From: an uncultured Acidobacteriota bacterium
Lineage (GTDB): Bacteria > Acidobacteriota > Thermoanaerobaculia > Multivoradales > SZUA-115
Length of the DNA stretch: 64,000 nucleotides
Reading direction: 5' to 3'
Assembly (NCBI GenBank): GCA_963805975.1
Contig: CAWDVR010000004.1
Coordinates: 480,001-544,000, forward strand
Made by a program: the position numbers and the translations under genes. The notes beneath the pieces are model-generated. The model worked only from the letters and a program-made list of their open reading frames with translations. It searched no databases and was not told the origin of the DNA. Numbering within the stretch: position 1 is the first letter of the stretch; every line of letters begins with the position of its first letter. Of the stretch, positions 1-64,000 are shown piece by piece.

Positions 1-1094
1 CGCGGATCGACGATCGAGTTGCCGAAGGCGCCGAAGGGCGCCTCGGCCGCGGCCACCCAGGTCACGGTGGCGTAGCGCACGTCCGCCGGCTCGGCGTCCG
101 CCGGCAGGGGCTCGGCACGCACCGCGCCCTCGAACCCGGCCGCCTCGAACGCCCGGTTCCAGGCCTCGATCCCTTGCCGCACGTAGAGCCGATAGGCCAG
201 CGGGATCGAGTGGTCGAGGTGGAAGACGATCGGTTTCTTCGGCCGGTAGCGGTCGCCCACCTTCTCGCCCGGCGTGAGGCGCCAGCGGTTGGCGATGCGC
301 TCGAAGAAGGCCGGGTCGCCGCGGCGCGAGAAGTCCTTGCGCACGCTGAGCGTGAAGCCGATGCGATCGTCCGCCCGCCGGGGCTCCATGGGCTCCGGCG
401 AAGGCTCGACGAACGAGAAGTGCATGGCGAGCGGCAGGAAGCGAGCGTCCGGGACCGTGTCGAGCGCCTGGGGCTCGGCCGGCCGGAAGGTCAGCGAGGA
501 GCGGATCTCGAGGTTCCGCGGGAAGGACTTCACCCAGGAGAGGTGGCTGCGGTCGGGATCGAGCTGGACGCTCGCCGGCTTGCCGGGCTCGCCCAGCGAC
601 TCGCGCACGAAGCGCTCGACGTTGAAGAGGTCCGAGACCACCCAGGGGTGGATGTCGACGAGGACCGTTCCGTCCTTGCGCTCCGCCGCGATCTCCGCCG
701 AGGTCAGCACCGACGCTCCGAAGCTGCGCGCCACCGCCACCGCCTCCGGGGTACCGGGATCCGCCGTGAAGCGGTGCGGGACCTGCTTCAGGAAGACCCG
801 CTCGCCGTGGCGCTCGAAGACCACCACCTCGGCCTCCAGCCGGTCGTAGTTCGTGTTGGCGTGGAGCCCACGGGCGCCGATGCCCTGCGCGATCCGCGGC
901 ACCACCAGGAGCTCCTGCCCGAAACGCTCGCGAGGAATCGCCAGATACAGGTGATCGCCCTTGCGATAGGTATCGAAAAGCCCCTGTTGGGCTTCGGCAT
1001 CCGTGACCAGAGTCTCGAAATCGGGCTCGTCGGCCGGCGTGGTGCCCGCGAGAGCGAGCAGCGCGATCGCAGCGATCGTGGCGGAGTGACGCAT
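1..1094 (-). CDS. Secreted zinc-dependent metalloprotease, DUF5117/DUF5118/DUF4953-type (N-terminal part; runs off the window)
   Basis: Manual translation from ATG at 1094 (SD AGGAG): MRHSATIAAIALLALAG (signal peptide)...GLFDTYRKGDHLYLAIP...DDRIGF...KKPIVFHLDHSIP...GIEAWNRAFEAAGF. Catalytic HExxH motif not seen inside the window. Confidence 0.75.
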   Translation of the reverse strand, partial: MRHSATIAAIALLALAGTTPADEPDFETLVTDAEAQQGLFDTYRKGDHLYLAIPRERFGQELLVVPRIAQGIGARGLHANTNYDRLEAEVVVFERHGERVFLKQVPHRFTADPGTPEAVAVARSFGASVLTSAEIAAERKDGTVLVDIHPWVVSDLFNVERFVRESLGEPGKPASVQLDPDRSHLSWVKSFPRNLEIRSSLTFRPAEPQALDTVPDARFLPLAMHFSFVEPSPEPMEPRRADDRIGFTLSVRKDFSRRGDPAFFERIANRWRLTPGEKVGDRYRPKKPIVFHLDHSIPLAYRLYVRQGIEAWNRAFEAAGFEGAVRAEPLPADAEPADVRYATVTWVAAAEAPFGAFGNSIVDP

Positions 1095-1177
1095 GAAGGG
1101 GCTCCTTTCTCCGGCAGAAGTCGGAATGGAGTACGTACGTGCGAGGCCCGAGTTTGCCCGGGAGCCGTGGAAGCGTG

Positions 1178-1186
1178 TGCTAGGCT
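1178..1186 (+). promoter_or_regulatory. Extended -10 promoter (TGcTAGGCT) 6 nt before the thrS ATG; probable leaderless transcript
   Basis: TG-n-TAGGCT at 1178-1186, ATG at 1193, no Shine-Dalgarno. Confidence 0.5.
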
Positions 1187-1192
1187 TTTTCG

Positions 1193-3130
1193 ATGTCCAC
1201 TGTATCTGAGGCGCTGAGGCTGACCCTGCCCGACGGTTCCCTGCGCGAAGTGGCGCCGGGCACGACGCCGCTCGCCGTGGCGCAGTCGATCGGCCCGCGG
1301 CTGGCCAAGGACGCCGTGGGCGCGGAGCTCGACGGCAAGCCCGTGGACCTGCGGCAGCCGCTCGGCAAGAGCGGCGCCTTTCGCATCTTCACCGGCAAGA
1401 GCCCGGAGGCCGGCTCGTTCGTTCGCCACAGCGCCGAGCACGTGCTGGCCGACGCCGTGCGCCGTCTGTGGCCGGAAGCCGAGTACGACGCCGGCCGCCA
1501 GGACCACTCCGAGAAGTACCAGTACGACTTCCGCTTTCCGCGCGCGTTCGCGCCCGAGGATCTCGAGAAGATCGAGCAGAAGATGCGCGAGATCCTGGCC
1601 GAGGACGCGCCCTTCGAGCGCCTCGAGGTGTCGCGCGAGGAGGCCGAGCGGGTGTTCCGCGAGATGGGCTTCACCTTGAAGCTCGAGCGCCTGAAGGACA
1701 TCCCCGCGGGCGAGACCATCACCCTCTACCGCCACGGCGCCTTCACCGATCTCTGCCGTGGCCCTCACGTGCAGCGCGCCGGGCAGATCGGCGCCGTGCG
1801 GCTGCTCGAGGCCTCCGGCGTCTACTTCAAGGGCAACGAGCAGGGCGAGAAGCTGCAACGCATCTACGGCACGGCCTTCACCTCCCAGGCCGAGCTCGAG
1901 GCCTACGACGCGGCGCAGAGCCAGGCCCGCGCACGCGACCACCGGCGCTTGGGGCCGGAACTCGATCTCTTCAGCTTCAGCCCGCTGGCGCCGGCCTCGC
2001 CGTTCTTCCACCCCAAGGGTTCGGTGATCTACAACGCGCTGACGGATTTCGTGCGCGGCCTCCAGACCGCTCGCGGCTACGGCGAGGTGGTGACGCCGCA
2101 GGTGATGGACGTCGAGCTGTGGCACACCTCCGGCCACTACGCGAACTACCGCGAGAACATGTTCTTCACCGACGTGGACGAGCGCCAGTTCGCGGTCAAG
2201 CCGATGAACTGCCCGGGCCACTGCCTGATTTTCAAGACCCGGCTGCGCTCCTACCGCGACCTGCCCATCCGCTATGCCGACTTCGGCCGCCTGCACCGCT
2301 ACGAGCGCAGCGGCGTCACCTCCGGGTTGACGCGGGTGCGCAGCTTCAGCCAGGACGACGCCCACATCTTCTGCACCGAGGAGCAGATCGAAGCGGAGGT
2401 GCTGGGCGCGGTGGCGATGATCCGCGAGATCTACGAGACTTTCGGCTTCGAGGACGTGGCGATCGCCGTCGGCACCCGGCCGGAGAAGTCGATCGGCGCC
2501 GCCGAACAGTGGCGGCACGCCGAGAGCGCCTTGCAGGCGGCGCTCGCCAAGCAGGGCCTCGCCTTCACCGTGAACCCCGGCGACGGCGCCTTCTATGGCC
2601 CGAAGATCGATTTTCAGGTGCGCGACGCGCTCGGCCGCCACTGGCAGCTCGGCACCGTGCAGCTCGACTACCAGCTCCCGGCCCGCTTCGCCCTCACCTA
2701 CGTGGGCGCCGACGGTTCCGAGCACCAGCCGGTGATGATCCACCGCGCCATGCTGGGCTCGCTCGAGAGGTTCATGGGCATCCTGATCGAGCACACCGGC
2801 GGCGTGTTCCCAGCCTGGCTGGCACCGGTGCAGGCGGTGGTGCTGCCGGTCTCCGAGAAACAGGCGGCCTACGCCGCCACGGTGCGCGACCGGCTGGCCG
2901 CGGCGGCCGTGCGGGTGGAGCTCGACGACCGCAGCGAGAAGCTGGGCTACAAGATCCGCGAGGCGCAGGTCGCCAAGGTGCCGTACATGCTGGTGGTCGG
3001 GGCGCGCGAGGAGGAGGCGGGTGCCGTCGCCGTTCGCCTCCGCAACGGCGAGGACCTGGGCACCTTGCCCACGGCCGATTTCCTGGCCCGCCTCGAGGAC
3101 CGGGTGCGGTCGCGAAGCCTCGAGTTGTAG
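1193..3130 (+). CDS. thrS: Threonine--tRNA ligase
   Basis: TGS domain, HSAEH editing motif, DLCRGPH, KPMNCP, GAFYGPKID, WQLGTVQLD, IHRAMLGSLERF. Confidence 0.98.
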   Translation: MSTVSEALRLTLPDGSLREVAPGTTPLAVAQSIGPRLAKDAVGAELDGKPVDLRQPLGKSGAFRIFTGKSPEAGSFVRHSAEHVLADAVRRLWPEAEYDAGRQDHSEKYQYDFRFPRAFAPEDLEKIEQKMREILAEDAPFERLEVSREEAERVFREMGFTLKLERLKDIPAGETITLYRHGAFTDLCRGPHVQRAGQIGAVRLLEASGVYFKGNEQGEKLQRIYGTAFTSQAELEAYDAAQSQARARDHRRLGPELDLFSFSPLAPASPFFHPKGSVIYNALTDFVRGLQTARGYGEVVTPQVMDVELWHTSGHYANYRENMFFTDVDERQFAVKPMNCPGHCLIFKTRLRSYRDLPIRYADFGRLHRYERSGVTSGLTRVRSFSQDDAHIFCTEEQIEAEVLGAVAMIREIYETFGFEDVAIAVGTRPEKSIGAAEQWRHAESALQAALAKQGLAFTVNPGDGAFYGPKIDFQVRDALGRHWQLGTVQLDYQLPARFALTYVGADGSEHQPVMIHRAMLGSLERFMGILIEHTGGVFPAWLAPVQAVVLPVSEKQAAYAATVRDRLAAAAVRVELDDRSEKLGYKIREAQVAKVPYMLVVGAREEEAGAVAVRLRNGEDLGTLPTADFLARLEDRVRSRSLEL

Positions 3131-3140
3131 GCTGCTCAAG

Positions 3141-3170
3141 TTGAAGGCAGAGGGGCCGATCGCGTACAAT
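3141..3170 (+). promoter_or_regulatory. Sigma70-type promoter for rpmI-rplT-pheST
   Basis: TTGAAG (3141-3146), 18 nt spacer, TACAAT (3165-3170). Confidence 0.6.
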
Positions 3171-3240
3171 ACTTTGCTCCCGTCTGGCCGGCTCCCGTCT
3201 GAGCGGGGCCCTATTTAGGGACAAACCAAGGAGTCTCTCC

Positions 3241-3435
3241 GTGCCGAAGCTGAAGACCCACAAGGGCACCAAGAAGCGCGTCAAGGTCACGGGCACCGGC
3301 AAGGTCATGCGCCACCACTCGATGACCAGCCACATCCTGACCAAGAAGAGCACCAAGCGGAAGCGCCACCTGCGCAAGCAGACCGAGGTCGCGGGCGCCT
3401 TCGCCGGCAACATCCTGCAGATGTTGCACATCTAG
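3241..3435 (+). CDS. rpmI: 50S ribosomal protein L35
   Basis: [21 protein letters not shown]...[12 protein letters not shown]; SD AAGGAG; GTG start. Confidence 0.97.
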
Positions 3436-3553
3436 CCCGGGCCCCTCCGGGCTCTACGCCCGGACCCCCGAGCCCGGCCGCCGGTGGGACGAACCTGTCC
3501 ACCGGGGCCGTAACGACGGCCCGCCCCGAGCGGGCAGAAACGAGGTTCTCGAG

Positions 3554-3919
3554 ATGCGCGTCAAACGCGGCAATAAGCGCACGGGCAAGCGCAAGAAGGT
3601 TCTCAAGCTGGCCAAAGGTTTCTACGGCCAGAAATCCAAGTCCTACCGCATCGCCAAACAGGCCGTCGACAAGGCGGGCGTCTACGCCTACCGCGACCGC
3701 AAGCAGAGAAAGCGCGTGTTCCGCAATCTGTGGATCGTGCGCATCAACGCTGCGGCCCGCGCCAACGGTATTTCCTACAGCCGGCTGATGGATGGCCTCC
3801 ACAAGGCGGGCTCTGTGCTCGACCGCAAGATCCTGGCCGATCTCGCCATCACCGATCCCGCGGGGTTTACCAGGTTGGCCGAGACCGCGAAGGGCGCGCT
3901 CGGCGCGGCGTCGGCGTAG
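3554..3919 (+). CDS. rplT: 50S ribosomal protein L20
   Basis: MRVKRG...[23 protein letters not shown]...[10 protein letters not shown]. Confidence 0.98.
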
Positions 3920-3985
3920 GCTCCCTCATCGACCATTCGCGATTCCGCCGTCCGGCCGCTACGTCCGGAGATGGGAGGGTGAGCT

Positions 3986-5014
3986 GTGCATGACCTCACC
4001 GAGCTTGGCGGCCGTTTCGACCACGAAGCCGACGCTGTCTCCACCCGTGCCGGCTGGGAGGAGCTGCGGCTAGCCTGGACGGGCAAGAAGCAAGGCCTCC
4101 TGCGCGGACTGCTGGAACGGATGAAGGAGGTGCCGCCCGAGGGCCGGCGCGCCTACGGCCAGGAGGTCAACGGCCTCAAGGAACGCGTCGAGTCTCGCCT
4201 GGCGGCCCTCGACGAGTCCCTCGCCGCCGCCGAGCGGCAGGCCGCCTCGAAGAAGGCCCGGCTCGACGTCACCCTGCCTGGCCGCCGGCCTCTGCTCGGC
4301 AGCCTCCATCCCGTGACCCTCGTCACCCGCGAGATCGAGGAGATCTTCGCCGAGCTGGGCTACAGCGTGGCCGAGGGACCCGAGGTCGAGGACGACTACC
4401 ACAACTTCGAGGCCCTGAACTTCCCGCACGACCACCCGGCGCGGGACACCCAGGACACCTTCTTCGTCGAGGGCGGGCTGCTGCTGCGCACCCACACCTC
4501 GCCGGTGCAGGTCCGCACCATGCTGGAGCGGAGATCGCCGCCCATCCACATCATCTGCCCGGGCAAGGTCTACCGGAACGACAACGACCTGCGGCACTCG
4601 CCGATGTTCCACCAGGTGGAGTGCCTGGCGGTGGACGGGGGGATCACCATCGGGGACCTGAAGGGCACCATCCTCGCCTTCGTCCGGCGCCTCTTCTCGC
4701 CCTCGACCGGCGTGCGCCTGCGGCCGAGCTTCTTCCCCTTCACCGAGCCCTCGGCCGAGGTGGACATCACCTGCCCGTTCTGCCACGGCGGCGGCTGCCC
4801 GACCTGCTCCGGCACCGGCTGGATGGAGATCCTGGGCTCCGGCATGGTGGACCCGCGGGTGCTCGCCGGCTGCGGCATCGACCCCGACCGCTACTCGGGC
4901 TTCGCCTTCGGCCTGGGGGTGGACCGCGTGGCCATGATCCGCTACGGCATCCCCAACATCCGGCTGCTGTTCGACAACGACGAGCGCCTTCTCCGGCAGG
5001 TGGGTGGGCTATGA
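3986..5014 (+). CDS. pheS: Phenylalanine--tRNA ligase alpha subunit
   Basis: HPARDTQDTF, LLRTHTSPVQ, FPFTEPSAE, GFAFGLGVDR; CxxC..CxxC insert. Confidence 0.98.
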   Translation: MHDLTELGGRFDHEADAVSTRAGWEELRLAWTGKKQGLLRGLLERMKEVPPEGRRAYGQEVNGLKERVESRLAALDESLAAAERQAASKKARLDVTLPGRRPLLGSLHPVTLVTREIEEIFAELGYSVAEGPEVEDDYHNFEALNFPHDHPARDTQDTFFVEGGLLLRTHTSPVQVRTMLERRSPPIHIICPGKVYRNDNDLRHSPMFHQVECLAVDGGITIGDLKGTILAFVRRLFSPSTGVRLRPSFFPFTEPSAEVDITCPFCHGGGCPTCSGTGWMEILGSGMVDPRVLAGCGIDPDRYSGFAFGLGVDRVAMIRYGIPNIRLLFDNDERLLRQVGGL

Positions 5015-7083
5015 AATTTTCTCTGTCGTGGCTGCGCGACTATCTGCCGCTGCCGGAGGAGCCGGGCGAGGTGGCCTCGCGCCTGACGGCGGCAGGCCTC
5101 GCCGTCGAGCAGGTGGAGGAGGCCGGCGAAGACACGGTGCTCGACGTCGACGTCACCACCAATCGCGTCGACGCCATGAACCACCTCGGCCTGGCGCGCG
5201 AGCTGTCGGCGATCTTCGACCGGCCGCTCCGCCTGCCGGACGCCGCTCCCGCGGAGGCCGCGGAGCGGACCGAGAATGCGGTGAGCCTCGCGATCGAGGA
5301 CGCGGGCTGCCTGCGCTACGCGGCGCGGGTGGTGCGCGGCGTCAAGATCGGGCCGAGCCCGGAGTGGCTGCGCCTTCGGCTCGAGGCGATCGGCGCGCGC
5401 TCGATCAACAACGTGGTGGACGTCACCAACTACGTGCTCTGGGAGCTGGGCCAGCCGATCCATGCCTTCGACCTTTCTAAGGTCGGTGGCCGAAAGATCG
5501 TGGTGCGCTCCGCCCGAGCGGGCGAGAAGCTGGTGACGCTCGACGGCGTGGAGCGCGAGCTCGCTTCCGAGGACCTGGTGATTGCCGACCAGGCCGAGCC
5601 GCAGGGCCTGGCCGGCGTCATGGGCGGCCAGCCGAGTGAGGTCACAGAGGCCACGGTCGACGTGCTGATCGAGAGCGCGCACTTCGATCCCAAGGCCGTG
5701 CGCCGCGCGGCGCGGCGCCTCGGGATGCACACGGACGCCTCGCACCGCTTCGAGCGCGGCGCCGACCCCGAGATGTGTGCCTTCGCCGCCTCGCGAGCCG
5801 CTGTGCTGATCCGGCAGGTGGCCGGGGGAGAGGTGCTGGCCGGCGTGGCCGACGTGCGTCACGACGCTACGCGCCACTGGCGGCTCGATGGGCGTCTCGT
5901 CCAGGCGCGGCTCGACCGCTTCATCGGAGTGCAGGTGCCGCCGGCGGACGTCGAGCGCTGGCTCGCGCGCCTGGGCTTCGGGCTCGAGCGGGACGGAGCC
6001 GAAGCCTGGCGGGTGCAGGTCCCTTCCTGGCGCTGGTACGACTTCCAGCCTGCCCGTGAACCGGGCGAGTGCTACGAGTCCGATCTCTTCGAGGAGGTGG
6101 CGCGCCTCTTGGGGCTCGACGCCATCCCCGCCACTCTGCCCGCCACCCGCGGCGCGGATGCCCCGCCGTCGCCCGTGATTCTCCGGCGGCGGCAGGTGGC
6201 CCGGCACCTCGCCGCCTGCGGTTTCGCCGAGGCGGTCAACTACGCGTTCCACGATCCCGCGGAGGCCGCGATGCTGCCGAGCCTGAAGCCGGGCTCGCCG
6301 GCCGTGCGGCTCGCCAACCCGCTCTCGGAGCGCTACTCGGTGATGCGCCGCTCGCTCCTGCCGGGCCTCGTCCTGAGCGCCCGCTTCAACCAGCGCCGGG
6401 GAGCACCCGCCGTCCGCCTGTTCGAGATCGGCAGGGCCTTCTTCGGAAGAACAGAGCCGGGCCTGCCGGAAGAGATCGAGCTGGTGGGCTTGGTGGTCGG
6501 CGGTACGTGGGGCTCGCCCTGGCAGCGCTCGGTCGAGATCGACCTCTTCGACCTCAAGGGGGCCGTGGAGAGCGTGGCTGCCGGTTTCGGCGTGGAGATC
6601 GAGGCCCGTCCGGCGGTATTGCCGGGTCTGGTAGAGGGAGCGACGGCGGAGCTGCTCATCGACGGCGAGGTCGTGGGCTACCTGGGGCGGCTCGGGGAAG
6701 AGGAGGCCTACCCGCTGTTCGCCGCCGAGCTGGCTCTCGCGGCCCTGGGCGAAGGCGCGGCCGACCACCAGGTCGAGCCGCCGTCCCGTTTCCCCGGCGT
6801 GGCGGCAGACCTCACCCTGACCCACTCCCTGGCGGTGGCCTGGAGCGAGCTGGTGGTGACCATCGATGCCGAGAAGCCGCCGACCCTCCTCGCCTTCGAG
6901 CTCAAGGATCGCTACCAGGGCGCGGGCGTGCCGGAGGGGGCCGTCAACACCACGATCGCCTTCTCCTACGGCGCGAAAGATCGCTCCCTGACCCAGGAGG
7001 AAGTCAACGCCGCGCACCTGGGGCTCGCCTCGGAGCTCGAGTCGCGCTACGGTTGGGCTCGCGACGGAGGGATGGACCGATGA
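5011..7083 (+). CDS. pheT: Phenylalanine--tRNA ligase beta subunit (690 aa; lacks the B2 OB-fold)
   Basis: ATG at 5011 overlapping the pheS stop: MKFSLSWL...DVTTNRVD; RSINNVVDVTNYV, HAFD, DASHRFERG, NPLSE..SVMRRSL, FDX-ACB C-terminus. Confidence 0.96.
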   Translation: MKFSLSWLRDYLPLPEEPGEVASRLTAAGLAVEQVEEAGEDTVLDVDVTTNRVDAMNHLGLARELSAIFDRPLRLPDAAPAEAAERTENAVSLAIEDAGCLRYAARVVRGVKIGPSPEWLRLRLEAIGARSINNVVDVTNYVLWELGQPIHAFDLSKVGGRKIVVRSARAGEKLVTLDGVERELASEDLVIADQAEPQGLAGVMGGQPSEVTEATVDVLIESAHFDPKAVRRAARRLGMHTDASHRFERGADPEMCAFAASRAAVLIRQVAGGEVLAGVADVRHDATRHWRLDGRLVQARLDRFIGVQVPPADVERWLARLGFGLERDGAEAWRVQVPSWRWYDFQPAREPGECYESDLFEEVARLLGLDAIPATLPATRGADAPPSPVILRRRQVARHLAACGFAEAVNYAFHDPAEAAMLPSLKPGSPAVRLANPLSERYSVMRRSLLPGLVLSARFNQRRGAPAVRLFEIGRAFFGRTEPGLPEEIELVGLVVGGTWGSPWQRSVEIDLFDLKGAVESVAAGFGVEIEARPAVLPGLVEGATAELLIDGEVVGYLGRLGEEEAYPLFAAELALAALGEGAADHQVEPPSRFPGVAADLTLTHSLAVAWSELVVTIDAEKPPTLLAFELKDRYQGAGVPEGAVNTTIAFSYGAKDRSLTQEEVNAAHLGLASELESRYGWARDGGMDR

Positions 7084-7340
7084 AGAAGGCGGAGAAGACG
7101 GAAGAAGGTTTGCTCGACGGTCTGGAACGGGCCGTGCACGCCGCGGCGGAAAGGATCCGGGTCCTCAATGCGGAGAACGCCCGGCTGGCCTCCCGCATCG
7201 AGGAGCTCGAGGGCGAGGCCGCCGCAGACAGCGGGGAGGCCGCGGCCTGGGCCGAGGAGCGCGACGACGTTCGGCGTCGGGTCGAAGCCTTGACCGAGAC
7301 GCTCGAGGGCCTGCTCGCGGACGGAGCGGCCGACGAATGA
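7080..7340 (+). CDS. ZapB-like coiled-coil cell division protein
   Basis: 86 aa coiled coil (LDGLERAV...ENARL...ERDDVRRRVEAL) between pheT and zapA; ATGA overlap. Confidence 0.7.
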   Translation: MKKAEKTEEGLLDGLERAVHAAAERIRVLNAENARLASRIEELEGEAAADSGEAAAWAEERDDVRRRVEALTETLEGLLADGAADE

Positions 7341-7419
7341 GGGTGTGCTATAGTCCGCCCGCGGTCAAACCCTTGGCAAGGCTCGACTTTCGCGGGGTTG
7401 CCGCCGCTTGGCTACGGGC

Positions 7420-7719
7420 ATGAGCACGAAAGGCTCGGGGGCGAAGGAAGTCGAGATCTTCGGCAACTTTTATCCCATCCGTGGCCACGCGGATCAGGAG
7501 TACCTCCAGGAGCTGGCGGCCGTCGTGGATCGCAAGATGCGCGAGGTCGCTCGGCAGGTGACCACGGTGGACACCACCCGCATCGCCATCCTGGCGGCGC
7601 TGAACCTGTCTGATGAACTTTTCCAGTGCCGAAGAGGCCAGGAAGGGGAACGGGTCAGATTCAAGGAGAAGGTCGCCGAGCTCGCGGTCGAGTTATCGGT
7701 AGCTCTGGACGAGAAGTGA
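7420..7719 (+). CDS. zapA: Cell division protein ZapA
   Basis: VEIFGNFYPI...YLQELAAVVDRKMRE...RIAILAALNLSDEL. Confidence 0.92.
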   Translation: MSTKGSGAKEVEIFGNFYPIRGHADQEYLQELAAVVDRKMREVARQVTTVDTTRIAILAALNLSDELFQCRRGQEGERVRFKEKVAELAVELSVALDEK

Positions 7720-7762
7720 GCGAGGACGACCTTGACAACTCCATTGACGGATAGGGCGTTTG

Positions 7763-7947
7763 CATCCCCTGCGCGGTTAGTGATGGGTTATCCCATTGTA
7801 GAACCAACAGATACACCACGGGAGTCTTTTACCTGCGCGGCCTGTGCCAGCCCCGCTCCGACGGGGACGCTAACGGCTCGTAGAGCGGACACCCACTTGG
7901 CGCCTTAGGTTCTAAGCGCGGCGGCCCACACGGCTCCGCGGGGGATG
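7763..7947 (+). ncRNA. ssrS: 6S RNA
   Basis: ~185 nt whose ends pair (CATCCCCTGCG with CGCGGGGGATG); conserved zapA-6S-rny position; TTGACA at 7732-7737 upstream. Confidence 0.85.
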
Positions 7948-8023
7948 TTCTTCCACGCTTTTCTCCTCTGGAGAAAGGCCCCTACCACCCCGTTCTCCCT
8001 CCCGCCCGGAACGGGGGCTCTGC

Positions 8024-9592
8024 GTGAATTCCAATATTGCCTGGGTCGTGGTGATCCTGCTCGTGGTCGCCAGCCTGCTGCTGGTCTTTGTCTGGCGGCG
8101 CGCACAGCAGCGGGCCAAGGAGATCCTCGCCGACGCCGACAGCCGACGTCTGAAGGCTCTCGAAGAGGCGAACCGCCAAGGCGAGGCCATCGTCCGCGAG
8201 GCGGAGCTGGCGGCCAAGGAGAAGCTCTTCCAGGCGCGCACCGAGTTCGAGAAGGCCTCGAGCAAGCGCCGCAGCGAGCTCGAGACCGTCGAGCGTCGCC
8301 TGCAGCAGAAGGAAGACCTGCTGGACAAGCGCACCGACCAGATCACCCGGCGCGAGCAGGATCTGACCGGCCAGGAGAAGAGCCTGGTCGGCCGGGAGCG
8401 GAGCGTCGCCGACAAGGAGGCCGAGCTCGATGCGCTGGTGGCCGAAGAGCGCTCCAAGGTGGAGCAGATCGCCGGCCTGACTGCCCAGCAGGCGCGCGAG
8501 GAGCTGGTGCGGCTGATGGAGACCGAGGCGCGGATGGAAGCCGCCCACATGGTGAAGCGGCTCGACGACGAGGCCCGGGAGCAGGCCACCAAGCAGGCCC
8601 AGCGCATCATCGGCATGGCCATCCAGCGGGTGGCGTCCGACTACGTCTCCGAGACCACGGTGTCGGTGGTGATGCTGCCCAACGACGAGATGAAGGGCCG
8701 CATCATCGGCCGCGAGGGCCGGAACATCCGCACCCTCGAGATGGCGACCGGCGTCGACCTGATCGTCGACGACACCCCCGAGGCGGTGATCCTCTCCGGC
8801 TTCGACCCCTTCCGCCGCGAGATCGCCCGCGTCTCGCTCGAGCGCCTGATCGCCGACGGCCGCATCCACCCGGCGCGGATCGAGGAGATCGTCGAGAAGG
8901 TGAAGGCGGAGTTCGACGACCGGGTGCGCACCGAGGGTGAGGCGGCGCTGCTCGAGCTCAACATCGGCAACGTCGACCCCGAGCTGGTGCGGCTCCTGGG
9001 GCGCCTGCGCTTCCGCACCTCCTACGGCCAGAACGCGCTTCATCATTCCAAGGAGGTCGCCTTCCTGGCCGGCACCATGGCGGCCGAGCTCAAGGCCAAG
9101 GTCCACGTGGCCAAGCGGGCGGGGCTGTTCCACGACATCGGCAAGGCGATCGACCGCGAGATGGACGGCACCCACCTCGAGCTGGGCATCGACCTGCTGC
9201 GCAAGCACGGCGAGACCGAAGAGGTCATCCATGCCATGGCCTGCCACCACGGCGACTACGACCCGCAGACCGTCGAGGCCGTGCTGGTGACCGCCGCCGA
9301 CGCGCTCTCGGCCGCTCGCCCCGGCGCCCGCCGCGAGGTGCTCGAGACCTACGTCAAGCGCCTGGAGAAGCTCGAGGAGATCGCCGGCGGCTTCAAGGGC
9401 GTGCAGAAGACCTTCGCCATCCAGGCCGGCCGCGAGGTGCGGATCATCGTCGACAGCGGCAAGCTGGGGGACGAGCAGGCGATCTGGCTGTCGAAGGACA
9501 TCGCCAAGAAGATCGAGAGCGAGCTCACCTACCCCGGCCAGATCAAGGTCACCGTGATCCGCGAGACTCGCGCCGTCGAGTTCGCCCGATGA
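8024..9592 (+). CDS. rny: Ribonuclease Y
   Basis: N-terminal TM helix, coiled coil, KH domain ([15 protein letters not shown]), HD domain (HDIGKA), [12 protein letters not shown]. Confidence 0.97.
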
Positions 9593-10371
9593 AGCTGCTG
9601 TTCGTGGGCGACGTGATCGCCAAGCCCGGCCGGCGGGCGCTCACCGCCCTGCTGCCGGGGCTGATCGATCGCCACCGAGTCGACTACGTGGTGGTCAACG
9701 TCGAGAACTCGGCCGGCGGCAGCGGTCCCACGCCCGAGATCTGGCAGGAGCTTGCCGAGCTGCCGATCGACTGTTTCACCTCCGGCAACCACATCTGGGA
9801 CAAGAAAGAGACGCTGCCCCTCCTGGAGCGCACGCCCAATCTCCTGCGCCCGGCCAACTACCCGGCCGGCAACCCCGGCAAGGGACTGCACGTGGGCGAG
9901 ACACCGGCCGGCATCAAGGTCGCGACCCTCAACCTCGAAGGCCGGGTCTTCATGAAGACCCTCGACTCGCCCTTCGAGGTGGCGGACCGCCTGCTCGCGA
10001 GCCTGCCCGGCGACGTCAAGGTGCGCTTCCTGGACTTCCACGCCGAGGCGACGAGCGAGAAGCAGGCCTTGGGTTTTTACCTGGACGGCCGGATCTCGGC
10101 CATGGTCGGCACCCACACTCACGTCCCGACCGCGGACGAGCGCATCCTGCCCAAGGGCACCGCTTTCCAGACCGACGCCGGCATGACCGGCCCCTACGAG
10201 TCGGTGATCGGCGTCCGCGCCGACCGGGTCATCGAGCGCTTCCTCCTCCAGACCGGCCAGCCCTTCGACACCGCCAAGAACGACGTCCGCTTAGCCGGCA
10301 CCCTCTTCGACATCGACGAGGCGACGGGCAGGGCGCGGGGGGTGGAACGGGTGCTGGTGGCGCATCTGTAG
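9589..10371 (+). CDS. ymdB: YmdB/TIGR00282-family metallophosphoesterase
   Basis: [42 protein letters not shown]; follows rny. Confidence 0.93.
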
Positions 10372-10440
10372 AGCCAGGGCAGGAAACACCTCCGGGTGAC
10401 GTACAATGGCGAGGTTGGTGTACGTCTGCGGAGGCCCAGA

Positions 10441-10689
10441 ATGGCGGCAACAAAGCTCACCCTGAGGCTCGACGAGGATCTGGTGACCTCGGCCAAGGAC
10501 TATGCGCGGCGTTCGGGAAAGTCGGTTTCCCAACTGGTGGCAGCCTACTTCAGCGCCTTGCAGCACCTCGGAAACGAGGATGCCGGCAAGAGACTGACAC
10601 CGCTCGTCCGATCCCTCAAAGGGGCTTGGAAGGGCAGCCCCGTCGATGTCGAGGACTATCGTCGCCATCTGACGGAGAAGTACCGGTGA
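10441..10689 (+). CDS. Putative RHH antitoxin (DUF6364-like)
   Basis: TKLTLRLDEDLV..AKDYA...GKSVSQLV..YF...TPLVRSLKG; SD GGAGG; overlaps the PIN gene. Confidence 0.8.
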   Translation: MAATKLTLRLDEDLVTSAKDYARRSGKSVSQLVAAYFSALQHLGNEDAGKRLTPLVRSLKGAWKGSPVDVEDYRRHLTEKYR

Positions 10690-11102
10690 AGGTTCTCTTC
10701 GACACCAACGTGATCTTGGACTTCCTGCTCGATCGAGAGCCCTTCGCCTCGGCCGCCGCGGATCTCTTCTCGGCTGTGGAGCGTCGCGTGCTCGCAGGCG
10801 TCCTGGGTGCCACCACCGTGACTACCCTGGCCTATCTGGCAGCGAAGGCGGTTGGGCACAAGCCGGCACGGCAACAGATAGCCGGGCTCCTGACCCTGTT
10901 CGAGATCGCTCCCGTCACGGGCGACGTCCTGCGCCGGGCCGTGGAGAGTCGCGTCCAGGACTTCGAGGATGCCGTGCTCTTAGAAGCCGCACGTAGCGTA
11001 GGCACCGACGCTGTCGTGACCCGCGACGCGGCCGACTTCCGCGCCGGCGGGCTTACCCTGTACGCCCCCGAGGAGCTGCTGCGGGCCCTGAGCGCAGGCT
11101 GA
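10686..11102 (+). CDS. PIN-domain (VapC-like) toxin
   Basis: GTG start: VKVLFDTNVILDFLLDREPF...DFEDAV...VVTRD..DF. Confidence 0.88.
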   Translation: MKVLFDTNVILDFLLDREPFASAAADLFSAVERRVLAGVLGATTVTTLAYLAAKAVGHKPARQQIAGLLTLFEIAPVTGDVLRRAVESRVQDFEDAVLLEAARSVGTDAVVTRDAADFRAGGLTLYAPEELLRALSAG

Positions 11103-11121
11103 AACAAGCAGCAGGTCCGCG

Positions 11122-12798
11122 TCAGGGCTTCCTCATCACCACATACCCATCCCCCGGATCCTTCCCCCGCTCCACCTCCACCATCGGCAGGGGCTGCTCC
11201 AACCTCTCCAGATCATCCTTCTCGATGAACAGCCAACGCTTTCCAGGCTGAGCCACGAACGCGCGGAGCTCCTCCTCGTTCTGCGGCCAGACGGCGATGC
11301 GGCGGGTGTAGAAGAGGACGGGTGCGTCGAGGCGGGGATAGATGGCGTAGGGCTCGGCGGGTTCGCTGAGCTTCAGGTATTCCTCGACGACCGGCCGCGA
11401 CGACTTGAGGTCGTTGACGGAGGGAAGGGCGACGAGCACTAGGCCCACGGCGCAAAGGCCCATGCCCGCCGCTAGCGAGCCCGCGGCGCGAGAAACATCC
11501 CCCTTCCTCGCGAGGAAGAACGCTCCCAACGCGCCGGCCGCCGCCACGGCGAGCCACGCGGTAACGGCTTCCGGCAGCCAGGGAGGGAGGAGCGCCACCT
11601 CCTCGCGCCGCACGGCGACCGGGATCACGGCGGCCGTCAGCAGGACCAGCAGACCAGCCAGGAGGGAGAGGGGCACGGTGAGCCAGCGGCGCTCGCGGGG
11701 CCAGGTGGCGGCGAGCTGGTCCAGCGCCGCGCCCACGAGCAGCGCGAGGCCGGGGAACATGGTGAGGACGTAGACCGTGCGCTTGGCCGGGGAGATGGAG
11801 AAGAAGAGGACGGTGACCACCACCCAGCAGAGCGCGAAGCGGAAGCCGCGGCTCGCGGGACCCCGGTCCTCGCGCACGAACCGCCGCCAGCCGACGACCA
11901 GCGCCGTGGGCAGGAGGAAGGACCAGGGGAAGAAGTCCGCGGGCAGCACCGTCAGGTAGTAGTAGAAGGGCTGGTGGTGGTGCCAGGGATCGGCGTAGCG
12001 GGTCACGTTCTGTTTGAAGACGATCTGCTGGAGATAGTCCCCGCCCGCGGCGAGGCCGGCCGGCAGGAGCCAGGCGAGCACCACCGCTGCCCAAATCAAC
12101 AGGCCCCACCAGGGGCGCAGCCTGGCGAGCCCTGCCCGATCCCGCATCCAGGCGTAGTAGGCGAGCATGGCGAGGAGTGGCGGCAGCAGCCCCACGGGCC
12201 CCTTGGCCACGGTGGCGAACCCGGCCGCAACAAAGAACAGCAGATGGAAGCCGGGCCGGTTCTCGGTCTCTCCCCGCGCCCAGAACCAGACGCCGAGCGT
12301 CACCAGCGCCGTGAGCAGCATGTCGATCTGCCCGATCCGGCCCTGCCAGAGGATCTTGCCGCAGGTGGCGAAGGCGGCCACGGCGAGCCACGCCGCCCGG
12401 CGGCCGAAGAACCGCTCTCCCAGGAGGAACACGAGCAGCAGCGTGCCGATCGCCGCCAGCGCCGCCGGCAGCCGCGCCGAGACCTCGTTGATGCCACCCG
12501 TGACGAGCGAGGCCGCGCACATGGCCCAGAACTGGAGCGGCGGCTTCTGGGTGTAGACCTCGCCGTTCAGGTGCGGCACCAGGTACTGGCCGGAGGCGAG
12601 CATCTCGCGCGCCACCTCGGCGTAGCGGGGCTCGTCGGGGTTCCAGAGGTCGCGGGAGCCCAGGCCGGGGAGAAAGAGGGAAGCGCCCAGCAAAGCCACG
12701 AGCAGGAGAGCTGCACGCTGCGAGAGCTGGCCCCCTCTCCCGCTGCTTGCGGGAGAGGGCCGGGGTGAGGGCTCCGAGGTCACCGGGACGCCCCTCAC
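11122..12798 (-). CDS. ArnT/PMT-like GT-C glycosyltransferase (GT39/GT83)
   Basis: LWNPDEPRYAEVAREM, KPPLQFW, ARLPAA, AKGPVG, multiple TM helices; start uncertain. Confidence 0.88.
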   Translation of the reverse strand: MRGVPVTSEPSPRPSPASSGRGGQLSQRAALLLVALLGASLFLPGLGSRDLWNPDEPRYAEVAREMLASGQYLVPHLNGEVYTQKPPLQFWAMCAASLVTGGINEVSARLPAALAAIGTLLLVFLLGERFFGRRAAWLAVAAFATCGKILWQGRIGQIDMLLTALVTLGVWFWARGETENRPGFHLLFFVAAGFATVAKGPVGLLPPLLAMLAYYAWMRDRAGLARLRPWWGLLIWAAVVLAWLLPAGLAAGGDYLQQIVFKQNVTRYADPWHHHQPFYYYLTVLPADFFPWSFLLPTALVVGWRRFVREDRGPASRGFRFALCWVVVTVLFFSISPAKRTVYVLTMFPGLALLVGAALDQLAATWPRERRWLTVPLSLLAGLLVLLTAAVIPVAVRREEVALLPPWLPEAVTAWLAVAAAGALGAFFLARKGDVSRAAGSLAAGMGLCAVGLVLVALPSVNDLKSSRPVVEEYLKLSEPAEPYAIYPRLDAPVLFYTRRIAVWPQNEEELRAFVAQPGKRWLFIEKDDLERLEQPLPMVEVERGKDPGDGYVVMRKP

Positions 12799-12830
12799 CC
12801 TAGCCCTCTCCCCCTTGCGGGGGCGAGGGG
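12731..12830. repeat. Two inverted copies of a CCCTCACCCxxCCCTCTCCC-hairpin REP/RPE-like palindromic element
   Basis: Copy 1 at 12731-12771 (CCCTCTCCCGC..GCGGGAGAGGG CCGGGGTGAGGG); copy 2 at 12791-12830 (CCCTCACCCTAGCCCTCTCCCCC..GGGGGCGAGGGG). Confidence 0.75.
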
Positions 12831-13579
12831 ACCGGAATCTCCGGGAACACCAGCTCGGTTTCCAGCCGCCGATCGATCCAGCGCCGCTTCATCCACATCA
12901 CGGCCAGCAGGTCGGCCAGGGCGCGGAACAGCCGGTTGCCGATGCCGTACTTCGCCTGGCCGTAACGACGCGGGCGGTGGCTCACCGGGATCTCTACTAC
13001 CCGCGCGCCGGCAAACTGCACCAGGGCCGGCAGGAAGCGGTGCATGCCCTTGAAGAACGGCAGGCCGCGCAGCAGCTCGGCGCGATACGCCTTGAGCGAG
13101 CAGCCCACGTCGGTGATGCCGTCGCCGAGCGCCCGGCGGCGGACGCCGTTGGCCACCGTCGAGGAGGCGCGCCGCACGAAGGTGTCGCGGCGCCTCTGGC
13201 GCACGCCGGACACGGCGTCGCAGCCCTCGAGCGCCGCGAGCAGGCGCGGAATGTCTGCCGGGTCGTTCTGGAGATCGGAGTCGAGGGTCACCACCACGTC
13301 GCCCGCGGCGCGGCGAAAGCCCGCATCGAGCGCCGGCGACTGACCCTGGTTCTCGGCCAACCGCACCACACGGACCCGAGGGTCCGAGGCCCGGAGGCCG
13401 GCGAGGATGGCCGGGCTGCCATCCGTCGAGCCGTCGTCGACGTAGAGCACTTCGTACGGGTAACCGGTGGGCTCCAGAGCTTCACGGATCTCCCGCGCCA
13501 GGATGAGGAGACTGTCCTCCTCGTTGAACACCGGCACGACGATCGAAACCCCGATCGGAGCTTTGGCGGCGGGTGGCAC
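12800..13579 (-). CDS. GT2 polyprenol-phosphate glycosyltransferase (ArnC/DPM1-like)
   Basis: SIVVPVFNEE, VDDGSTD, DSDLQNDP, DVGCSLKAYR, MHRFLP; likely GTG start at 13579. Confidence 0.9.
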   Translation of the reverse strand: MPPAAKAPIGVSIVVPVFNEEDSLLILAREIREALEPTGYPYEVLYVDDGSTDGSPAILAGLRASDPRVRVVRLAENQGQSPALDAGFRRAAGDVVVTLDSDLQNDPADIPRLLAALEGCDAVSGVRQRRRDTFVRRASSTVANGVRRRALGDGITDVGCSLKAYRAELLRGLPFFKGMHRFLPALVQFAGARVVEIPVSHRPRRYGQAKYGIGNRLFRALADLLAVMWMKRRWIDRRLETELVFPEIPVPSPPQGGEG

Positions 13580-13703
13580 GCGGCCTATTGTGGCAGAGGG
13601 CGGCGCGGTCTGCTCCGGCGCGGAGGCTTCCGCACTGTCGTCCAGGCGGGATAGTCTACCGGCTGATCTCTTCCCCCCTATTCCCACATTCTCCCAATTT
13701 CCC

Positions 13704-14240
13704 ATGCGACGACGGACAACGACTTCGGTCTTCCTGGTACTGCTCTGCCCGATCCTGTGTCCGCCCAGGCACGCTGCGGCCGAAGACCTGAACCTCGCGA
13801 CTTTTGCCGGTGTCTTCAACTTCGGCGACCGCCACACCGGCCCCGGCCACACCGCGGATCCCGAAGCGGGATTCGAGGTCCACTGGGGGGAGAGGGAGAT
13901 CGGCCGTTTACCGGGCCACCTTCCCTTGCGACCCATCCTGGGCCTCACCGCCACCACCCATGGCAGCTACTGGGCCTTCGTGGGCATGCGCTACGAGCAC
14001 CGTCTCGACCGTCGCTGGACTCTGGCGCCGAGCGTCGCCGTCTCGTTCTACAAGCAGGGCGACGGCAAGAACCTCGGCGGCGTCGTGCAATTCCGCTCGG
14101 CGTTCGAGGTGTCCTATCGGCTGGGCGAGCGCTGGCGGCTCGGTGCGATGGTGCACCACCTGTCGAACGCGGGCATCTACCACCCGAACCCGGGCAGCGA
14201 GTCCCTGCTCCTGACGATGACCATGCCGCTCGGCCGCTGA
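13704..14240 (+). CDS. PagL-like lipid A 3-O-deacylase / acyloxyacyl hydrolase outer-membrane beta-barrel
   Basis: Signal peptide; GKNLGGVVQFRS..E; HLSNAGIYHPNPGSE catalytic motif. Confidence 0.82.
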   Translation: MRRRTTTSVFLVLLCPILCPPRHAAAEDLNLATFAGVFNFGDRHTGPGHTADPEAGFEVHWGEREIGRLPGHLPLRPILGLTATTHGSYWAFVGMRYEHRLDRRWTLAPSVAVSFYKQGDGKNLGGVVQFRSAFEVSYRLGERWRLGAMVHHLSNAGIYHPNPGSESLLLTMTMPLGR

Positions 14241-14305
14241 AGCACAGGCCCTGAGACCTCTCGGGCCTCCTGCTCGTGCTAACCTCCGGCGGGAAAGGAG
14301 TGTCG

Positions 14306-14578
14306 ATGGCGGTCGATCCGGAGCTGCTCGAGATCCTCGTCTGTCCCAAGAGCCGCGGCACGCTGGAGCTGGTGGAGCTGCCCCGGCCAGTCGCGGCCTC
14401 GCTGGTCGAGAAGTACCGGGAGCACTTCCGCGACGAGCAGCCGGTGGTCGACCACGGGCTCTTCTGTCGCGAGTCCGCGCTCGTCTACCCGATCGTCTCC
14501 GATATCCCGATCATGCTGGTGGACGACGCGCTTCCCGCCTCGGTGCTCGATTCCGCGACCCAAGAACGAAGTGCCTGA
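14306..14578 (+). CDS. Trm112/YcaR-like protein
   Basis: DPELLEILVCPKSRG.L...L.C....LVYPI.SDIPIML; SD AAGGAG. Confidence 0.8.
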   Translation: MAVDPELLEILVCPKSRGTLELVELPRPVAASLVEKYREHFRDEQPVVDHGLFCRESALVYPIVSDIPIMLVDDALPASVLDSATQERSA

Positions 14579-15806
14579 AGCGGGAGCGCTGCCGCCCGCC
14601 AGCGCTCCCGGTGCCGGAGTCGCGGACGACAGCGGCTTTCGCGGCCGGGGCCGGCGTCTCGGCCTGACGCTCTTCGCTCTCCATCTCCTGTTCGTCTTCT
14701 GGCTCGCGCTCTCGAACGTCCTCTTGGGGCTGGCGCTCCTCGCCTCGCCCTGGACGGCGCGGCTGCGCGACGTGCTGCGCCCCGGCGCGAGCCCTCTGCT
14801 CGCGGCCCTGGCGGCGTACGTGGTGCTCCTCGCGGCCTCGGTGATCGCCTCGACCGATCCGCCGACCAGCGCCCGGGCGCTGTCCGAGATCTTCAGCCTC
14901 TCCACCCTGCTCCTCGCCCTGGCGGTGATCCGCGGCGCGCCCGAGGCCCGGCGGCTGGTGGACGGGGTGATCCTCGTGGCGGTGGGGATCGCCGGCTACG
15001 GCCTGTTCCAGTTTCTGATCGGCTACGGCGACATCGACAACCGCATCCGCGGCCCGCTGTCGCACTACATGACCTTCTCCGGCGTGCTGCTGATCGCCGA
15101 CCTGCTGCTCTTCGCGCGCCTGTCGCATGCCCAAGGCTGGCGCAACCTCTGGAGCTGGGGGGCGGCGGTGGTGCTCAACGTGGCGTTGCTGGGCAGCCTG
15201 ACGCGAAGCGCCTGGGTGGCGCTCGCGGTAGCGCTCGCCGTCCTGGTGCTGGTGAGGGCGCCGCGGCTGCTGCTGCTGGCGCCGATCGCGGCGCTGGTGT
15301 TCCTGCTCCTGGCGCCGACGCCCGTGCTGCACCGCGTCCGCTCGATCGTCGATCTGACGGACGACTCCAACTACGACCGCATCTGCATGGCCCGCGCCGG
15401 GGTGACGATGGTCGCCGAGCGGCCCCTCTTCGGCATCGGCCCGGACCTGGTGAAGACCCGCTATCCGCTCTATCGCCACTCGACGGCCCCGCGCTACACG
15501 GTGCCGCACCTGCACAACAGCTTCCTCCAGCTCGCCGCCGAGCGCGGCCTGCCGGCCCTCGCCGCCTACCTCGCGCTGATGCTGGCCGCCCTGCGCTTCG
15601 CGCTCGCCCGCTTCCGCGCCGGGGGGGGCATGGCGGGTGCCCACGCCGACCTCTACCTCGGGGCGCTCCTCGCCCTGGTCGGCTTCAACCTGGCCGGCCT
15701 GTTCGAGAACAACTGGGGCGACAGGGAGGTGCAGCGCATGGCCCTCTTCGTGCTGGCGCTGCCGTACGTGGCCGGAAGCGACGGCGAGGCGGTCCGGGCC
15801 ACCTGA
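14571..15806 (+). CDS. O-antigen ligase (WaaL/Wzy_C)-family membrane protein
   Basis: Multi-TM; SLTRSAW, SNYDR, PLFGIG, HLHNSFLQLAAERG. Confidence 0.85.
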   Translation: MPEAGALPPASAPGAGVADDSGFRGRGRRLGLTLFALHLLFVFWLALSNVLLGLALLASPWTARLRDVLRPGASPLLAALAAYVVLLAASVIASTDPPTSARALSEIFSLSTLLLALAVIRGAPEARRLVDGVILVAVGIAGYGLFQFLIGYGDIDNRIRGPLSHYMTFSGVLLIADLLLFARLSHAQGWRNLWSWGAAVVLNVALLGSLTRSAWVALAVALAVLVLVRAPRLLLLAPIAALVFLLLAPTPVLHRVRSIVDLTDDSNYDRICMARAGVTMVAERPLFGIGPDLVKTRYPLYRHSTAPRYTVPHLHNSFLQLAAERGLPALAAYLALMLAALRFALARFRAGGGMAGAHADLYLGALLALVGFNLAGLFENNWGDREVQRMALFVLALPYVAGSDGEAVRAT

Positions 15807-15895
15807 CGGCGGGGCCTCGGCGTCTTCCCGGCCGGCGCTCGGCGCCGAGGCCGAAAGAAAGCGTTTCGCTATACTGCCGGCGGGTCGAGATCGCG

Positions 15896-17887
15896 ATGGA
15901 AGCCACACCTCTCCTCGACCGAATCGGCGGCCCGCCGGACTTGCGCCGGTTGAAACCCGCGCAGCTTCCGACGGTGGCCAAGGAGCTGCGCGAGGCGATC
16001 CTGCGGGTGGTCTCGCGCACCGGCGGCTACCTGTCCTCGAACCTCGGCACCGTCGAGCTGACGATCGCGCTGCACTACGCCTTCGACACGCCGCGCGATC
16101 TCCTGGTCTGGGACGTCGGCCATCAGACCTACTCGCACAAGATCCTGACCGGCCGCCGCGACCGCATGGAGACGCTGCGCCGCTACGGCGGCCTCTCCGG
16201 CTTCCTGTCGCGCGAGGAGAGCGAGTACGACGTGCTCGAGGCCGGGCATGCCTCGACCTCGATCTCGGCGGCGCTCGGGCTCGCCATCGCGCGCGACCTC
16301 AAAGGCAGCAAGCACCACGTGGTGGCGATCATCGGCGACGGCGCCATGACCGCCGGCATGGCTTTCGAGGCCATGAACCAGGTGGGCCACCTGGGCAAGC
16401 GGCTGATCGTGGTGCTGAACGACAACTCGATGTCGATCGCCCCCTCCGTGGGAGCCCTCACCCGCTACCTCAACGAGCTGATGGCCGGCCGGCACTACGC
16501 CAAGCTCAAGGACGACGTGAAGCGCGTGCTGCAAAAGGTGCCGGCGGTGGGGGAGCAGGTGCTGGAGGTGGCGCGCGCTCTCGAGGAGGGAGTGCGCAAG
16601 ACCTTCGCGCCGGGCAGCCTCTTCGAGGAGCTGGGCCTGCGCTACCTGGGACCGGTCAACGGTCATTCCTTCGACAGCCTGCTCGCCGCGCTGGAGGAAG
16701 CCAAGGCGGTCGACGGCGCGGTGCTGATCCACGTCATCACCCAGCAGGGCAAGGGCTACCGTCTGGCCGAGGACCGGCCCATGGCCTATCACGGCCCGAG
16801 CCCTTTCGATTTGAAGAAGGGCATCGAGGCCGAGCCGGGCCTCGCTTCCGTGGGCGCGGCTCCTGGCGGCACGGCCCCCGGCAGCGCGCCCCCGGCGAGC
16901 GCCGCGCGGCCCGGCGCCACTTACACCGAGATCTTCGGCGAGGCCCTGTTGCGCCTGGCCGACCGCGACTCACGGATCGTCGCGATCACCGCCTCGATGC
17001 CGGACGGCACGGGTCTCGCGCCGTTCGCCGAGCAGCACCCCAAGCGCTTCCTCAACACCGGCATCGCCGAGCAGCACAGCGTGACGCTCGCGGCCGGCCT
17101 GGCGCTGGGCGGCCTGCGCCCGGTGGTGGCGATCTACTCGACCTTCCTCCAGCGCGGTTTCGACCAGATCTTCCACGACGTCTGCCTGATGAACCTGCCG
17201 GTGACCTTCGCCCTCGATCACGCCGGGCTGGTGGGCGAGGACGGGCCGCGCCACCACGGGGTCTTCGATCTCGCCTACCTGCGCACCCTGCCCAACATGG
17301 TGGTGATGGCGCCCAAGGACGAGGACGAGCTGGTGCGCATGCTGGCGACCGCGATCGAGCTCGACCATCCGGCCGCCTTGCGCTATCCCAAGGGCGCCGG
17401 ACCCGGAGCGGCCGTCGACTACGCGGCCTCACCTCTGCCGCCGGGCAAGGCCGAGGTGCTGCGCCGGGGCCGCGACGGGGTGGTGTGGGCGCTCGGCGCC
17501 ACGGTGACGCCGACGCTCGCGGCCGCCCTCCGGCTGGCCAAGGACGGCGTCGAGCTGACGGTGGTCAACGCCCGCTTCGTCAAGCCCCTCGACCGCGAGC
17601 TCCTGGCGAGCCAGTTGGCGGTCGGCGGCCGGTTGGCGACGGTCGAGGAGCACGCGCTCGCGGGCGGCTTCGGCAGTGCCGTGCTCGAGGCCGTGTCCGA
17701 GATCGGCCTCGAAGGTGTGGAGACCCTCGCTCTCGGCATTCCGGACCGCTTCGTGCCGCAGGGCTCGCAGCGCGTGCTGCGCCAGGCGCTGGGGCTCGAC
17801 GCCGAGGGCATCTACTTCCGCCTGCGCCAGTTCTTTCCCCAGACCTCCTTCGGCTTCGACCGCGGCTCCGGCCGCCGGCCGGGCTAG
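15896..17887 (+). CDS. dxs: 1-deoxy-D-xylulose-5-phosphate synthase
   Basis: WDVGHQ.Y.HKILTGR, GHASTSISAA, GDGAMTAGM..EAMN, IAEQH, YSTFLQR.FDQ. Confidence 0.97.
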   Translation: MEATPLLDRIGGPPDLRRLKPAQLPTVAKELREAILRVVSRTGGYLSSNLGTVELTIALHYAFDTPRDLLVWDVGHQTYSHKILTGRRDRMETLRRYGGLSGFLSREESEYDVLEAGHASTSISAALGLAIARDLKGSKHHVVAIIGDGAMTAGMAFEAMNQVGHLGKRLIVVLNDNSMSIAPSVGALTRYLNELMAGRHYAKLKDDVKRVLQKVPAVGEQVLEVARALEEGVRKTFAPGSLFEELGLRYLGPVNGHSFDSLLAALEEAKAVDGAVLIHVITQQGKGYRLAEDRPMAYHGPSPFDLKKGIEAEPGLASVGAAPGGTAPGSAPPASAARPGATYTEIFGEALLRLADRDSRIVAITASMPDGTGLAPFAEQHPKRFLNTGIAEQHSVTLAAGLALGGLRPVVAIYSTFLQRGFDQIFHDVCLMNLPVTFALDHAGLVGEDGPRHHGVFDLAYLRTLPNMVVMAPKDEDELVRMLATAIELDHPAALRYPKGAGPGAAVDYAASPLPPGKAEVLRRGRDGVVWALGATVTPTLAAALRLAKDGVELTVVNARFVKPLDRELLASQLAVGGRLATVEEHALAGGFGSAVLEAVSEIGLEGVETLALGIPDRFVPQGSQRVLRQALGLDAEGIYFRLRQFFPQTSFGFDRGSGRRPG

Positions 17888-17907
17888 GAACGAGCCTGAT
17901 TCCTCCC

Positions 17908-18693
17908 ATGCGCCTCGACCAGCTGCTCGTCGAACGAGGTCTCTTCGCCAGCCGCGAGCAGGCGCGGCGCGCGGTGATGGCGGGCACGGTCGAGGTCGAC
18001 GGGCGCCGGGTGGACAAGCCGGGCACACCGGTCCGCGGCGAGGTGGCGCTGAAGCTGGCGGCGGCCCGCGAGCCCTTCGCCTCGCGCGCCGGGCGCAAGC
18101 TGGCCGGGGCGCTCGACCACTTCGAGGCCCTCCACTCCGAGCTCGGGCCGGGAGGCCTCGCGCCGCTGGTCGCCGGGCGGGTCTGCCTCGACGTCGGCGC
18201 CTCGACCGGCGGTTTCACGGACTGCCTGCTGCAGCGCGGCGCCACCCGCGTCTACGCCGTCGACGTGGGCTACGGCCAGCTCGACCAGCGCCTGCGCAAC
18301 GACCCGCGAGTGGTGGTGATGGAGCGCATCAACGCCCGCTACCTCGCGCCCGGCGACCTGCCCGAGCCCTGCGGGCTCGCCACGGTGGACGTTTCCTTCA
18401 TCTCGCTTTCGAAGCTGGTGCCGGCACTTCTCGCGTTGCTCGCGCCGGGCGCCTTCCTGCTGGCGCTCGTCAAGCCGCAGTTCGAGGCCGGCCGGGGCGC
18501 AGTGGGCAAGGGCGGCATCCTGCGCCGCGAGGAGGTACGCCGGCGTGTCGTGGAGGAGACGGCGGCGGGGCTCGCGGCGCTCGGCCTCGAGGCCTGGGGC
18601 CTGGTCGACTCGGAGGTGGCCGGCGTGGGTGGCAACCGCGAGGCCTTCGCCCTGCTGCGCAAACCGGCTGCCGCCACTGAGGAGGGCTCATGA
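17908..18693 (+). CDS. tlyA: TlyA-family rRNA (cytidine-2'-O)-methyltransferase
   Basis: MRLDQLLVERGL..SRE.A (S4 domain); LDVGASTGGFTDCLLQRGA; DVSFISL; LVKPQFE; GNRE. Confidence 0.93.
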   Translation: MRLDQLLVERGLFASREQARRAVMAGTVEVDGRRVDKPGTPVRGEVALKLAAAREPFASRAGRKLAGALDHFEALHSELGPGGLAPLVAGRVCLDVGASTGGFTDCLLQRGATRVYAVDVGYGQLDQRLRNDPRVVVMERINARYLAPGDLPEPCGLATVDVSFISLSKLVPALLALLAPGAFLLALVKPQFEAGRGAVGKGGILRREEVRRRVVEETAAGLAALGLEAWGLVDSEVAGVGGNREAFALLRKPAAATEEGS

Positions 18694-19559
18694 AGCGGGT
18701 CGTGCGGATGGGTGTGGTGTCGCGGGCCGACAGCTCGGACTCGATCGAGATGGCCCACGAGCTGGCGCAGTGGCTCGAGCGGCGCGGGCGCTCGGTGGCG
18801 CTCGACGAGGCGACGGCGCGGGCCTGCGGTTTCGGGGGCGCGATCTACAGCGCGAGCGGCGAGTACGACATGGTGGTCGTCCTGGGGGGCGACGGCACGC
18901 TTCTTGCCACTGCCAGGAACCTTGCCGGACAGGTTCCCATCCTCGGCGTCAATCTCGGCCGGATGGGTTTCCTGACCGAGCTCAAGCGAGGGGAGCTCTA
19001 TCGCGTGCTGGGCAAGATCCTGAACGGTGAGTACGGCCTCGAGGAGCGTTCGCTCCTGGCCGTCGAGCTCGAGCACGCCGGCGGCGGCAGCGAGGCCTTC
19101 CGGGCGCTCAACGACGCGGTGGTGGCGAAGACGGCGGTGGCGAAGATCATCGAGCTGGCGGTGCGGATCGACGGCCAGCCGGCGGCGAGCTTCCGCGGCG
19201 ACGGCCTGATCCTCTCGACCCCCACCGGCTCGACGGCCTACAACCTCTCGGCCGGCGGCCCGATCGTCGACCCTTCGCTGCCGGTCGTGGTGCTGACCCC
19301 CATCTGCCCGCACTCGCTCTCTATGCGCCCCCTGGTGGTCCCCGACACGCGACGGCTGGAGGTCGAGCTCGCCAGCCGCCGCGAGGAGGACGTCTACCTC
19401 GCGATCGACGGCCAGGAGAAGACCAGCCTGAGCTTCGGCGACGTGGTGCGGGTCACCCACTGCCCGGAGAAGGTGCGGCTGGTCAAGGCGAGCGGCAGAA
19501 CCTTCCACCACAACCTCCGCGAGAAGCTGCGCTGGGGTGGGCTGGACGACGCGGTCTGA
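18690..19559 (+). CDS. nadK: NAD(+) kinase
   Basis: GGDGT, GVNLGRMGFL, LNDAV, STPTGSTAYNLSAGGP. Confidence 0.95.
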   Translation: MKRVVRMGVVSRADSSDSIEMAHELAQWLERRGRSVALDEATARACGFGGAIYSASGEYDMVVVLGGDGTLLATARNLAGQVPILGVNLGRMGFLTELKRGELYRVLGKILNGEYGLEERSLLAVELEHAGGGSEAFRALNDAVVAKTAVAKIIELAVRIDGQPAASFRGDGLILSTPTGSTAYNLSAGGPIVDPSLPVVVLTPICPHSLSMRPLVVPDTRRLEVELASRREEDVYLAIDGQEKTSLSFGDVVRVTHCPEKVRLVKASGRTFHHNLREKLRWGGLDDAV

Positions 19560-22500
19560 TGGGGGAGCGCAAGCGTCCCGGCCGGCTCCGGCGGTGGGTG
19601 GTGCGGCCGATGGTCTGGGGCGCAGCCGGTCTGCTGCTCCTCCTGGCCTTCGCGGCCTGGTACGTCAATACCGCCGCCATGGCCGAGCGCCTGCGCGTCT
19701 TCGTGGTGGCCCGCGCCAGCGAGGCCCTGGGGCGCCCGGTCGAGATCGGCCAGGTGTCGGTCGACCTCTGGCCGCCGGGGATCGAGGCCCGGAACGTGGT
19801 GCTGCCGGGGCCTTTCCCCGGCGACCGCCCGGTGGCCGAGGTTCCGGCCCTGCGGCTCGACGCCTCGCTCACCGGCTTCAGGGAGCCGGTCCTCCGCCTG
19901 CGGCGGCTGTGGCTCGACCGGCCGCGTTTCTACCTCGAGGTCGCCGCCGACGGCTCGCTCAACCTGCCGCTGCCAGAGAGCTCGGGCCAGGGGGGCGGCA
20001 ACCTCCAGGTGGTGATCGGCGACCTGATCGTCGAGGACGGCCGCTTCGACCTGAACGAGGTCTCGGTGCCCGTCTCGCTCACCGCCCGGGGCGTCCTGGC
20101 CTCGGTCCACGGCACGCGGAGCGGCCGGGAGGAAGGCCCCGGCACGGACGGCATCGAAGGCCGGGTGGAGGTCGCGGAGGTGGCCCTGACCCTGCCCAAG
20201 GGCCGGGCCTACCCCCTCACCTTCGAGGCGTTCCTCGACATCGACCCCGGCGTGGTCGCGTTCCGCGACGCGCGGCTCTCGGGGCCCAACCTCGAGGCCA
20301 CGAGCGCGGGTGCCTACACCTTCAGGAGCGGCGAGAAGCTGCTCACGGTCGAGGTCCAGGCGCGAGGCGACGCGGCCGTGCTCACCGACCTGGGATACCT
20401 CGCACCGGGCGAGCTCACGGGGCCGTTCGACTTCACCGGCGCCCTCGACTGGAACGCCGGCGAGTGGCTGCTGGCGGGCAATCTCGGCTCCGAGCGGCTG
20501 GTGGCACCGCCGCGCGAGATCCTGGGAGTGGCGGCCGGCGTGCGCGGCACCAAGGACTCGATCGAGCTCGATCTGCTCTCCGCGAGCTACGCCGGCGGGC
20601 GGCTCTCGGGGCCGATCTCGATCGGGCTCTCCGGCGGCTCGACCTCCGCCAGCTCGACTCCTGTCGGGCTGGCGCTCGAGGCCCGCGGCCTCTCCGCGGG
20701 CCGGATCTTCGCCGACCTGGGCCTCGACCTCCCCATGCTGGCGAGCGACGTCTCCGGCCGGGTGACCTACCGTTTCGAGGCCGAGGAGCCGCTCGAGGGC
20801 TCGGGCTCCGCCGACCTCCTGGTCTCCGCGGCCGGCGGCGACAGCCCTACGACCCTGCCGCTCTCCGGTCCGGCGCACCTTGAGGTCAGCTCGGGGAACC
20901 TCTCCGGCACAGGTATCCGGCTCTCGGCGCCGGGGCAGGAGGTCACGATCTCGGACCTGGCAGTCGATCTCTCGACCGGCGACGGCGGCTTCGCGTTCGA
21001 CGTCACGTCGCTCGACATCGGGCGCCTGGGGCCGCTCCTCCCGGTGTCGAAGCCCGGCGAGCCGCCGGAGCTCTGGCTGCCCACCGCCGGCAACGGCCGG
21101 CTGTTCGGTGACCTTTCCTTCGGCAAGGCCGGGGGCGTCGCGGCCACGATCCAGCTCGATCTCGATCGGCTGGTGGCTCCCGGCGGGCGGGCCGACCACC
21201 TGAACGGCACGATCCAGCTCACCGAGCGGGCGGTCGAGAACCTCGATTTGGTTCTCTCGCGTGGCGCGGCCGGGACTCTCGTCCGTGGCGCGGCGAGCCT
21301 CACCCTCCAAGGCCGGGTGCCCTTCGAGGAGCCGGACGATCCTTTGGCCCTGGCCATCGAGGCCCGCGGCTGGCCGCTCGAGGAGGTGAAGCCCTTCGTG
21401 CCGGTGGACCTGCCGCTCTCCGGCCCGGTCACCGGCACCCTGTCGCTCACCGGCACCGCCGACGCCCTGAGCGGCGAGATCACCGCCAGCCTGCAGCCGG
21501 CCGAGGTGGCCGGCTTCGCGGCCGACGAGCTGGCGGTCGAGATGCGGTTCGGGCCCGAGGTCGTGGACTTCGAGGCGGCGCGCCTGACGTTTCCCGCCGG
21601 CGTCGTCCGGGGCGCGGGCCGCATCGGTCTCGGCCCTGGCCAGCCGATGGACATCACCCTCGAGTCGCCGGCCCTGGCGCTCGACCAGGAGCCGTTCTTC
21701 AGCCTGCTCGGCGGCCGCCTCTCGGGCACCGGGGTGCTCGCGGGGCGCTTCGAGGGCACGCTCGACGAGCCCAGGGCCGCGCTCACCTTTGAGGTGCCGC
21801 AGCTCGACGCGGAAGCCCATGCCTTCGGTACCGCGGCGGTGGATGCACGCTGGGAGAACGGGCGGCTCACGGCCAGCGCCCACCTGGCGGATCTCCTCAC
21901 CGTCGAGGGCGGTGGCGTGCTCGACGCCGAGCGGGCGGACATGAAGTTCGCGGTCCGCGCGGGGGACCTCTCGACCCTGCTCCTCGCCTTCGCCGGCCAG
22001 CCGCTGCCGGGCCTCGAGGGACGGTTCGCCGGCGAGGTCACGGTGGCGGGCAGCCTGTCCAACCCGGACGTCCGCGTCGTGCTCCCCGAGGTCCAGGCCA
22101 CCGTGTCCGGCCTGGCGCTCAGCAACCTCGAGCCCGTCGAGGCCCGCATCACCAGCCGGGAGATCGAGATCCGGTCCTTCTACCTCGGCAATCGCGAGGC
22201 GGGTACCTCGACCGAGGGCTCGGAGGTCTTCGTGGGCGGGACGATCGGGCTGGGAGACGAGGGCGAGGCCGCCGGCGCTCTCGACCTCAACGTCCAGGGC
22301 TCGCTGCCGGCGAAATGGCTGGAGCCCTTCCTGCCCGACGTGCGGCTCGCCGGCACGCTCAACGCCCTGGGATCGATCGGCGGCACGGTCTCCGCTCCGC
22401 GCCTCGACGGGCAGGCCGACTTCGCCGACGGCCGGGTCATCGTCTCCGGCTTCCCGCACGCCCTGGACGACCTCGAGGCCGTGGTCTTCGTCTACCCCGA

Positions 22501-23575
22501 CCGGCTGGTGATCGACACCGTGACCGGCCGGCTCGCCGGTGGCACGCTCAGGGCCTCGGGTGACGTGGGCCTGGGCGCCAAGCCGTTCGAGGACTACGAG
22601 CTCCAGGCGCGGATCGACAACGTCCGCCTGCGCTACCCGGAGGGTTGGACAGTCGAGGCGGACGCCCTGCTGACTCTCGAGCCCACGCCGGGCGGCCAGA
22701 TCATCCAGGGCACGGTGAACCTCGAGCGCGCCGCCTACCTCGAGGATCTGAAGCTCTCCCTCTTCGAGCTCCTGGCGGGGTTCCTGCGGCGCCAGCGGGT
22801 GGAGGTGGCGCTCGCCGACTCGGCCCTCTCCGCCATCGAGCTCAACATCAACGTCTCCGGGCCGGGCGCGCTCGAGATCAACAACAACGTCGCCGACCTC
22901 GACGGCTCGGTGGCGCTCGACGTGCGCGGCACCCTGGCGCGACCGGTGCCGGTGGGGCAGGTGGAGCTCGACCCCGGGGGCCAGCTGGTCTACGGCGAGA
23001 ACGAGTACGAGGTGGAGCGGGGCCTGCTGACCTTCTCGAGCCTCGACCGCATCGACCCCGAGATCTACCTGGTGGCGAGCTCGCGGGTGCGCGAGTACCA
23101 GATCACGCTCAACCTGACGGGAACGCTCGAGAAGCTGAACGCCACCTTCGCCTCGGACCCGCCGCTGCCCAACCTGGACGTGATCGCGCTGCTCACCACC
23201 GGCGAACAGCTCCAGAGCGAGGCGGCGGGTGCCTCGACCGGCGTCGGACCGGGCGGCGCCGAGGCTTTTCTCTACAACCAGCTCGGTAGCGCCCTCTCCG
23301 GCCGCGTCAAGAGCCTGTTCCGTTTCGACAAGTTCCGCATCGATCCGCTCGCCGCCTCGGGAGGCTCGGTGGACTCGGCGCGGGTCCTGGTAGGCAAGCA
23401 GATCTCGCGCGACCTCTTCGTCACCTACCAGACGGGCCTGTCGAGCAACGACGAGTACCTGGTGCAGGCGGAGTGGCGAGTGGCACCCGGCCTCACCGTC
23501 GTGCTCTCCGCCCGCCAGGGCCAGCAGGCGGACGACCACTTTGCGGTGGATCTGCGATGGGAGAAGCGTTTTTGA
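19559..23575 (+). CDS. TamB/AsmA-like translocation-assembly module protein
   Basis: 1338 aa, N-terminal TM anchor, beta-taco-like repeats, TamB-like C-terminus (SDPPLP..D.IALL, VGKQISRDL); precedes an Omp85 gene. Confidence 0.85.
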   Translation: MGERKRPGRLRRWVVRPMVWGAAGLLLLLAFAAWYVNTAAMAERLRVFVVARASEALGRPVEIGQVSVDLWPPGIEARNVVLPGPFPGDRPVAEVPALRLDASLTGFREPVLRLRRLWLDRPRFYLEVAADGSLNLPLPESSGQGGGNLQVVIGDLIVEDGRFDLNEVSVPVSLTARGVLASVHGTRSGREEGPGTDGIEGRVEVAEVALTLPKGRAYPLTFEAFLDIDPGVVAFRDARLSGPNLEATSAGAYTFRSGEKLLTVEVQARGDAAVLTDLGYLAPGELTGPFDFTGALDWNAGEWLLAGNLGSERLVAPPREILGVAAGVRGTKDSIELDLLSASYAGGRLSGPISIGLSGGSTSASSTPVGLALEARGLSAGRIFADLGLDLPMLASDVSGRVTYRFEAEEPLEGSGSADLLVSAAGGDSPTTLPLSGPAHLEVSSGNLSGTGIRLSAPGQEVTISDLAVDLSTGDGGFAFDVTSLDIGRLGPLLPVSKPGEPPELWLPTAGNGRLFGDLSFGKAGGVAATIQLDLDRLVAPGGRADHLNGTIQLTERAVENLDLVLSRGAAGTLVRGAASLTLQGRVPFEEPDDPLALAIEARGWPLEEVKPFVPVDLPLSGPVTGTLSLTGTADALSGEITASLQPAEVAGFAADELAVEMRFGPEVVDFEAARLTFPAGVVRGAGRIGLGPGQPMDITLESPALALDQEPFFSLLGGRLSGTGVLAGRFEGTLDEPRAALTFEVPQLDAEAHAFGTAAVDARWENGRLTASAHLADLLTVEGGGVLDAERADMKFAVRAGDLSTLLLAFAGQPLPGLEGRFAGEVTVAGSLSNPDVRVVLPEVQATVSGLALSNLEPVEARITSREIEIRSFYLGNREAGTSTEGSEVFVGGTIGLGDEGEAAGALDLNVQGSLPAKWLEPFLPDVRLAGTLNALGSIGGTVSAPRLDGQADFADGRVIVSGFPHALDDLEAVVFVYPDRLVIDTVTGRLAGGTLRASGDVGLGAKPFEDYELQARIDNVRLRYPEGWTVEADALLTLEPTPGGQIIQGTVNLERAAYLEDLKLSLFELLAGFLRRQRVEVALADSALSAIELNINVSGPGALEINNNVADLDGSVALDVRGTLARPVPVGQVELDPGGQLVYGENEYEVERGLLTFSSLDRIDPEIYLVASSRVREYQITLNLTGTLEKLNATFASDPPLPNLDVIALLTTGEQLQSEAAGASTGVGPGGAEAFLYNQLGSALSGRVKSLFRFDKFRIDPLAASGGSVDSARVLVGKQISRDLFVTYQTGLSSNDEYLVQAEWRVAPGLTVVLSARQGQQADDHFAVDLRWEKRF

Positions 23576-26490
23576 TAGGCCGCTCGCTACGGTTTCGTGG
23601 CCTTGCTTTGTTTTTCTGCCTGTGGGCGGCGCTCTGCGCATCCCAGGGCCTCGTCGCCCAGGCACCGGCCGAGCCCGTCGGGCCGACGGTGCTCGCCGTC
23701 GAGATCGCGAGCGACGTGCCGGTGGGCGGCAGGGGCTCGGTCCGCAACCTGATCGCCATCGAGCCCGGCAAGCCGCTGACCGAGGACGCGGTGCGCCGCA
23801 CCTTGACCAATCTCTACGCCAGCGGCACGGCCGGCGAGGTGGAGGTCTGGAGCCGGCCGTCGATCGATGCCCGGGGAGGCGAGGGCGTCGTGGTGACCGT
23901 GGTCCTGTGGGGCAACGTCCTCCTCTCCGAGGTCCGGGTCGAGGGCAATCTCGCCCTGCGCCGCGGGGTGGTCGAGCCGCTGGTGGTCCGGGGTGAAGGT
24001 CAGGCGCTGGTCGAAAGCCGTATCCTGCGCGGGGTCTACGATCTGCAGGAGCTCTACGAGCGGCGTGGCTACCTCGAGGCCCAGGTGCGCGTGCGCACCG
24101 AGCCGCGGGAGCCGGTCTCGGGCTCGGCGGCGGTGATCTACACCATCGACGCCGGCCCGCGCGCCACCGTCGGCGAGGTGGTGCTGGAGGGCGACCTCGG
24201 GCCGTTCACGCCCTTCGAGCTCATCGCGGCCCTCGACCTCTCGACCGGCGACATCTACAGCGGCCGCCGGAACGAGCAGGCCACCGAGCGCCTGCGCCGC
24301 TTCCTGGCCGAACGCGACTACCTCTCGGCCCGGGTCGACGAGCCGGTCGCGACCTACGACCGCGACACGGATCGCATGCGCCTCGAGGTCTTTCTCGACG
24401 TGGGCCCGAAGGTGCTGATCGAGGTCACCGGCGCCTCGCTCGAGAAGCTGCAGAAGAAGGATCTGCTGCCGCTGCTCGAGCCCGGCGGCTACGACGAAGG
24501 TCTGGTCTACCAGTCCGCCGACCGCATCCGGCGTTGGTATCAGCAGCGCGGCTACTACAAAGCCACGGTCGAGCCCGGGGTCGAGACCGTGGAAACGCCG
24601 GGAGAGAGCGCCGCCGGCGGGGAAGCCGCGGCAGGAGAGGCCGCGGCAGGGGTGGAAGAGGACACGGTGCGGCTCGCCTTCGTGGTCAACCAGGGCGAGA
24701 AGTTCACCCTGAAGGAGCTGCGCTTCGAAGGCAACGAGCGCTTCTCGGACGAGGAGCTGGCCAAGCTGATGACCACCTCGCCACGGAGCCTCTTCGCCCT
24801 GGGCAGCGGCCGGCTGGTGGACGAGGAGCTGGAAGCCGACGTCGAGAACCTGCGGGCCTACTACGCGCTCCAGGGCTTCGCCGACGTCGAGATCGAGCAG
24901 CCGGTGATCGGCGAGCAGGACGGCGAGCTGAGGGTCGTGATCCGTATCCGCGAGGGCGTCGACCGCCGGGTGGCGGGGCTCGCTTTCGAGGGCACGACCT
25001 ACTACACGCCCAAGGAGCTGGCGAGCGACCTCGAGAAGCTCGGTCTGCTCGAGGCCGGGGGCGCTTTCCACCGCCTGCTGCTCGAAGACAGCCTGACGCG
25101 GGTCCGTACCCGCTATCGTGAAGCCGGCTTCTCCGCCGTGCAGGTCTCGGCCGACACGCGCTGGAACGCCGACGAGACGCGGGTCGAGATCACTTTCCGG
25201 GTGCTCGAAGGGCCGCTCACCCTGGTGGACCGGGTGATCGTGCGCGGCAATACCAAGACGCTCGACCGCGTGGTGGAGCGCGCGATGAGCCTCGAGCCCG
25301 GCGACGCCGTGTCCGAGGCCCGCCTGCTCGAGGCCCAGCGCGACCTCTACCGGATGGGGATCTTCTCGCGCGCCGAGGTCAGCCTGGTGCCGGCCGACCC
25401 CGGTTCGACCACCCGCGACGTGCTGGCGCGGGTGGAGGAGGGCAAGACGCGCCGCGTGGTCTACGGCGTGGGCTACGACACCGAGGATGGCGCCCGCGGC
25501 CTGGTCGGCTTCTCGAACTCGAACCTCATGGGCCGCGGCTACGCCCTGGGAACGGACCTCCGCGTCGCGACCCGCGACTTCCAGGACGATCTCACCGGCC
25601 GCGCGCGCATCACCTTCGACCAGCCCCACGTCGGCCGGCTGGACGTGCCGGTCACCTACACGCTGTTCTACTTCGACGAGACCCGGCCCTCTTTCGACGT
25701 GAAGCGCTACGGCGGCCGCGTCGAGGTGTCGAAGGAGCTCACCGCGCGCGACCGCCTGAGCCTCTCCTACGACTACCGCATCGTCGAGCCCAACCTCGAC
25801 ATCGCCGTGCTGCGCGAGGAGCGGCGGGTCAGCGTCTCGAGCCTGATCCCCAACCTCTTCGTCGACCACCGCGACGATCCGGTGGACCCGACGCGCGGCC
25901 ACTCGCTCCTCGCGCAGTTGCAGTACGCCTTCCCGCTGGCCCTCTTCGGCACCGAGGAAGAGTTCCTGAAGCTCTTCACCCAGAGCACCTACATCCTGCC
26001 CCTCGGGCGGGCCGGCGTGCTGGCCGCGAGCCTGCGCCTGGGCGGCATCGAACCGTTCCGGGATCTCGATCCCGGCCTGCCCTCCGCCCGGGTCTCGATC
26101 TCGGAGCGCTTCTTCTCCGGCGGCGTCACCAGCCACCGCGCCTTCGACCTCGACGAGGTGGGCATCGTCGACGAGACCCTGCTGCGAGTCCCGAACAGCG
26201 GCGGCGGCTTCACCTTCACGCCGGTGGGCGGCAACGGTCTCGCCCTCCTCAATCTCGACTGGCGGTTCCCGATCGCCGGCGCCATCGGCGGCGTGGTGTT
26301 CGCGGACGCCGGCAACGTGTGGGTCGACTGGCGCGACATCGACCCTGCCGAGGCGCGGCTCGGGGCCGGCGTCGGGGTGCGCTACCGCTCGCCCATCGGC
26401 CCCATCCAGGCGGGCATCGCCTTCAAGCTCGACCGCCTGGAGTTCGAGGATCCCTGGGAAATCGTCATCTCGGTCGGCAACCCGTTCTAA
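23572..26490 (+). CDS. Omp85-family (BamA/TamA) outer-membrane protein with multiple POTRA domains
   Basis: POTRA repeats ([19 protein letters not shown]), barrel motifs [25 protein letters not shown]-terminal Phe; start uncertain (TTG at 23572 overlaps the tamB stop). Confidence 0.88.
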
Positions 26491-26499
26491 GATCGGGGC

Positions 26500-27720
26500 A
26501 TGAGCCCCACCCCCCCACGCGAGCTGGCCGCCGTCGAGGAAGCGATCGAGCGCTTCCGGGCCGGCCGCATGGTCATCCTGGTCGACGACGAAGACCGCGA
26601 AAACGAGGGCGACCTCGCCATCGCGGCCGAGAAGGTGACTCCCGAAGCGATCAACTTCATGGCCCGGCACGGCCGCGGGCTGATCTGCCTGTCGCTCACG
26701 CCCGAGCGCTGCGACGAGCTCAAGCTGCCGCCGATGGTGGGCGAGAACACCTCCGCCTTCGGCACCGCCTTCACGGTCTCGATCGAGGCCCGCGGGCGGA
26801 CCACCACCGGCATCTCCGCCGCCGACCGCGCCGCCACCATCCTCGCCGCCGTCCACCCGGCGACCCGCGCCGAGGACCTGCTGCGCCCCGGCCACATCTT
26901 CCCGCTGCGCTCCAAGGCCGGCGGCGTGCTGGTCCGGGGCGGCCAGACCGAGGCCTCGGTGGACCTGGCGCGGCTCGCCGGCCTGAACCCGTCGGCGGTG
27001 ATCTGCGAGGTGATGAAGGACGACGGCACCATGGCGCGTCTGCCGGATCTCCTCGCCTTCGGCCGCGAGCACGACCTGCCGCTGGTCTCGGTCTCGGACC
27101 TGATGGCCCATCGGTTGCGCACCGAGACCGTGATCACCCGGCTCGCCTCGCCGACTCTGCCCACCCGCTGGGGCACCTTCCGGCTCGACGCCTACCGCGC
27201 TCTCTACACCGGCGAGGAGCACCTGGCGCTGGTCGCGGGCGAGGTGGACCGCGGCGGCCCGGTGCTCACCCGCATCCACAGCCAGTGCCTGACCGGCGAC
27301 CTCTTCGGCTCCGGCCGCTGCGACTGCGGCGGCCAGCTCGAGCAGGCGCTCGCAGCGATCGGCCGCGAGGGTCGCGGCATCCTGATCTACCTGCTCCAGG
27401 AAGGCCGCGGCATCGGGCTGATCAACAAGCTGCGCGCCTACGAGCTGCAGGAGGCGGGGCACGACACGGTCGAGGCCAACGAGAAGCTAGGCTTCCGGGC
27501 CGATCTCAGGGACTATGCGCACGCGGCCCAGATCCTCCGCTACCTCGGGGTCGGGAGCGTGCGGCTGATGACCAACAACCCGGCCAAGAGCGAGGCGCTG
27601 GTGCGCTACGGTATCGAGGTCGTGGACCGCCTGCCCCTCGAGGTGCCGCCCACCGAAGCGAGCCGCGACTACCTGCGCGCCAAGCGCGACAAGCTGGGTC
27701 ACCTGCTGCAGATGGTCTAG
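26500..27720 (+). CDS. ribBA: Bifunctional DHBP synthase / GTP cyclohydrolase II
   Basis: [55 protein letters not shown]. Confidence 0.96.
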
Positions 27721-27723
27721 ATC

Positions 27724-28914
27724 CTGAAAATCCTCCTCGCCACCTCGCGTTGGCCCTGGCCCCCGCGGCGCGGGGACCAGCTCCGGGCCGCGCAGTGGAT
27801 CGAGCTCCTCGGGCCTGGGCACGAGCTGACGGTGCTGGTGCCGGTGCCGTCAGCGGGGGAGGCGCCGCCGCCCCCTGGCCTTCCCTGCCGGGTCCTCACC
27901 TACCAAGGACCCGGCCCGCTGGGGCGAGCCGCCGGAGTGCTGCGCGCCGGCGTGTCCGGCCGGCCGCTCCAGAACGGTCTCTTCGGCAGCGCGGATCTCG
28001 CCGCCCGGCTCGCCGAGCTCGCGCCACGGGTGGACGTCGTCACGCTCCAGCTCGTGCGTCTCGCGGGCTTCCTTCCGGCGCTGGGGGACGTGCCCCTGAT
28101 CGTCGACTTCATCGACAGCCTGGCATTGAACCTCGAGACCCGGGCCGCACGCGACCGGCCCTGGCTGGCGCCGCTGCTGCGCCTCGAGGCGGCGCGGCTG
28201 GCGCGTGCGGAAGAGCGGATGCTCGGCCGGGCCGGCCGCGGGATCGTGGTCTGCCGCCGCGACCGGGACGCCATGGGCGGCCGCCTCCCCCCCGCCCTGG
28301 CCGCGCGGCTGGAGGTGGTGCCGCTGGCGTTCGAGAGCGGCCCGTCCTCGTTCTGGCCCCCGGCGCCCCGTCCCACACCTGCCCGCTCCAGCGTGGTTTT
28401 TACCGGAAATCTCGGCTATTTCCCCAACCTCGATGCCGCCTTCTGGTTGATCGAGGAGCTGTGGCCGCGCTTGCGGAAGGCGCGGCCCGAGGTGTCGCTC
28501 TCGATCGCCGGCGACCGGCCGCCGGCTCGCCTGCTCCACGCTGCGCGCCGGGCGGGAGTCGAGATCGAGGTGTCTCCGGCTGATCTCGGACCGGTGCTCG
28601 CCGGGGCGACGCTGGCCCTGGCGCCTCTCGCTTGCGGGTCCGGCCAGCCGCTCAAGATCCTGGAAGCCTGGCGGCTCGGCGTGCCGGTGGTGGCGAGCTC
28701 CTGGGCCGCCGCCGGCACCACCGCGGAGCCGGGACGGGATCTTCTGATCGCGGACGGGCCCGACGCGTGGGTGGAGGCGATCTCCCGGCTCCTCGGTAGC
28801 GTGGGAGAGCGGGCGCGCCTGGCGGAGTCCGCGTACGCCAGGCTGGTGCGGGACTATGCCCCCCAAGAGGTCGCCACGAGCCTCGAAGCCAGCCTCCGCG
28901 GCGCCTTCAACTAA
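27724..28914 (+). CDS. GT4 glycosyltransferase (TIGR03087-like)
   Basis: (M)KILLATSRWPWPPRRGDQLR, FTGNLGYFPN.DA, GSGQPLKILEA; probable CTG start. Confidence 0.8.
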   Translation: MKILLATSRWPWPPRRGDQLRAAQWIELLGPGHELTVLVPVPSAGEAPPPPGLPCRVLTYQGPGPLGRAAGVLRAGVSGRPLQNGLFGSADLAARLAELAPRVDVVTLQLVRLAGFLPALGDVPLIVDFIDSLALNLETRAARDRPWLAPLLRLEAARLARAEERMLGRAGRGIVVCRRDRDAMGGRLPPALAARLEVVPLAFESGPSSFWPPAPRPTPARSSVVFTGNLGYFPNLDAAFWLIEELWPRLRKARPEVSLSIAGDRPPARLLHAARRAGVEIEVSPADLGPVLAGATLALAPLACGSGQPLKILEAWRLGVPVVASSWAAAGTTAEPGRDLLIADGPDAWVEAISRLLGSVGERARLAESAYARLVRDYAPQEVATSLEASLRGAFN

Positions 28915-29004
28915 TCCATTCAACTACTCGAAAACATTCAAATTGTAAATCGCTAGACTGCATGTCAGCGGATTTCTTGACTCTCTTCTTCGTTGTCTAC
29001 ATTC

Positions 29005-29036
29005 CTGACGCTTGGCTGACGCCGGGTCTGCATGAT
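29005..29036 (+). promoter_or_regulatory. SARP/OmpR-type promoter: CTGACGC-N4-CTGACGC-N8-CATGAT
   Basis: Two identical heptamers with 11-bp periodicity, ending 8 nt before a -10-like hexamer, in the AT-richer region upstream of the giant gene. Confidence 0.55.
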
Positions 29037-29130
29037 GCGACCCAACATCGCTGTCAGAGCACCTGATCGCGAGTCGCTCTCGACCCACGCAATGGGCTTC
29101 GGTACTGGCTTCGCACTGAGGAGGGTTTCG

Positions 29131-32100
29131 ATGAAAGTTCGTGGAATCTTGTTTGGTCTGCTCGCGCTGGCTTTCCTCACCGCCACCCTGCCGGCTGCCG
29201 CACAGCTCGGTCCGGGTCCCTTCGCCGCCTTCCCGACCTCGGACGAGACGGACGGCCGCTTCCTGGGGTTCGGTTGCCCGGGTCTCCAGACCTTCGAGTC
29301 GGGGGTCTCGATCACGCTGGCGGCACAGCCCTCCGAGACCGACTTCACCCTGAGCATCTTCGACGGCGACTCGAGCGGTTCGGATCCGTTCGGTCACTGG
29401 GACATCGGCGACCGCCAGCTCCTCTACAGCCTGTACTTCGACCCGTTCCGCCAGGGGAACACCAACCCCGCGGACCTGGTGGGCCAGTGGACCGGCAACG
29501 CTCCCAACCCGCCCACCAACCCGGTCCCGGACCCGAACAAGCAGTGGACGACCTCGGCCGCCACCATGCCCGACAACGACTGGTGGGGCGTGACCATCCA
29601 GACCTCGGCCCCTGCACAGGCGATGCCGGGCGCGAACTTCTTCTACCACCTGCGGATCGACGCGGACGGGACCTGCGCCCCGCTGGAGCTCCTGGAAGCG
29701 AACATCAAGGTGGCGGCCTCGGCGCCCCTCAACTTCGCGGCGCCCCGGTTCGCCTTCGTGGCGGCGCTTCGGCAGCTCGAGGACATCGGGGTGATCTATC
29801 CCGGCGCTCCGTTCCCGGACCTGCCGGGCGGCCGTGGCTACATCGACGAGCCCACGACCAACGACGGCACGTTCCAGTTCGCGCTCAACATCCCGCCGGG
29901 GGCCACGACGCTGAACCTGTATGACGGCGACTTCGATCACGGCACCGACCCGGTGGACAATTTCGGGATTCCCTCCGGCGTGCCTCTGAATCCTTGCATG
30001 GACCTGGACGATCCGGACACGCCGGCGGACTACGGCAACTTCCCTTCCGGTGTAGGGACGGCGGGGGCAGACCCCGAGGGCGCGGTGCCCTTCGGCCAGC
30101 CGGCCGACGACGTTTCCTTCGACATCTTCCGCCGCGGCGAGCCGGCCTCTGCGGACCGCCTCGGCTGCGTGCGTTACGAGATCACGGATCCCGACGGCAA
30201 CGTCTACGCGAACAACAACCCGTCGAGCAACGTCGAATGGGAGCAGTTCCGCATCGTCAGCCTGAACGATCCCGACGCGGGCGACCCCAGTCTGTACGAC
30301 CACCTGGCGCCGACCCCGTTCCTGACTCCCGGGACCTGGGACGTGCGCGTGGTCGGCCTCGACATGTCGAACCTGAACTTCTGGTTCGCCGAGTTTGGCG
30401 TCTGCTCGAGCCTCGAGAACCCGCAGTTCTTCATGCCGCTCGACTTCGAGAAGAACGGTTTCGGCAACACGGTCGCCTCGGGGGTGGTGGTGGCGGAGCA
30501 GTGGGCCAACCTGGGCATCCACTTCAGCACCAATGACCCGGTCAACCATCCGATCAAGACCTTCGACTCGGCGTTCCCCTTCGCCCTCGAGCTGGACCTC
30601 GGCACTCCCAACGTCGACTTCTTCGGTCTGGGGGTCGGCGCCGGTGGCGGCGCCGGCCAGCCGGGTGAGAACCGGGTGCCGCAGCGCAACATCCTGGTGA
30701 TCGCCGACAGCCCGGAGGCCGACGGCAACTACGACGGCGGCGGCGTGATCATCGTGACCTTCGACTCGCCGCGCCAGCTCTCCGCCGTGGAGCTGCTGGA
30801 CATCGAGGAAGCGGGCGGCACGGTGCAGGCGTTCGACTCGCCCGTGGGCGGCTCGCTGCTGGCCTCGGCGGCGATCCCCACCCGCGGCGACAACGGCTTC
30901 GTCTCCGTCCCCCTGGTCTCTCCAGGCGTGCGCCGCCTGGAGATCACCTTGGTGGGCGAGGGCGGCGTGGTCGCCATCCGGTCGGGCCAGGCGTTCACCC
31001 CGTCCTGCCCGCCGCCGGTCTTTGCGCTGGGCGACACGGTGTTCTACGACGACAACGGCAACGGCACGCAGAACCCCGGTGACGACGGCATCGCCGGCGT
31101 GGTGATGGAGCTCCTGGCCAACGGCAACCCGACCCCGATCGCGTCCGCGATCACCGGTGACACGGCCAATCCCAACTTCAGCAAGTGCCGGAGCCTGAAC
31201 ACCGGCCTCGACGAGCAGGGCCTGTACTGCTTCCTGGTGCCGTCTGGCGATTACACGGTGCGGGTGGCGGCCTCGAACTTCGCTTCCGGCCAGCCGCTCT
31301 TCGGCCTGGGCTCCACCACCGGCGGCGAGACCCAGACCAACACCGTCAGCAACGCCAACGTCATGACCTACGACTTCGGCTACCGCGGCACCGGCTCGAT
31401 CGGCGACCGGGTGTGGCGCGACAATGACGGCGACGGCGTGCAGGACGGCGGCGGCGAGACGGGCATCAACGGTGTGACCGTGCGTCTGCTCGACGCGGAC
31501 GACAACGTGATCGACACGCAGGTGACCGCCGGCGACGGCGGTTACCTGTTCAGCAACCTGGGCCCGGGCGACTACACGGTGGAGGTGATCCCGGCGAGCT
31601 TGCCGGCGGGCCTCGATCAGACCTACGACCTGGATGGCGTCGGCACCCCCAACAGCGCGGCGGTGAGCCTGGCGGCGGGCCAGAACCGCACAGACGTGGA
31701 CTTCGGCTACCGCGGCACGGCCTCGATCGGCGACCGGGTGTGGCTGGACCTGGACGGCGACGGCGTGCAGGACGGCGGCGGTGAGACCGGCATCAACGGT
31801 GTGACCGTTCGCCTGCGGGATGCGGGCAACAACGTGATCGGTACGCAGGTGACGTCCGGCGACGGCAACTACCTGTTCACCAACCTGGCCGCCGGCACCT
31901 ACACGGTGGAGGTGGACTCGACGACCCTGCCGGCGGGCTTGGCGCAGACCTACGACCTGGACGGTCTCGGCACTCCGCACCGCGCCACGGCGAGCCTGGC
32001 GGCGGGCCAGAACCGCATCGACGTCGACTTCGGCTACAAGCCGGCGACGCCGGTCTGCACCGCCGGCTACATGAAGGACACGTTCACGACGGCGAGCTTC

Positions 32101-34236
32101 TCGAACAACGAAGGCACCCTGGCGTGGAGCGCCGCGTGGATCGAGAACGACGTCGCCGGCGCCGGTCCGGGCAGCGGCAATGTGACGGTGGGAACTCCGG
32201 TATCCGGGTACCTGATCCTGCGCGACAGCCCGGACACCGGCACGCAGCCGAGCGCGGCGCGCGAGGCCAATCTCTCCGGCTTCGCCTCGGCGATGCTGTC
32301 CTTCGATTTCCACATCCGTGGGGTCGAGACCGACGACGCGGCGGTGGTGGAGGTTTCGAACAATGGAGGCGCTTCCTACACCGTTCTCGAGACCTTCACC
32401 GGCCTGACCGGGACGACCATCAGCTCGCGCAGCTACGACATCACGGCATACAAGGCGAGCAATACGCGGATCCGGTTCCGGATCAGCAACCTGTACGGCG
32501 GCGATGACGATTTCTTCAAGCTCGACCTGGTCCGTATCGACGCCACCTGCGTGCCGCCGCAGACCGGTTCGGTCGGTGACCGGGTTTGGAAGGACAGTGA
32601 CGGCGATGGCATCCAGGACGGCGGCGAGCCGGGGATCAACGGCGTCACCGTCCAGTTGCTGAATTCGGGAGGCACGGTCGTCGCGACGCAGGTGACCAGC
32701 GGCAACGGAAACTATCTGTTCAGCGGCCTCAACGCCGGGACCTATTCGGTGCGTGTCGTTTCGAGCACCGTGCCGGCTGGCTACTCGCAGACCTACGACC
32801 TCGACGGCACGGGCAGCGCCCACATCGCCAGCTTCTCGCTGGGCGCGGGACAGAATCGCACCGACGTCGACTTCGGCTATCGCCCGGCGCCAGTCTGCAC
32901 CGCCGGCTACCTGAAGGACACGTTCACGACGGCGGGCTTCTCGAACAACGAGGGCACGCTGAATTTCAACGGCTCGTGGATCGAATACGACGTGGCGGGA
33001 GCGGGTGCGAGTAGCGGCAACGTGACGGTGGGAACTCCGGTCGCCGGGTACATGATCCTGCGCGACAGCCCGGACACCGGGACGCAGCCGAGTGTGGCGC
33101 GCGAGGCCAATCTCTCCGGCTTCGCCTCGGCGACGTTGTCCTTCGACTTCCACATCCGTGGAGTCGAGGCCGACGACGCGGCGGTGGTGGAAGTTTCGAA
33201 CAACGGGGGAGCTTCCTACACCGTGCTCGAGACCTTCACCGGCTACACCGGCACCACGATCAGCTCGCGGAGCTACGACATCACGGCGTACAAGGCGACC
33301 AATACGCGAATCCGGTTCCGGATCAGCAACCTGTACGGCGGCGATGACGACTTCTTCAAGCTCGATGTGGTGCGCATCGACGCCGCTTGCGTGCCTCAGA
33401 CTGGATCGGTCGGCGACCGGGTGTGGAAGGACAGCGACGGCGACGGCGTCCAGGACAGCGGCGAGACGGGCCTCAACGGGGTTACCGTCGAGCTGCTGAA
33501 CTCGGGCGGCACGGTGATCGCCACCCAAGTGACGAGCGGCAACGGCAACTACCTGTTCAGCGGCCTCGCCGCCGGCACCTACAAGGTACGGGTCAAGTCG
33601 ACCACGGTGCCGTCGGGCTACACCCAGACCTACGACCTGGACGGCACCGGCACGGCGCACCTCGCGACGTTCACGCTGGCGGCGGGACAGAACCGCACCG
33701 ACGTGGACTTCGGCTACAAGCCAGCGCCGGCGTGCACGGCGGGTTACTTCAAGGACAACTTCGGCACCGCCAGCTTCTCGAACAACGACGGCACGCTGAG
33801 CTGGTCGGCGGCGTGGGTCGAGTCCGACAGCGCCGGCGCGGGAGTGAGCAGCGGCAACGTCACGGTGGGGACGCCGTACAGCGGCTATCTGATCCTGGAC
33901 GACAATCCGGACACTGGCACGCAGCCGAGCGCGGCGCGCCAAGCGAACCTCTCCGGCTTCGTCACCGCGACGCTCAAGTTCGACTTCCACACCACCGGCG
34001 GTACCGACGCGGACGACGCCGCGGTCATCGAGGTGTCGAACAATGGCGGCGCGTCCTACACCGTGCTGCAGACCATTACCGGACTGACGGGCACGAACGT
34101 CGGCTCGAAGACCTTCAACATCTCGGCCTACATCTCGAGCAACACGCGGATCCGGTTCCGGATCAGCGCCAACTATGGGGCCGCGGACGAGATGTTCAAG
34201 GTGGACACGGTGCGGATCGACACCACTTGTCCGTGA
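29131..34236 (+). CDS. Giant secreted/surface protein (1701 aa) with five SdrD B-like domains and three Cys-bracketed ~165-aa repeats
   Basis: SD GAGGAGG, signal peptide MKVRGILFGLLALAFL..AAA; GD(R/T)V(W/F).D.(D/N)G(D/N)G.Q...DFGY repeats; C-TAGY...ID..C domain three times. Confidence 0.88.
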   Translation: MKVRGILFGLLALAFLTATLPAAAQLGPGPFAAFPTSDETDGRFLGFGCPGLQTFESGVSITLAAQPSETDFTLSIFDGDSSGSDPFGHWDIGDRQLLYSLYFDPFRQGNTNPADLVGQWTGNAPNPPTNPVPDPNKQWTTSAATMPDNDWWGVTIQTSAPAQAMPGANFFYHLRIDADGTCAPLELLEANIKVAASAPLNFAAPRFAFVAALRQLEDIGVIYPGAPFPDLPGGRGYIDEPTTNDGTFQFALNIPPGATTLNLYDGDFDHGTDPVDNFGIPSGVPLNPCMDLDDPDTPADYGNFPSGVGTAGADPEGAVPFGQPADDVSFDIFRRGEPASADRLGCVRYEITDPDGNVYANNNPSSNVEWEQFRIVSLNDPDAGDPSLYDHLAPTPFLTPGTWDVRVVGLDMSNLNFWFAEFGVCSSLENPQFFMPLDFEKNGFGNTVASGVVVAEQWANLGIHFSTNDPVNHPIKTFDSAFPFALELDLGTPNVDFFGLGVGAGGGAGQPGENRVPQRNILVIADSPEADGNYDGGGVIIVTFDSPRQLSAVELLDIEEAGGTVQAFDSPVGGSLLASAAIPTRGDNGFVSVPLVSPGVRRLEITLVGEGGVVAIRSGQAFTPSCPPPVFALGDTVFYDDNGNGTQNPGDDGIAGVVMELLANGNPTPIASAITGDTANPNFSKCRSLNTGLDEQGLYCFLVPSGDYTVRVAASNFASGQPLFGLGSTTGGETQTNTVSNANVMTYDFGYRGTGSIGDRVWRDNDGDGVQDGGGETGINGVTVRLLDADDNVIDTQVTAGDGGYLFSNLGPGDYTVEVIPASLPAGLDQTYDLDGVGTPNSAAVSLAAGQNRTDVDFGYRGTASIGDRVWLDLDGDGVQDGGGETGINGVTVRLRDAGNNVIGTQVTSGDGNYLFTNLAAGTYTVEVDSTTLPAGLAQTYDLDGLGTPHRATASLAAGQNRIDVDFGYKPATPVCTAGYMKDTFTTASFSNNEGTLAWSAAWIENDVAGAGPGSGNVTVGTPVSGYLILRDSPDTGTQPSAAREANLSGFASAMLSFDFHIRGVETDDAAVVEVSNNGGASYTVLETFTGLTGTTISSRSYDITAYKASNTRIRFRISNLYGGDDDFFKLDLVRIDATCVPPQTGSVGDRVWKDSDGDGIQDGGEPGINGVTVQLLNSGGTVVATQVTSGNGNYLFSGLNAGTYSVRVVSSTVPAGYSQTYDLDGTGSAHIASFSLGAGQNRTDVDFGYRPAPVCTAGYLKDTFTTAGFSNNEGTLNFNGSWIEYDVAGAGASSGNVTVGTPVAGYMILRDSPDTGTQPSVAREANLSGFASATLSFDFHIRGVEADDAAVVEVSNNGGASYTVLETFTGYTGTTISSRSYDITAYKATNTRIRFRISNLYGGDDDFFKLDVVRIDAACVPQTGSVGDRVWKDSDGDGVQDSGETGLNGVTVELLNSGGTVIATQVTSGNGNYLFSGLAAGTYKVRVKSTTVPSGYTQTYDLDGTGTAHLATFTLAAGQNRTDVDFGYKPAPACTAGYFKDNFGTASFSNNDGTLSWSAAWVESDSAGAGVSSGNVTVGTPYSGYLILDDNPDTGTQPSAARQANLSGFVTATLKFDFHTTGGTDADDAAVIEVSNNGGASYTVLQTITGLTGTNVGSKTFNISAYISSNTRIRFRISANYGAADEMFKVDTVRIDTTCP
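32056..34233 (+). repeat. Intragenic tandem repeats of ~840 bp (Cys-bracketed domain plus SdrD B domain)
   Basis: Units start at TGC 32056, 32896 and 33733; units 1 and 2 are nearly identical at protein level. Confidence 0.9.
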
Positions 34237-34248
34237 TTGGGTGTCTGT

Positions 34249-34545
34249 ATGTCCAGCGTGAAGGAGCCGACGATCTTGGGACAGTTGACCATCCCGCCCT
34301 CTGTTCTCTTCCGAGACCTGGGCGGGGAGGCCGTGCTGCTGGAGCTCGAGACCGGCTGCTACTTCGGGCTCGACGAGATCGGGACCCGCATCTGGCGGCT
34401 GATCGAGAAGCACGGTGAGCTGCCGCGCGTGGAGCGCGAGCTGCTGGAGGCCTACGAGGTGTCGCCGGACCATCTGGCCGGCGACCTCTCCGCCTTCGTC
34501 CGCTCGCTGGTCTCGCGCGGCCTGCTGAGGGCCCATGAAGCGTAG
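34249..34545 (+). CDS. PqqD-family RiPP recognition element (lasso B1/E protein)
   Basis: GGEAVLLELETGCYFGLDEIGTRIW..I...LL.AYEV....LAGDL..FV.SL.SRGLL. Confidence 0.92.
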   Translation: MSSVKEPTILGQLTIPPSVLFRDLGGEAVLLELETGCYFGLDEIGTRIWRLIEKHGELPRVERELLEAYEVSPDHLAGDLSAFVRSLVSRGLLRAHEA

Positions 34546-34963
34546 AGCCCGCGCCTTCTTCTCGCTGGCGAGCGAAGAGCGAGACGTCCTCCTCGAAGCC
34601 TGGTGCCTCCTGCTGCTGGCGGATCTCGCCCTGCGCTGGCTGCCCTGGAGGCGGGTCGAGGGGCTGCTTGCACCCGCGCAGGGCTCCAGTCGTCTGACGC
34701 TGCTCTCGCCGGCACGGCTCGCCACGCTGGTCGAGATCGCGGCCCGGCACCATCTGGTTCCCATGACCTGCCTGCGGCGCGCGCTGGTGCTGCGCCGGCT
34801 GCTCTCGCGGACGGGCTCGAGCGGGGCCCTGAGACTCGGCGTCCGCCGCGAAGCGAACGAGCTCCTGGCCCATGCCTGGGTGGAAGTGGGCGAGCGGCCG
34901 CTGGGGGATGATCCTCAGGTAGCCCTCCGCTTTGCCCCCCTCCTGCCCGCTCACAGCGCGTGA
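34535..34963 (+). CDS. Lasso peptide B2 leader peptidase (transglutaminase-like Cys protease)
   Basis: TCLRRALVL...LRLGVRR...LAHAWVEVG (Cys-His-acid triad). Confidence 0.92.
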   Translation: MKRRARAFFSLASEERDVLLEAWCLLLLADLALRWLPWRRVEGLLAPAQGSSRLTLLSPARLATLVEIAARHHLVPMTCLRRALVLRRLLSRTGSSGALRLGVRREANELLAHAWVEVGERPLGDDPQVALRFAPLLPAHSA

Positions 34964-35042
34964 GACGAGTGCTAACAGTCGCCGGAGCGCTGGATCGAGC
35001 CTGCGACGCGCTCAGCTCGTTTTAGGAAGCAGTATTTTGTAA

Positions 35043-35077
35043 TGGTATGATACCGGCGGTCTGCGAGCCGGCGGTAT
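35043..35077 (+). promoter_or_regulatory. Extended -10 promoter (TGgTATGAT) with an overlapping inverted repeat, upstream of the precursor gene
   Basis: TG-n-TATGAT at 35043-35051; ATACCGGCGG-N8-CCGGCGGTAT at 35050-35077. Confidence 0.55.
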
Positions 35078-35152
35078 CCGTTCAGGCTGGCTACGAGTCG
35101 CTCTGTAGAGACTAGAGAGATGAAGCTCCAGCGGCCCGACCTGAGAGACACC

Positions 35153-35341
35153 ATGAGAGAACACGAGAAAGCGAATCAGGAAGGCGGTGGCACGCGGTCT
35201 TCCGTGCCCGCGGGCGAGCGGCCGCCGCGGCGCGCCTACAGCCCGCCCCAGCTCGTGGTCTATGGCACTCTTTCCGACCTGACCCAGGCCTTGGGCGTCC
35301 TTGGCCGCGACGGGTTGGCCGGCTCTCGTCCCCGTACCTGA
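35153..35341 (+). CDS. Lasso peptide precursor (A); predicted core ALGVLGRDGLAGSRPRT (35288-35338)
   Basis: Leader RRAYSPPQLVVYG (YxxPxL) with Thr at -2 (LTQ|A); Asp8 as ring acceptor; alternative start at 35120. Confidence 0.88.
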   Translation: MREHEKANQEGGGTRSSVPAGERPPRRAYSPPQLVVYGTLSDLTQALGVLGRDGLAGSRPRT

Positions 35342-35367
35342 ACCCCGTCCTGTCGCCACGAGCCCCG

Positions 35368-37149
35368 TTGCCAGGGTCCCTGCCACGGCAGCCTCCGCTG
35401 GCGGAGGGCGCCACGGCGGGCGGCTCCCACCCGCTGTCGCACGCGTGGCTGATCACCTGGGATCCGCACCATAATCGAGTCCGGGTAGGCTCCTCCGAGC
35501 CGTCGAGCCCCACTGCCGCGGATGCCACCTGCCTGTGGTGCGCAGGCTGGGTGGCGAATCGACCGGCGTTGAGCGCGAGGACCGGCCTCCCCCTCACGGC
35601 GACCGCTCGCGAGCTGGTGCCGGCGCTCTACGCCCGCGAGGGGCCCGAGGCGGCGCGGCAGATCGCCGGTGACCTGGCCTGGGTGCTGTGGGACCCTCGG
35701 CAGCGGCTTCTCTTCGCCTGCCGCGACCGGCTCGGAAGCCATCGCCTCCTCTACCGGGTGGTGGCCGACCAGATCCTGCTCTCTGGAAGCGTCGGGCCAC
35801 TCCTCTCCGACCCTCTCGTCCCTGGTCCGGGCTCGACGATCAATCTCTCGGCGCTCGTGGCGCACGTGCAGGGTGACGCGCTGCCGCCCGGGGAGACTTT
35901 CTTCAGCTCGATCCAGGCCGTCGAGCCGGCGACCTGCGTGACCTTCGGCGGCACGGCCGAGATCCGCCGGCGCTACTTCTGCCTGGCTGCCCAACCGCTG
36001 CTCGAGCTGCACAGCGACGCCGAGTATGCGGAGGCCTTCCGCGACCGGCTGCGGGAAGTGGTCGCGGACCATGCCGAGCCGGGACCCCTGGGCCTCACGC
36101 TGTCGAGCGGGCTCGACTCGACCTCGATCGCCGTCGCGCTCTCCGAGCTCGGCCGGGCCTCCGACGTGACCGCCATCACCTGGGTGACCCCGGGGCTGCC
36201 GGCGGCGGACGAGAGCGCGGGCGCCCGGGCGGTGGTGAGCCGTACCGGCCTCGGGCACCTGGAGATCCCGGCCGATCGACACTGGCCGCTGGCGACCGGC
36301 ATGGAGCTGGAGCCCCCCGCGGAGGGGCCGCCGCTGACGCTGTTCGGCGGGCTCTGGGACGTCACCTACGCGCTGGCTCGCGAGCGGCGGATCTCTTCCC
36401 TGTGGACTGGCCTGGGGGGGGACCATCTCTTCGGCGGGAACGTCTTCTCTTACCCGGATCTCCTGCTCACCGGCCGTTGGCTCGCGCTCGCGAGGCAGCT
36501 CCGGGACCATCTGCCGCGCTCGGAGTTCCGGCCCGCGGAGGTGCTGCGGTCGATGATCGTTTCCCCGATCCTCCGCTCCTACATGCCTCTGCCGCGCTTC
36601 CGCCGGGTCCCGACCGTGCCCTGGCTCACGGCCAAGGGGCTGGCCCTCTACCGCCCGCAGCGGCCCACCGCTCCGCGGCGGCTCCTGCCCGGCCGGCGCC
36701 AGCGGTTCGAGGCCCTCACCGAAGCGGCCCTGCCGCGGCTGGTGGAGGACCAGGCGGCCGCGGCGGCGCGCCATGGCGTGACTCTGCGGCATCCCCTGCT
36801 CGATCCGCGCCTGCTCGAGCTCGCGGCGAGCCTGCCCACCGACCAGAGCTTCCGCGCGGCTCGCCGCAAGGGGATCATGGTGCGCGCCATGCGCGGCCGG
36901 CTGCCCGACGAAATCCTCGACCGGCACGATAAGATTTATCCCACCGCGCTCGCCGAGCGCGGCCTCAAGGAGCGGGAGACGAAGAAGGTCTGGAGCCTGA
37001 TGGACAATCCGCGGCTCGGCGATCTGGGCCTGATCGAACCCGCCTCCTGGCGGCAGGCCTATCGGCTCTACCTCGATGGCCGCGAGGACTCCGACATGTT
37101 CTGGCACACCCTCACCGCGGAAGCCTGGCTGCGGCTGCACGGCGGCTGA
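35368..37149 (+). CDS. Lasso cyclase (asparagine synthetase B-like, C protein)
   Basis: RDRLG, LSSGLDSTSI PP-loop, TGLGGDHLFGG, HPLLDPRLLE; no N-terminal MCG glutaminase Cys; start uncertain. Confidence 0.88.
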   Translation: MPGSLPRQPPLAEGATAGGSHPLSHAWLITWDPHHNRVRVGSSEPSSPTAADATCLWCAGWVANRPALSARTGLPLTATARELVPALYAREGPEAARQIAGDLAWVLWDPRQRLLFACRDRLGSHRLLYRVVADQILLSGSVGPLLSDPLVPGPGSTINLSALVAHVQGDALPPGETFFSSIQAVEPATCVTFGGTAEIRRRYFCLAAQPLLELHSDAEYAEAFRDRLREVVADHAEPGPLGLTLSSGLDSTSIAVALSELGRASDVTAITWVTPGLPAADESAGARAVVSRTGLGHLEIPADRHWPLATGMELEPPAEGPPLTLFGGLWDVTYALARERRISSLWTGLGGDHLFGGNVFSYPDLLLTGRWLALARQLRDHLPRSEFRPAEVLRSMIVSPILRSYMPLPRFRRVPTVPWLTAKGLALYRPQRPTAPRRLLPGRRQRFEALTEAALPRLVEDQAAAAARHGVTLRHPLLDPRLLELAASLPTDQSFRAARRKGIMVRAMRGRLPDEILDRHDKIYPTALAERGLKERETKKVWSLMDNPRLGDLGLIEPASWRQAYRLYLDGREDSDMFWHTLTAEAWLRLHGG

Positions 37150-37151
37150 GG

Positions 37152-38360
37152 ATGAGCACACTGACGCGCGCCACTCTCCTCGCCAGGAAGCCTGACCTGG
37201 AGCTCCGCCTCGATGCCAGGAACCAGGTCGCGGTGATGGTCGGCGGCGAGGCCGTGCCCTGCGGCCCCTACGGACTGGCCGTTCTGGAGGCGTTCTCGCG
37301 GCCTGCCACTCTCGACGAGGCATTGCGCCGGGTGCAGGCCCGTGGCGCCCAGGACTGGATGGACCTCACCAGCGTCGTCGTGCGTCTCTACGAGGCCGGG
37401 GTGCTCCTCGACGGCGAGCGCGGCAAGCCGGCGCCAGAGAGGCGCTCCGGCTTTGCGAGCTGGTCGGTCCACGTCAAGATGCTCAACGACCGGGTGCGCA
37501 CGGCCAGCTACCTGAGGGCGATCGCGGAAACGGTGCGACCGGGCGACGTGGTGGTCGACATCGGCACGGGCACCGGGGTGCTGGCGGTGGCCGCGGCCCG
37601 TGCCGGGGCGCGGCAGGTGTTTGCCGTCGAGGCTTCCGGCATTGCCACGGTGGCCCGCGAGGTCTTCGCGAGGAGCGGCGTGGGCGATCGGATCACGCTG
37701 GTCGAAAGCTGGTCCACGCAAGCCGAGCTTCCGGAGCCGGCGGACGTGATCGTGAGCGAGATCATTGGCAACGATCCTTTCGGGGAACGGGTCCTGGAGG
37801 TGCTCGCTGATGCCCGGAGGCGGTTGGCCCGGCCCGGCGCGCGCTCGGTTCCCCGCCGCTTGCGGGTCTACGTCCTGCCGGTGACGGTCCCGGAAGAAGA
37901 GCTGGTGCGCCGCATGGGGAGCGAGGCGACCCTCGCCCGCTGGCGCTCCTGGTACGACCTCGACCTCTCCCCGCTCGCTCTGCTGGCAGAGCAGTCGGAA
38001 GAGCCGCTTTTCTTTATCCGCCCGCAGAAGGCGAGCCTCTGGCCGGCGCTCGCCGAGCCGGCGCTGGTGGCGAACGTGGACCTCGAAGCCGAGCCGCCCG
38101 GCGTGCTGGACACGACCGCGGAGGTCACGGTCACGGCTCCCGGCCTCCTGAGCGGCCTGCTGATGTACTTCGAGCTCGATCTCAGCCCCACGGTCACGTT
38201 CTCCACTCATCCCGCCCGGGTCGAGGAGGCCGGCTGCTGGCGGAGCCCCGTGTGGGTCCCTGCCCGGCGGCGGCGCTACGAGCCCGGCGAGCGTCTCTCC
38301 CTCCGCTTCGAGTATGGGCATGCCTCCCGCTGGACGCGGTTGACCCTTCTTCCCGCGTAG
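37152..38360 (+). CDS. PRMT-like (protein arginine N-methyltransferase fold) SAM methyltransferase with an N-terminal RRE/wHTH-like domain
   Basis: HVKMLNDRVRT..Y..AI, VVDIGTGTGVL, VFAVEAS, DVIVSEIIGNDPFGE (E-x8-E loop), C-terminal GLLMYFEL..FSTHP..CW. Confidence 0.8.
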   Translation: MSTLTRATLLARKPDLELRLDARNQVAVMVGGEAVPCGPYGLAVLEAFSRPATLDEALRRVQARGAQDWMDLTSVVVRLYEAGVLLDGERGKPAPERRSGFASWSVHVKMLNDRVRTASYLRAIAETVRPGDVVVDIGTGTGVLAVAAARAGARQVFAVEASGIATVAREVFARSGVGDRITLVESWSTQAELPEPADVIVSEIIGNDPFGERVLEVLADARRRLARPGARSVPRRLRVYVLPVTVPEEELVRRMGSEATLARWRSWYDLDLSPLALLAEQSEEPLFFIRPQKASLWPALAEPALVANVDLEAEPPGVLDTTAEVTVTAPGLLSGLLMYFELDLSPTVTFSTHPARVEEAGCWRSPVWVPARRRRYEPGERLSLRFEYGHASRWTRLTLLPA

Positions 38361-38369
38361 GGCCCCAGC

Positions 38370-39401
38370 TTGCAGCCTCCGAGCGCAACCGCCGGCCTCG
38401 GGCACGAGACCTACCGGGTCTTCGGGCAGACCCTCGCCACGAGCTTTCCGCTCGCGAACGTGCTCGCCTCCGGCCACGGCCCGGTCGATTTGGTCTTCTC
38501 CTGCACGGACCAACCCCCGAGCGAGGTGGACGACGCGGCGTTCGAGCCCTTCTATCAAAGCCCCGAGCGTACGGGCTCGGGAGAAGCGGTCTGCAGTCTG
38601 GCTCGCTTTCCCGGGGCTCGCCTCGTCGAGTGGGAGAGGCTGGGCTTCCCGCAGGTGGCCGACTTCTACTATCTCGGCCCGGCCCGGATTCACGCCCGAA
38701 GGCTCGCCGGCGGGAACGATGCCGAGATCGAGCAGTGCCTGCTCGGGCCGGTCCTCTCCTACTGGCTCGAGCAGAGGGGAATCCTCGCGTTACACGCCTC
38801 AGCGGTGGAGGTGGGGGGCGAGGCGATTGCCTTCCTCGCCGCCGGCGGCACCGGGAAGACGTCGCTGGCCGCGGCCTTCCTCGCAGAGGGGGACGCCCTG
38901 GTCACGGACGACGTGCTGGCCCTCCAGCCCGCTGCACGAGGATTTCTGGCGCTTCCCGGCTACCCGCAGCTCAAGCTCTGGCCGGATCTCGCCCGGCAGC
39001 TCTTCGGTGAGCGTTCGGCCCTGCCGCGCGTGCTTCCGGGGGTCGAGAAGCTGCGCGCCCCGGTGGGGGCCGGCTTCGGGCGGTTCTGTCACCAAACGCT
39101 GCCGCTGACCGCGCTCTACCTGCTCGAACGGCGACCCGAGGACGCGGGCCGCGACGGCCGCGTGGTTCCGGTCGCCTCACGAGACGCCCTGATCGAGCTC
39201 GTCCGGCACTCGTTCTCGCCCCGCCTGGCGGAGGCGACCCAACTCCAGGAGCGCCGCCTCACGCAGTTCGCCCGCCTGCTGCGGGAGGTTCCAGTCCGGC
39301 GTCTGCTGGTGCCCTCGGCTCTCGAGCTCCTGCCGCGGGTGGCCGAGGCGGTGCGGCGGGACCTCAGCCTGCCGCGAGGGAACCCTTCTCCTCGAGAATG
39401 A
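38370..39401 (+). CDS. HPr kinase-like P-loop kinase (lasso-peptide kinase type)
   Basis: LHASAV, AAGGTGKTSL (Walker A), LVTDD. Confidence 0.85.
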   Translation: MQPPSATAGLGHETYRVFGQTLATSFPLANVLASGHGPVDLVFSCTDQPPSEVDDAAFEPFYQSPERTGSGEAVCSLARFPGARLVEWERLGFPQVADFYYLGPARIHARRLAGGNDAEIEQCLLGPVLSYWLEQRGILALHASAVEVGGEAIAFLAAGGTGKTSLAAAFLAEGDALVTDDVLALQPAARGFLALPGYPQLKLWPDLARQLFGERSALPRVLPGVEKLRAPVGAGFGRFCHQTLPLTALYLLERRPEDAGRDGRVVPVASRDALIELVRHSFSPRLAEATQLQERRLTQFARLLREVPVRRLLVPSALELLPRVAEAVRRDLSLPRGNPSPRE

Positions 39402-41703
39402 GACGGCGCCTCTCCCCCCGCTCCTCCGCGCCTGCCGCCTCTCCCTGGCGGTCGAGCTCGTCGAGCGCCGCCAGGGCCTGGTTGTAGTAGTGCCGGGCGG
39501 TGGCGGCGGCGAGCGGCCGCGCCTTCGCCGCCGCCATCCGCGAATACTCGAAAGCGCGGCCCCACATCCGGGCCTGCCCGAAGTGATAGGCCAAGAGCTC
39601 GCAGGCCTCGGCCCGATCCGCCGGCAGCCGGGCCTCGATCGCCTCGGCGATCCGCCGGTGGAGGATCTGGGCCCGTTCGGGGGAGAGGCTGGCGGCGATC
39701 GCCCTGCGGATGGAGGGGTGGGCGAACTCGAAAGTGCCGTGCCGTGCTCCCTGGACCCAGAGCGCCACGTCGCGCTGGCGGCGGCTGTCCGCCCAGTAGC
39801 GCAGGAAATGCCGCACCAGCCAGCGCTGCAGCATCATCTCGACACAGGTCTCGACCACGCCGCCGTCCTCCTGCTCGGCAGCTTCCAGGAGCTCGGCTTC
39901 GAACCGCTGGCCGATCAGGGAGGCCAGGGTGAGCAGGCGCCGGGTGGAGGAGGGCAGCCGGCGGATACGCCGCAGGACCAGATCCTCGTGGCGCGCGGGC
40001 AGGTGCGACCCGAGCTGCCCCCCGAATTGCTTGGGCACGGCCGTCAGGCGCCAGCTCTTGCCCTCCGGCACCAGGGCTCCCTCGTCCCACAGCAGGTTGA
40101 TCCATTCGGTAAGGAGCAGCGGGGCGCCTTCGGTGGCAGCGAACAGGAACCGCGCCAGGGTGGCGCTGCCCTGCTTGCCGACCAGCGAGACGGCGATGCG
40201 GGCCACGCTCTCGGCCGAGAGGCGGTCGAGCGACAGGCGCCTGACGCGGCCTCGCGGCGCGCCGGCCGCGGCGAGGAGCTTCGCCAGGCCGCTCGACGCG
40301 GTCTCTTGCGGCCGGTAGGTCGCCACCACCCAGACCGGCAGGTCGGCGATCTCGGGGAGCAGCGCATGGAGCAGGTTGAAAGTGTCGTCGTCCATCCACT
40401 GCAGGTTGTCGAGAAAGAGGATCAGCGGGCGGGGTTTGCTCGCCGCGCCGGCGCCCGCTGTGACGTGATGGAAGAAGGCGCCGAGGGCGATGGCCAGGCG
40501 GCCGACCGGCAGCGGTGGCGGGTCGCCCGGCCTGGGGGCCAGCTCGGGCCGGAGCTCGCCGAGCTCCGGCACCAGCCGCGCAACGTCCGCCAGCGCGTCG
40601 CCCAACGGCAGACGGGTGATGCGCTCGGCGATCTCGACCTCGCTGGCGAGCGAGTTGCGGAGCGCCTCGATCAGCGGCTGGAAGGCGACCGGCGGCGCGA
40701 GATCGTAGCTGCGGCCGAGAAACACCGTCGCCCGCTCCCGGCTGGTGATCTCGTCGAGGACGGCGCGCACGAGGCGCGACTTGCCGATCCCCGCCTCGCC
40801 CTCCACCAGCGTCAGGCACCCCTGGCCGTCGCTCGCCGCGCGCCAGGTGTGGTGGAGGTGCTGGGACGCTTCCTCTCTTCCCACCAGCGGGATGAGGGGC
40901 CCGCGGGGAGCCGCCTTGTGCTCGCCACCGGCGAGCGCCGGCAGGCTCTCGTCGAGGATCTGCCGGTGGAGCTGGCGGGTCTCCTCCATCGGCTCGACGC
41001 CCAGCTCCCTGCCGAGCAGGCGCTCGAAGCTCTCGTAGTCCTCGAGCGCCCGGCTGCGGCGGCCGGTGTAGGCATAGAGCAGCATGAGCTGGCGGTGCAC
41101 CTCCTCCGACAGCGGGTCGATGCGCAGCAACTGCCGCGCGTACTGGATGCCGAACACGTGGCCGCCGGAACGCAGATGGTGCGCCACCAGGGCACGCAGG
41201 GCGGCGACGGCGGACTCGCGCAGGCGTTCCTGCTCGGCGAGCATCCATTCCTCGAACGGTGGGCTGTCGGAGAGAAAGAAGCCGGCCAGGAAGTCGCCGC
41301 GGTAGAGCTGCGCCGCCCGCGCCAGCTCCCGCGGGTCGGCGACGTCGCCGTCGCCCCAGCCGCGGTCGATCGCCTCCGAGAAGGCATGGAGATCGACCCA
41401 GCAGTGCTCGCCCGGTGCGAAGCGGATGCTGCCCTGCTCGGCGGAGATCAGTGGCGGGGCGCCCTCCGGCACCTGCAGCACCGCGCGCAGGTTGTAGAGG
41501 GCCTGGCGCAGGTTCTGGCGGGCCGCCGTTTCGCCGTGGTGAGGCCAGAACAGGCCCGCCAACTGGTCGCGGCTGAAGGCCCGCCCGGGGTGGGCGGCGA
41601 GGTAGGCGATGAGCGCGCGGGCGCGCTGCGACTCGAAGCGGACCACCCGGCGCGAACCGGAGATCTCGAGTTCCCCCAGCAGGCGGATGTCGAGGCGGGT
41701 CAT
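39364..41703 (-). CDS. SARP/BTAD transcriptional regulator with AAA ATPase and TPR-like domains
   Basis: LDIRLLG, RALIAYL..SRDQLAGLFWP..NLRQAL (wHTH); YRGDFL..W...E, DPLSEE.HRQLM (BTAD); LVGRE, EGEAGIGKSRL, LDNLQWMD; FAHP. Confidence 0.9.
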   Translation of the reverse strand: MTRLDIRLLGELEISGSRRVVRFESQRARALIAYLAAHPGRAFSRDQLAGLFWPHHGETAARQNLRQALYNLRAVLQVPEGAPPLISAEQGSIRFAPGEHCWVDLHAFSEAIDRGWGDGDVADPRELARAAQLYRGDFLAGFFLSDSPPFEEWMLAEQERLRESAVAALRALVAHHLRSGGHVFGIQYARQLLRIDPLSEEVHRQLMLLYAYTGRRSRALEDYESFERLLGRELGVEPMEETRQLHRQILDESLPALAGGEHKAAPRGPLIPLVGREEASQHLHHTWRAASDGQGCLTLVEGEAGIGKSRLVRAVLDEITSRERATVFLGRSYDLAPPVAFQPLIEALRNSLASEVEIAERITRLPLGDALADVARLVPELGELRPELAPRPGDPPPLPVGRLAIALGAFFHHVTAGAGAASKPRPLILFLDNLQWMDDDTFNLLHALLPEIADLPVWVVATYRPQETASSGLAKLLAAAGAPRGRVRRLSLDRLSAESVARIAVSLVGKQGSATLARFLFAATEGAPLLLTEWINLLWDEGALVPEGKSWRLTAVPKQFGGQLGSHLPARHEDLVLRRIRRLPSSTRRLLTLASLIGQRFEAELLEAAEQEDGGVVETCVEMMLQRWLVRHFLRYWADSRRQRDVALWVQGARHGTFEFAHPSIRRAIAASLSPERAQILHRRIAEAIEARLPADRAEACELLAYHFGQARMWGRAFEYSRMAAAKARPLAAATARHYYNQALAALDELDRQGEAAGAEERGERRRLILEEKGSLAAG

Positions 41704-41791
41704 CGAAAAGTCGTCGGGTCGCGAGAGATTCACAGTGTAGCGCGGAACGCTGTAGCAGCGTCGCTCCGGTCCTTCGGCACTGGCAGGGCCC

Positions 41792-41820
41792 TTGACAGGC
41801 CGCCGCCGTAGTCCTATCCT
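41792..41820 (+). promoter_or_regulatory. Sigma70 promoter of groESL
   Basis: TTGACA (41792-41797), 17 nt spacer, TATCCT (41815-41820). Confidence 0.85.
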
Positions 41821-41821
41821 G

Positions 41822-41848
41822 TTAGCACTCACCGACGCCGAGTGCTAA
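41822..41848 (+). promoter_or_regulatory. CIRCE element (HrcA operator)
   Basis: Perfect TTAGCACTC-N9-GAGTGCTAA. Confidence 0.97.
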
Positions 41849-41938
41849 CAATCGGCCGTCGGTTCCCAATAAGTCACGTCGTTCCCGAAGGTTAATACGT
41901 ACACCGTGTGGATTTAGACGACTAAAGGAGGAGTTTCT

Positions 41939-42229
41939 GTGAACATCCGTCCCCTGAACGACCGTGTCGTGGTCAAGCGCATCGAGGCCCAGGAAGAGGT
42001 CCGTGGCGGCATCATCATCCCGGACACCGCTAAGGAGAAGCCGCAGGAGGCCGAGGTCATCGCGGTCGGCCCCGGCAAGCTCAACGACGACGGCAAGCGG
42101 GTGCCGATCGACGTCAAGGCCGGCGACCGCGTCCTGATCGGCAAGTACTCGGGCAGCGAGATCAAGGTCGGCGAGAACGACTACGTGATCCTGCGCGAGG
42201 ACGAGATCCTGGCCGTCGTCGAGAAGTAG
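41939..42229 (+). CDS. groES: Co-chaperonin GroES
   Basis: [29 protein letters not shown]; SD AAGGAGG. Confidence 0.98.
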
Positions 42230-43957
<1,728 letters not shown>

Positions 43958-43992
43958 TCCAGACGTCTCGCCTCTTCGTTCAAGCAAGTTTC

Positions 43993-44026
43993 AATCGGCC
44001 CGGGGCGACCTGGGCCGGTTTTGTTT
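43993..44026 (+). terminator. Rho-independent terminator after groEL
   Basis: AATCGGCCCGG-loop-CTGGGCCGGTT followed by TTGTTT. Confidence 0.8.
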
Positions 44027-44140
44027 AGAGGGCTGTCGCGGACCCGCGGTGGCGCTGTCCCTCGCGGTGATCAGTGCGCTGGTGCACGGCATGCGGCCGG
44101 GGGTGGGGGGATGGCGCCCTCGATGGCATAGTCTCGCTCC

Positions 44141-45210
44141 ATGCTCCTCCTCTACGGCGCCAACGGCTACAGCGGCGAGCTGATCGCTCGCGAGGCCGTG
44201 CGGCGCGGGTTGGCTCCTGTTTTGGCAGGCCGGAACGCGGAGGCGGTCGGTGTGCTCGGGGCGGCGCTCGGTCTTGCCTTCTCGGGCCTTCGGTCTCGAC
44301 GACGCCGAAGCGCTGCGCAGCGGGCTCTCGGGCGTCTCCGCCGTGCTCCACTGCGCCGGGCCGTTCGTTGCACACCAGCGCACCGATGGTCGAAGCCTGC
44401 CTCGCGGCGGGGGCCCATTACCTCGACATCACCGGCGAGATCTCGGTCTTCGAGGCGGTCCTGAAGCAGGGCGCCCGCGCCGTCGAGCGGGGCATCGTGC
44501 TGCTGCCCGGCGTGGGCTTCGACGTGGTGCCGACGGACTGCCTGGCCGCGCGGCTGGCCCGGGCGCTGCCGGATGCGACACACCTCGACCTCGCCTTCGT
44601 CAACGTCGGCGGCGCGTGGAGCCGGGGCACGCTCTCCACGATGATCGGCAGCCTGCCGGCGGCGGGGGCGGTGCGGAGGGACGGCAGGATCGTGCCCGTG
44701 CCGGTGGCTCACGAAACCATGGAGCTCGACCTGCCCATCGGCCGCCGCACGGTGATGACGATCCCGTGGGGCGACGTCTCGACCGCCTACCACTCGACCC
44801 GCATTCCCAACATCCGGGTCTTCACCGGGGCCCATCCCGGTGCCGTGCGGCGCCTGCGGGCACTGCGGCCTTTCCTTCCCATGCTGGGCTGGAAGCCGAT
44901 CCAGTGGGCGGCGCTGGCCTGGGTGCGCCGGCGGGTGACCGGCCCGGACGAAGCGGCGCGCTCGGCGGCGCGGGTCTATCTCTGGGGCCGGGTACGCAAC
45001 GCGGCAGGCGCCGAGGCCACGGCGACGCTGGAGACGCCGGAGGGCTATACGCTCACCGCGCTCTCCGCCGTCGAGTGCCTGCGGCGAGTCGGTGCGGGCG
45101 AGGTCTCACCCGGCGCCTGGACGCCGTCCAAAGCCTTCGGCGCCGATTTCGTCGCTACGCTGCCGGGTGTCCAGGTGGGTGAGGTGGTCCGGAAGGAAGG
45201 CTCCCGGTGA
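44141..45210 (+). pseudogene. Saccharopine dehydrogenase-like oxidoreductase broken by two +1 frameshifts (pseudogene or sequencing error)
   Basis: LLYGANGYSG..LAGRN in one frame, LDDAEAL..VLHCAGPF in a second, HTSAPMVEACL..HYLDITGE..GVGFDVVP in a third. Confidence 0.8.
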
Positions 45211-45291
45211 TGGTGGGGGCCATGGCTTGCCTCGCTCACGCGCTTGTCCGAGCCGGTTGATTCTGTTTGCTGAGTTCGAGAGGATCTGGCC

Positions 45292-45492
45292 ATGAAGCTC
45301 AAGGTTGTCGTACATGAGGCAGAAGAGGGCGGTTATTGGGCCGAGGTGCCTGCGATTCCTGGCTGCGCCACCCAGGGAGAGACTTTCGAGGAGCTGCTGC
45401 AGAACCTCTACGAGGCGGTCGAGGGTTGTATGGCAGTGGATCTGGAACCATCGGCTACCGATGGCGAGCGGGTCATAGAGATCGCTGTGTGA
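45292..45492 (+). CDS. hicB: HicB-family antitoxin (short form)
   Basis: EEGGYWAEVPAIPGCATQGET.EE...NL.EA. Confidence 0.9.
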   Translation: MKLKVVVHEAEEGGYWAEVPAIPGCATQGETFEELLQNLYEAVEGCMAVDLEPSATDGERVIEIAV

Positions 45493-45695
45493 AGCAGCTT
45501 TCGGGTCGTGATCTCGCGCGCCTCGTCGAAAGACATGGTTGGGCACTGTTGCGGATCCACGGCAGCCATCACATCTACGGCAAGACCGGCAGCAAGGCTC
45601 GCCTCTCGATCCCGATCCACGGGAGCCACCCGCTCAAGACCGGCCTGCTCCGGTATCTGTTGAAGACAGCCGGAATCAACGAGCAGGATCTGTAA
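45489..45695 (+). CDS. hicA: HicA-family toxin
   Basis: GTG start; SGRDLARLVERHGW..LRIHGSHHIY...IPIH..LKTGLL. Confidence 0.9.
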   Translation: MKQLSGRDLARLVERHGWALLRIHGSHHIYGKTGSKARLSIPIHGSHPLKTGLLRYLLKTAGINEQDL

Positions 45696-45764
45696 CCCGC
45701 GCTCCCGAGCCGGGCGACCCACAAGCCCCCTGCTCCAAACCCGACACTAACGCGCCTCTTAAGC

Positions 45765-46106
45765 TCACGGGTAGTTCGGGCACTGCATCACGCACTCCCG
45801 GTAGCGGTCGTGACAGGCGTCGATGCACTCGTCGTCGAAGGGCGGGCACTGGTGCTGGATACAGCACTTGCGCTCGTTGAAGCAGCTCGCGCAGGGGTTG
45901 GGCGAGCAGAAGTAGGGTGGCGGGAGTGTTTTGGCCTCGGCAGCCGGCGCGAGTAGCGCGAGCAGCACCGGGTCGGCGGCTGGGATCGGCTGGGATTCCG
46001 CCAACGGGACTGGTTCTCCGGAAGAGGGCGCCGCCGGCGCGATGTCGGCAGACGCAGTGAGAACCACGAAAAGGGCGGGGACGAGGGCGAGCAAGGCTTT
46101 TTTCAT
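45765..46106 (-). CDS. Small secreted cysteine-rich protein (signal peptide, Pro/Ala-rich pro-like region, 10-Cys domain)
   Basis: MKKALLALVPALFVVLTASA; C-x4-C-x2-C-x5-CC-x4-C-x6-C-x3-C-x6-C-x3-C; SD AAGGAAG. Confidence 0.75.
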   Translation of the reverse strand: MKKALLALVPALFVVLTASADIAPAAPSSGEPVPLAESQPIPAADPVLLALLAPAAEAKTLPPPYFCSPNPCASCFNERKCCIQHQCPPFDDECIDACHDRYRECVMQCPNYP

Positions 46107-46235
46107 CAGGACACTTCCTTTGTCCAAGGGGGTGCCGGCGGAGGGCCTCGGGGAGACCGCCCTCGGCCGCGGTCTGCTCGAGGTGGTGAGCTGCTACGGA
46201 AGGGTCTTGCCCTGCTGTGCGTGAGAAGGGAGGGC

Positions 46236-46280
46236 TTGCGTCTTTTGCCAGGTCGAGAGTATGATTTTGGCATGTCAAAA
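46236..46280 (+). promoter_or_regulatory. tro operon promoter with a DtxR/MntR-like palindrome over the start codon
   Basis: TTGCGT-N18-TATGAT (46260-46265); near-palindrome TTTTGGCA|TGTCAAAA at 46265-46280. Confidence 0.6.
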
Positions 46281-47197
46281 AGATGGGTTCTCCTCCCTGC
46301 CCTGCTGAGCTTCCTCGCCGCCTGCAGCGGCGATCCTGCTTCCAAGCCCTCCTCCTCCCGCCAGGGGCCGATCAAGGTCGTCGCCACCACTGGCATGATC
46401 GGCGACGCCGCGAAGCGCATCGCCGGGGACCTGGCCCAGGTGGAGGCGCTGATGGGCCCGGGGGTGGATCCACACCTCTACAAGGCCAGCGAGAGCGACG
46501 TACGCAGGCTCTCGGAGGCCGATCTGATCCTCTACAACGGTCTCCACCTCGAAGGGAAGATGGGCGACATCCTGGTCAAGCTGGCGCGGACGCGCGCGGT
46601 GGTGGCGGTGTCCGAGACCATCCCGCAGGGGGAGCTTCGGGAGCCGCCCGAGTTCGCCGGCCAGTACGACCCGCACATCTGGTTCGACGTCCGGCTCTGG
46701 TCGCGCACGCTCGACCCCATTGCCGAGGCCCTGGCCGGGCTCGACCCGGCGAACGCCGAGGCCTTCCGCTCCAACGCCGCACGCTACCGGGAAGAGCTCG
46801 GCGAGCTCGACACCTGGGTGGCAGGGCGTATCCTCGAGATCCCGGAAGGCCAGCGCGTGCTGGTCACCGCGCACGACGCCTTCGGCTACTTCGGCCGCCG
46901 CTACGGTATGAAGGTGATGGGCCTGCAAGGCATCAGCACGCTCTCCGAGGCGGGGCTCAGGGACGTGGAGCGCGTGGTCGACGAAGTGGTCGCCAGCGGA
47001 ATCAAGGCGGTGTTCATCGAATCGTCCGTGCCGCGGCGCTCGATCGAAGCCGTCCAGGGGGCCTGCCGCGCCCGCGGGCGCGAGGTGGCGATCGGCGGCC
47101 AGCTCTTCTCGGACGCCATGGGCGCCCCCGGCACCGACGAGGGCACCTACCCCGGCATGGTGCGGGCCAACGTCAACACCATCGTGGAGGCCCTGAA

Positions 47198-47201
<4 letters not shown>
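46272..47201 (+). CDS. Mn/Zn ABC transporter substrate-binding lipoprotein (TroA-like)
   Basis: Lipobox FLAAC; [30 protein letters not shown]. Confidence 0.93.
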
Positions 47202-48064
<863 letters not shown>

Positions 48065-48065
48065 G

Positions 48066-49343
48066 GTGGAGCTGACCTTCTCGGCCCGAAACGTCCTGGT
48101 GGGCGCGAGCCTGCTGGGGATCGCCGGCGGCGTGCTGGGCGGCTTCGCGCTGCTGCGGCGGCAGAGCCTCCTGGGTGACGCGCTCGCCCACGCGGCGCTG
48201 CCGGGCGTGTGCGTGGCCTATCTCCTCACCCACAGCAAGAGCCCGGCACCGCTCCTGGCCGGTGCGCTGGTGGCGGGTCTCCTGGGCGCTCTCCTGATCC
48301 TCGCCGTGCGCCGCTTCTCGCGCATCAAGGAGGACGCGGCGATCGGCATCGTGCTGTCGGTCTTCTTCGGCGCCGGGATCGTGCTCCTCACCCACATCCA
48401 GAAGCTGCCGTTCGCCAACCAGAGCGGGCTCGACAAGTTCCTCTTCGGGCAGGCGGCGACTCTCATGCCGCGCGACATCGTGGTGATGGCCGTGCTGGTG
48501 ACCCTGGTGCTCGGCACCACCTTCCTGTTCTTCAAGGAGCTCAAGCTGCTGGCCTTCGACCGCGAGTTCGGCGCCAGCCTGGGCTATCCCATGCGGAGCA
48601 TCGAGATCCTGCTCACTCTGCTCCTGGTGGTGGTCGTCGTGGTGGGGTTGCAGACCGTGGGCGTGGTGCTGATGGTGGCGACGCTCGTCACCCCCGCGGC
48701 CGCCGCCCGCCAGTGGACGGACCGGCTGGGGCTGATGCTGCTCCTGTCGGCGGCGATCGGCGGCACCTCGGGCGCCGCCGGGGCGCTGCTCTCGGCGAGC
48801 GTCGAGCGCCTGCCGACCGGGCCGACGATCGTGCTGCTGTCGAGCGCGGCGCTGGTCGTCTCGCTGGTCTTGGCACCCCGTCGCGGGCTCCTGCAAGCGT
48901 TCCTGAAAGACCGGCGGGTGGCGACCCGCATCCGGCGCGAGAACCTGCTCAAGGATCTCTATGTCTGGACCGAGCGGGGGAGCGGTCAGGGCGACCACTG
49001 GCTGCACTGGCCGGACCTCATGGGCACGCGCGGCCAGAGCGGCGGGCAGGTCTCCTCCGTGGCGAGGGCGCTGGCGAGGAATGGGCTCGCCGAGACCAGC
49101 GGACGCGGCGTGCGGTTGACGGCGGAGGGCCTGGCCGCGGCCCAGGCCGTGGTGCGGAGACACCGGCTGTGGGAGGTGTACCTGACGCGTCGCCTGGAGC
49201 TGCCGAGCGACCACGTGCACCGCGACGCCGAGGTAATGGAGCACGCGCTCACCGACGACGACGCGGCCGAGCTCGAAGAGCTGCTGGGCTCGCCCACCGT
49301 CGACCCCCACGGCAGCCCGATCCCGCCGCGGAGGGTGGCATGA
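48066..49343 (+). CDS. Mn/Zn ABC permease fused to a DtxR/MntR-type domain (TroC/YtgCR-like)
   Basis: LLGDALAHAALPG, KEDAAIG; C-terminal RRHRLWEVYL..DHVHRDAEVMEH..DPHGSPIP. Confidence 0.9.
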   Translation: MELTFSARNVLVGASLLGIAGGVLGGFALLRRQSLLGDALAHAALPGVCVAYLLTHSKSPAPLLAGALVAGLLGALLILAVRRFSRIKEDAAIGIVLSVFFGAGIVLLTHIQKLPFANQSGLDKFLFGQAATLMPRDIVVMAVLVTLVLGTTFLFFKELKLLAFDREFGASLGYPMRSIEILLTLLLVVVVVVGLQTVGVVLMVATLVTPAAAARQWTDRLGLMLLLSAAIGGTSGAAGALLSASVERLPTGPTIVLLSSAALVVSLVLAPRRGLLQAFLKDRRVATRIRRENLLKDLYVWTERGSGQGDHWLHWPDLMGTRGQSGGQVSSVARALARNGLAETSGRGVRLTAEGLAAAQAVVRRHRLWEVYLTRRLELPSDHVHRDAEVMEHALTDDDAAELEELLGSPTVDPHGSPIPPRRVA

Positions 49344-50449
49344 GCCCGACGCTGGTCATCCTCGTGGTGGGCGCCCTGGTCGCCGCCTCCTGCGCTCTGG
49401 TCGGCGCGTTCCTGGTGCTGCGCCAGATGGCCCTCCTGGGCGACGCCATCAGCCACGCCGTGCTGCCCGGCATCGTCCTCGCCTTTCTCCTGACCGGCGA
49501 TCGGAGCACGCTTCCGATGGTGCTCGGGGCGGGAGCCTTCGGCGTGCTGACGGTGCTCCTGGTGGAGCTCTTCAACCGCACGCGCCGGCTGCGCGAGGAC
49601 GCCTCGATCGGCGTCGTGTTCCCGGCCCTCTTCGCCTTCGGCGTGCTGCTGGTCAGCCGCTACGCGGCACAGGTCGACCTCGACCTCGACTGCGTGCTCT
49701 ACGGCGAGATCGCCTACGCGCCCTGGGACCTGCTCTATGCCGGCGGCCGCTCGCTCGGGCCCAAGGCCCTGTGGATCAACGGCACGGTGCTGGCCGTGAA
49801 CGTGGCCATCGTGCTCCTCTTCTACAAGGAGCTCAAGCTCGCCACCTTCGACCGCGAGCTGGCCGCCGCGCTCGGCTTCCTGCCGGCCGCTCTCCACTAC
49901 CTCCTGATGAGCATGGTGTCGATCACCGTGGTGGGCGCCTTCGAGAGCGTGGGGGCGATCCTGGTGGTGGCGATGCTGATCGTGCCGCCGGCCACCGCCT
50001 ATCTCCTCACCGACCGGCTCTCGCGCATGCTGCTGCTCTCGGCGGCGCTCGGCGTGGCCTCGGCCGGCGGCGGCTACGCCATGGCGCGCTGGCTCGACGC
50101 CTCGATCGCCGGCTCCATGGCCACGGTGGCGGGCGCCATGTTCCTCCTCACCTTCCTGCTCTCGCCGCGCTACGGCCTCGTGGCGCGGGCCGTCCGCCAC
50201 CGGCGGCTGACGTTCGCCACCGCCGACCAGCTCGTGATGCTCCACCTCTCCCACGGCAGCGAGGGCCTGCCGAAGGCCGAGGTCGTCCGCCGCTTCGCCT
50301 GGCCGGCGCGGCGCCTCGAAGCGACGGTCCGCCGCCTCGCTGCCCGCGGCTGGATCGAGGCCAACGGCTCGGGCTTGAAGCTCACCACCACCGGCGCCAC
50401 GGCTCTCGAAGCCAGCGGCCAGGCGGTGCTGCGGCACCAAGGGACGTAG
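49340..50449 (+). CDS. Mn/Zn ABC permease (TroD-like) with a C-terminal wHTH-like extension
   Basis: GDAISHAVLPG, REDASIG, FESVGAILVVAML; tail LAARGWI...LKLTTTG. Confidence 0.9.
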   Translation: MSPTLVILVVGALVAASCALVGAFLVLRQMALLGDAISHAVLPGIVLAFLLTGDRSTLPMVLGAGAFGVLTVLLVELFNRTRRLREDASIGVVFPALFAFGVLLVSRYAAQVDLDLDCVLYGEIAYAPWDLLYAGGRSLGPKALWINGTVLAVNVAIVLLFYKELKLATFDRELAAALGFLPAALHYLLMSMVSITVVGAFESVGAILVVAMLIVPPATAYLLTDRLSRMLLLSAALGVASAGGGYAMARWLDASIAGSMATVAGAMFLLTFLLSPRYGLVARAVRHRRLTFATADQLVMLHLSHGSEGLPKAEVVRRFAWPARRLEATVRRLAARGWIEANGSGLKLTTTGATALEASGQAVLRHQGT

Positions 50450-50450
50450 G

Positions 50451-50633
50451 TCAGGCCGCTGTCTGCTTCTCGGGCTCGTATGGTGGTGAGACGAGAAATC
50501 GGTCGCGATACTGCTCCTGCATCTCCATGTAGTAGGCGACCAAGCGCTCTGGATCGTGATCGAACCGGGCCGAGATGCGGTGGCGCACCTCACGCACCTC
50601 GTCGATCACCGGATCAGCCTTACTCGGGATCAT
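50451..50633 (-). CDS. Small putative antitoxin partner of the PIN protein
   Basis: DPVIDEVREVRHRIS.RFDHD..RLVAY; overlaps the PIN gene end. Confidence 0.7.
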   Translation of the reverse strand: MIPSKADPVIDEVREVRHRISARFDHDPERLVAYYMEMQEQYRDRFLVSPPYEPEKQTAA

Positions 50634-51108
50634 CGGCGCCTCCCAGTAGCTCGAGTGGTGTCACCATCGCGGGCACGAACAGGCCAAGCATGGTGTTCAC
50701 ACGGCGAATGTGCCCGAACTTGTTGGCGTTGGCAAGATGCTGGCAGTTCCAGGTAACCAGAAAGTCGCATTTGTGGTACGAGGCGAGTGCCAGGTGGAGC
50801 ACGTCTCCGCCAGGATTGGCGGGCATGATCTTGTGGCCGATATAGGCGGTAACGATCTCCGCGATCGCCGGCTCGATCGGGAGCAGAGGAAGGTCGGCCA
50901 GTAGACCGAGCCGGAGTGCACTGCGTTCTTGTGGGGCCGCCGCCAACTCGTCCAGCACGGCAGGGCTCGTAACGAGGTCATACCGATCGATGGCGCCGCT
51001 CCACCACTCGCGAGTCCATTCCCGGCGAACTACGATGTCGGGTGCAGTCCGAGCGTCATGGTAAAAGCTCGGAATCGTGGTCTCGACGTAGACCCGCGGC
51101 TTGCTCAC
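50620..51108 (-). CDS. PIN-domain (VapC-like) protein
   Basis: RVYVETTIPS, DVLHLALA, DFLVTWNCQHLAN, TPLEL; GTG start at 51108. Confidence 0.88.
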   Translation of the reverse strand: MSKPRVYVETTIPSFYHDARTAPDIVVRREWTREWWSGAIDRYDLVTSPAVLDELAAAPQERSALRLGLLADLPLLPIEPAIAEIVTAYIGHKIMPANPGGDVLHLALASYHKCDFLVTWNCQHLANANKFGHIRRVNTMLGLFVPAMVTPLELLGGADDPE

Positions 51109-51218
51109 GCGGCCAAGATAGCACCTGCCCCGCAGCTTTCTCCTGTGTTCAGCGGAGACGCAAACGGCCGAGGTCACCCCCGGCCGTGAGCTGAGTAGGT
51201 CACCCTCCGTCTTTTACT

Positions 51219-54200
51219 TCACGGCACCGGCTTGGTGGGCACGGAGTCGTAGTGCTCCTGGGTACGCACCGGGTCGGCCGGGCGGACCGGGAGCTTCTTG
51301 GGGTTGGCGGCGATGGCCTTCATCACCTCCGCGATGCCGCGCTCGAGCTGCGGGTCGCGGCCGGCGATCACCGACTGCGGGTCGTTGGCCACCTCGATGT
51401 CCGGCGCCACGCCGTACCCTTCGATGATGTACTGGCCGGAGACCGAGGCCGAGGCGCTCTCCGGCACGAAGACCTGGCCGCCGTCGACCAGGGGCCCGCG
51501 GCCCGAGATGCCGACCACCCCGCCCCAGCTCCGCTTGCCGATCAGGGGACCCAGGCCCGCCTGGCGGAACATGTAGGGAAAGATGTCGCCGTCCGAGGCC
51601 GAGGTCTCGGAGATCAGGCAGGCCATGGGGCCGTAGAAGGTGGCGACCGGGTAGGTGCCGGCCAGCTCGTCCGTGCGGCCGAAGTCGGTGCCCAGGAGGC
51701 GCCGCGACAGCCGCTCGATGAGCATCGGCGAGACGTTGCCGCCGCCGTTGCCCCGCACGTCGACCACCAGCCCTTCCTTGCGGATCTGACCGTAGTACCA
51801 CTTGATGAACTCGCGGATGCCGTCCTCGCCCATATCGGGGATGTGGAGGTAGCCCACCCGGCCGTTGGTGGCCTTGTCGACGCGCTCGTAGTTCCTGGTC
51901 ACCCAGTCGAGATAGATGAGCGGCGTCTCGCTCGAAATCGGCCGGAAGGTCACCTTGCGGGAGCCTTCGAGACTGGGCTTGGAGTGGACCGTCAGCTCCA
52001 CCGGCCGGTCCGCCTTGTTGCGCAGCAGCCGGTAGGGGTCGTCATTGCCTTTGAGCTCGACGCCGTCGATCTCCAGCACGTAGTCGCCTTCCTTCACCTC
52101 GACGCCGATCTCGGTGAGCGGCGAGCGGTAACGGTCCTCGCTGTTCTGGCCCGCGAAGATGTGGGCGATCTTGTACCTGCCCGCGGCGCGGTCGAGCTCG
52201 AAGCGGGCGCCCGGCAGCGCCACGCGCGCCCGTTCCGGCAGGTCGAAGTCGCCGCCGGCGATGTAGGCGTGGGAGATGTTGAGCTCGGCGATCATCTCGC
52301 CGATCACGTAGTTCAGGTCGGAGCGGTGGGCGACGTGCTGGAGGAGCGAGCGGTAGCGCTCGCCGATCGCCTGCCAGTCGTAGCCGTGCAGGTTGGCGAC
52401 GTAGAACCAGTCACGGAAGCGCCGCCAGACCTCGTCGAAGATCTGCCGCCACTCCTCCTCGGGCACGCGGTCCACCATCATCCCGGCGGTCGACACCGTC
52501 TTCTTGCTGTCGTCGCCGCCGGGCTTGGCCTCGTAGACGTTCCAGCGCTCACCCTGGTGCACGAGGACCTTGGAGCCGTCGGCGGAGAGTGAGTAGCCCG
52601 AGGTGTCCTTGGCGAGCACGTGGAACTCGCGGTCCTCGAGCGAGTAGACGTGGAGCGAAGGCTGGTCGTAGCTGTCGCGGCCGTAGAAGAACGCGCCGCC
52701 CTTGACCAGCAGGAGGTGTCCCTCCTTGGCGGCGAGGGCGAAGTAGTTGTCGGCCTCGACCGGCACTCGGGCGACGCGCTGCTCGATCCCGTCCCAGTCG
52801 ATCTTCACCGGCTTCCTGGCGGGCTTGGCGTCGCCTTCCTTCTCGTCGTCGCCCTTGCCCTTCTCGTCCTTCTTGTCCTTGTCTTTCGGGTCCTTCTCGT
52901 CGCCGGGTTTCTCGGCGTCCTTCTCTTCTTTCTTGTCGACGGTCACTTCGTCGCTCTCCGGCGGGAAGGGGTGCGGCGTTCCCTTGGCCAGGGCCACGAC
53001 GTAGACCTCGGTCGCACGATTGGTGACGAAGTTCCATTCGATGAACGAGATCTGCGGAGCGTTGGCGGCGTCGGCCAGGTAGTAGAGATACTGGCCCTTG
53101 GGATCCCAGACCGGGTTGTACTCGCTGCCGAGAGCGCCCGTCACCTGGCGCTTCTTGCCGTCGGCCAGGCTCCAGATGTGCACCGAGCGGAAACCGGACG
53201 CTTCCGCCAGGCTGAACGCCAGGTAGGCGCTGTCCGGGGACCAGGTGTAGTCGCCCACCTGCCCGCGCAGGTCGTCGGCGACCTGCACCACTTTGCGGTC
53301 GGCGATGGTCAGCACGTAGACCTTGCCGTCCTTGTCGGCGAAGGCGAGGCGCTTGCCGTCCGGCGACCAGACCGGCTGGTAGCGCATCGCCTTGCCGCCG
53401 GTGGTTAGCTGTACCGGCTTGCCCTTGCCGCTCTGGTCGAGGAGATAGATCTCCTCTTCACCCGAGGCGTCGGAGATGTAGGCGAGCTGCGAGCCGTCCG
53501 GCGACCAGTTGGCGGCCTTCTCGTGCGATTTCGGTGACTGCGTCAGGTTGCGGGTCGGGCCCTTCTCGATCGGCGCCGTGAACAGGTCGCCGCGCGAGGC
53601 GAAGGCGACGCGCTCGGCCTTGGGAGAGAGATCGAAGCTCTCGATGTCCTCGCCGGCCGGTACCCGGGACGGCCGCTTGTAGACGCCGTCGTCCGGCACG
53701 AAGATCGAGATCGCCTTGGCCTGTCGCGCCTTGGTGTCGTAGACCGAGAGCTCGCCGCCCAGCTCGTAGACGATCTTGCCGGTAGCCTCGTCGGCGCTCG
53801 CCCAGCGCACGTCCCAGGAGGTGCTCTTGGTGAGCTGCTCGGCCTCGCCGGGCTTCAGGTCCTGCGCGTAGAGGTTGAGCGTGCCGTCGCGGTCGGAGAC
53901 GAAGTAGAACTTGTCGCCGATCCACATCGGGTCGCGGTCGGTGCGTGGAGTGTTGGTGAGGTTGGTGGCCTGACTGCTCGCCAGGTCGTAGAGGTAGAGA
54001 TCCTGCGCCCAACCGCCCTGGTACCGCTTCCAGGTGCGGAAGTCGCGCGCCAGCGGCGAGTAGACCAGTTTCTTGCCGTCCGCCGAGAAGGCGCCGGCAC
54101 CCGAGGTGGGCATCGGCAGGGGCTCGGCCAGGCCACCGGTCGCGGGCACGGTGTAGAGGCGGCTGTCCGAGATGTCCCAGGTGTCCGAGAAAGCGCGGAA

Positions 54201-54611
54201 CAGCACGCTCTTGCCGTCCGGCGTCCAGCCGTAGACCTGGTGATCGTAGCCCCAGCGCGGGGGCAGGGGGCCCACGGCGGGGTAGAACGTGAGCTGCTTG
54301 GGCACGCCGCCGGCGGTCGGCACCACGTACACCTGCTCGTCGCCGTCGTACTGGCCGGTGAAGGCGATCCACTGGCCGTCGGGCGAGAACCTGGGGAAGA
54401 TCTCGAGGCCGGGATGGGCGGTGAGACGCCGGGCCGCGCCGCCGCCGGCGGGAGCCAGCCAGAGGTCGCCCGCGTAGACGAAGGCCACGGTGTCGCCATG
54501 GATGTCGGGGAAGCGCAGCAACTTCGTCTGCGCGGCCGCCGGGGCGGTCAGGCCGAGGCTCAAGCCCAAGCCCAGGGCCGCGCTGATCGAGATCGATCGA
54601 AATCGGGACAT
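51219..54611 (-). CDS. Tricorn protease homologue (S41, secreted)
   Basis: Signal peptide, PD40 propellers, [44 protein letters not shown]. Confidence 0.94.
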
Positions 54612-54812
54612 GCTTTATCTCCAGGTTAGGTCGTCGAGCTTACTACGATTGTCGGCGGAGAAGGTTGCCGGCGGGTTTGCGGCCCCCCGGCTTATACCCT
54701 ATGCTTGCAGCCGCTTGCGGCTCCCCGAGCACCACGGAAGCTAGCGTCTAAGACTACACAGCTCCTAAGGCTATAAATCCCGCCGCTCCACGCTGGGAGA
54801 AGGGCTCTCTCG

Positions 54813-55793
54813 ATGGAGATTCACGACCACATCCTGCAAACGCTCGGCAACACGCCGCTCGTCCGACTGTCGCGGTTCTCGCGCCACGGCGCGCCGCTCG
54901 CCGCCAAGATCGAGTCCTTCAACCCCGGCTCGAGCGTCAAGGACCGCATCGGTCTGGCGATGATCGAGGCGGCCGAAGAGGCCGGCCAGCTCCAGCCGGG
55001 CGGCCTGATCGTCGAGCCCACCTCCGGCAACACCGGCGTGGGGCTGGTCATGGCGGCGATCCTCAAAGGCTACCGGCTGATCTGCACCGCGGCCGAGAAG
55101 ATCCCCAAGGAGAAGGTGGCGCTGCTCGAGGCCTACGGCGCCAAGGTCATCATCTGCCCCTTGGACGTCGAGCCCGACGACCCGCGGTCCTACTACAAGG
55201 TCGCCGAGCGCATCCGCGACGAGGAAGGCGCCTTCCTGCCCTACCAGTACTACAACCAGGCCAACCCCGGGGCCCACTACAAGACCACCGGCCCCGAGAT
55301 CTGGCGCCAGACCGACGGCAAGATCACGCACTGGGTGGCCGGCATCGGCACCGGCGGCACCCTGACCGGCTCGGCCAAGTTCTTGAAGGAGCAGAACCCC
55401 GCGATCCGCGTCATCGGCGTCGATCCGGTGGGCAGCATCTACGCCTACTACCAGCACCACGGCGTGATGCCGCCGCCCGAGGAGCAGGGCACCTATCTGA
55501 CCGACGGCATCGGCGGCTCGATCAAGGCCGAGTCCGCCTGGCTCGAGTACGTGGACGACATCATCTCGATGGACGACAAGACCGCGTACCAGACGACGCT
55601 CGAGCTGGCGCGCACCGAGGCCATCTTCGGCGGCTCCTCGAGCGGCGCCGCCGCGGCGGGAGCGCGCCGCATCGCCGCGGAGCTGCCGCCGGAGGCCCTG
55701 GTGGTGACGCTCTTCCCGGACTCGGGCGAGCGCTATCTGTCTCGCCTCAACGAGGAATGGATGCGCGCCAAGGGACTCCTCGACGAGCCCTAG
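54813..55793 (+). CDS. PLP-dependent cysteine synthase / cystathionine beta-synthase family protein
   Basis: GNTPLV, NPGSSVKDR, PTSGNTG, GTGGT, PDSGERYLS. Confidence 0.92.
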   Translation: MEIHDHILQTLGNTPLVRLSRFSRHGAPLAAKIESFNPGSSVKDRIGLAMIEAAEEAGQLQPGGLIVEPTSGNTGVGLVMAAILKGYRLICTAAEKIPKEKVALLEAYGAKVIICPLDVEPDDPRSYYKVAERIRDEEGAFLPYQYYNQANPGAHYKTTGPEIWRQTDGKITHWVAGIGTGGTLTGSAKFLKEQNPAIRVIGVDPVGSIYAYYQHHGVMPPPEEQGTYLTDGIGGSIKAESAWLEYVDDIISMDDKTAYQTTLELARTEAIFGGSSSGAAAAGARRIAAELPPEALVVTLFPDSGERYLSRLNEEWMRAKGLLDEP

Positions 55794-55811
55794 CTCACGA
55801 AGGACGAAGGA

Positions 55812-56294
55812 ATGGCGATCTCAGCCGAAGACTACCGGGACGCCTTGCGCCACTTTCCCGCCGGGGTCACCATCCTGACAGTGCGGGTCGGCGAGGAGAT
55901 CCACGGCCTGACCGTCTCCGCCTTCGCCTCGGTGTCGCCCGCGCCGCCACTCGTCGCCGTGATCATCGACCTCCGCCACCACGCGCACGAGCTGCTCGAA
56001 ACGGAAGGGGCGGCCTTCGCCGTCAACGTGCTCGCCCACGACCAGCAGGAGCTCTCCAACCGCTTCGCCTGGACGCCCAGCGAGGAGCGCTTCGGCGCCG
56101 GCCGCTGGACGACGGCCGTCACCGGCGCGCCGATCCTCGAAGATGCCCTCGCCTGGCTCGACTGCCGGATCTACGGCCGTCACCCGGCGGGCAGCCATTC
56201 CATCTACGTCGGCGAGGTGCTGGCGAGCGGCGTGCCGAGGAACGAAGTGCAGCCGCTCGTGTACTGGAACCGCGACTACCGAAACCTGGCCTGA
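55812..56294 (+). CDS. Flavin reductase family protein
   Basis: YRDALRHFPAGVTI, GLTVSAFASVS, AGSHSIYVGEV, PLVY. Confidence 0.9.
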   Translation: MAISAEDYRDALRHFPAGVTILTVRVGEEIHGLTVSAFASVSPAPPLVAVIIDLRHHAHELLETEGAAFAVNVLAHDQQELSNRFAWTPSEERFGAGRWTTAVTGAPILEDALAWLDCRIYGRHPAGSHSIYVGEVLASGVPRNEVQPLVYWNRDYRNLA

Positions 56295-56303
56295 GGAGGC
56301 CCC

Positions 56304-57581
56304 ATGCGGCGAGCGATCGGCACCTTGGCAACGTGGACGGCGCTCGCTTGCGCCGCGGGTGCCGCAGCCGGAGAGGACCAGGGCTCGACCATGGAGCGAT
56401 TCCGTTCGCTGTTGCGCGAAGCGCCGCTCACCGACGGCCACAACGACCTGCCCTGGGCCTTGCGCGACAAGTACGGCGGCAAGCTCGACACCGTCGACCT
56501 GCGCCAGGATCTCTCCTCCGGCGAGAAGGCCCTCCAGACCGACATCCCCCGCCTCGCTCGAGGCGGTGTCGGCGCGCAATTCTGGTCGGTCTACGTGCCG
56601 GTCGATCTCGCGGGTGCAGCGGCTGTCGCGGCGGTGTTCGAGCAGATCGACCTCGTCCACCGGCTGTGCGCCCGCTACCCCGAAACCTTCGAGCTGGCGC
56701 TCACCGCCGCGGACGTCGAGCGGATCGCCAAGACCGGGAAAATCGCCTCGCTGATCGGTATGGAAGGCGGGCACTCGATCCACGAGTCTCTCGCCCTGCT
56801 GCGCCGCGCCTACGACGCCGGCGCCCGCTACATGACGCTCACTCACTGGGCGGCGACCGGCTGGGCCGACTCGGCCACGGACGCGCCCAAGCACGGCGGC
56901 CTGACGCGCTTCGGCGAAGAGGTGGTGCGCGAGATGAACCGGCTCGGCATGCTGGTCGACCTCTCGCACGTCTCGGCCGAGACGATGCACGACGCGCTCG
57001 CCGTGGCGGCTGCGCCGGTCATCTTTTCGCACTCCTCGGCACGGGCTTTGACCGCACATCCCCGCAACGTGCCGGATGACGTCCTGGCGAAGCTCCGGGA
57101 CAACGGCGGCCTGGTGATGGTGACCTTCGTGCCGGCCTTCGTCAGCGAGGAGGTGCGCGCCTGGGAAGCGGACGAGGCGGCGGAGAAGGCGCGGCTCGAC
57201 GTGCTGCATGTGGGCGACCCCGACGGAAACAAGCAAGCCCTCGCGGCCTGGACAGGATCGCACCCGGCGCCCCAGGCCACGCTCGCGCAGGTCGCGGACC
57301 ACCTGGACCACGTGCGCAAAGTGGCGGGCAGCGATCACGTGGGCGTCGGCTCGGACTTCGACGGCATCGAGCGCGGACCGGTCGGGCTGGAGGACGTCTC
57401 GACCTACCCGGCGCTCTTCGCCGAGCTCTCCCGGCGCGGCTGGTCCGACGAGGATCTGCGCAAGGCGGCCGGCGGCAACCTCCTGCGGGTCCTCCACGAG
57501 GCCGAGCGCACCGCGGCCCGCCTGCGCGCCGAGCGGCCGGCCTCGGAGGCGAAGATCGGGGATCTGGACAAGAGCGAGTAG
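56304..57581 (+). CDS. Membrane dipeptidase (M19)
   Basis: Signal peptide; DGHNDLP, EGGH, TLTH, DLSH, SHS, GSDFDG. Confidence 0.93.
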
Positions 57582-57599
57582 GGGCCGAGGCGGGCTGCT

Positions 57600-58979
57600 T
57601 CAGCGCCGGCTGCCGGGCTCGATTCGTTGGCTGCCGGATTGGGCTGCCAGGTCGAGTGCCAGGATCTTTTCCTTGTCGCGTACGAAGAGAGTGGTCGAGA
57701 CCAGGGTGGGGAGCGTCCAGGCGTGTGGCGCCGCGATCTTGGTGGCGGCCAGGAACTCGAACTCTTGCGGGGAGACCCGGGCGAGTGCCAGCCTGCCGTC
57801 CTCGGTGAGGAAGAGGAGCTTGCCGTCGGCCCACAGGGCCTGCGCCTTGTGAAAGCCCGCCTCCTGCCAGGTGACCTCGCCGGTCTTCCAGCGGACGGCG
57901 GCGAGCCGCGAGGTGTCGTTGCCGCCGATCGAGCCGTAGAGGAAGTCGCCGCGACAGTGGAGTGTCCAGTGCGACGTCCTGAGCTTTGGGCTGAACCAGA
58001 GCTCCTTGACCCCGAGACCGCCCTTCCCCGGCTGGATCTCGAGGAGGCGCCCCCCTCCGGTGTCGAACTGGCTGCTGATCCAGAGGTGGTTTTCGTCACA
58101 CCGGACCGCCGGCGTCAGGTGGTTGCCGTTGTTGAAGGGGATCGCGTGCTTCCAGAGCGTCTTGCCGGTGACGGGATCGAGAGCGACGACGCCCTCGGGC
58201 TCGAAGTAGATGTAGTGCTCGCGACCCGCGATGCGAGTGAGGGTCGGCTGCGCGTAGCTGACGCCGCCGGGCCCGCTCTTCCACACCACCGAGCCGTCGG
58301 CCGGGTCGAAGGCGACGACGGCGGCCTCGTCTCCTCCGACCAGGGTGAGGATGGTGCCGTTGTAGGAGAGTGGGCTGCCCGAGTATCCGTACTCCTCGAC
58401 TCGCTTGCGCCGGCCGAGCTCACGCGGCAGATCGTGTTTCCAGGCCACCGCACCCGTGCGCGCGTCGAGCGCCCGCATCCTGCCCGAGATGCCGATGCCG
58501 ACGACCTTGTTGGCGACGAACAGGGGAGTCGAGTTGGGGCCCAGGCCGAAGCTGTGCTCCATTTCCGGCCAGTAGCTCGGCGTGTCGCGTTGCTCCCATA
58601 GAGTCGAGCCGGTCCGGGCGTCGAGCGCCACGATCACGTCCTCGGTGCCGTCGCGAAACATGGTGAAGAGCCGTCCGCCCTCGTAGAGGATCGAGGAGTA
58701 GCCACCCCCCAAGGACCGTTGCCAGAGCCGCCGCGGGCCGTCCGCGGGCCACTCCTCGGCAAGCGCGCCCGCACCCGCGGTGAAGTCGCCTCCGGGGCCC
58801 GCCCAGCTCAGCCAGCCTTCGGGTCCGCCGCCCGGTGCCACGGGCTGGCCGGGAGCAGCGCCGCGCTCCCGGCCGCCGGCGATCAGGGACACGAGGAGAA
58901 CGAGGGCCACCGCCACTGCCAGGCGGACTAAGCGAACACCCCGGGACACCTGCGCGCGAGCCGGAATCACAGCGTGCAT
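57600..58979 (-). CDS. PQQ-binding-like beta-propeller protein (BamB-like)
   Basis: W.SWAGP..D; repeated ALDARTG..W; TPL, SPL, WTLP; start ATG at 58979 with SD AGGAG. Confidence 0.85.
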   Translation of the reverse strand: MHAVIPARAQVSRGVRLVRLAVAVALVLLVSLIAGGRERGAAPGQPVAPGGGPEGWLSWAGPGGDFTAGAGALAEEWPADGPRRLWQRSLGGGYSSILYEGGRLFTMFRDGTEDVIVALDARTGSTLWEQRDTPSYWPEMEHSFGLGPNSTPLFVANKVVGIGISGRMRALDARTGAVAWKHDLPRELGRRKRVEEYGYSGSPLSYNGTILTLVGGDEAAVVAFDPADGSVVWKSGPGGVSYAQPTLTRIAGREHYIYFEPEGVVALDPVTGKTLWKHAIPFNNGNHLTPAVRCDENHLWISSQFDTGGGRLLEIQPGKGGLGVKELWFSPKLRTSHWTLHCRGDFLYGSIGGNDTSRLAAVRWKTGEVTWQEAGFHKAQALWADGKLLFLTEDGRLALARVSPQEFEFLAATKIAAPHAWTLPTLVSTTLFVRDKEKILALDLAAQSGSQRIEPGSRR

Positions 58980-58996
58980 CTCCTGAGCCTCCAGCA

Positions 58997-60013
58997 CTAT
59001 CCGTCGACCTGCAGCACGATCTTCCCGAAGTGCTTCCCCGCGGCCATGCGGTCGAGAGCGGCGCGCGCTTCGGTCCACGGCAGCGCCGAGTCGACGACCG
59101 GCCGCAGGCCCTGGGCCGAGAGCGCGCGGTTCATGGCCTCGAAGGACTCCCGGTCGCCCACCAGGATGCCCTGGAGGCGCACCCGCTGCATGAAGATCGG
59201 CACGATCGACAGCTCTGCCGCGCCGCCGGCCAGCACGCCGATCAGCGCAATGGTGCCGCCGAACCGCACGGCGGCGAGCGACTGCGCGAGCGTGCCGGCA
59301 CCGCCGACCTCGAGCACCAGGTCGGCTCCCCGGCCTTCGGTCAGCTCCTTGACCCGCACGCCCCATTTCGGGGTCGAGCGGTAGTTGATCGTCTCCCAGG
59401 CGCCCAGCGCTCGGGCCCGATCCAGCTTCTCGTCGCTTCCCGAGGTGACGATCACCCGCGCCCCGGCGAGCTGGGCGAGCTGCAACGCGAAGATCGAGAC
59501 GCCGCCGGTGCCCTGCACCACCACGGTCTCTCCGGGCTGTACGCGGCCCTCGGTCGAGAGCGCGTTCCAGGCCGTGACCGCGGCGCAGGGCAGGGTCGAA
59601 GCCTCCTCGTAGCTCAGGTGCTCCGGGATCGCCACGCAGCCCTGCTCGGAGAGCACGATCTCCTGGGCCAGCGTGCCGTCGAGCGGCCCGCCGAGCGTGG
59701 CGCGCACCTTCTCGCGGCTGGGCTCCCCGGCGATCCACGGCGGCGCGAAGATCGGCATCACCCGGTCTCCGAGCTCGAAGCGCTCCACGCCTGGCCCCAC
59801 CGCCACCACCTCGCCGGCGCCGTCCGAGCAGGGGATGAACGGCAGCGGCTGGCGCGGGTTGTAGAGGCCCTGGATCATCATCAAATCGCGGTAGTTGAGC
59901 GACACGGCGCGGATCGCCACCCGCACCTGCCCGGGCCCGGGCTCCACTTGCGGGCGCTCGGTGAGCACCAGGTGGTCGAGCCCGAAGGCTCCTTGAACCT
60001 CGAAGGCTCTCAT
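58997..60013 (-). CDS. MDR-family NAD(P)-dependent alcohol dehydrogenase / quinone reductase
   Basis: SLNYRD, PCSDGAG, LPCAAVTAW, QGTGGVS, HFGKIV. Confidence 0.92.
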   Translation of the reverse strand: MRAFEVQGAFGLDHLVLTERPQVEPGPGQVRVAIRAVSLNYRDLMMIQGLYNPRQPLPFIPCSDGAGEVVAVGPGVERFELGDRVMPIFAPPWIAGEPSREKVRATLGGPLDGTLAQEIVLSEQGCVAIPEHLSYEEASTLPCAAVTAWNALSTEGRVQPGETVVVQGTGGVSIFALQLAQLAGARVIVTSGSDEKLDRARALGAWETINYRSTPKWGVRVKELTEGRGADLVLEVGGAGTLAQSLAAVRFGGTIALIGVLAGGAAELSIVPIFMQRVRLQGILVGDRESFEAMNRALSAQGLRPVVDSALPWTEARAALDRMAAGKHFGKIVLQVDG

Positions 60014-60465
60014 TCGGGCTCGTGGACGAAGTGGGTGGGCGGGCCGCCGGTGGGGTAGAGGTCGGAAGCCAGGAGAGTGAAGCCCTCGTGGAGACTCAGC
60101 TTCCTGTCGAACGTCACGGTGTCGGAGCAACCGGCCAGCCTGCCGATCTCTCCCACGAGGTAGTCGGAGAACCCGGCTTTCCCGTCTCGGTACAAGACGA
60201 GAGCGTTTCTCACGGCATCATGGCTCTCGAGCAGGAAGACGCGGCTCTCGAGGATGCCTTCGATCAGCTCCGTGATCGACGACCGCTCGAAAGCATAGCG
60301 CCCACGTTCGAGCGTCCAGACCAGCTCGCATAGCGCGACCGAAGTGATGAACCCACCTTCACGCTGGATCTCCAGGTCGTAGAAGAAGTCCCTGACCAGC
60401 GGGAACTGTGCCGGGTCGTCAGCCGTGAAGTACCGGACGAGTAGGTTGGTATCGATCCCGCGCAA
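60010..60465 (-). CDS. vapC: VapC/PIN toxin
   Basis: TTG start; RGIDTNLLVRY...DD, ELVWTL, FSDYLV, TFDRK. Confidence 0.88.
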   Translation of the reverse strand: MRGIDTNLLVRYFTADDPAQFPLVRDFFYDLEIQREGGFITSVALCELVWTLERGRYAFERSSITELIEGILESRVFLLESHDAVRNALVLYRDGKAGFSDYLVGEIGRLAGCSDTVTFDRKLSLHEGFTLLASDLYPTGGPPTHFVHEPE

Positions 60466-60466
60466 T

Positions 60467-60733
60467 TCAGTGGCCTCGCCGGATACGGTCATCCTCGGAG
60501 GTCACGTAGTCGATGATCACCTGGTCCAACTCCTCCTGCGTCATCGGCTTCATCCCCGGCCGGTGAAGCAGGCCGGCCAGTTCCCTGACCGAGCGACCCA
60601 GACGCCGCAGCCGGACCCGGCCGTCTTTCTCCATGGTGAACTCCAGCCGGTCGCCGTCCCTGGCACCGAGGAAGTCCCGGACCTCTTTGGGGATCGTGAT
60701 CTGGCCCTTGCTACTAACAGTTGCGGTTGGCAT
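60467..60733 (-). CDS. AbrB/MazE-type antitoxin
   Basis: ATVSSKGQITIPKEVRDFL...GDRLEF. Confidence 0.9.
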   Translation of the reverse strand: MPTATVSSKGQITIPKEVRDFLGARDGDRLEFTMEKDGRVRLRRLGRSVRELAGLLHRPGMKPMTQEELDQVIIDYVTSEDDRIRRGH

Positions 60734-60765
60734 ACCCTCTCCTTACTCAGGGTAAGGAGAGGGTA
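60733..60765. promoter_or_regulatory. Perfect 14-bp inverted repeat (operator or RBS-sequestering hairpin) at the antitoxin start
   Basis: TACCCTCTCCTTAC-TCAGG-GTAAGGAGAGGGTA. Confidence 0.75.
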
Positions 60766-60770
60766 CCACG

Positions 60771-62219
60771 CTATTGCCCGTCTTTGGGAGCCCGTGCCCG
60801 GCCGAAGCCGGGTTCCATTTCGGCTGCGGCGTAGGCGAAGACGGCGTGGGCGGCCACGTTCTGTTGGAGGCCGGCCTGGTCGACCTGCGCCAGCGTGTCG
60901 TTGACCGTGTGGTGGACGTCGAAATAGAGAGTGGTGTCCTGCCAGAGGCCGAAGAGCGGGACGCGGGCAGCCGTCATGGGGGAGAGGTCGGCGCCGCCCT
61001 GGCCGTCGTTGTTGCCGCGGGCGATGCCCAGGGGCGCCAGCAGCCGCGCCACCGTCTCGACCGCCGGGAGGGCCGCTTCCTCGACCCCCGAGGTGAAGGA
61101 CCACAAGGCCCCCGAGCCGAGGTCTGCCTCGACGGCCGCCACGTGCCGGGCGAGCTCCGCTTCGTGCGCCGCGGCGTAGGCTCGGGCGCCGGAGAGCCCG
61201 AACTCCTCGTTGGCGAAGAGCACCACGCGCACCGTGCGGCGCGGGCGGACGGGCAGCTCCGCGATCAGCTTGGCGGTGGCCATGACGATCGCACAGCCGG
61301 CGCCGTCGTCGAGGGCGCCTTGGCCCAGGTCCCAGGAGTCGAGATGGGCGCCGAGGAGCACGATCTCCTCCGGCTTCTCGCGGCCACGGATCTCGCCGAT
61401 CACGTTGGCGGACTGGGCATCGGGGAGCACGCGGGTGGTGAGGCGCAGGCGGAAGCGCACGGTCTTGCCGCTCTTCGCCTGGGCGGCAACGAGGTCCGCG
61501 TCCGGGTTCGAGAGCGCTGCGGCCGGGATTCTCCGGACCCCCTCCTGCTCGCGGGTGGCGCCGGTGTGGGCGATGCGGTTGTCGGAGGTGCCGGCGGAGC
61601 GGATCAGCAGGGCCACGGCCCCCTTCTTCGAGGCCTCGGAAGGGCCGGCACCGCGCTTGGCGACCGCGCGTCCGTAGCCCGAGGCGTCGCGCGTCGGCTC
61701 CATCCTGCCGTCGATGAACACGATCTTGCCGGCGGCCCCGCCTTCCGGCAGAGCCCGGAGCGCGTCGAGCGAATCGACGTACAGAACCTCGGCTTCGATT
61801 CCCGCCGGCGGGGTGGCGACGCTGCCGCCCAGCGCCGCGAGCACCACGGGCTGCGGGTAGGGCGCGACGATCTCGCCGCTCCCTTCGCCGCGCTCCCAGT
61901 GCGGCACGGTCACCGGCTCGGAGCGCACCTGCTCGAAGCCCAGCTCGCGGAGCTTGGCGAGCGCCCACTGAACGGCCCGTGCGTCGCCGGGCGAGCCGGC
62001 CAGCCGGGGGCCGACCTCGACCGAGAGCGAGCTCACGAGCTGGTAGGCGAGATCGCTCGTCCCGGCTCGTTCGCGCAGGGCTTCGGCTGTACGCGCCAGC
62101 TCGTCGGCAGTGGGCGGGGCCACCTCGGCGGCGCCGGAGAGCGACCAGGCCGCGGCGAGCGCCGACGCCACGGCGAGGACGGCACCGGTCCGCCACGGGC
62201 GATTGCGCAACGCTCTCAT
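60771..62219 (-). CDS. M28-family peptidase (carboxypeptidase Q-like)
   Basis: VGPRLAGS, GAHLDSWD, DDGAG, NEEFG, EAD, HHT.ND. Confidence 0.92.
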   Translation of the reverse strand: MRALRNRPWRTGAVLAVASALAAAWSLSGAAEVAPPTADELARTAEALRERAGTSDLAYQLVSSLSVEVGPRLAGSPGDARAVQWALAKLRELGFEQVRSEPVTVPHWERGEGSGEIVAPYPQPVVLAALGGSVATPPAGIEAEVLYVDSLDALRALPEGGAAGKIVFIDGRMEPTRDASGYGRAVAKRGAGPSEASKKGAVALLIRSAGTSDNRIAHTGATREQEGVRRIPAAALSNPDADLVAAQAKSGKTVRFRLRLTTRVLPDAQSANVIGEIRGREKPEEIVLLGAHLDSWDLGQGALDDGAGCAIVMATAKLIAELPVRPRRTVRVVLFANEEFGLSGARAYAAAHEAELARHVAAVEADLGSGALWSFTSGVEEAALPAVETVARLLAPLGIARGNNDGQGGADLSPMTAARVPLFGLWQDTTLYFDVHHTVNDTLAQVDQAGLQQNVAAHAVFAYAAAEMEPGFGRARAPKDGQ

Positions 62220-62650
62220 GTTCCCTCCTGGACGAGCGCGGAGACGAGCTTTGCCGCCAGCTCCTGGCCGGCCTCCGCCTCCAGCCGCCCGGCCCGCCAG
62301 TCGATGTCGAGGCCGCTGCCGGCGAACTTGGGGATCAGGTGGAAGTGGACGTGCATCACCACCTGGTGCGCGGCGCTGCCGTTGTTCTGCAGCACGTTGT
62401 AGGCCGTGGCACCGGTCACCCGCTTCACGGCCCGCGCGAGGCGCGGCAGCACGCGGCCGATGGCGGCCCCGGCCTCGTCGGAGAGCTCGTCGAGCTGCGC
62501 CCGGCGCTCTTTTGGGATCACCAGCAGGTGGCCCCGCGACAGCGGGTTGATGTCCAGGAAGGCGAGCACGTGCTCGTCCTCGTAGACGCGGTGGCAGGGG
62601 ATCTCGCCGTCGAGGATGCGGTCGAAAATGGTGCGTTCGCGGTCGCTCAT
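62216..62650 (-). CDS. HIT-family hydrolase
   Basis: IFDRILDGEIP, AFLDINP...GH.LVIPK, HVHFH. Confidence 0.94.
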   Translation of the reverse strand: MSDRERTIFDRILDGEIPCHRVYEDEHVLAFLDINPLSRGHLLVIPKERRAQLDELSDEAGAAIGRVLPRLARAVKRVTGATAYNVLQNNGSAAHQVVMHVHFHLIPKFAGSGLDIDWRAGRLEAEAGQELAAKLVSALVQEGT

Positions 62651-62772
62651 AGAGATTTCTGGCGGTGGTTTTGGTGTCCGCTCGTCCGTGCGCCTATGAT
62701 AGTAGTAATTCGCGCCCGGCAGCCCCCGGACTGAATCACGCGGGCCGAATCAATGCGGGCCGGAAGCTCGGC

Positions 62773-63150
62773 ATGACCTCAATCCCCCAGGATCGCAGCG
62801 CCCTGCCGCGAGCTCGCTCGCTGGTCGCTCTCCTCCTCGCGCTGCTCTGCCTGCTGAGCACGGCCGAGCTGCACCGCGACCACTCGCTGCTCGACGATCA
62901 CTCGTCGGCCGATCTCGGGTCCGCCGGTTGCCACCCGACGCTCGCGACGCACCTCGAGCCACCTCACGAGCCCGGTTCCCGGGAGTGTCCGGCCTGTCTG
63001 CTCCGTCTCGTCACCCGGGGCGCGATGCTGCCCACCGAGATGGCGTTCGACGCCTCGCTCGCGCCTCTCGGGAGAGTGGCGGAGCAGGGTTTCGCCGCTC
63101 GCTTCGCGCCGCCTGTCGCGAGCCTCTCCCGCGGTCCTCCCTCCGCCTAG
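62773..63150 (+). CDS. DUF2946-like leader protein (TM, His-rich, CPAC, C-terminal RGPP)
   Basis: Hydrophobic segment, LHRDH..DDH..CH..HLEPPHE, ECPAC, SRGPPSA*; directly upstream of a TonB-dependent receptor. Confidence 0.72.
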   Translation: MTSIPQDRSALPRARSLVALLLALLCLLSTAELHRDHSLLDDHSSADLGSAGCHPTLATHLEPPHEPGSRECPACLLRLVTRGAMLPTEMAFDASLAPLGRVAEQGFAARFAPPVASLSRGPPSA

Positions 63151-63249
63151 ATCCTTCCCTTGCAGTCGCAGCCCTGTCCGGTTCCGCCGGTCGGGGTCTC
63201 CTTCGACGTCGCAAGCTCGCTCCGTCCACCGGGGCCGGGAGAAGTGATC

Positions 63250-64000
63250 ATGGCGAAGAGCCTTCAACACGCGCGTGTTCCGCGAGGCGTCCTGCTCGTT
63301 CTGACATCGTGGCTTGGTTTGGCCGGCGTGCTGCCGGCAGCGGCCCAGACGGCCACCGCTTCCGAGGCCCCGTCTTTCGGCGCCCTCACCGGCGAGGTCA
63401 CCACCGCCTCCGGCGAGCCGGTCGAGGGTGCCGAGGTGAGCCTGGTCGATCTCAGGCGCCGCACCCGCACCTCCGCGGACGGCAGCTTCCGCCTCGAAGG
63501 CCTGCCCGCCGGAAGCTATCTGCTCGAAGCCAGGAGCCTGGAGCACGGCGAAGGCTCGGCGCGGGTGGAGGTGCGTCCGGGAGCGGAGGCGAGCGTCCAG
63601 ATCCTCGTCGACCTCGCCCGGCTGCACGACGAGGTGGTGGTGACCGCCGGCGCCTCGGCCCGGCAGCAGCTCGAGCTCGCGCAGGCGTCGACCGTGCTCT
63701 CCGGTGACGACCTCGACCAGCGCCGCGACTCGACCCTGGGCGAGACCCTGGCGCAACAGCCGGGAATCAGCTCGACCTACTTCGGTCCTGGTGCCAGCCG
63801 GCCGGTGATCCGGGGCCTGGGAGGGGACCGCGTGCGCATGCTCTCGGACGGCCTGGGGAGCGCCGACGCCTCGAACGTGAGCCCGGACCACGCGGTGTCG
63901 GTCGACCCGGCGTCGGCCGAGCGCATCGAGGTGCTGCGCGGACCTTCGACGCTGCTCTACGGCTCGACCGCCATCGGCGGCGTGGTCAACGTGCTCGACA
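63250..64000 (+). CDS. TonB-dependent receptor, ZnuD-like plug with N-terminal carboxypeptidase-regulatory-like domain (truncated by the window end)
   Basis: Manual translation: signal peptide, GEPVEGAEV..SADGSFRL, DEVVVTA, TLGETLAQQPGISSTYFGPGASRPVIRG, IEVLRGPSTLLYGS.AIGGVVN. Confidence 0.9.
   Translation, partial: MAKSLQHARVPRGVLLVLTSWLGLAGVLPAAAQTATASEAPSFGALTGEVTTASGEPVEGAEVSLVDLRRRTRTSADGSFRLEGLPAGSYLLEARSLEHGEGSARVEVRPGAEASVQILVDLARLHDEVVVTAGASARQQLELAQASTVLSGDDLDQRRDSTLGETLAQQPGISSTYFGPGASRPVIRGLGGDRVRMLSDGLGSADASNVSPDHAVSVDPASAERIEVLRGPSTLLYGSTAIGGVVNVLD

Follow-up and report, generated by a model that had tools for sequence, protein, structure and literature searches.

Genes and sequence features of the locus

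The 64-kb stretch of soil-bacterial DNA analysed here (hereafter the window) holds an atypical lasso-peptide locus between a GT4 gene on one side and groES on the other. A sequence check found every cluster gene at the place, in the order and on the strand given by the first-pass annotation, namely a giant protein, RRE, leader peptidase B2, precursor, cyclase, methyltransferase and kinase, closed by a convergent BTAD/AAA regulator. The features are:

29005..29021, plus strand: phased direct repeat CTGACG-N5-CTGACG, 11-bp period, upstream of the giant gene
29131..34236, plus strand: giant secreted protein, 1701 aa, with a signal peptide, 5 SdrD-B and 3 reelin-like repeats and no C-terminal anchor
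34249..34545, plus strand: RRE (B1, PqqD family; PF05402, 58.8 bits, cut-off 23.4)
34535..34963, plus strand: leader peptidase B2 (NF033537, 64.1, cut-off 33), with C79, H113 and D125
34967..34977, plus strand: half CIRCE (GAGTGCTAACA), one of only 3 matches genome-wide, of which the remaining two make up the groES CIRCE
35043..35051, plus strand: extended -10-like element TGgTATGAT, read from the sequence, before the precursor
35153..35341, plus strand: precursor, 62 aa (NF033521, 23.7, cut-off 19), with YSPPQL, Thr-2 and Asp8
35288-35338, plus strand: core ALGVLGRDGLAGSRPRT within the precursor, with a predicted Ala1-Asp8 ring
35368..37149, plus strand: AsnB-like lasso cyclase (PF00733), with a short N-terminus, an SSGLDS loop and no N-terminal Cys
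37152..38360, plus strand: methyltransferase of predicted PRMT fold, RRE-like at its N-terminus, carrying H107/M110/D113/R116, E203/E212, and GCW for THW
38370..39401, plus strand: HPrK-like peptide kinase, with H142, K163, D180 and D181
39364..41703, minus strand, convergent: AfsR-like regulator (wHTH, BTAD and AAA_16 with a preserved Walker A motif, then a short C-terminal region)
41822..41848, strand not assigned: full CIRCE before groES, the right boundary of the locus

The RRE, B2 and precursor all exceed their profile cut-offs, which upholds the assignment to the lasso type, and the precursor carries a YxxPxL leader, Thr-2 and Asp/Glu at 7-9; the hand-calculated core mass was reproduced at 1676.943 Da. 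On the clade-specific NCBIfam models the RRE does not reach the cut-offs. The most probable start of the giant protein is 29131 rather than 29032, given the ribosome-binding site and signal peptide there. For the precursor it is 35153, since the ATG further upstream at 35120, the disfavoured candidate, is broken in a related strain. Contigs of a related strain, from another soil run, span giant-RRE-B2-precursor-cyclase and cyclase-methyltransferase-kinase-regulator, and an assembly artefact was therefore rejected as the source of the gene order. B2 abuts CIRCE-groES in several relatives, and the half CIRCE, degraded in a related strain, is probably a rearrangement scar. As a separate observation, runs X3 and X4 have low cover over the block from precursor to kinase, which is given no weight here, and their contig continues differently after B2.

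Tailoring enzymes and their predicted targets

The best PDB sequence matches of the methyltransferase are all PRMTs (E 2e-23). Its model (pLDDT 88.9) has PRMT7 as the top Foldseek match and reaches Z scores of 21.9-29.1 to 15 PRMT chains, as against at most 13.9 to other methyltransferases; a Rossmann plus beta-barrel PRMT fold is predicted. The double-E loop SEIIGNDPFGE aligns to SEWMGYGLLHE of PRMT6, with E203 invariant in 24/24 sequences of alignment A1 and E212 near-invariant, while alignment A2, made up of the 15 close orthologues, shows no exception at either position. Trp363 of the THW loop is likewise invariant in A2, the His being Cys here and the loop reading T/S/N-H-W in other members. 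Over the N-terminal 90 aa, hhalign pairs the enzyme with an RRE profile at a probability of 70.7 (E 3.8e-5; <1% for controls), and the model shows strands followed by three helices there; neither Pfam nor NCBIfam calls an RRE in the enzyme, pairwise BLAST against the local RRE gave no match, and RRE-Finder counted 1,050 methyltransferase matches as false positives. The enzyme shares with eukaryotic PRMTs (PRMT6, CARM1, PRMT7 and PRMT3, with motifs as described in passages of PMC13689401) the predicted fold, the HxxM-D-R helix, the double-E loop and the THW Trp, but it is bacterial, has an RRE-like N-terminus and Cys for the THW His, lies in a RiPP operon, and its activity is predicted.

The co-variation of core residues with this enzyme points to its probable target. 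Arg occurs in the core of 18/19 clusters with a double-E enzyme versus 6/24 without (Fisher 5.8e-6), and no other residue among the 20 fell below p 0.1, although the p-values are overstated since the genomes are related. Within Acidobacteriota alone the counts are 7/7 versus 5/21, and among later-found cores without a double-E enzyme Arg is present in 3/13. Seven further long-form methyltransferase loci (L198-L204), held out from this comparison, had no lasso precursor to score. Because Arg in cores tracks the double-E enzyme in this manner, an Arg of the core is most likely the methyl target. The one characterised PRMT-like RiPP enzyme that we found, TsaG of thioamitide clusters, is comparable by description rather than by sequence: in the portions of 10.1101/2020.12.17.423248 that treat it, it has a PRMT-like predicted structure, belongs to PF06325 and tailors a RiPP, but it bis-methylates His, which weighs against an Arg target. 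His is absent from the window's core and present in 2/19 associated cores, so a TsaG-type target does not fit. The lasso enzymes LasF/StspM (C-terminal ester) and the PIMT-like TceM/LihM (aspartimide) are also SAM-dependent tailoring enzymes, but in the passages of PMC9266682 describing them they perform O-methylation with other folds, whereas Arg N-methylation is predicted here. Arg methylation is absent from the lasso modifications named in the review passages concerned, and no Arg-methylated lasso peptide was reported in the literature searched, which consisted mainly of openly accessible papers.

Alternatively, the peptide might be phosphorylated only, with the PRMT-fold enzyme a mobile passenger whose substrate is free Arg, some protein of the cell or a peptide from another locus. 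On a quick tree, a cyclase or B2 is found at only 17/34 close methyltransferase loci (13/23 among those of at least 10 kb), and the enzyme is therefore often an orphan; at L031 it lies alongside three Arg-free cores; the RRE call in its N-terminus is moderate; and a passage of PMC12637814 cites the bacterial SznE as methylating arginine in a small-molecule pathway. We nevertheless regard this alternative as somewhat improbable, given that the gene begins 2 nt after the cyclase stop within the operon, that the enrichment is specific to Arg and spans several phyla, and that sister methyltransferase clades also lie within RiPP clusters. The homologues number at least 527 at E <= 1e-40. The first-pass annotation had counted the enzyme as part of the locus: it is indeed in the operon, but with close orthologues in 6/251 genomes it is a rare add-on rather than a core component.

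In the kinase, H142, K163, D180 and D181 are invariant across 13 aligned kinases, and this His-Lys-Asp-Asp signature, the split B1/B2 and the AsnB-like cyclase are shared with paeninodin/pseudomycoidin-type clusters (PadeK, ThcoK, SyanK and PsmK, as presented in passages of PMC9266682). From these the window's cluster differs in lacking a nucleotidyltransferase and an ABC exporter, in adding the giant protein, the regulator and the PRMT-fold enzyme, and in the predicted site: C-terminal Ser occurs in 0/12 cores with the closest kinases, which led us to reject it as the site, and the window's core ends in Thr. Instead, G-[ST]-x3-4-COOH occurs in 11/12 of these cores, a count reached by 0 of 20000 shuffles, and the site is most likely the internal Ser13. 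Phosphorylation of an internal Ser has a precedent in BsfK of Bradymonas sediminis, an HPrK-like kinase helped by an RRE (passages of PMC10368454); there, however, the target is Ser3 in the ring, whereas the hydroxyl conserved in the window's family lies in the tail (-4/-5), and the bsf cluster carries an ABC transporter and a nucleotidyltransferase, neither of which is present here. The doubly modified lasso peptide proposed at first thus stays plausible, with Arg methylation likely; a paeninodin-type C-terminal phosphosite finds no support.

Regulator, secreted protein and distribution

The regulator combines wHTH, BTAD and ATPase domains, and an 11-bp phased direct repeat, the predicted operator, precedes its presumed target gene, as in the large SARPs AfsR and EmbR (PDB 8hvr, 2fez); it differs from these in its very short C-terminal sensor region, its acidobacterial origin and its target, a secreted-protein/lasso operon. 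At this spacing CTGACG-N5-CTGACG is a single copy in the 5.36 Mb genome, and it adjoins the regulator orthologue in 16/17 relatives' loci; it is likely the operator of the BTAD/AAA regulator. Co-regulation is not obligatory, as in 5/17 regulator loci the operator has no giant gene downstream and the lasso genes are separated from the regulator in two genomes (G002 and G006). A terminator search of the interval that separates the giant gene from the precursor returned nothing beyond chance-level matches. The TGgTATGAT element, a possible internal promoter, lies in a region with no change listed in a related strain; a sigma-70 scan called only the groES promoter and not this element.

The conserved N-terminal ~400 aa of the giant protein form a beta-sandwich region (model pLDDT 83.8), for which Foldseek returned common beta-sandwich matches only (best E 7.8e-4, TM about 0.2), VIA a CspB jelly-roll as the best match (Z 8.6, rmsd 3.4, 119 aligned) and an Atlas search unnamed clusters only. 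SdrC/SdrD models score far below cut-off on the protein. No hydrophobic segment was found besides the signal peptide, nor any C-terminal sorting signal or membrane anchor of the MSCRAMM, sortase or PEP-CTERM type. The signal peptide being the sole hydrophobic stretch, the protein is taken as secreted and surface anchoring is unsupported. Elsewhere in the genome a second RiPP cassette adjoins another giant protein.

Across this acidobacterial order, the combination of regulator, giant secreted protein, RRE/B2/cyclase/precursor and kinase is widespread and frequently adjoins groES; the regulator lies within 30 kb of B2 in 26/73 genomes. Chance neighbourhood was rejected, for the giant protein, kinase, regulator and absence of an exporter are conserved companions, and of the co-occurrence anticipated by the first-pass annotation only the methyltransferase proved rare. 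No described cluster with this combination was known to that annotation. The literature searched, mainly openly accessible papers, contains no report of the locus, and large genome-mining supplements may list such clusters; the layout itself recurs in G100, G130 and G049, with a different PRMT-fold methyltransferase that has no double-E loop.

A tentative model and its competitors

The best explanation, one that we place a little short of an even call, is that the locus makes a 17-residue lasso peptide whose precursor is phosphorylated at Ser13 and Arg-methylated, from an operon switched on together with the giant protein by the AfsR-like regulator. It rests on gene content, linkage, the single repeat, exporter absence, catalytic motifs and the co-variation of Arg and Ser/Thr. 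The regulator would bind the CTGACG repeat and activate giant-RRE-B2, with the genes from precursor to kinase expressed via read-through or an internal promoter. The RRE and the RRE-like domain of the methyltransferase would bind the YxxPxL leader; the kinase and methyltransferase would act on the linear precursor, the latter at Arg7 (GRDG) or at Arg14/Arg16 (RxR); B2 would then cleave after Thr-Gln and the cyclase close the ring. Rather than a self-toxic antibiotic, the peptide would most likely be a modulator, either kept in the cell or released passively, that is linked to the secreted-protein programme. As part of the same tentative explanation, the block from precursor to kinase behaves as a swappable cassette within an older regulator/secreted-protein locus.

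The peptide may have a signalling role, as the first-pass annotation proposed. In the window a single ABC signature occurs, that of a Mn/Zn importer. The cluster holds neither an ABC exporter nor an isopeptidase gene, in agreement with the first-pass annotation, and a self-toxic antibiotic is accordingly unlikely. An ordinary antimicrobial lasso peptide might still leave through a general ABC transporter encoded elsewhere, the giant protein merely sharing its regulator: 7 ABC_membrane genes lie elsewhere in the genome, the window's core, with 3 Arg against 1 free carboxylate, is cationic, and cores vary strongly between genomes. This is very unlikely when set against the syntenic and widespread, rather than patchy, distribution of the locus, its mostly acidic orthologous cores, and an ABC exporter count of 0/22 giant-linked versus 16/36 other lasso loci.

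More doubtful still is a non-threaded product, in which a divergent AsnB-like enzyme would make another linkage, such as a C-terminal amide or a branched macrocycle. The enzyme reaches 146 on the lasso-cyclase model NF033535 (cut-off 525) and belongs to a divergent clade; its N-terminus is shortened; its closest relative, in G116, sits next to a second AsnB-like gene; and passages of PMC13622209 describe many RiPP AS-like enzymes that do not act as lasso cyclases. Nonetheless, the family as a whole conserves B2, Thr-2 and an Asp/Glu at 8-9. The enzyme itself, which lacks the N-terminal Cys, groups with the cyclases of the family, and no second AsnB-like enzyme accompanies it in the G009 and G037 stretches. 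Its ATP-loop and Asp motifs are kept, and a pseudogene was rejected, the same short form being common to G009, G116 and G037.

Least probable of all is that the giant protein displays or binds the peptide at the cell surface: the persistent co-location in a common operon layout and the second RiPP cassette beside a giant protein speak for it, but the surface display first suggested is unsupported, with no anchor, no export route for the peptide, an N-terminal region of common beta-sandwich type, and a partner protein that is of SdrD-B type in some loci and of peptidase-C25 type in others, the lasso cassette being retained.

Beyond the model of a phosphorylated and methylated lasso peptide, a broader proposition might be entertained, though we consider it unlikely: that there is a large bacterial family of leader-guided, RRE-fused true PRMTs writing a histone-like Arg-methyl mark on RiPPs, and that in this lineage a phosphorylated and methylated lasso peptide retained by the cell serves as the signal to an AfsR-like switch over giant secreted proteins throughout the acidobacterial order. 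A leader-guided bacterial PRMT would add a tailoring reaction new to the field, could be programmed to make methyl-Arg peptides and would shed light on where PRMTs came from. The conserved regulator, defined operator and co-regulated secreted protein would make a non-antibiotic role of exporter-less lasso peptides directly testable.

Layout of the locus and class of its product

The ORF list and family scans bear out the gene run that the first-pass annotation had described. Two features stand at its left end:

29005–29021, candidate operator, a CTGACG-N5-CTGACG repeat; the only copy at N5 spacing in the genome
29131–34236, + strand, giant secreted protein of 1701 aa (ORF list and family scans)

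The RRE gene begins 12 nt past the giant gene and overlaps the B2 peptidase gene; after a gap of 189 nt come the precursor, AsnB-like cyclase, methyltransferase and HPrK-like kinase genes, and then a convergent BTAD/AAA regulator, CIRCE and groES. The junctions are bridged by contigs of a related strain from another soil run, and the B2 is the only lasso B2 above the NCBIfam cut-off in the source genome (5.36 Mb, 6 contigs, 96% complete). As judged from sequence, the cluster is lasso-type by its RRE, B2 and precursor, and lies in a conserved, exporter-less, regulator-linked locus.

The cyclase retains the ATP-loop and acidic residues and has no N-terminal Cys, its short N-terminus being common to the window and the related genomes G009, G116 and G037. 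A non-lasso product is possible because this enzyme scores well under the curated lasso-cyclase cut-offs and many AS-like RiPP enzymes are described as carrying out other chemistry (PMC13622209); a lasso peptide is nonetheless probably the product. In G116, one precursor lies between two AsnB-like genes, and the window's cyclase has its closest relative in one of these (L225:3769–7496). Elsewhere, lasso-like leaders followed by only 3–4 residues and a stop (L067:10522–10635, L068:10400–10498, L080:12288–12542, L082:7587–7715) adjoin RRE, B2, AsnB-like and ABC transporter genes; being so short they cannot form a lasso and may represent another product class.

The giant protein carries a signal peptide but lacks an anchor; its conserved N-terminal region is modelled as beta-sandwiches with no informative structural match, and its named homologues carry the labels Thermoanaerobaculia or Acidobacteriota, which makes that class likely for the host. 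As analyses of the locus also found no physical link between this protein and the peptide, the earlier suggestion of surface display is unsupported. A second giant secreted protein in the same genome (1580 aa, peptidase C25 domain; L022:2880–10656, at about 600.9–608.7 kb of contig C2) adjoins a short precursor-like ORF and radical SAM/SPASM, PqqD and HPrK-like genes, so that the pairing of giant protein and RiPP genes recurs there with a different chemistry. Within the window, the product of 45765–46127 (− strand) is small and secreted, has a Cys-rich C-terminus and matches no Pfam or NCBIfam family.

Conservation across the order and the exporter contrast

Among 251 genomes of the order, 125 have a lasso B2 above the cut-off and 86 a regulator orthologue (E <= 1e-90). 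Both are listed in 73, where they lie within 30 kb (26), far apart on one contig (4) or on different contigs (43, mostly fragmented assemblies). The layout of regulator, giant protein, RRE, cyclase, precursor and kinase recurs in many of 40 B2-centred stretches, picked for long contigs across families and compared with their extensions; it often adjoins groES or, as in the window, comes after ribBA-GT4. Giant partners are of two types, SdrD-B repeat proteins that share the N-terminal region of the window's giant protein and peptidase-C25 proteins. The locus is therefore old and conserved. Of the three proposed companions of the lasso genes, the giant protein and the kinase are real ones by co-occurrence across genomes; the methyltransferase is rare (6/251 genomes at E < 1e-100; none in the 7 other genomes of the family at E <= 1e-30).

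The window's cluster has neither ABC exporter nor isopeptidase, as first annotated. Across relatives, 0/22 giant-linked loci have an ABC exporter within 8 kb of the cyclase, versus 16/36 other lasso loci; some of the stretches counted stop close to the cyclase, and their genomes are kin. The giant-linked family thus has no exporter. In lacking an isopeptidase, the window's cluster differs from exporter-less proteobacterial clusters, most of which have one according to a review that also associates the D gene with antibacterial activity (PMC7549694). The role of the peptide is probably non-antibiotic. A developmental effect of lasso peptides is described in Streptomyces (PMC11371967).

The tailoring enzymes and their candidate targets

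All of the best 60 matches shown for the methyltransferase among PDB sequences are PRMTs. Its AlphaFold model (pLDDT 88.9) best matches PRMT7, PRMT3 and PRMT6, with Z of 21.9–29.1 to 15 PRMT chains as against <=13.9 to other methyltransferases; the HxxM-D-R helix and double-E loop are intact, with GCW at the THW position. Residues 1–90 align with an RRE profile over 83 columns (probability 70.7), family models and BLAST being blank; the RRE-Finder authors put 1,050 methyltransferase matches aside as false positives (bioRxiv 2020.03.14.992123). Among the candidates scored, at least 527 proteins belong to the enzyme's family at E <= 1e-40, across phyla, and a quick tree sets its clade apart from two others, one short, kinase-adjacent and without the glutamates, the other lanthipeptide-adjacent. 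Genomes G100, G130 and G049 have the full window layout, but with a short-clade enzyme.

At eight loci (L066, L214, L215, L019, L020, L021, L062, L065) the short PRMT-fold enzymes without the double-E loop always follow the kinase, and cores often have K-T or M-T near the end. A sister clade (L013, L014, L015, L204, L209, L210; HE-x-x-G-x-DPFEE, also N-terminally extended) adjoins lanthipeptide-like precursors that are rich in Cys and mostly contain Arg. At L028, L032 and L035, homologues lie within larger tailoring islands with, by eye, oxygenase-, sulfotransferase- and membrane-protein-like genes.

With cores found by leader HMM and by eye, Arg occurs in the core at 18/19 loci with a double-E enzyme versus 6/24 without, leaving out one duplicate core, four loci with 3–4-residue cores and L164, where no precursor was found, and scoring two multi-precursor loci by one precursor each. 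No other residue differs at p < 0.1, and mean core lengths are 22 and 20. Within Acidobacteriota the counts are 7/7 versus 5/21, and 13 later-found cores without the enzyme have Arg in 3. This reading is weakened by L031, whose methyltransferase stands beside three Arg-free cores, and by the presence of cyclase or B2 at only 17/34 loci with a close methyltransferase (13/23 among those of at least 10 kb). Histidine, methylated by the PRMT-like RiPP enzyme TsaG (bioRxiv 2020.12.17.423248), occurs in only 2/19 double-E-linked cores and is lacking from the window's. On balance, the rare enzyme more likely than not methylates Arg in the window's precursor. PRMT7 is described as preferring RXR and type I enzymes GAR (PMC13689401); since the core has both RPR and GRDG, the site cannot be chosen. 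No report of an Arg-methylated lasso peptide was found in the literature searched, including passages of a 2026 review (PMC13352647).

The kinase retains H142, K163, D180 and D181. Reported substrate residues are the C-terminal Ser for paeninodin-type kinases (PMC9266682) and Ser3 for BsfK (PMC10368454). Unlike paeninodin-type systems, none of the 12 cores of the window's kinase group (the window and, at E < 1e-40, the 11 loci whose kinases are closest) ends in Ser; four end in Thr. G-[S/T] stands four or five residues from the core end in 11 of the 12, a pattern matched by 0/20000 shuffles, the cores being kin and not independent. Ser13 is thus the somewhat favoured phosphorylation site, with Thr17 as the alternative.

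Regulator, candidate operator and probable rearrangement

The regulator has matches to AfsR and EmbR. Its gene mostly diverges from the giant gene in relatives; in the window it lies at the far end of the locus. A half CIRCE directly follows B2 in the window, where several relatives have B2 immediately before CIRCE-groES, so a block rearrangement probably inserted precursor, cyclase, methyltransferase and kinase plus the regulator between B2 and groES. A related strain has this half site in degraded form, and one contig of the X3/X4 sample departs from the window's sequence just past B2, which hints weakly at an exchangeable block. At 41703–41939 the start of the regulator gene and the groES promoter with its CIRCE lie back to back, so the regulator could come under the influence of HrcA in this strain.

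The candidate operator's hexamer pair has 0–2 matches in the genome at each other spacing. The repeat itself has 19 matches in 13/59 loci scanned, directly 5' of the giant gene in 12 of the 13. Of 17 regulator-centred loci, picked mainly from genomes with B2 not near the regulator, 16 have the repeat next to the regulator. Direct signalling of the peptide to the regulator seems unlikely. At five regulator-centred loci the repeat has no giant gene after it, and in G002 and G006 the lasso genes are split off from the regulator. Therefore, the core module is the regulator, operator and secreted protein, of which the lasso cassette is a frequent but not an obligatory partner.

Follow-up and report, generated by a model that had tools for sequence, protein, structure and literature searches.

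We analysed a window of 64,000 nucleotides from a contig of an uncultured Acidobacteriota bacterium, in which the open reading frame (ORF) at 35153-35341 on the + strand had been read from the letters alone as encoding a new lasso peptide precursor. The ORF encodes 62 amino acids, and our analysis confirms that reading of its sequence. It lies in a run of genes on the + strand with the order SdrD_B surface protein, B1, B2, A (the precursor), C, methyltransferase and kinase, on which a BTAD/AAA regulator gene converges from the - strand. The features are the following:

29032-34236 (probable start 29131), + strand: SdrD_B repeat protein of 1734 aa with five SdrD_B domains (Pfam SdrD_B, E 7.5e-100)
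34237-34545 (likely ATG at 34249), + strand: lasso B1, a PqqD/RRE leader-binding protein (Pfam PqqD, 58.6 bits, cut-off 23.4)
34535-34963, + strand: lasso B2 leader peptidase, motifs located, with Cys79 and His113 (NF033537, 64.1 bits, cut-off 33)
35043-35051, + strand: candidate extended -10 promoter element, read from the sequence and speculative
35153-35287, + strand: precursor leader of 45 aa with Tyr(-17), Pro(-14), Leu(-12), Gly(-8) and Thr(-2)
35288-35311, + strand: core residues 1-8, the predicted macrolactam ring from Ala1 to Asp8, including Arg7
35312-35341, + strand: core residues 9-17 and the stop codon, the predicted loop and tail, with Ser13, Arg14, Arg16 and Thr17 as candidate plugs or modification sites
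35368-37149, + strand: lasso cyclase C, asparagine-synthetase-like (Pfam Asn_synthase, 116 bits, cut-off 21)
37152-38360, + strand: PRMT-type SAM methyltransferase of 402 aa with a double-E loop (Glu203/Glu212) and a THW loop that reads GCW (361-363)
37152-37427, + strand: N-terminal domain of the methyltransferase (residues 1-92), RRE/winged-helix fold in the predicted model (pLDDT 86.7)
38370-39401, + strand: HPr-kinase-like lasso peptide kinase with His142, Lys163, Asp180 and Asp181
39364-41832, - strand: BTAD/AAA SARP-like regulator (Pfam BTAD and AAA_16)

The claim that the ORF encodes a lasso precursor is borne out by its leader motif, by its match to the NF033521 profile (24 bits, cut-off 19) and by the adjoining B1, B2 and C genes. 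The leader has the YxxPxL motif and the Thr at -2 that define class II, and the core has the corresponding small first residue (Ala1), an acidic residue within positions 7-9 (Asp8) and no Cys. Encoded at 35288-35338, the 17-residue core, ALGVLGRDGLAGSRPRT, consists of Ala1, Leu, Gly, Val, Leu, Gly, Arg7 and Asp8, followed by a nine-residue tail of Gly, Leu, Ala, Gly, Ser13, Arg14, Pro, Arg16 and Thr17; it contains no His, and its tail lacks Phe, Tyr and Trp. As Asp8 is the only acidic residue of the core, the ring can only be formed between Ala1 and Asp8. This predicted ring and the predicted cleavage after Thr-Gln, both part of the sequence-only reading, are supported, and none of the alternative cleavage sites that we examined combines a Thr at -2 with an acidic residue at 7-9. 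Moreover, the Asp at the ring-closing register is invariant in nine aligned sister precursors. The leader positions also agree with those of BsfA, except that BsfA has Ile at -2 (PMC10368454, in excerpt), and Ala, at 16%, ranks second among the first residues of lasso peptides in the available part of PMC7549694. Judged by these sequence features, the precursor is a real and ordinary class II lasso-type sequence, and the peptide by itself is an ordinary new member of its kind. A six-frame scan of the 5.36-Mb genome (six contigs) with the leader pattern gave four matches, of which only 35153-35341 has both a short core with an acidic residue at 7-9 and adjoining lasso enzymes; neither tblastn nor the motif scan found a second precursor or cluster of this kind anywhere in the genome.

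If translation began at the in-frame ATG at 35120, the precursor would have 73 aa, and it is in this form (P0121) that a public protein collection holds the product, contrary to the expectation that gene callers would miss the ORF. A homologue search with the precursor returned two proteins, namely P0121 itself and P0122, an orthologue from soil with 79% identity, whose initial Met corresponds to 35153 and whose core is the same in all residues (17/17). In the soil-metagenome run X1, two contigs cover 34258-36494 and 36736-39500, so that a relative carries the B1, B2 and precursor genes, most of the cyclase gene, and those of the methyltransferase and the kinase. The codon differences to the orthologue amount to four silent and no replacement changes in the core, compared to five silent and four replacement changes in the leader motif, and five and eight, respectively, in the first 27 codons. 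The core, with four silent changes and not a single replacement, is therefore under purifying selection.

The best NCBIfam match of the cyclase is the lasso cyclase family NF033535, with a score of 146 bits, which is below the cut-off of 525, and its ATP-loop motif at 246 and its Asp motif at 348 are intact. The family matches of the kinase are weak and below cut-off (TIGR04352, E 7e-6, and Hpr_kinase_C); its four listed residues form the His-Lys-Asp-Asp motif that lasso kinases carry according to the text available from PMC9266682. The methyltransferase gene lies between those of the cyclase and the kinase, with gaps of 2 and 9 bases. The candidate -10 element lies 5' of the precursor, where the DNA is richer in AT (48% GC vs 70%). 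A promoter scan found no promoter before the precursor, its sole match being at the groES gene, and a hairpin 3' of the precursor is no more stable than shuffled sequences (z -0.13). The groES-groEL pair is found at 41939-43957, with a sigma-70-like promoter match at 41792-41820. The regulator overlaps the stop region of the kinase by 38 bases on the opposite strand, and its relatives flank the lasso loci L205, L212 and L229 and the enzyme loci L021, L022 and L107.

The SdrD_B protein, the first gene of the run, has a likely signal peptide as read from its sequence. It abuts B1, and proteins 46-66% identical to it are found beside eight sister lasso clusters; SdrD_B-type proteins lie near sister clusters including L219, L223, L232, L243, L254, L256 and L258. 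A scan of 10 proteins encoded in the cluster and next to it detected neither an exporter nor an isopeptidase. Since an exporter is missing there and a secreted repeat protein accompanies the sister clusters, the product may be slightly more likely to be cell-associated or to act as a signal than to be an antibiotic.

The best phmmer match of the methyltransferase in the PDB is PRMT6 (E 2e-23), and all 60 matches listed are PRMT-type entries. Its predicted structure (pLDDT 89.9) contains the Rossmann and beta-barrel folds and has T. brucei PRMT7 (4m38) as the best Foldseek match (E 1.9e-25; TM 0.73 by target length). In the alignment with PRMT6, Glu203 and Glu212 fall in the double-E loop; among 36 homologues Glu212 is invariant and Glu203 nearly so. 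Trp363 of the THW loop is kept in at least 90% of the homologues, and the two residues preceding it vary (GC here, often NHW or CSW as the complete loop). In the lasso loci, the full-length enzymes have kept the first Glu in 44 of 45 cases and the second in 43 of 45.

Modelled on its own, the N-terminal domain of the enzyme has an RRE (leader-binding) fold, with a beta-sheet and a three-helix winged helix. VIA-align matches it best to MccB (Z 11.1, rmsd 1.9 over 80 residues), and to the further RREs of MibB (Z 9.7), TigE (9.1), PqqD (7.5) and TbiB1 (7.0). It also matches the winged-helix parts of two protein lysine methyltransferases, Rickettsia PKMT2 (Z 8.2) and Rv2067c (Z 7.5). Foldseek gave no match for the domain at E<=0.001, with ThcOx, TigE and PqqD ranked second to fourth; the profile-profile match of the methyltransferase to PqqD is weak (E 0.054), the fold searches being more informative. 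Prediction of a complex between the domain and the precursor was uninformative (score 0.00). From the modelled fold, it is likely that the domain binds the leader of the precursor.

To describe the distribution of the enzyme we use type A for the full-length methyltransferase with its N-terminal domain and type B for PRMT-like enzymes without this domain. At E<=1e-10, the family comprises 604 of the 7995 proteins scored. Of 159 loci around relatives, 138 encode a full-length type-A enzyme: 40 of them have lasso genes, 40 have DUF6325/SHOCT genes and 58 have neither. Among the latter, 39 are short, and the 19 that have flanks of 4 kb or more on each side show mixed contexts, as do the 66 neighbour proteins scanned from 20 other-context type-A loci. 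Because so many type-A loci are without lasso genes, the enzyme can probably act without a lasso neighbour. The lasso-linked type-A loci include, going by the names of their records, members of Cyanobacteria, Acidobacteriota, Chloroflexota, Actinomycetota, Myxococcota, Gammaproteobacteria and Bacteroidota. In 140 regions picked by leader or B2 matches and not by the enzyme, 131 have a lasso gene match, and type A is present in 4 of these 131 and type B in 20. The enzyme tree is midpoint-rooted on a subset of 106 sequences, in which 12 SHOCT-type and 25 other-context rows were kept, and we therefore claim neither a donor nor an order of events.

In Actinomycetota, the type-A gene directly precedes the gene of a small SHOCT-domain protein, with a DUF6325 gene nearby (e.g., L071:11309-11599 and 32 similar loci). 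This small protein has an Arg-rich N-terminal run in 32 of 33 cases and is a candidate non-RiPP substrate of the type-A enzyme. Type B is common in lasso clusters (e.g., L211, L228, L244, L255, L286, L291, L293, L011 and L012), and some type-B enzymes overlap a PqqD match, so they are likely fused to an RRE. Cores beside type B often have Lys-Thr/Ser near their end; type B may be a Lys methyltransferase. Both types are present in L019, L024, L034 and L290.

We then compared the Arg content of 103 lasso cores with the presence of the enzyme, after dropping 4 cores without a nearby lasso gene and 20 enzyme-free rows with less than 5 kb of flank. Core families were defined by clustering at 50%; L034 and L253 share one core. 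Arg is present in 25 of 27 cores (19/20 families) beside type A, but in only 33 of 60 cores (17/35 families) without a PRMT-like gene, a label that covers about 10 kb on each side, and in 7 of 16 cores (5/13 families) beside type B only. By family, type A differs from the set without a PRMT-like gene with a Fisher p of 4e-4, relatives not being independent and the two sets differing in their taxa. The control set is without Myxococcota and Cyanobacteria, of which B2 was matched in 45 of 251 genomes of the former and NF033521 in 6 of 251 of the latter. The fraction of Arg in the core is 0.107 with type A vs 0.040 without a PRMT-like gene (Mann-Whitney p=7e-6), and if only kinase-bearing clusters are considered Arg is found in 23/25 (type A) vs 28/49 cores. 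GC content does not explain the difference: it is lower in the type-A loci (0.59 vs 0.65), and in the controls it is uncorrelated with core Arg. Moreover, the fraction of Arg in the leaders is similar in the type-A and control sets (0.089 vs 0.098). In a relaxed search of 18 more type-A lasso loci, five plausible precursors (selected by eye, 2-7 bits) all contain Arg; one precursor is doubtful (L057), and 12 loci gave none.

Three comparisons within the data agree with this association. The sole Arg-free type-A family (L069/L149, region L069:4330) has Gln in place of the second catalytic Glu, which was noticed post hoc; by its sequence, this Glu-to-Gln enzyme is a candidate for a natural loss or change of function. 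The enzymes of L296 and L301 form a separate clade that has both Glu but no N-terminal domain, and their cores are Arg-rich. Type-B enzymes are mostly without the double-E, having the first Glu in 3 of 26, and the cores beside enzymes that lack it are richer in Lys (0.083 vs 0.035, p=0.006). Finally, none of the eight closest sister clusters, which have an SdrD_B protein and a kinase 36-49% identical to the one studied here, has a methyltransferase, and an Arg-containing core is found in one of the eight.

The position of Arg varies among the type-A cores, with no fixed site. Among the distinct cores, 16 of 19 have Arg in the tail and two have it only in the ring; ring Arg is enriched beside type A (10/19 vs 10/57 distinct cores), and an Arg-X-Arg motif occurs in only 6 of 20 type-A families. 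Such a position-free pattern suits a leader-guided enzyme whose substrate, like that of many lasso tailoring enzymes, is the linear precursor. Because two cores have Arg only in the ring, Arg7 would be as good a target as the residues of the tail.

On balance, we consider it probable that the locus encodes a lasso precursor that is processed by B1, B2 and C and whose Arg side chains are methylated by an RRE-guided, PRMT-type enzyme. The methyltransferase and the kinase would modify the linear precursor first, an order that we infer. The RRE-fold domain would hold the leader, and the side chain of at least one core Arg (Arg7, Arg14 or Arg16) would become methylated. B1 would bind the leader, B2 would cut after Thr-Gln and C would close the Ala1-Asp8 ring around the tail. 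From what is known of the family, cleavage and ring closure are very probable. Methylation of Arg in this peptide appears likely; it probably occurs on the linear precursor and yields monomethylarginine, which is favoured because the best structural match is PRMT7-like and the core has an Arg-X-Arg site. PRMT7 prefers Arg-X-Arg according to part of PMC13689401, and the Arg-Pro-Arg of the tail fits this preference. It seems somewhat probable that the kinase phosphorylates Ser13 or Thr17, the only residues of the core available to it, and a Ser or Thr is found at a comparable tail position in most sister cores. The hint of the sequence-only reading at Arg methylation and Ser/Thr phosphorylation thus gains support from the predicted PRMT-type methyltransferase and HPr-like kinase that follow the cyclase.

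Could the methyltransferase be a protein-arginine methyltransferase of general function, with other proteins such as the surface protein or the regulator as its substrates, and merely travel with a cluster that still makes its lasso peptide? The 98 of 138 full-length type-A loci without a lasso gene in the sampled DNA, the mixed neighbours of type A and the occurrence of the winged-helix fold in PKMT2 and Rv2067c all speak for it. We nevertheless regard it as unlikely, since it leaves unexplained the Arg enrichment of the neighbouring cores, the Gln exception and the Arg-poor sister cores. Moreover, the gene is tightly placed between the cyclase and the kinase genes, and no match to the SdrD_B protein was found at the other type-A loci among L016-L174. 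It is very unlikely that the enzyme methylates the peptide elsewhere than on Arg, be it the C-terminal carboxyl, Asp, or a backbone or terminal nitrogen. In the partial accounts available, the known lasso methyltransferases StspM and LasF do modify the C-terminal carboxyl, those of the PIMT type modify Asp, and the PRMT-like TsaG methylates His; the THW loop, too, is altered here. Against this, the enzyme retains the two Arg-binding glutamates, His is absent from the core, and the last residue of the core is one of nine different residues among 19 type-A cores. Furthermore, the enzyme matches PRMTs in sequence and fold, and not PIMT or O-methyltransferases.

The tail raises a separate question. 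Arg14 and Arg16 are its only large side chains besides Leu10, and a threaded product with these two as plugs has a good chance of being correct. The size of the plugs governs lasso stability, as stated in the accessible text of PMC7549694, and benenodin-1, whose ring also has eight residues, is held threaded by the non-aromatic Glu14 and Gln15 (PMC13352647, in part); as the ring of benenodin-1 sits between these two, position 14 fits a plug role. That the tail is free of aromatic residues had been considered unusual, but the same is true of 10/20 type-A families and 11/35 enzyme-free ones. A branched-cyclic product, in which the ring is closed but the tail is not stably threaded, or a cleaved and modified linear peptide, would suit a tail rich in Gly, Ala and Ser and a cyclase so far below the NF033535 cut-off, and caulosegnin I, with its eight-residue ring, is described in excerpt as unthreading upon heating. 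Yet the cyclase motifs are intact, Asp8 is conserved and benenodin-1 is threaded, which makes such a product quite improbable here. The sequence-only reading had gone further in proposing that methylation of Arg or phosphorylation of Ser13 or Thr17 could tune how firmly the peptide is threaded. Arg14 and Arg16 are indeed the sole large residues late in the tail, and tail Arg is frequent beside type A. However, the clusters L285, L298 and L300 have an eight-residue ring and a nine-residue tail with the same R14-P-R16 as here, and none of five genomes checked, theirs included, has a full-length match to the enzyme. These clusters support Arg as a natural plug and uncouple the plug from methylation. 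Also, ring Arg is enriched as well as tail Arg, and a single methyl group would add little bulk. We thus find the tuning of threading by methylation unsupported and doubtful as the purpose of the modification, and retain Arg side-chain methylation by a leader-guided enzyme as the preferred reading.

The cluster resembles the class II systems with split B1/B2 and an HPr-like kinase, namely those of paeninodin (PadeK), ThcoK, pseudomycoidin and the bsf cluster of Bradymonas sediminis, with which it has in common the leader motif, B1, B2, C, the His-Lys-Asp-Asp kinase and a Cys-free core. In the sources as excerpted, the known lasso kinases phosphorylate either a C-terminal Ser or Ser3. Whereas paeninodin-type cores end in Ser, the core studied here ends in Thr17 and its Ser13 is internal; unlike BsfA, it has no Ser3. 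Compared to the paeninodin-type clusters, the PRMT-type gene and the upstream SdrD_B protein are additional, and neither exporter nor isopeptidase is among the cluster genes.

With the eukaryotic PRMTs (T. brucei PRMT7, PRMT6, CARM1, PRMT1 and PRMT3), the methyltransferase shares the Rossmann and beta-barrel folds, the SAM motifs, the double-E pair of Glu nine residues apart and the Trp of the THW loop. It differs from them in being bacterial, only about 22-25% identical (by structural alignment), equipped with an N-terminal RRE-fold domain and a GCW loop, and part of a RiPP cluster. TsaG and TvaG of the thioamitide clusters are likewise RiPP-tailoring methyltransferases (pfam06325) with a predicted PRMT-like structure, but TsaG bis-methylates a His, a residue that this core does not have; this comparison is by description, not by sequence (bioRxiv 2020.12.17.423248, in part). 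StspM and LasF, which act on the C-terminal carboxyl, and TceM and LihM (PIMT-type, aspartimide) are SAM-dependent lasso tailoring enzymes as well, in the text available, but these are O-methyltransferases of other families. As to the product, it can be likened, by description and not by sequence, to benenodin-1, with its eight-residue ring and non-aromatic residues 14/15, and to lariocidin, a cationic lasso peptide which also has 17 residues but a charge of +7, far above that of this core; for neither of the two does the accessible portion of PMC13352647 describe Arg methylation.

Side-chain methylation of Arg is not among the lasso modifications covered in the available parts of two reviews, from 2026 (PMC13352647) and 2022 (PMC9266682). 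Our literature search for PRMTs in RiPP or lasso pathways, whose coverage excluded most subscription journals, found no report of this enzyme. The nearest cases, each from a partial source, are the alpha-N-dimethylation of the N-terminal Arg of plantazolicin, citrullination and the methylation of His by the PRMT-like TsaG (bioRxiv 2020.12.17.423248). Another is SznE, cited as an arginine methyltransferase of the streptozotocin cluster. Reviews, in the passages accessible, describe PRMTs as eukaryotic enzymes. The novelty of the cluster lies in a PRMT-type, RRE-bearing enzyme that probably methylates Arg of the core. A wider proposal has, in our view, an even chance of being right. It holds that the enzymes are a widespread bacterial family of true PRMTs with their own leader-binding RRE, which place methylarginine on lasso peptides in at least seven phyla and on small Arg-rich proteins of Actinomycetota, and that sisters without the double-E have switched to, e.g., Lys. 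The present peptide would then be the first methylarginine (and phosphorylated) lasso peptide, and its enzyme a leader-programmable bacterial PRMT. A bacterial PRMT and a defined substrate of 62 residues in a single gene run allow a direct and cheap test of Arg methylation on a bacterial peptide. The enzyme might also be developed into a leader-directed tool that methylates Arg in a site-tolerant manner, and the natural series of intact double-E, Glu-to-Gln and lost double-E could show how the specificity of PRMTs changes.

Some further precursors in the compared loci are of note. Six clusters (L032, L033, L038, L041, L043 and L118) encode long, Cys-containing cores that start with Met-Pro-Thr-Pro-Pro and have no acidic residue at 7-9; they adjoin lasso-type B1, C and kinase genes and may not form a lasso. 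Five precursors beside type-A enzymes (L023, L044, L069, L096 and L149) have Val and not Thr at -2, and thereby resemble the leaders with Ile or Val at -2 known from Bradymonadales and Acidobacteriaceae. Finally, the lasso clusters of L238 and L259 each have a second precursor-like ORF nearby (L238:5468 and L259:6030), which is rich in Cys and has another leader.

Follow-up and report, generated by a model that had tools for sequence, protein, structure and literature searches.

A PRMT-fold methyltransferase with an RRE-like domain in an acidobacterial lasso peptide cluster, a candidate for N-methylation of core arginine

The window analysed here, a 64,000-nucleotide stretch of an uncultured Acidobacteriota genome, carries a lasso peptide gene cluster in which an RRE-like domain is fused to a SAM-dependent methyltransferase that has the fold of protein arginine methyltransferases (PRMTs). 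The enzyme probably N-methylates an arginine of the lasso core, guided by its RRE-like domain and acting on the linear precursor before cleavage and ring closure; that arginine is its chemical target, whatever the carrier, is a claim that we hold with considerably greater confidence. We infer substrate, leader use and timing from the folds, motifs, gene context and co-variation described below.

The genes lie in the order B1-B2-A-C-methyltransferase-kinase (Table 1), B1, B2, A and C being all present and uninterrupted. The assignment to a RiPP (lasso) cluster made in the initial annotation was supported by the profile matches of B1, B2, precursor and cyclase: besides these genes, a YxxP leader motif, a Thr at position −2 and an acceptor residue within positions 7–9 of the core (Asp8) were found. 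The cyclase gene ends at 37149 and the methyltransferase ATG is at 37152, which confirmed the claimed gap of 2 nt; 9 nt separate the methyltransferase from the kinase ORF. The GC3 of the methyltransferase gene equals that of the neighbouring genes, and the source genome encodes no close paralogue of the enzyme. Against the NCBIfam model lasso_PqqD_Bac, B1 gave E 9e-14, below the cut-off of the model; its ATG is at 34249, and the reading frame is open already from a TTG at 34237. Neither a promoter nor a meaningful terminator was detected in the region 34000–40000. A reverse-strand ORF across the methyltransferase gene was discarded as a shadow, given the PRMT matches of the forward-strand ORF.

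Table 1. Features of the lasso cluster and of its methyltransferase (positions in the window)
Feature	Position	Strand	Evidence or remark
B1, stand-alone RRE (PqqD family)	34249..34545	+	Pfam PqqD E 7.9e-16
B2 leader peptidase	34535..34963	+	Transglut_core3 E 3.8e-20; lasso_biosyn_B2 64 bits (cut-off 33)
Lasso precursor A, 62 aa	35153..35341	+	lasso_leader_L3 24 bits (cut-off 19); alternative ATG 35120
Predicted 17-aa core, A46-T62	35288..35338	+	sequence; cleavage inferred via T(-2) rule
C, lasso cyclase (asparagine-synthase-like)	35368..37149	+	Asn_synthase E 2.9e-33
RRE-like domain + PRMT-fold SAM methyltransferase	37152..38360	+	402 aa
RRE/PqqD-like winged-helix domain, aa 1-88	37152..37415	+	HHalign to B1 profiles 92% and 91%
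Double-E loop S202-E212 (E203, E212)	37755..37787	+	aligned with SEWMG...E loop of PRMT6/PRMT1
THW-loop equivalent G361-C362-W363	38232..38240	+	aligned with THW/DHW of PRMTs
HPr-kinase-like peptide kinase	38370..39401	+	HprK_rel_A E 7e-6; Hpr_kinase_C E 0.009; LHA, GKT, DD motifs

The core genes and the leader motif are common to this locus and to paeninodin-type clusters (B1, B2, C and an HPr-kinase homologue, PadeK or ThcoK). The present locus differs from them by the additional RRE-PRMT gene, by a core ending in Thr instead of Ser, and by having neither an ABC exporter nor a nucleotidyltransferase among its annotated genes. The lasso tailoring kinases characterised in the literature act on a C-terminal Ser (PMC9266682), and the C-terminal Thr might thus indicate a cluster without a lasso product, as might the cyclase, which matched lass_lactam_cya with E 1.2e-42, under the curated cut-off, and has a predicted TTG start without the usual N-terminus. 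An inactive enzyme or a product-less cluster, and hence no methylated peptide, is nevertheless very improbable in view of the uninterrupted set of lasso genes and of the SAM-binding and catalytic motifs, all of which are intact and conserved.

Upstream of the cluster, a gene at 29032–34236 (+) codes for a 1734-aa protein with SdrD-B and reelin-like repeats and ends 12 nt 5′ of the B1 ATG; this giant surface protein may belong to one operon with the lasso genes. At 39364–41832 (−) a BTAD and AAA_16 (SARP/AfsR-like) regulator gene extends into the last part of the kinase gene, and a BTAD gene likewise directly follows the methyltransferase gene in the related loci L006 and L007.

Every motif quoted in the initial annotation was present in the translation: the HxxMLxDxxRT-like helix HVKMLNDRVRT (residues 107–117), motif I VVDIGTGTG, the E-x8-E loop SEIIGNDPFGE and the C-terminal FSTHP...GCW; a post-I VEAS (E160) was found as well. 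Searching the PDB by sequence yielded 76 matches at E ≤ 0.001, and the 60 listed were all PRMTs or PRMT-like proteins, PRMT6 being the best (E 2e-23). The profile built from 119 members matched PRMT10, PRMT7, PRMT8 and PRMT1 with E values from 1e-42 to 5e-46 over residues 101–399, a span that takes in the barrel, the W..YG.D arm and the THW loop. Foldseek comparison of an AlphaFold model (pLDDT 93.6, 119-row alignment) returned PRMT7 (E 3.7e-23, TM 0.71 on target), with PRMT7, PRMT6 and PRMT3 all at E of about 1e-22 over 310–370 columns, and both the class I Rossmann domain and the C-terminal β-barrel were matched. The claimed PRMT fold is therefore borne out by sequence and by predicted structure. 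A PrmA/L11 annotation was rejected, as that match covers the Rossmann part only and lies far below the cut-off.

Among the 119 homologues, E203 is conserved in 116 and both E212 and the SAM-binding post-I acidic residue E160 in all. In PRMTs the two glutamates of the double-E loop place the arginine guanidinium group (PMC12153873). The Trp of the THW loop is present in 114 of the 119, the His being replaced by Cys in the window's protein; in 33 lasso-linked relatives this position reads SW (15), HW (14), CW (2) or otherwise (2). By sequence, W264, W267 and Y268 align with the WWENVYGFD dimerisation arm of PRMT1 and PRMT8. The type I signature, i.e., the loop motif SExMGxxLxxExM (PMC12153873) together with the THW His, is absent: the loop SEIIGNDPFGERV ends in ERV (Val for Met) and the THW loop reads GCW. 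Since both the THW His and the ExM Met are replaced, mono- or dimethylation, and its symmetry, cannot be predicted. In all, the protein shares with PRMT6, PRMT1/8, CARM1, PRMT7 and PRMT9 the Rossmann domain and β-barrel, the HxxMLxD helix, motif I, the post-I Glu, the E-x8-E loop, the W..YG.D arm and the THW-loop Trp. It differs from these eukaryotic enzymes in being bacterial, in carrying the RRE-like domain where type I enzymes have the upstream portion of their N-terminal helix, and in the two substitutions mentioned; structural identity is 19–27%.

The N-terminal domain has an RRE-like fold by sequence comparison and predicted structure. The RRE/wHTH pattern claimed for the first ~85 residues was found in the AlphaFold secondary structure as three strands (17–20, 26–30, 33–38) followed by three helices (41–47, 54–61, 66–81). 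A profile of residues 1–90 aligned with two lasso B1 profiles over 84–94 columns (HHalign 92% and 91%), against at most 1.8% for column-shuffled profiles (20 made, 19 scored); these shuffles are a better control than a response-regulator HHalign control, which was small and mixed. Searching 5484 ORFs with the HMM of the domain placed B1 proteins next after the family itself (best E 0.0013), the best non-family match being an FAD oxidoreductase (E 0.0007). In VIA-align, the RREs of BmdC, MccB, MibB, TigE, NisB, CteB, MadB and PbtF were among the top 17 with low Z scores of 3.7–4.9, interleaved with winged helices of non-RiPP proteins; taken over all RREs high in the list, Z ranged from 3.5 to 4.9, the best value of the search. 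In the ESM Atlas, MftB RRE clusters scored 0.76–0.77, a lead below the 0.9 mark. No RRE or PqqD model of Pfam or NCBIfam matched the domain, and the 25 families listed for the 119 homologues included none. The comparison with PRMT1, PRMT7 and PqqD proposed in the initial annotation thus succeeded for the PRMT part; for PqqD it succeeded by HHalign and failed by Foldseek, where a model of the domain folded without an alignment (pLDDT 77) gave nothing at E ≤ 0.001 (best E 0.37, PqqD in rank 3).

No other sequence in the whole genome matches the precursor profile; the leader of the precursor carries YSPPQL...G...LTQ, corresponding to YxxP-L...G...T(−2). The predicted core contains three Arg residues, at positions 7, 14 and 16 as initially annotated, and no His or Lys. 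Arg7 lies within the predicted Ala1–Asp8 ring (GRD), and Arg14 and Arg16 form an RxR in the tail. According to the mechanism proposed, the linear precursor would dock by its YxxP leader on the RRE-like domain, and an Arg side chain would be gripped beside SAM by E203 and E212, the likeliest sites being Arg14 or Arg16 of the flexible tail or Arg7 of the ring. Methyl transfer would precede B2 cleavage and ring closure, as presumed by analogy with other lasso tailoring enzymes: StspM and tailoring kinases such as PadeK modify the linear precursor (PMC9266682).

If the peptide is the substrate, methylation is slightly favoured to depend on the leader. Two points speak against a leader-guided role of the N-terminal domain: the cluster already holds its own B1, and the domain is present in many relatives without lasso genes nearby. 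RRE-like domains are described in the RRE-Finder preprint as vestigial in some cases. Complex prediction for residues 1–92 with the 43-aa precursor end gave a score of 0.01, the partner fold being uncertain, and speaks neither for nor against leader binding.

The closest characterised full-length homologue is TsaG of the thiostreptamide S4 cluster, for which gene deletion shows bis-N-methylation of His12 after macrocyclisation (PMC8153245). Thioamitide clusters make up two of the relatives' loci, L047 and L060, which encode a precursor whose core ends in His12-Cys13 together with a flavoprotein, a PhyH dioxygenase and a phosphotransferase; their methyltransferases, taken from the genome loci and not from the published TsaG sequence, were assigned as TsaG orthologues by synteny and precursor. 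They are 33–34% identical to the window's protein from end to end, and the N-terminal domains match with an HHalign probability of 99%. The TsaG/TvaG-type enzymes and the window's enzyme have in common this domain, Pfam PF06325 and the position as a tailoring gene in a RiPP cluster. The loop, in contrast, reads TDIVGNEALDM in the former and SEIIGNDPFGE in the latter, and the TsaG/TvaG-type substrate is a His of an AviMeCys peptide, whereas the window holds a lasso cluster with a His-less core. D..M replaces E..E in all five TsaG orthologues (three more were found among 401 genomes of the genus), which form one branch apart from the clade of the window's enzyme, so that the loss of the double E in the TsaG clade is one evolutionary event. 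The cores of both orthologue loci in which a precursor was seen contain His and no Arg. Neither the loop, the clade, the thioamitide cluster nor the His core of a TsaG-type His methyltransferase was found for the window's enzyme.

Two consequences follow. The combination of RRE-like domain and PRMT fold is already known in RiPP biosynthesis, acting on His, and the fusion is not new; and since TsaG with this architecture methylates His, a PRMT-type fold alone is not decisive for an Arg target. That the lasso peptide is methylated elsewhere than on Arg, e.g., on another core nucleophile or a terminus, is accordingly suggested by TsaG, by the Cys in place of the THW His, and by a second PRMT-fold clade of lasso clusters that has clearly lost the Arg pocket. 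We regard it as improbable, because the window's core offers neither His nor Lys and its enzyme keeps the Glu pair, which is missing from both TsaG and the second clade through loss. That second clade (L004:6321-7469, L009:6790-7929, L021, L048, L055, L092, L168, L212, L221, L222 and L241) has an SDLRG loop without the double E, carries at its C-terminus an RRE-like tail that matches B1 with an HHalign probability of 94%, and sometimes stands beside the double-E clade in a lasso cluster; where it stands alone, Arg occurs in 2 of 5 cores.

Indirect support for Arg as the target came from the cores that accompany the intact loop. Both Glu residues are intact in 135 of the 140 sequences bearing the N-terminal domain. 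From 34 such loci with lasso genes a precursor was obtained in 22, none being detected in the other 12; two further loci with a precursor and without scored lasso genes brought the number to 24, and for 4 of these the choice relied on a looser pattern or on a previous profile. An Arg-bearing core was found in 23 of these 24 (44 Arg among 519 residues, 8.5%), where about 14–17 would be expected by chance. As controls we took, from 60 and 26 fetched B2 loci, those that yielded a precursor and showed no PRMT within the stretch retrieved. In the class of the source genome 14 of 23 cores bore Arg (26 of 468 residues, 5.6%), and in the phylum of locus L003, 9 of 15 (9 of 419 residues, 2.1%). Comparison of 23/24 with the pooled 23/38 gave a nominal Fisher p of 0.002 for groups of unlike taxonomy with non-independent kin. 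The position of Arg varies between cores and is not conserved.

The opposite association was seen in the near-identical loci L058 and L127, which count as one event: the enzyme has an E..Q loop, is nested in the clade of the window's enzyme and accompanies an Arg-less, His-bearing lasso core. This enzyme (5355–6611 in L058) shows E212Q, M110L and FAW, its core contains one His, and on these sequences a second switch to His methylation is possible. Arg cores thus accompany the intact loop and loss of the second Glu accompanies Arg-less cores, which indirectly supports Arg as the target; to this extent the leader-dependent Arg N-methylation put forward in the initial annotation gained ground, in its Arg part. 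The lasso cluster of locus L084 (2200–4721) contains two tandem enzyme copies, of which one is intact and the other has D for the first Glu and lacks the THW Trp.

The search for the family gave 606 matches in many phyla among 7995 candidates scored. Lasso genes lie within 8 kb in 25 of the best 80 genome loci, 25 have an actinobacterial context, 2 are thioamitide clusters and 28 are other or truncated. A B2 gene was found in 22 of 50 genomes of non-lasso loci (52 attempted), a share near that in the class of the source genome (112 of 301, a tally that takes in one unpublished genome), so that action of the orphan copies in trans is not indicated. From this B2 frequency and the 25 lasso loci it follows that the family is not a dedicated lasso enzyme throughout.

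An Arg methyltransferase with another target, either another protein or free arginine, would agree with this spread. Its winged helix would dock a protein or be vestigial, and its gene would merely travel with lasso clusters. About two thirds of the best 80 loci have no lasso genes nearby, and some lie beside housekeeping genes, L134 beside a carbamoyltransferase and an amino-acid kinase gene. The intact enzyme of L011, encoded on the opposite strand in a lasso cluster, accompanies three cores without Arg, His or Lys; an actinobacterial branch adjoins an Arg-rich small protein; PRMT-like domains occur inside NRPS proteins too (of three partial matches to longer fusions, two lay within NRPS proteins); and bacteria have arginine guanidino methyltransferases such as SznE (PMC11705231, PMC12637814). 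Set against this are the enrichment of Arg in the cores of linked clusters, the position of the gene wedged between cyclase and kinase, and the precedent of TsaG, which with the same N-terminal domain modifies the peptide of its own cluster (PMC8153245). Another target is on balance unlikely, and methylation of the core arginine of the lasso precursor is the reading that we prefer.

Several of these contexts were recorded in further detail. In L011 (3756–4860, −; 7983–9209, +) the three precursors stand in tandem and have a WxAPxV leader, and the enzyme gene is inserted between B2 and the kinase. In L033, L061 and 49 related actinobacterial loci, an ORF of ~90 aa starting MG-x-x-RRR-x-RRRT occurs in 41 of the 51; DUF6325 and sulfatase genes are nearby in these E/E loci and no RiPP genes were seen. 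The pairing, which also speaks for Arg as the target, is one event, and the Arg-rich product is, from its sequence, a candidate bacterial methyl-Arg protein. In L134 (6752–12185) and L147 the surrounding genes include those for adenine deaminase and M20 peptidase, and this metabolic setting is suggestive of a small molecule as substrate. L224–L229 form a divergent RRE-like and PRMT clade with an HEVLG or HELFG loop and both Glu residues kept; they adjoin class I lanthipeptide LanC/LanB genes and Cys-rich precursors, a neighbourhood that favours a roaming RiPP tailoring role and also shows the breadth of the family.

Other SAM-dependent tailoring genes of lasso clusters, like the one in the window, are LasF/StspM (C-terminal ester) and TceM/LihM (aspartimide), which differ in being O-methyltransferases of other families (PMC9266682, PMC13352647). 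The modifications described in these two lasso reviews include aspartimide and citrulline formation, C-terminal methylation and phosphorylation; methyl-Arg is not among them, and the sole Arg change described there is citrulline formed by PAD. The novelty argument of the initial annotation, drawn from lasso methylations, used an incomplete list, as the full-length homologue TsaG methylates His in thioamitides. SznE/StzE of streptozotocin biosynthesis N-omega-methylates arginine in bacteria as proposed here, yielding methyl-arginine as a small molecule and not on a ribosomal peptide (PMC11705231), a likeness of description and not of sequence. No report of methyl-Arg on a lasso peptide, or of Arg methylation of any RiPP by a PRMT-fold enzyme, was found in an open-access library with only a minority of subscription papers; the large tables of RRE-Finder may list this fusion. 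Such an enzyme is not described in the portions consulted of the RiPP reviews PMC10373908 and PMC10125368 or of the 2025 RRE survey PMC12710340.

What is new in the present cluster is a TsaG-like architecture with the PRMT arginine pocket kept, in a paeninodin-type lasso cluster. Side-chain methylation of arginine is a hallmark eukaryotic mark. The existence of a characterised His-methylating relative allows a clean test of whether the double-E loop controls specificity for Arg or His, and the small size of the enzyme, the 62-aa precursor and the cluster permits this to be tested directly. A leader-guided Arg methylase, if real, would be a useful tool in peptide engineering. Tentatively, and with the odds somewhat against so broad a proposal, the family could be a true bacterial peptidyl-arginine methyltransferase family, modular through its RRE, marking lasso peptides and probably lanthipeptides, with a loop retuned at least twice (to His in TsaG, and to an Arg-less core in the L058 lineage). 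If so, the loop sequence would predict the methylated residue, and a leader tag could aim the enzyme at any peptide.
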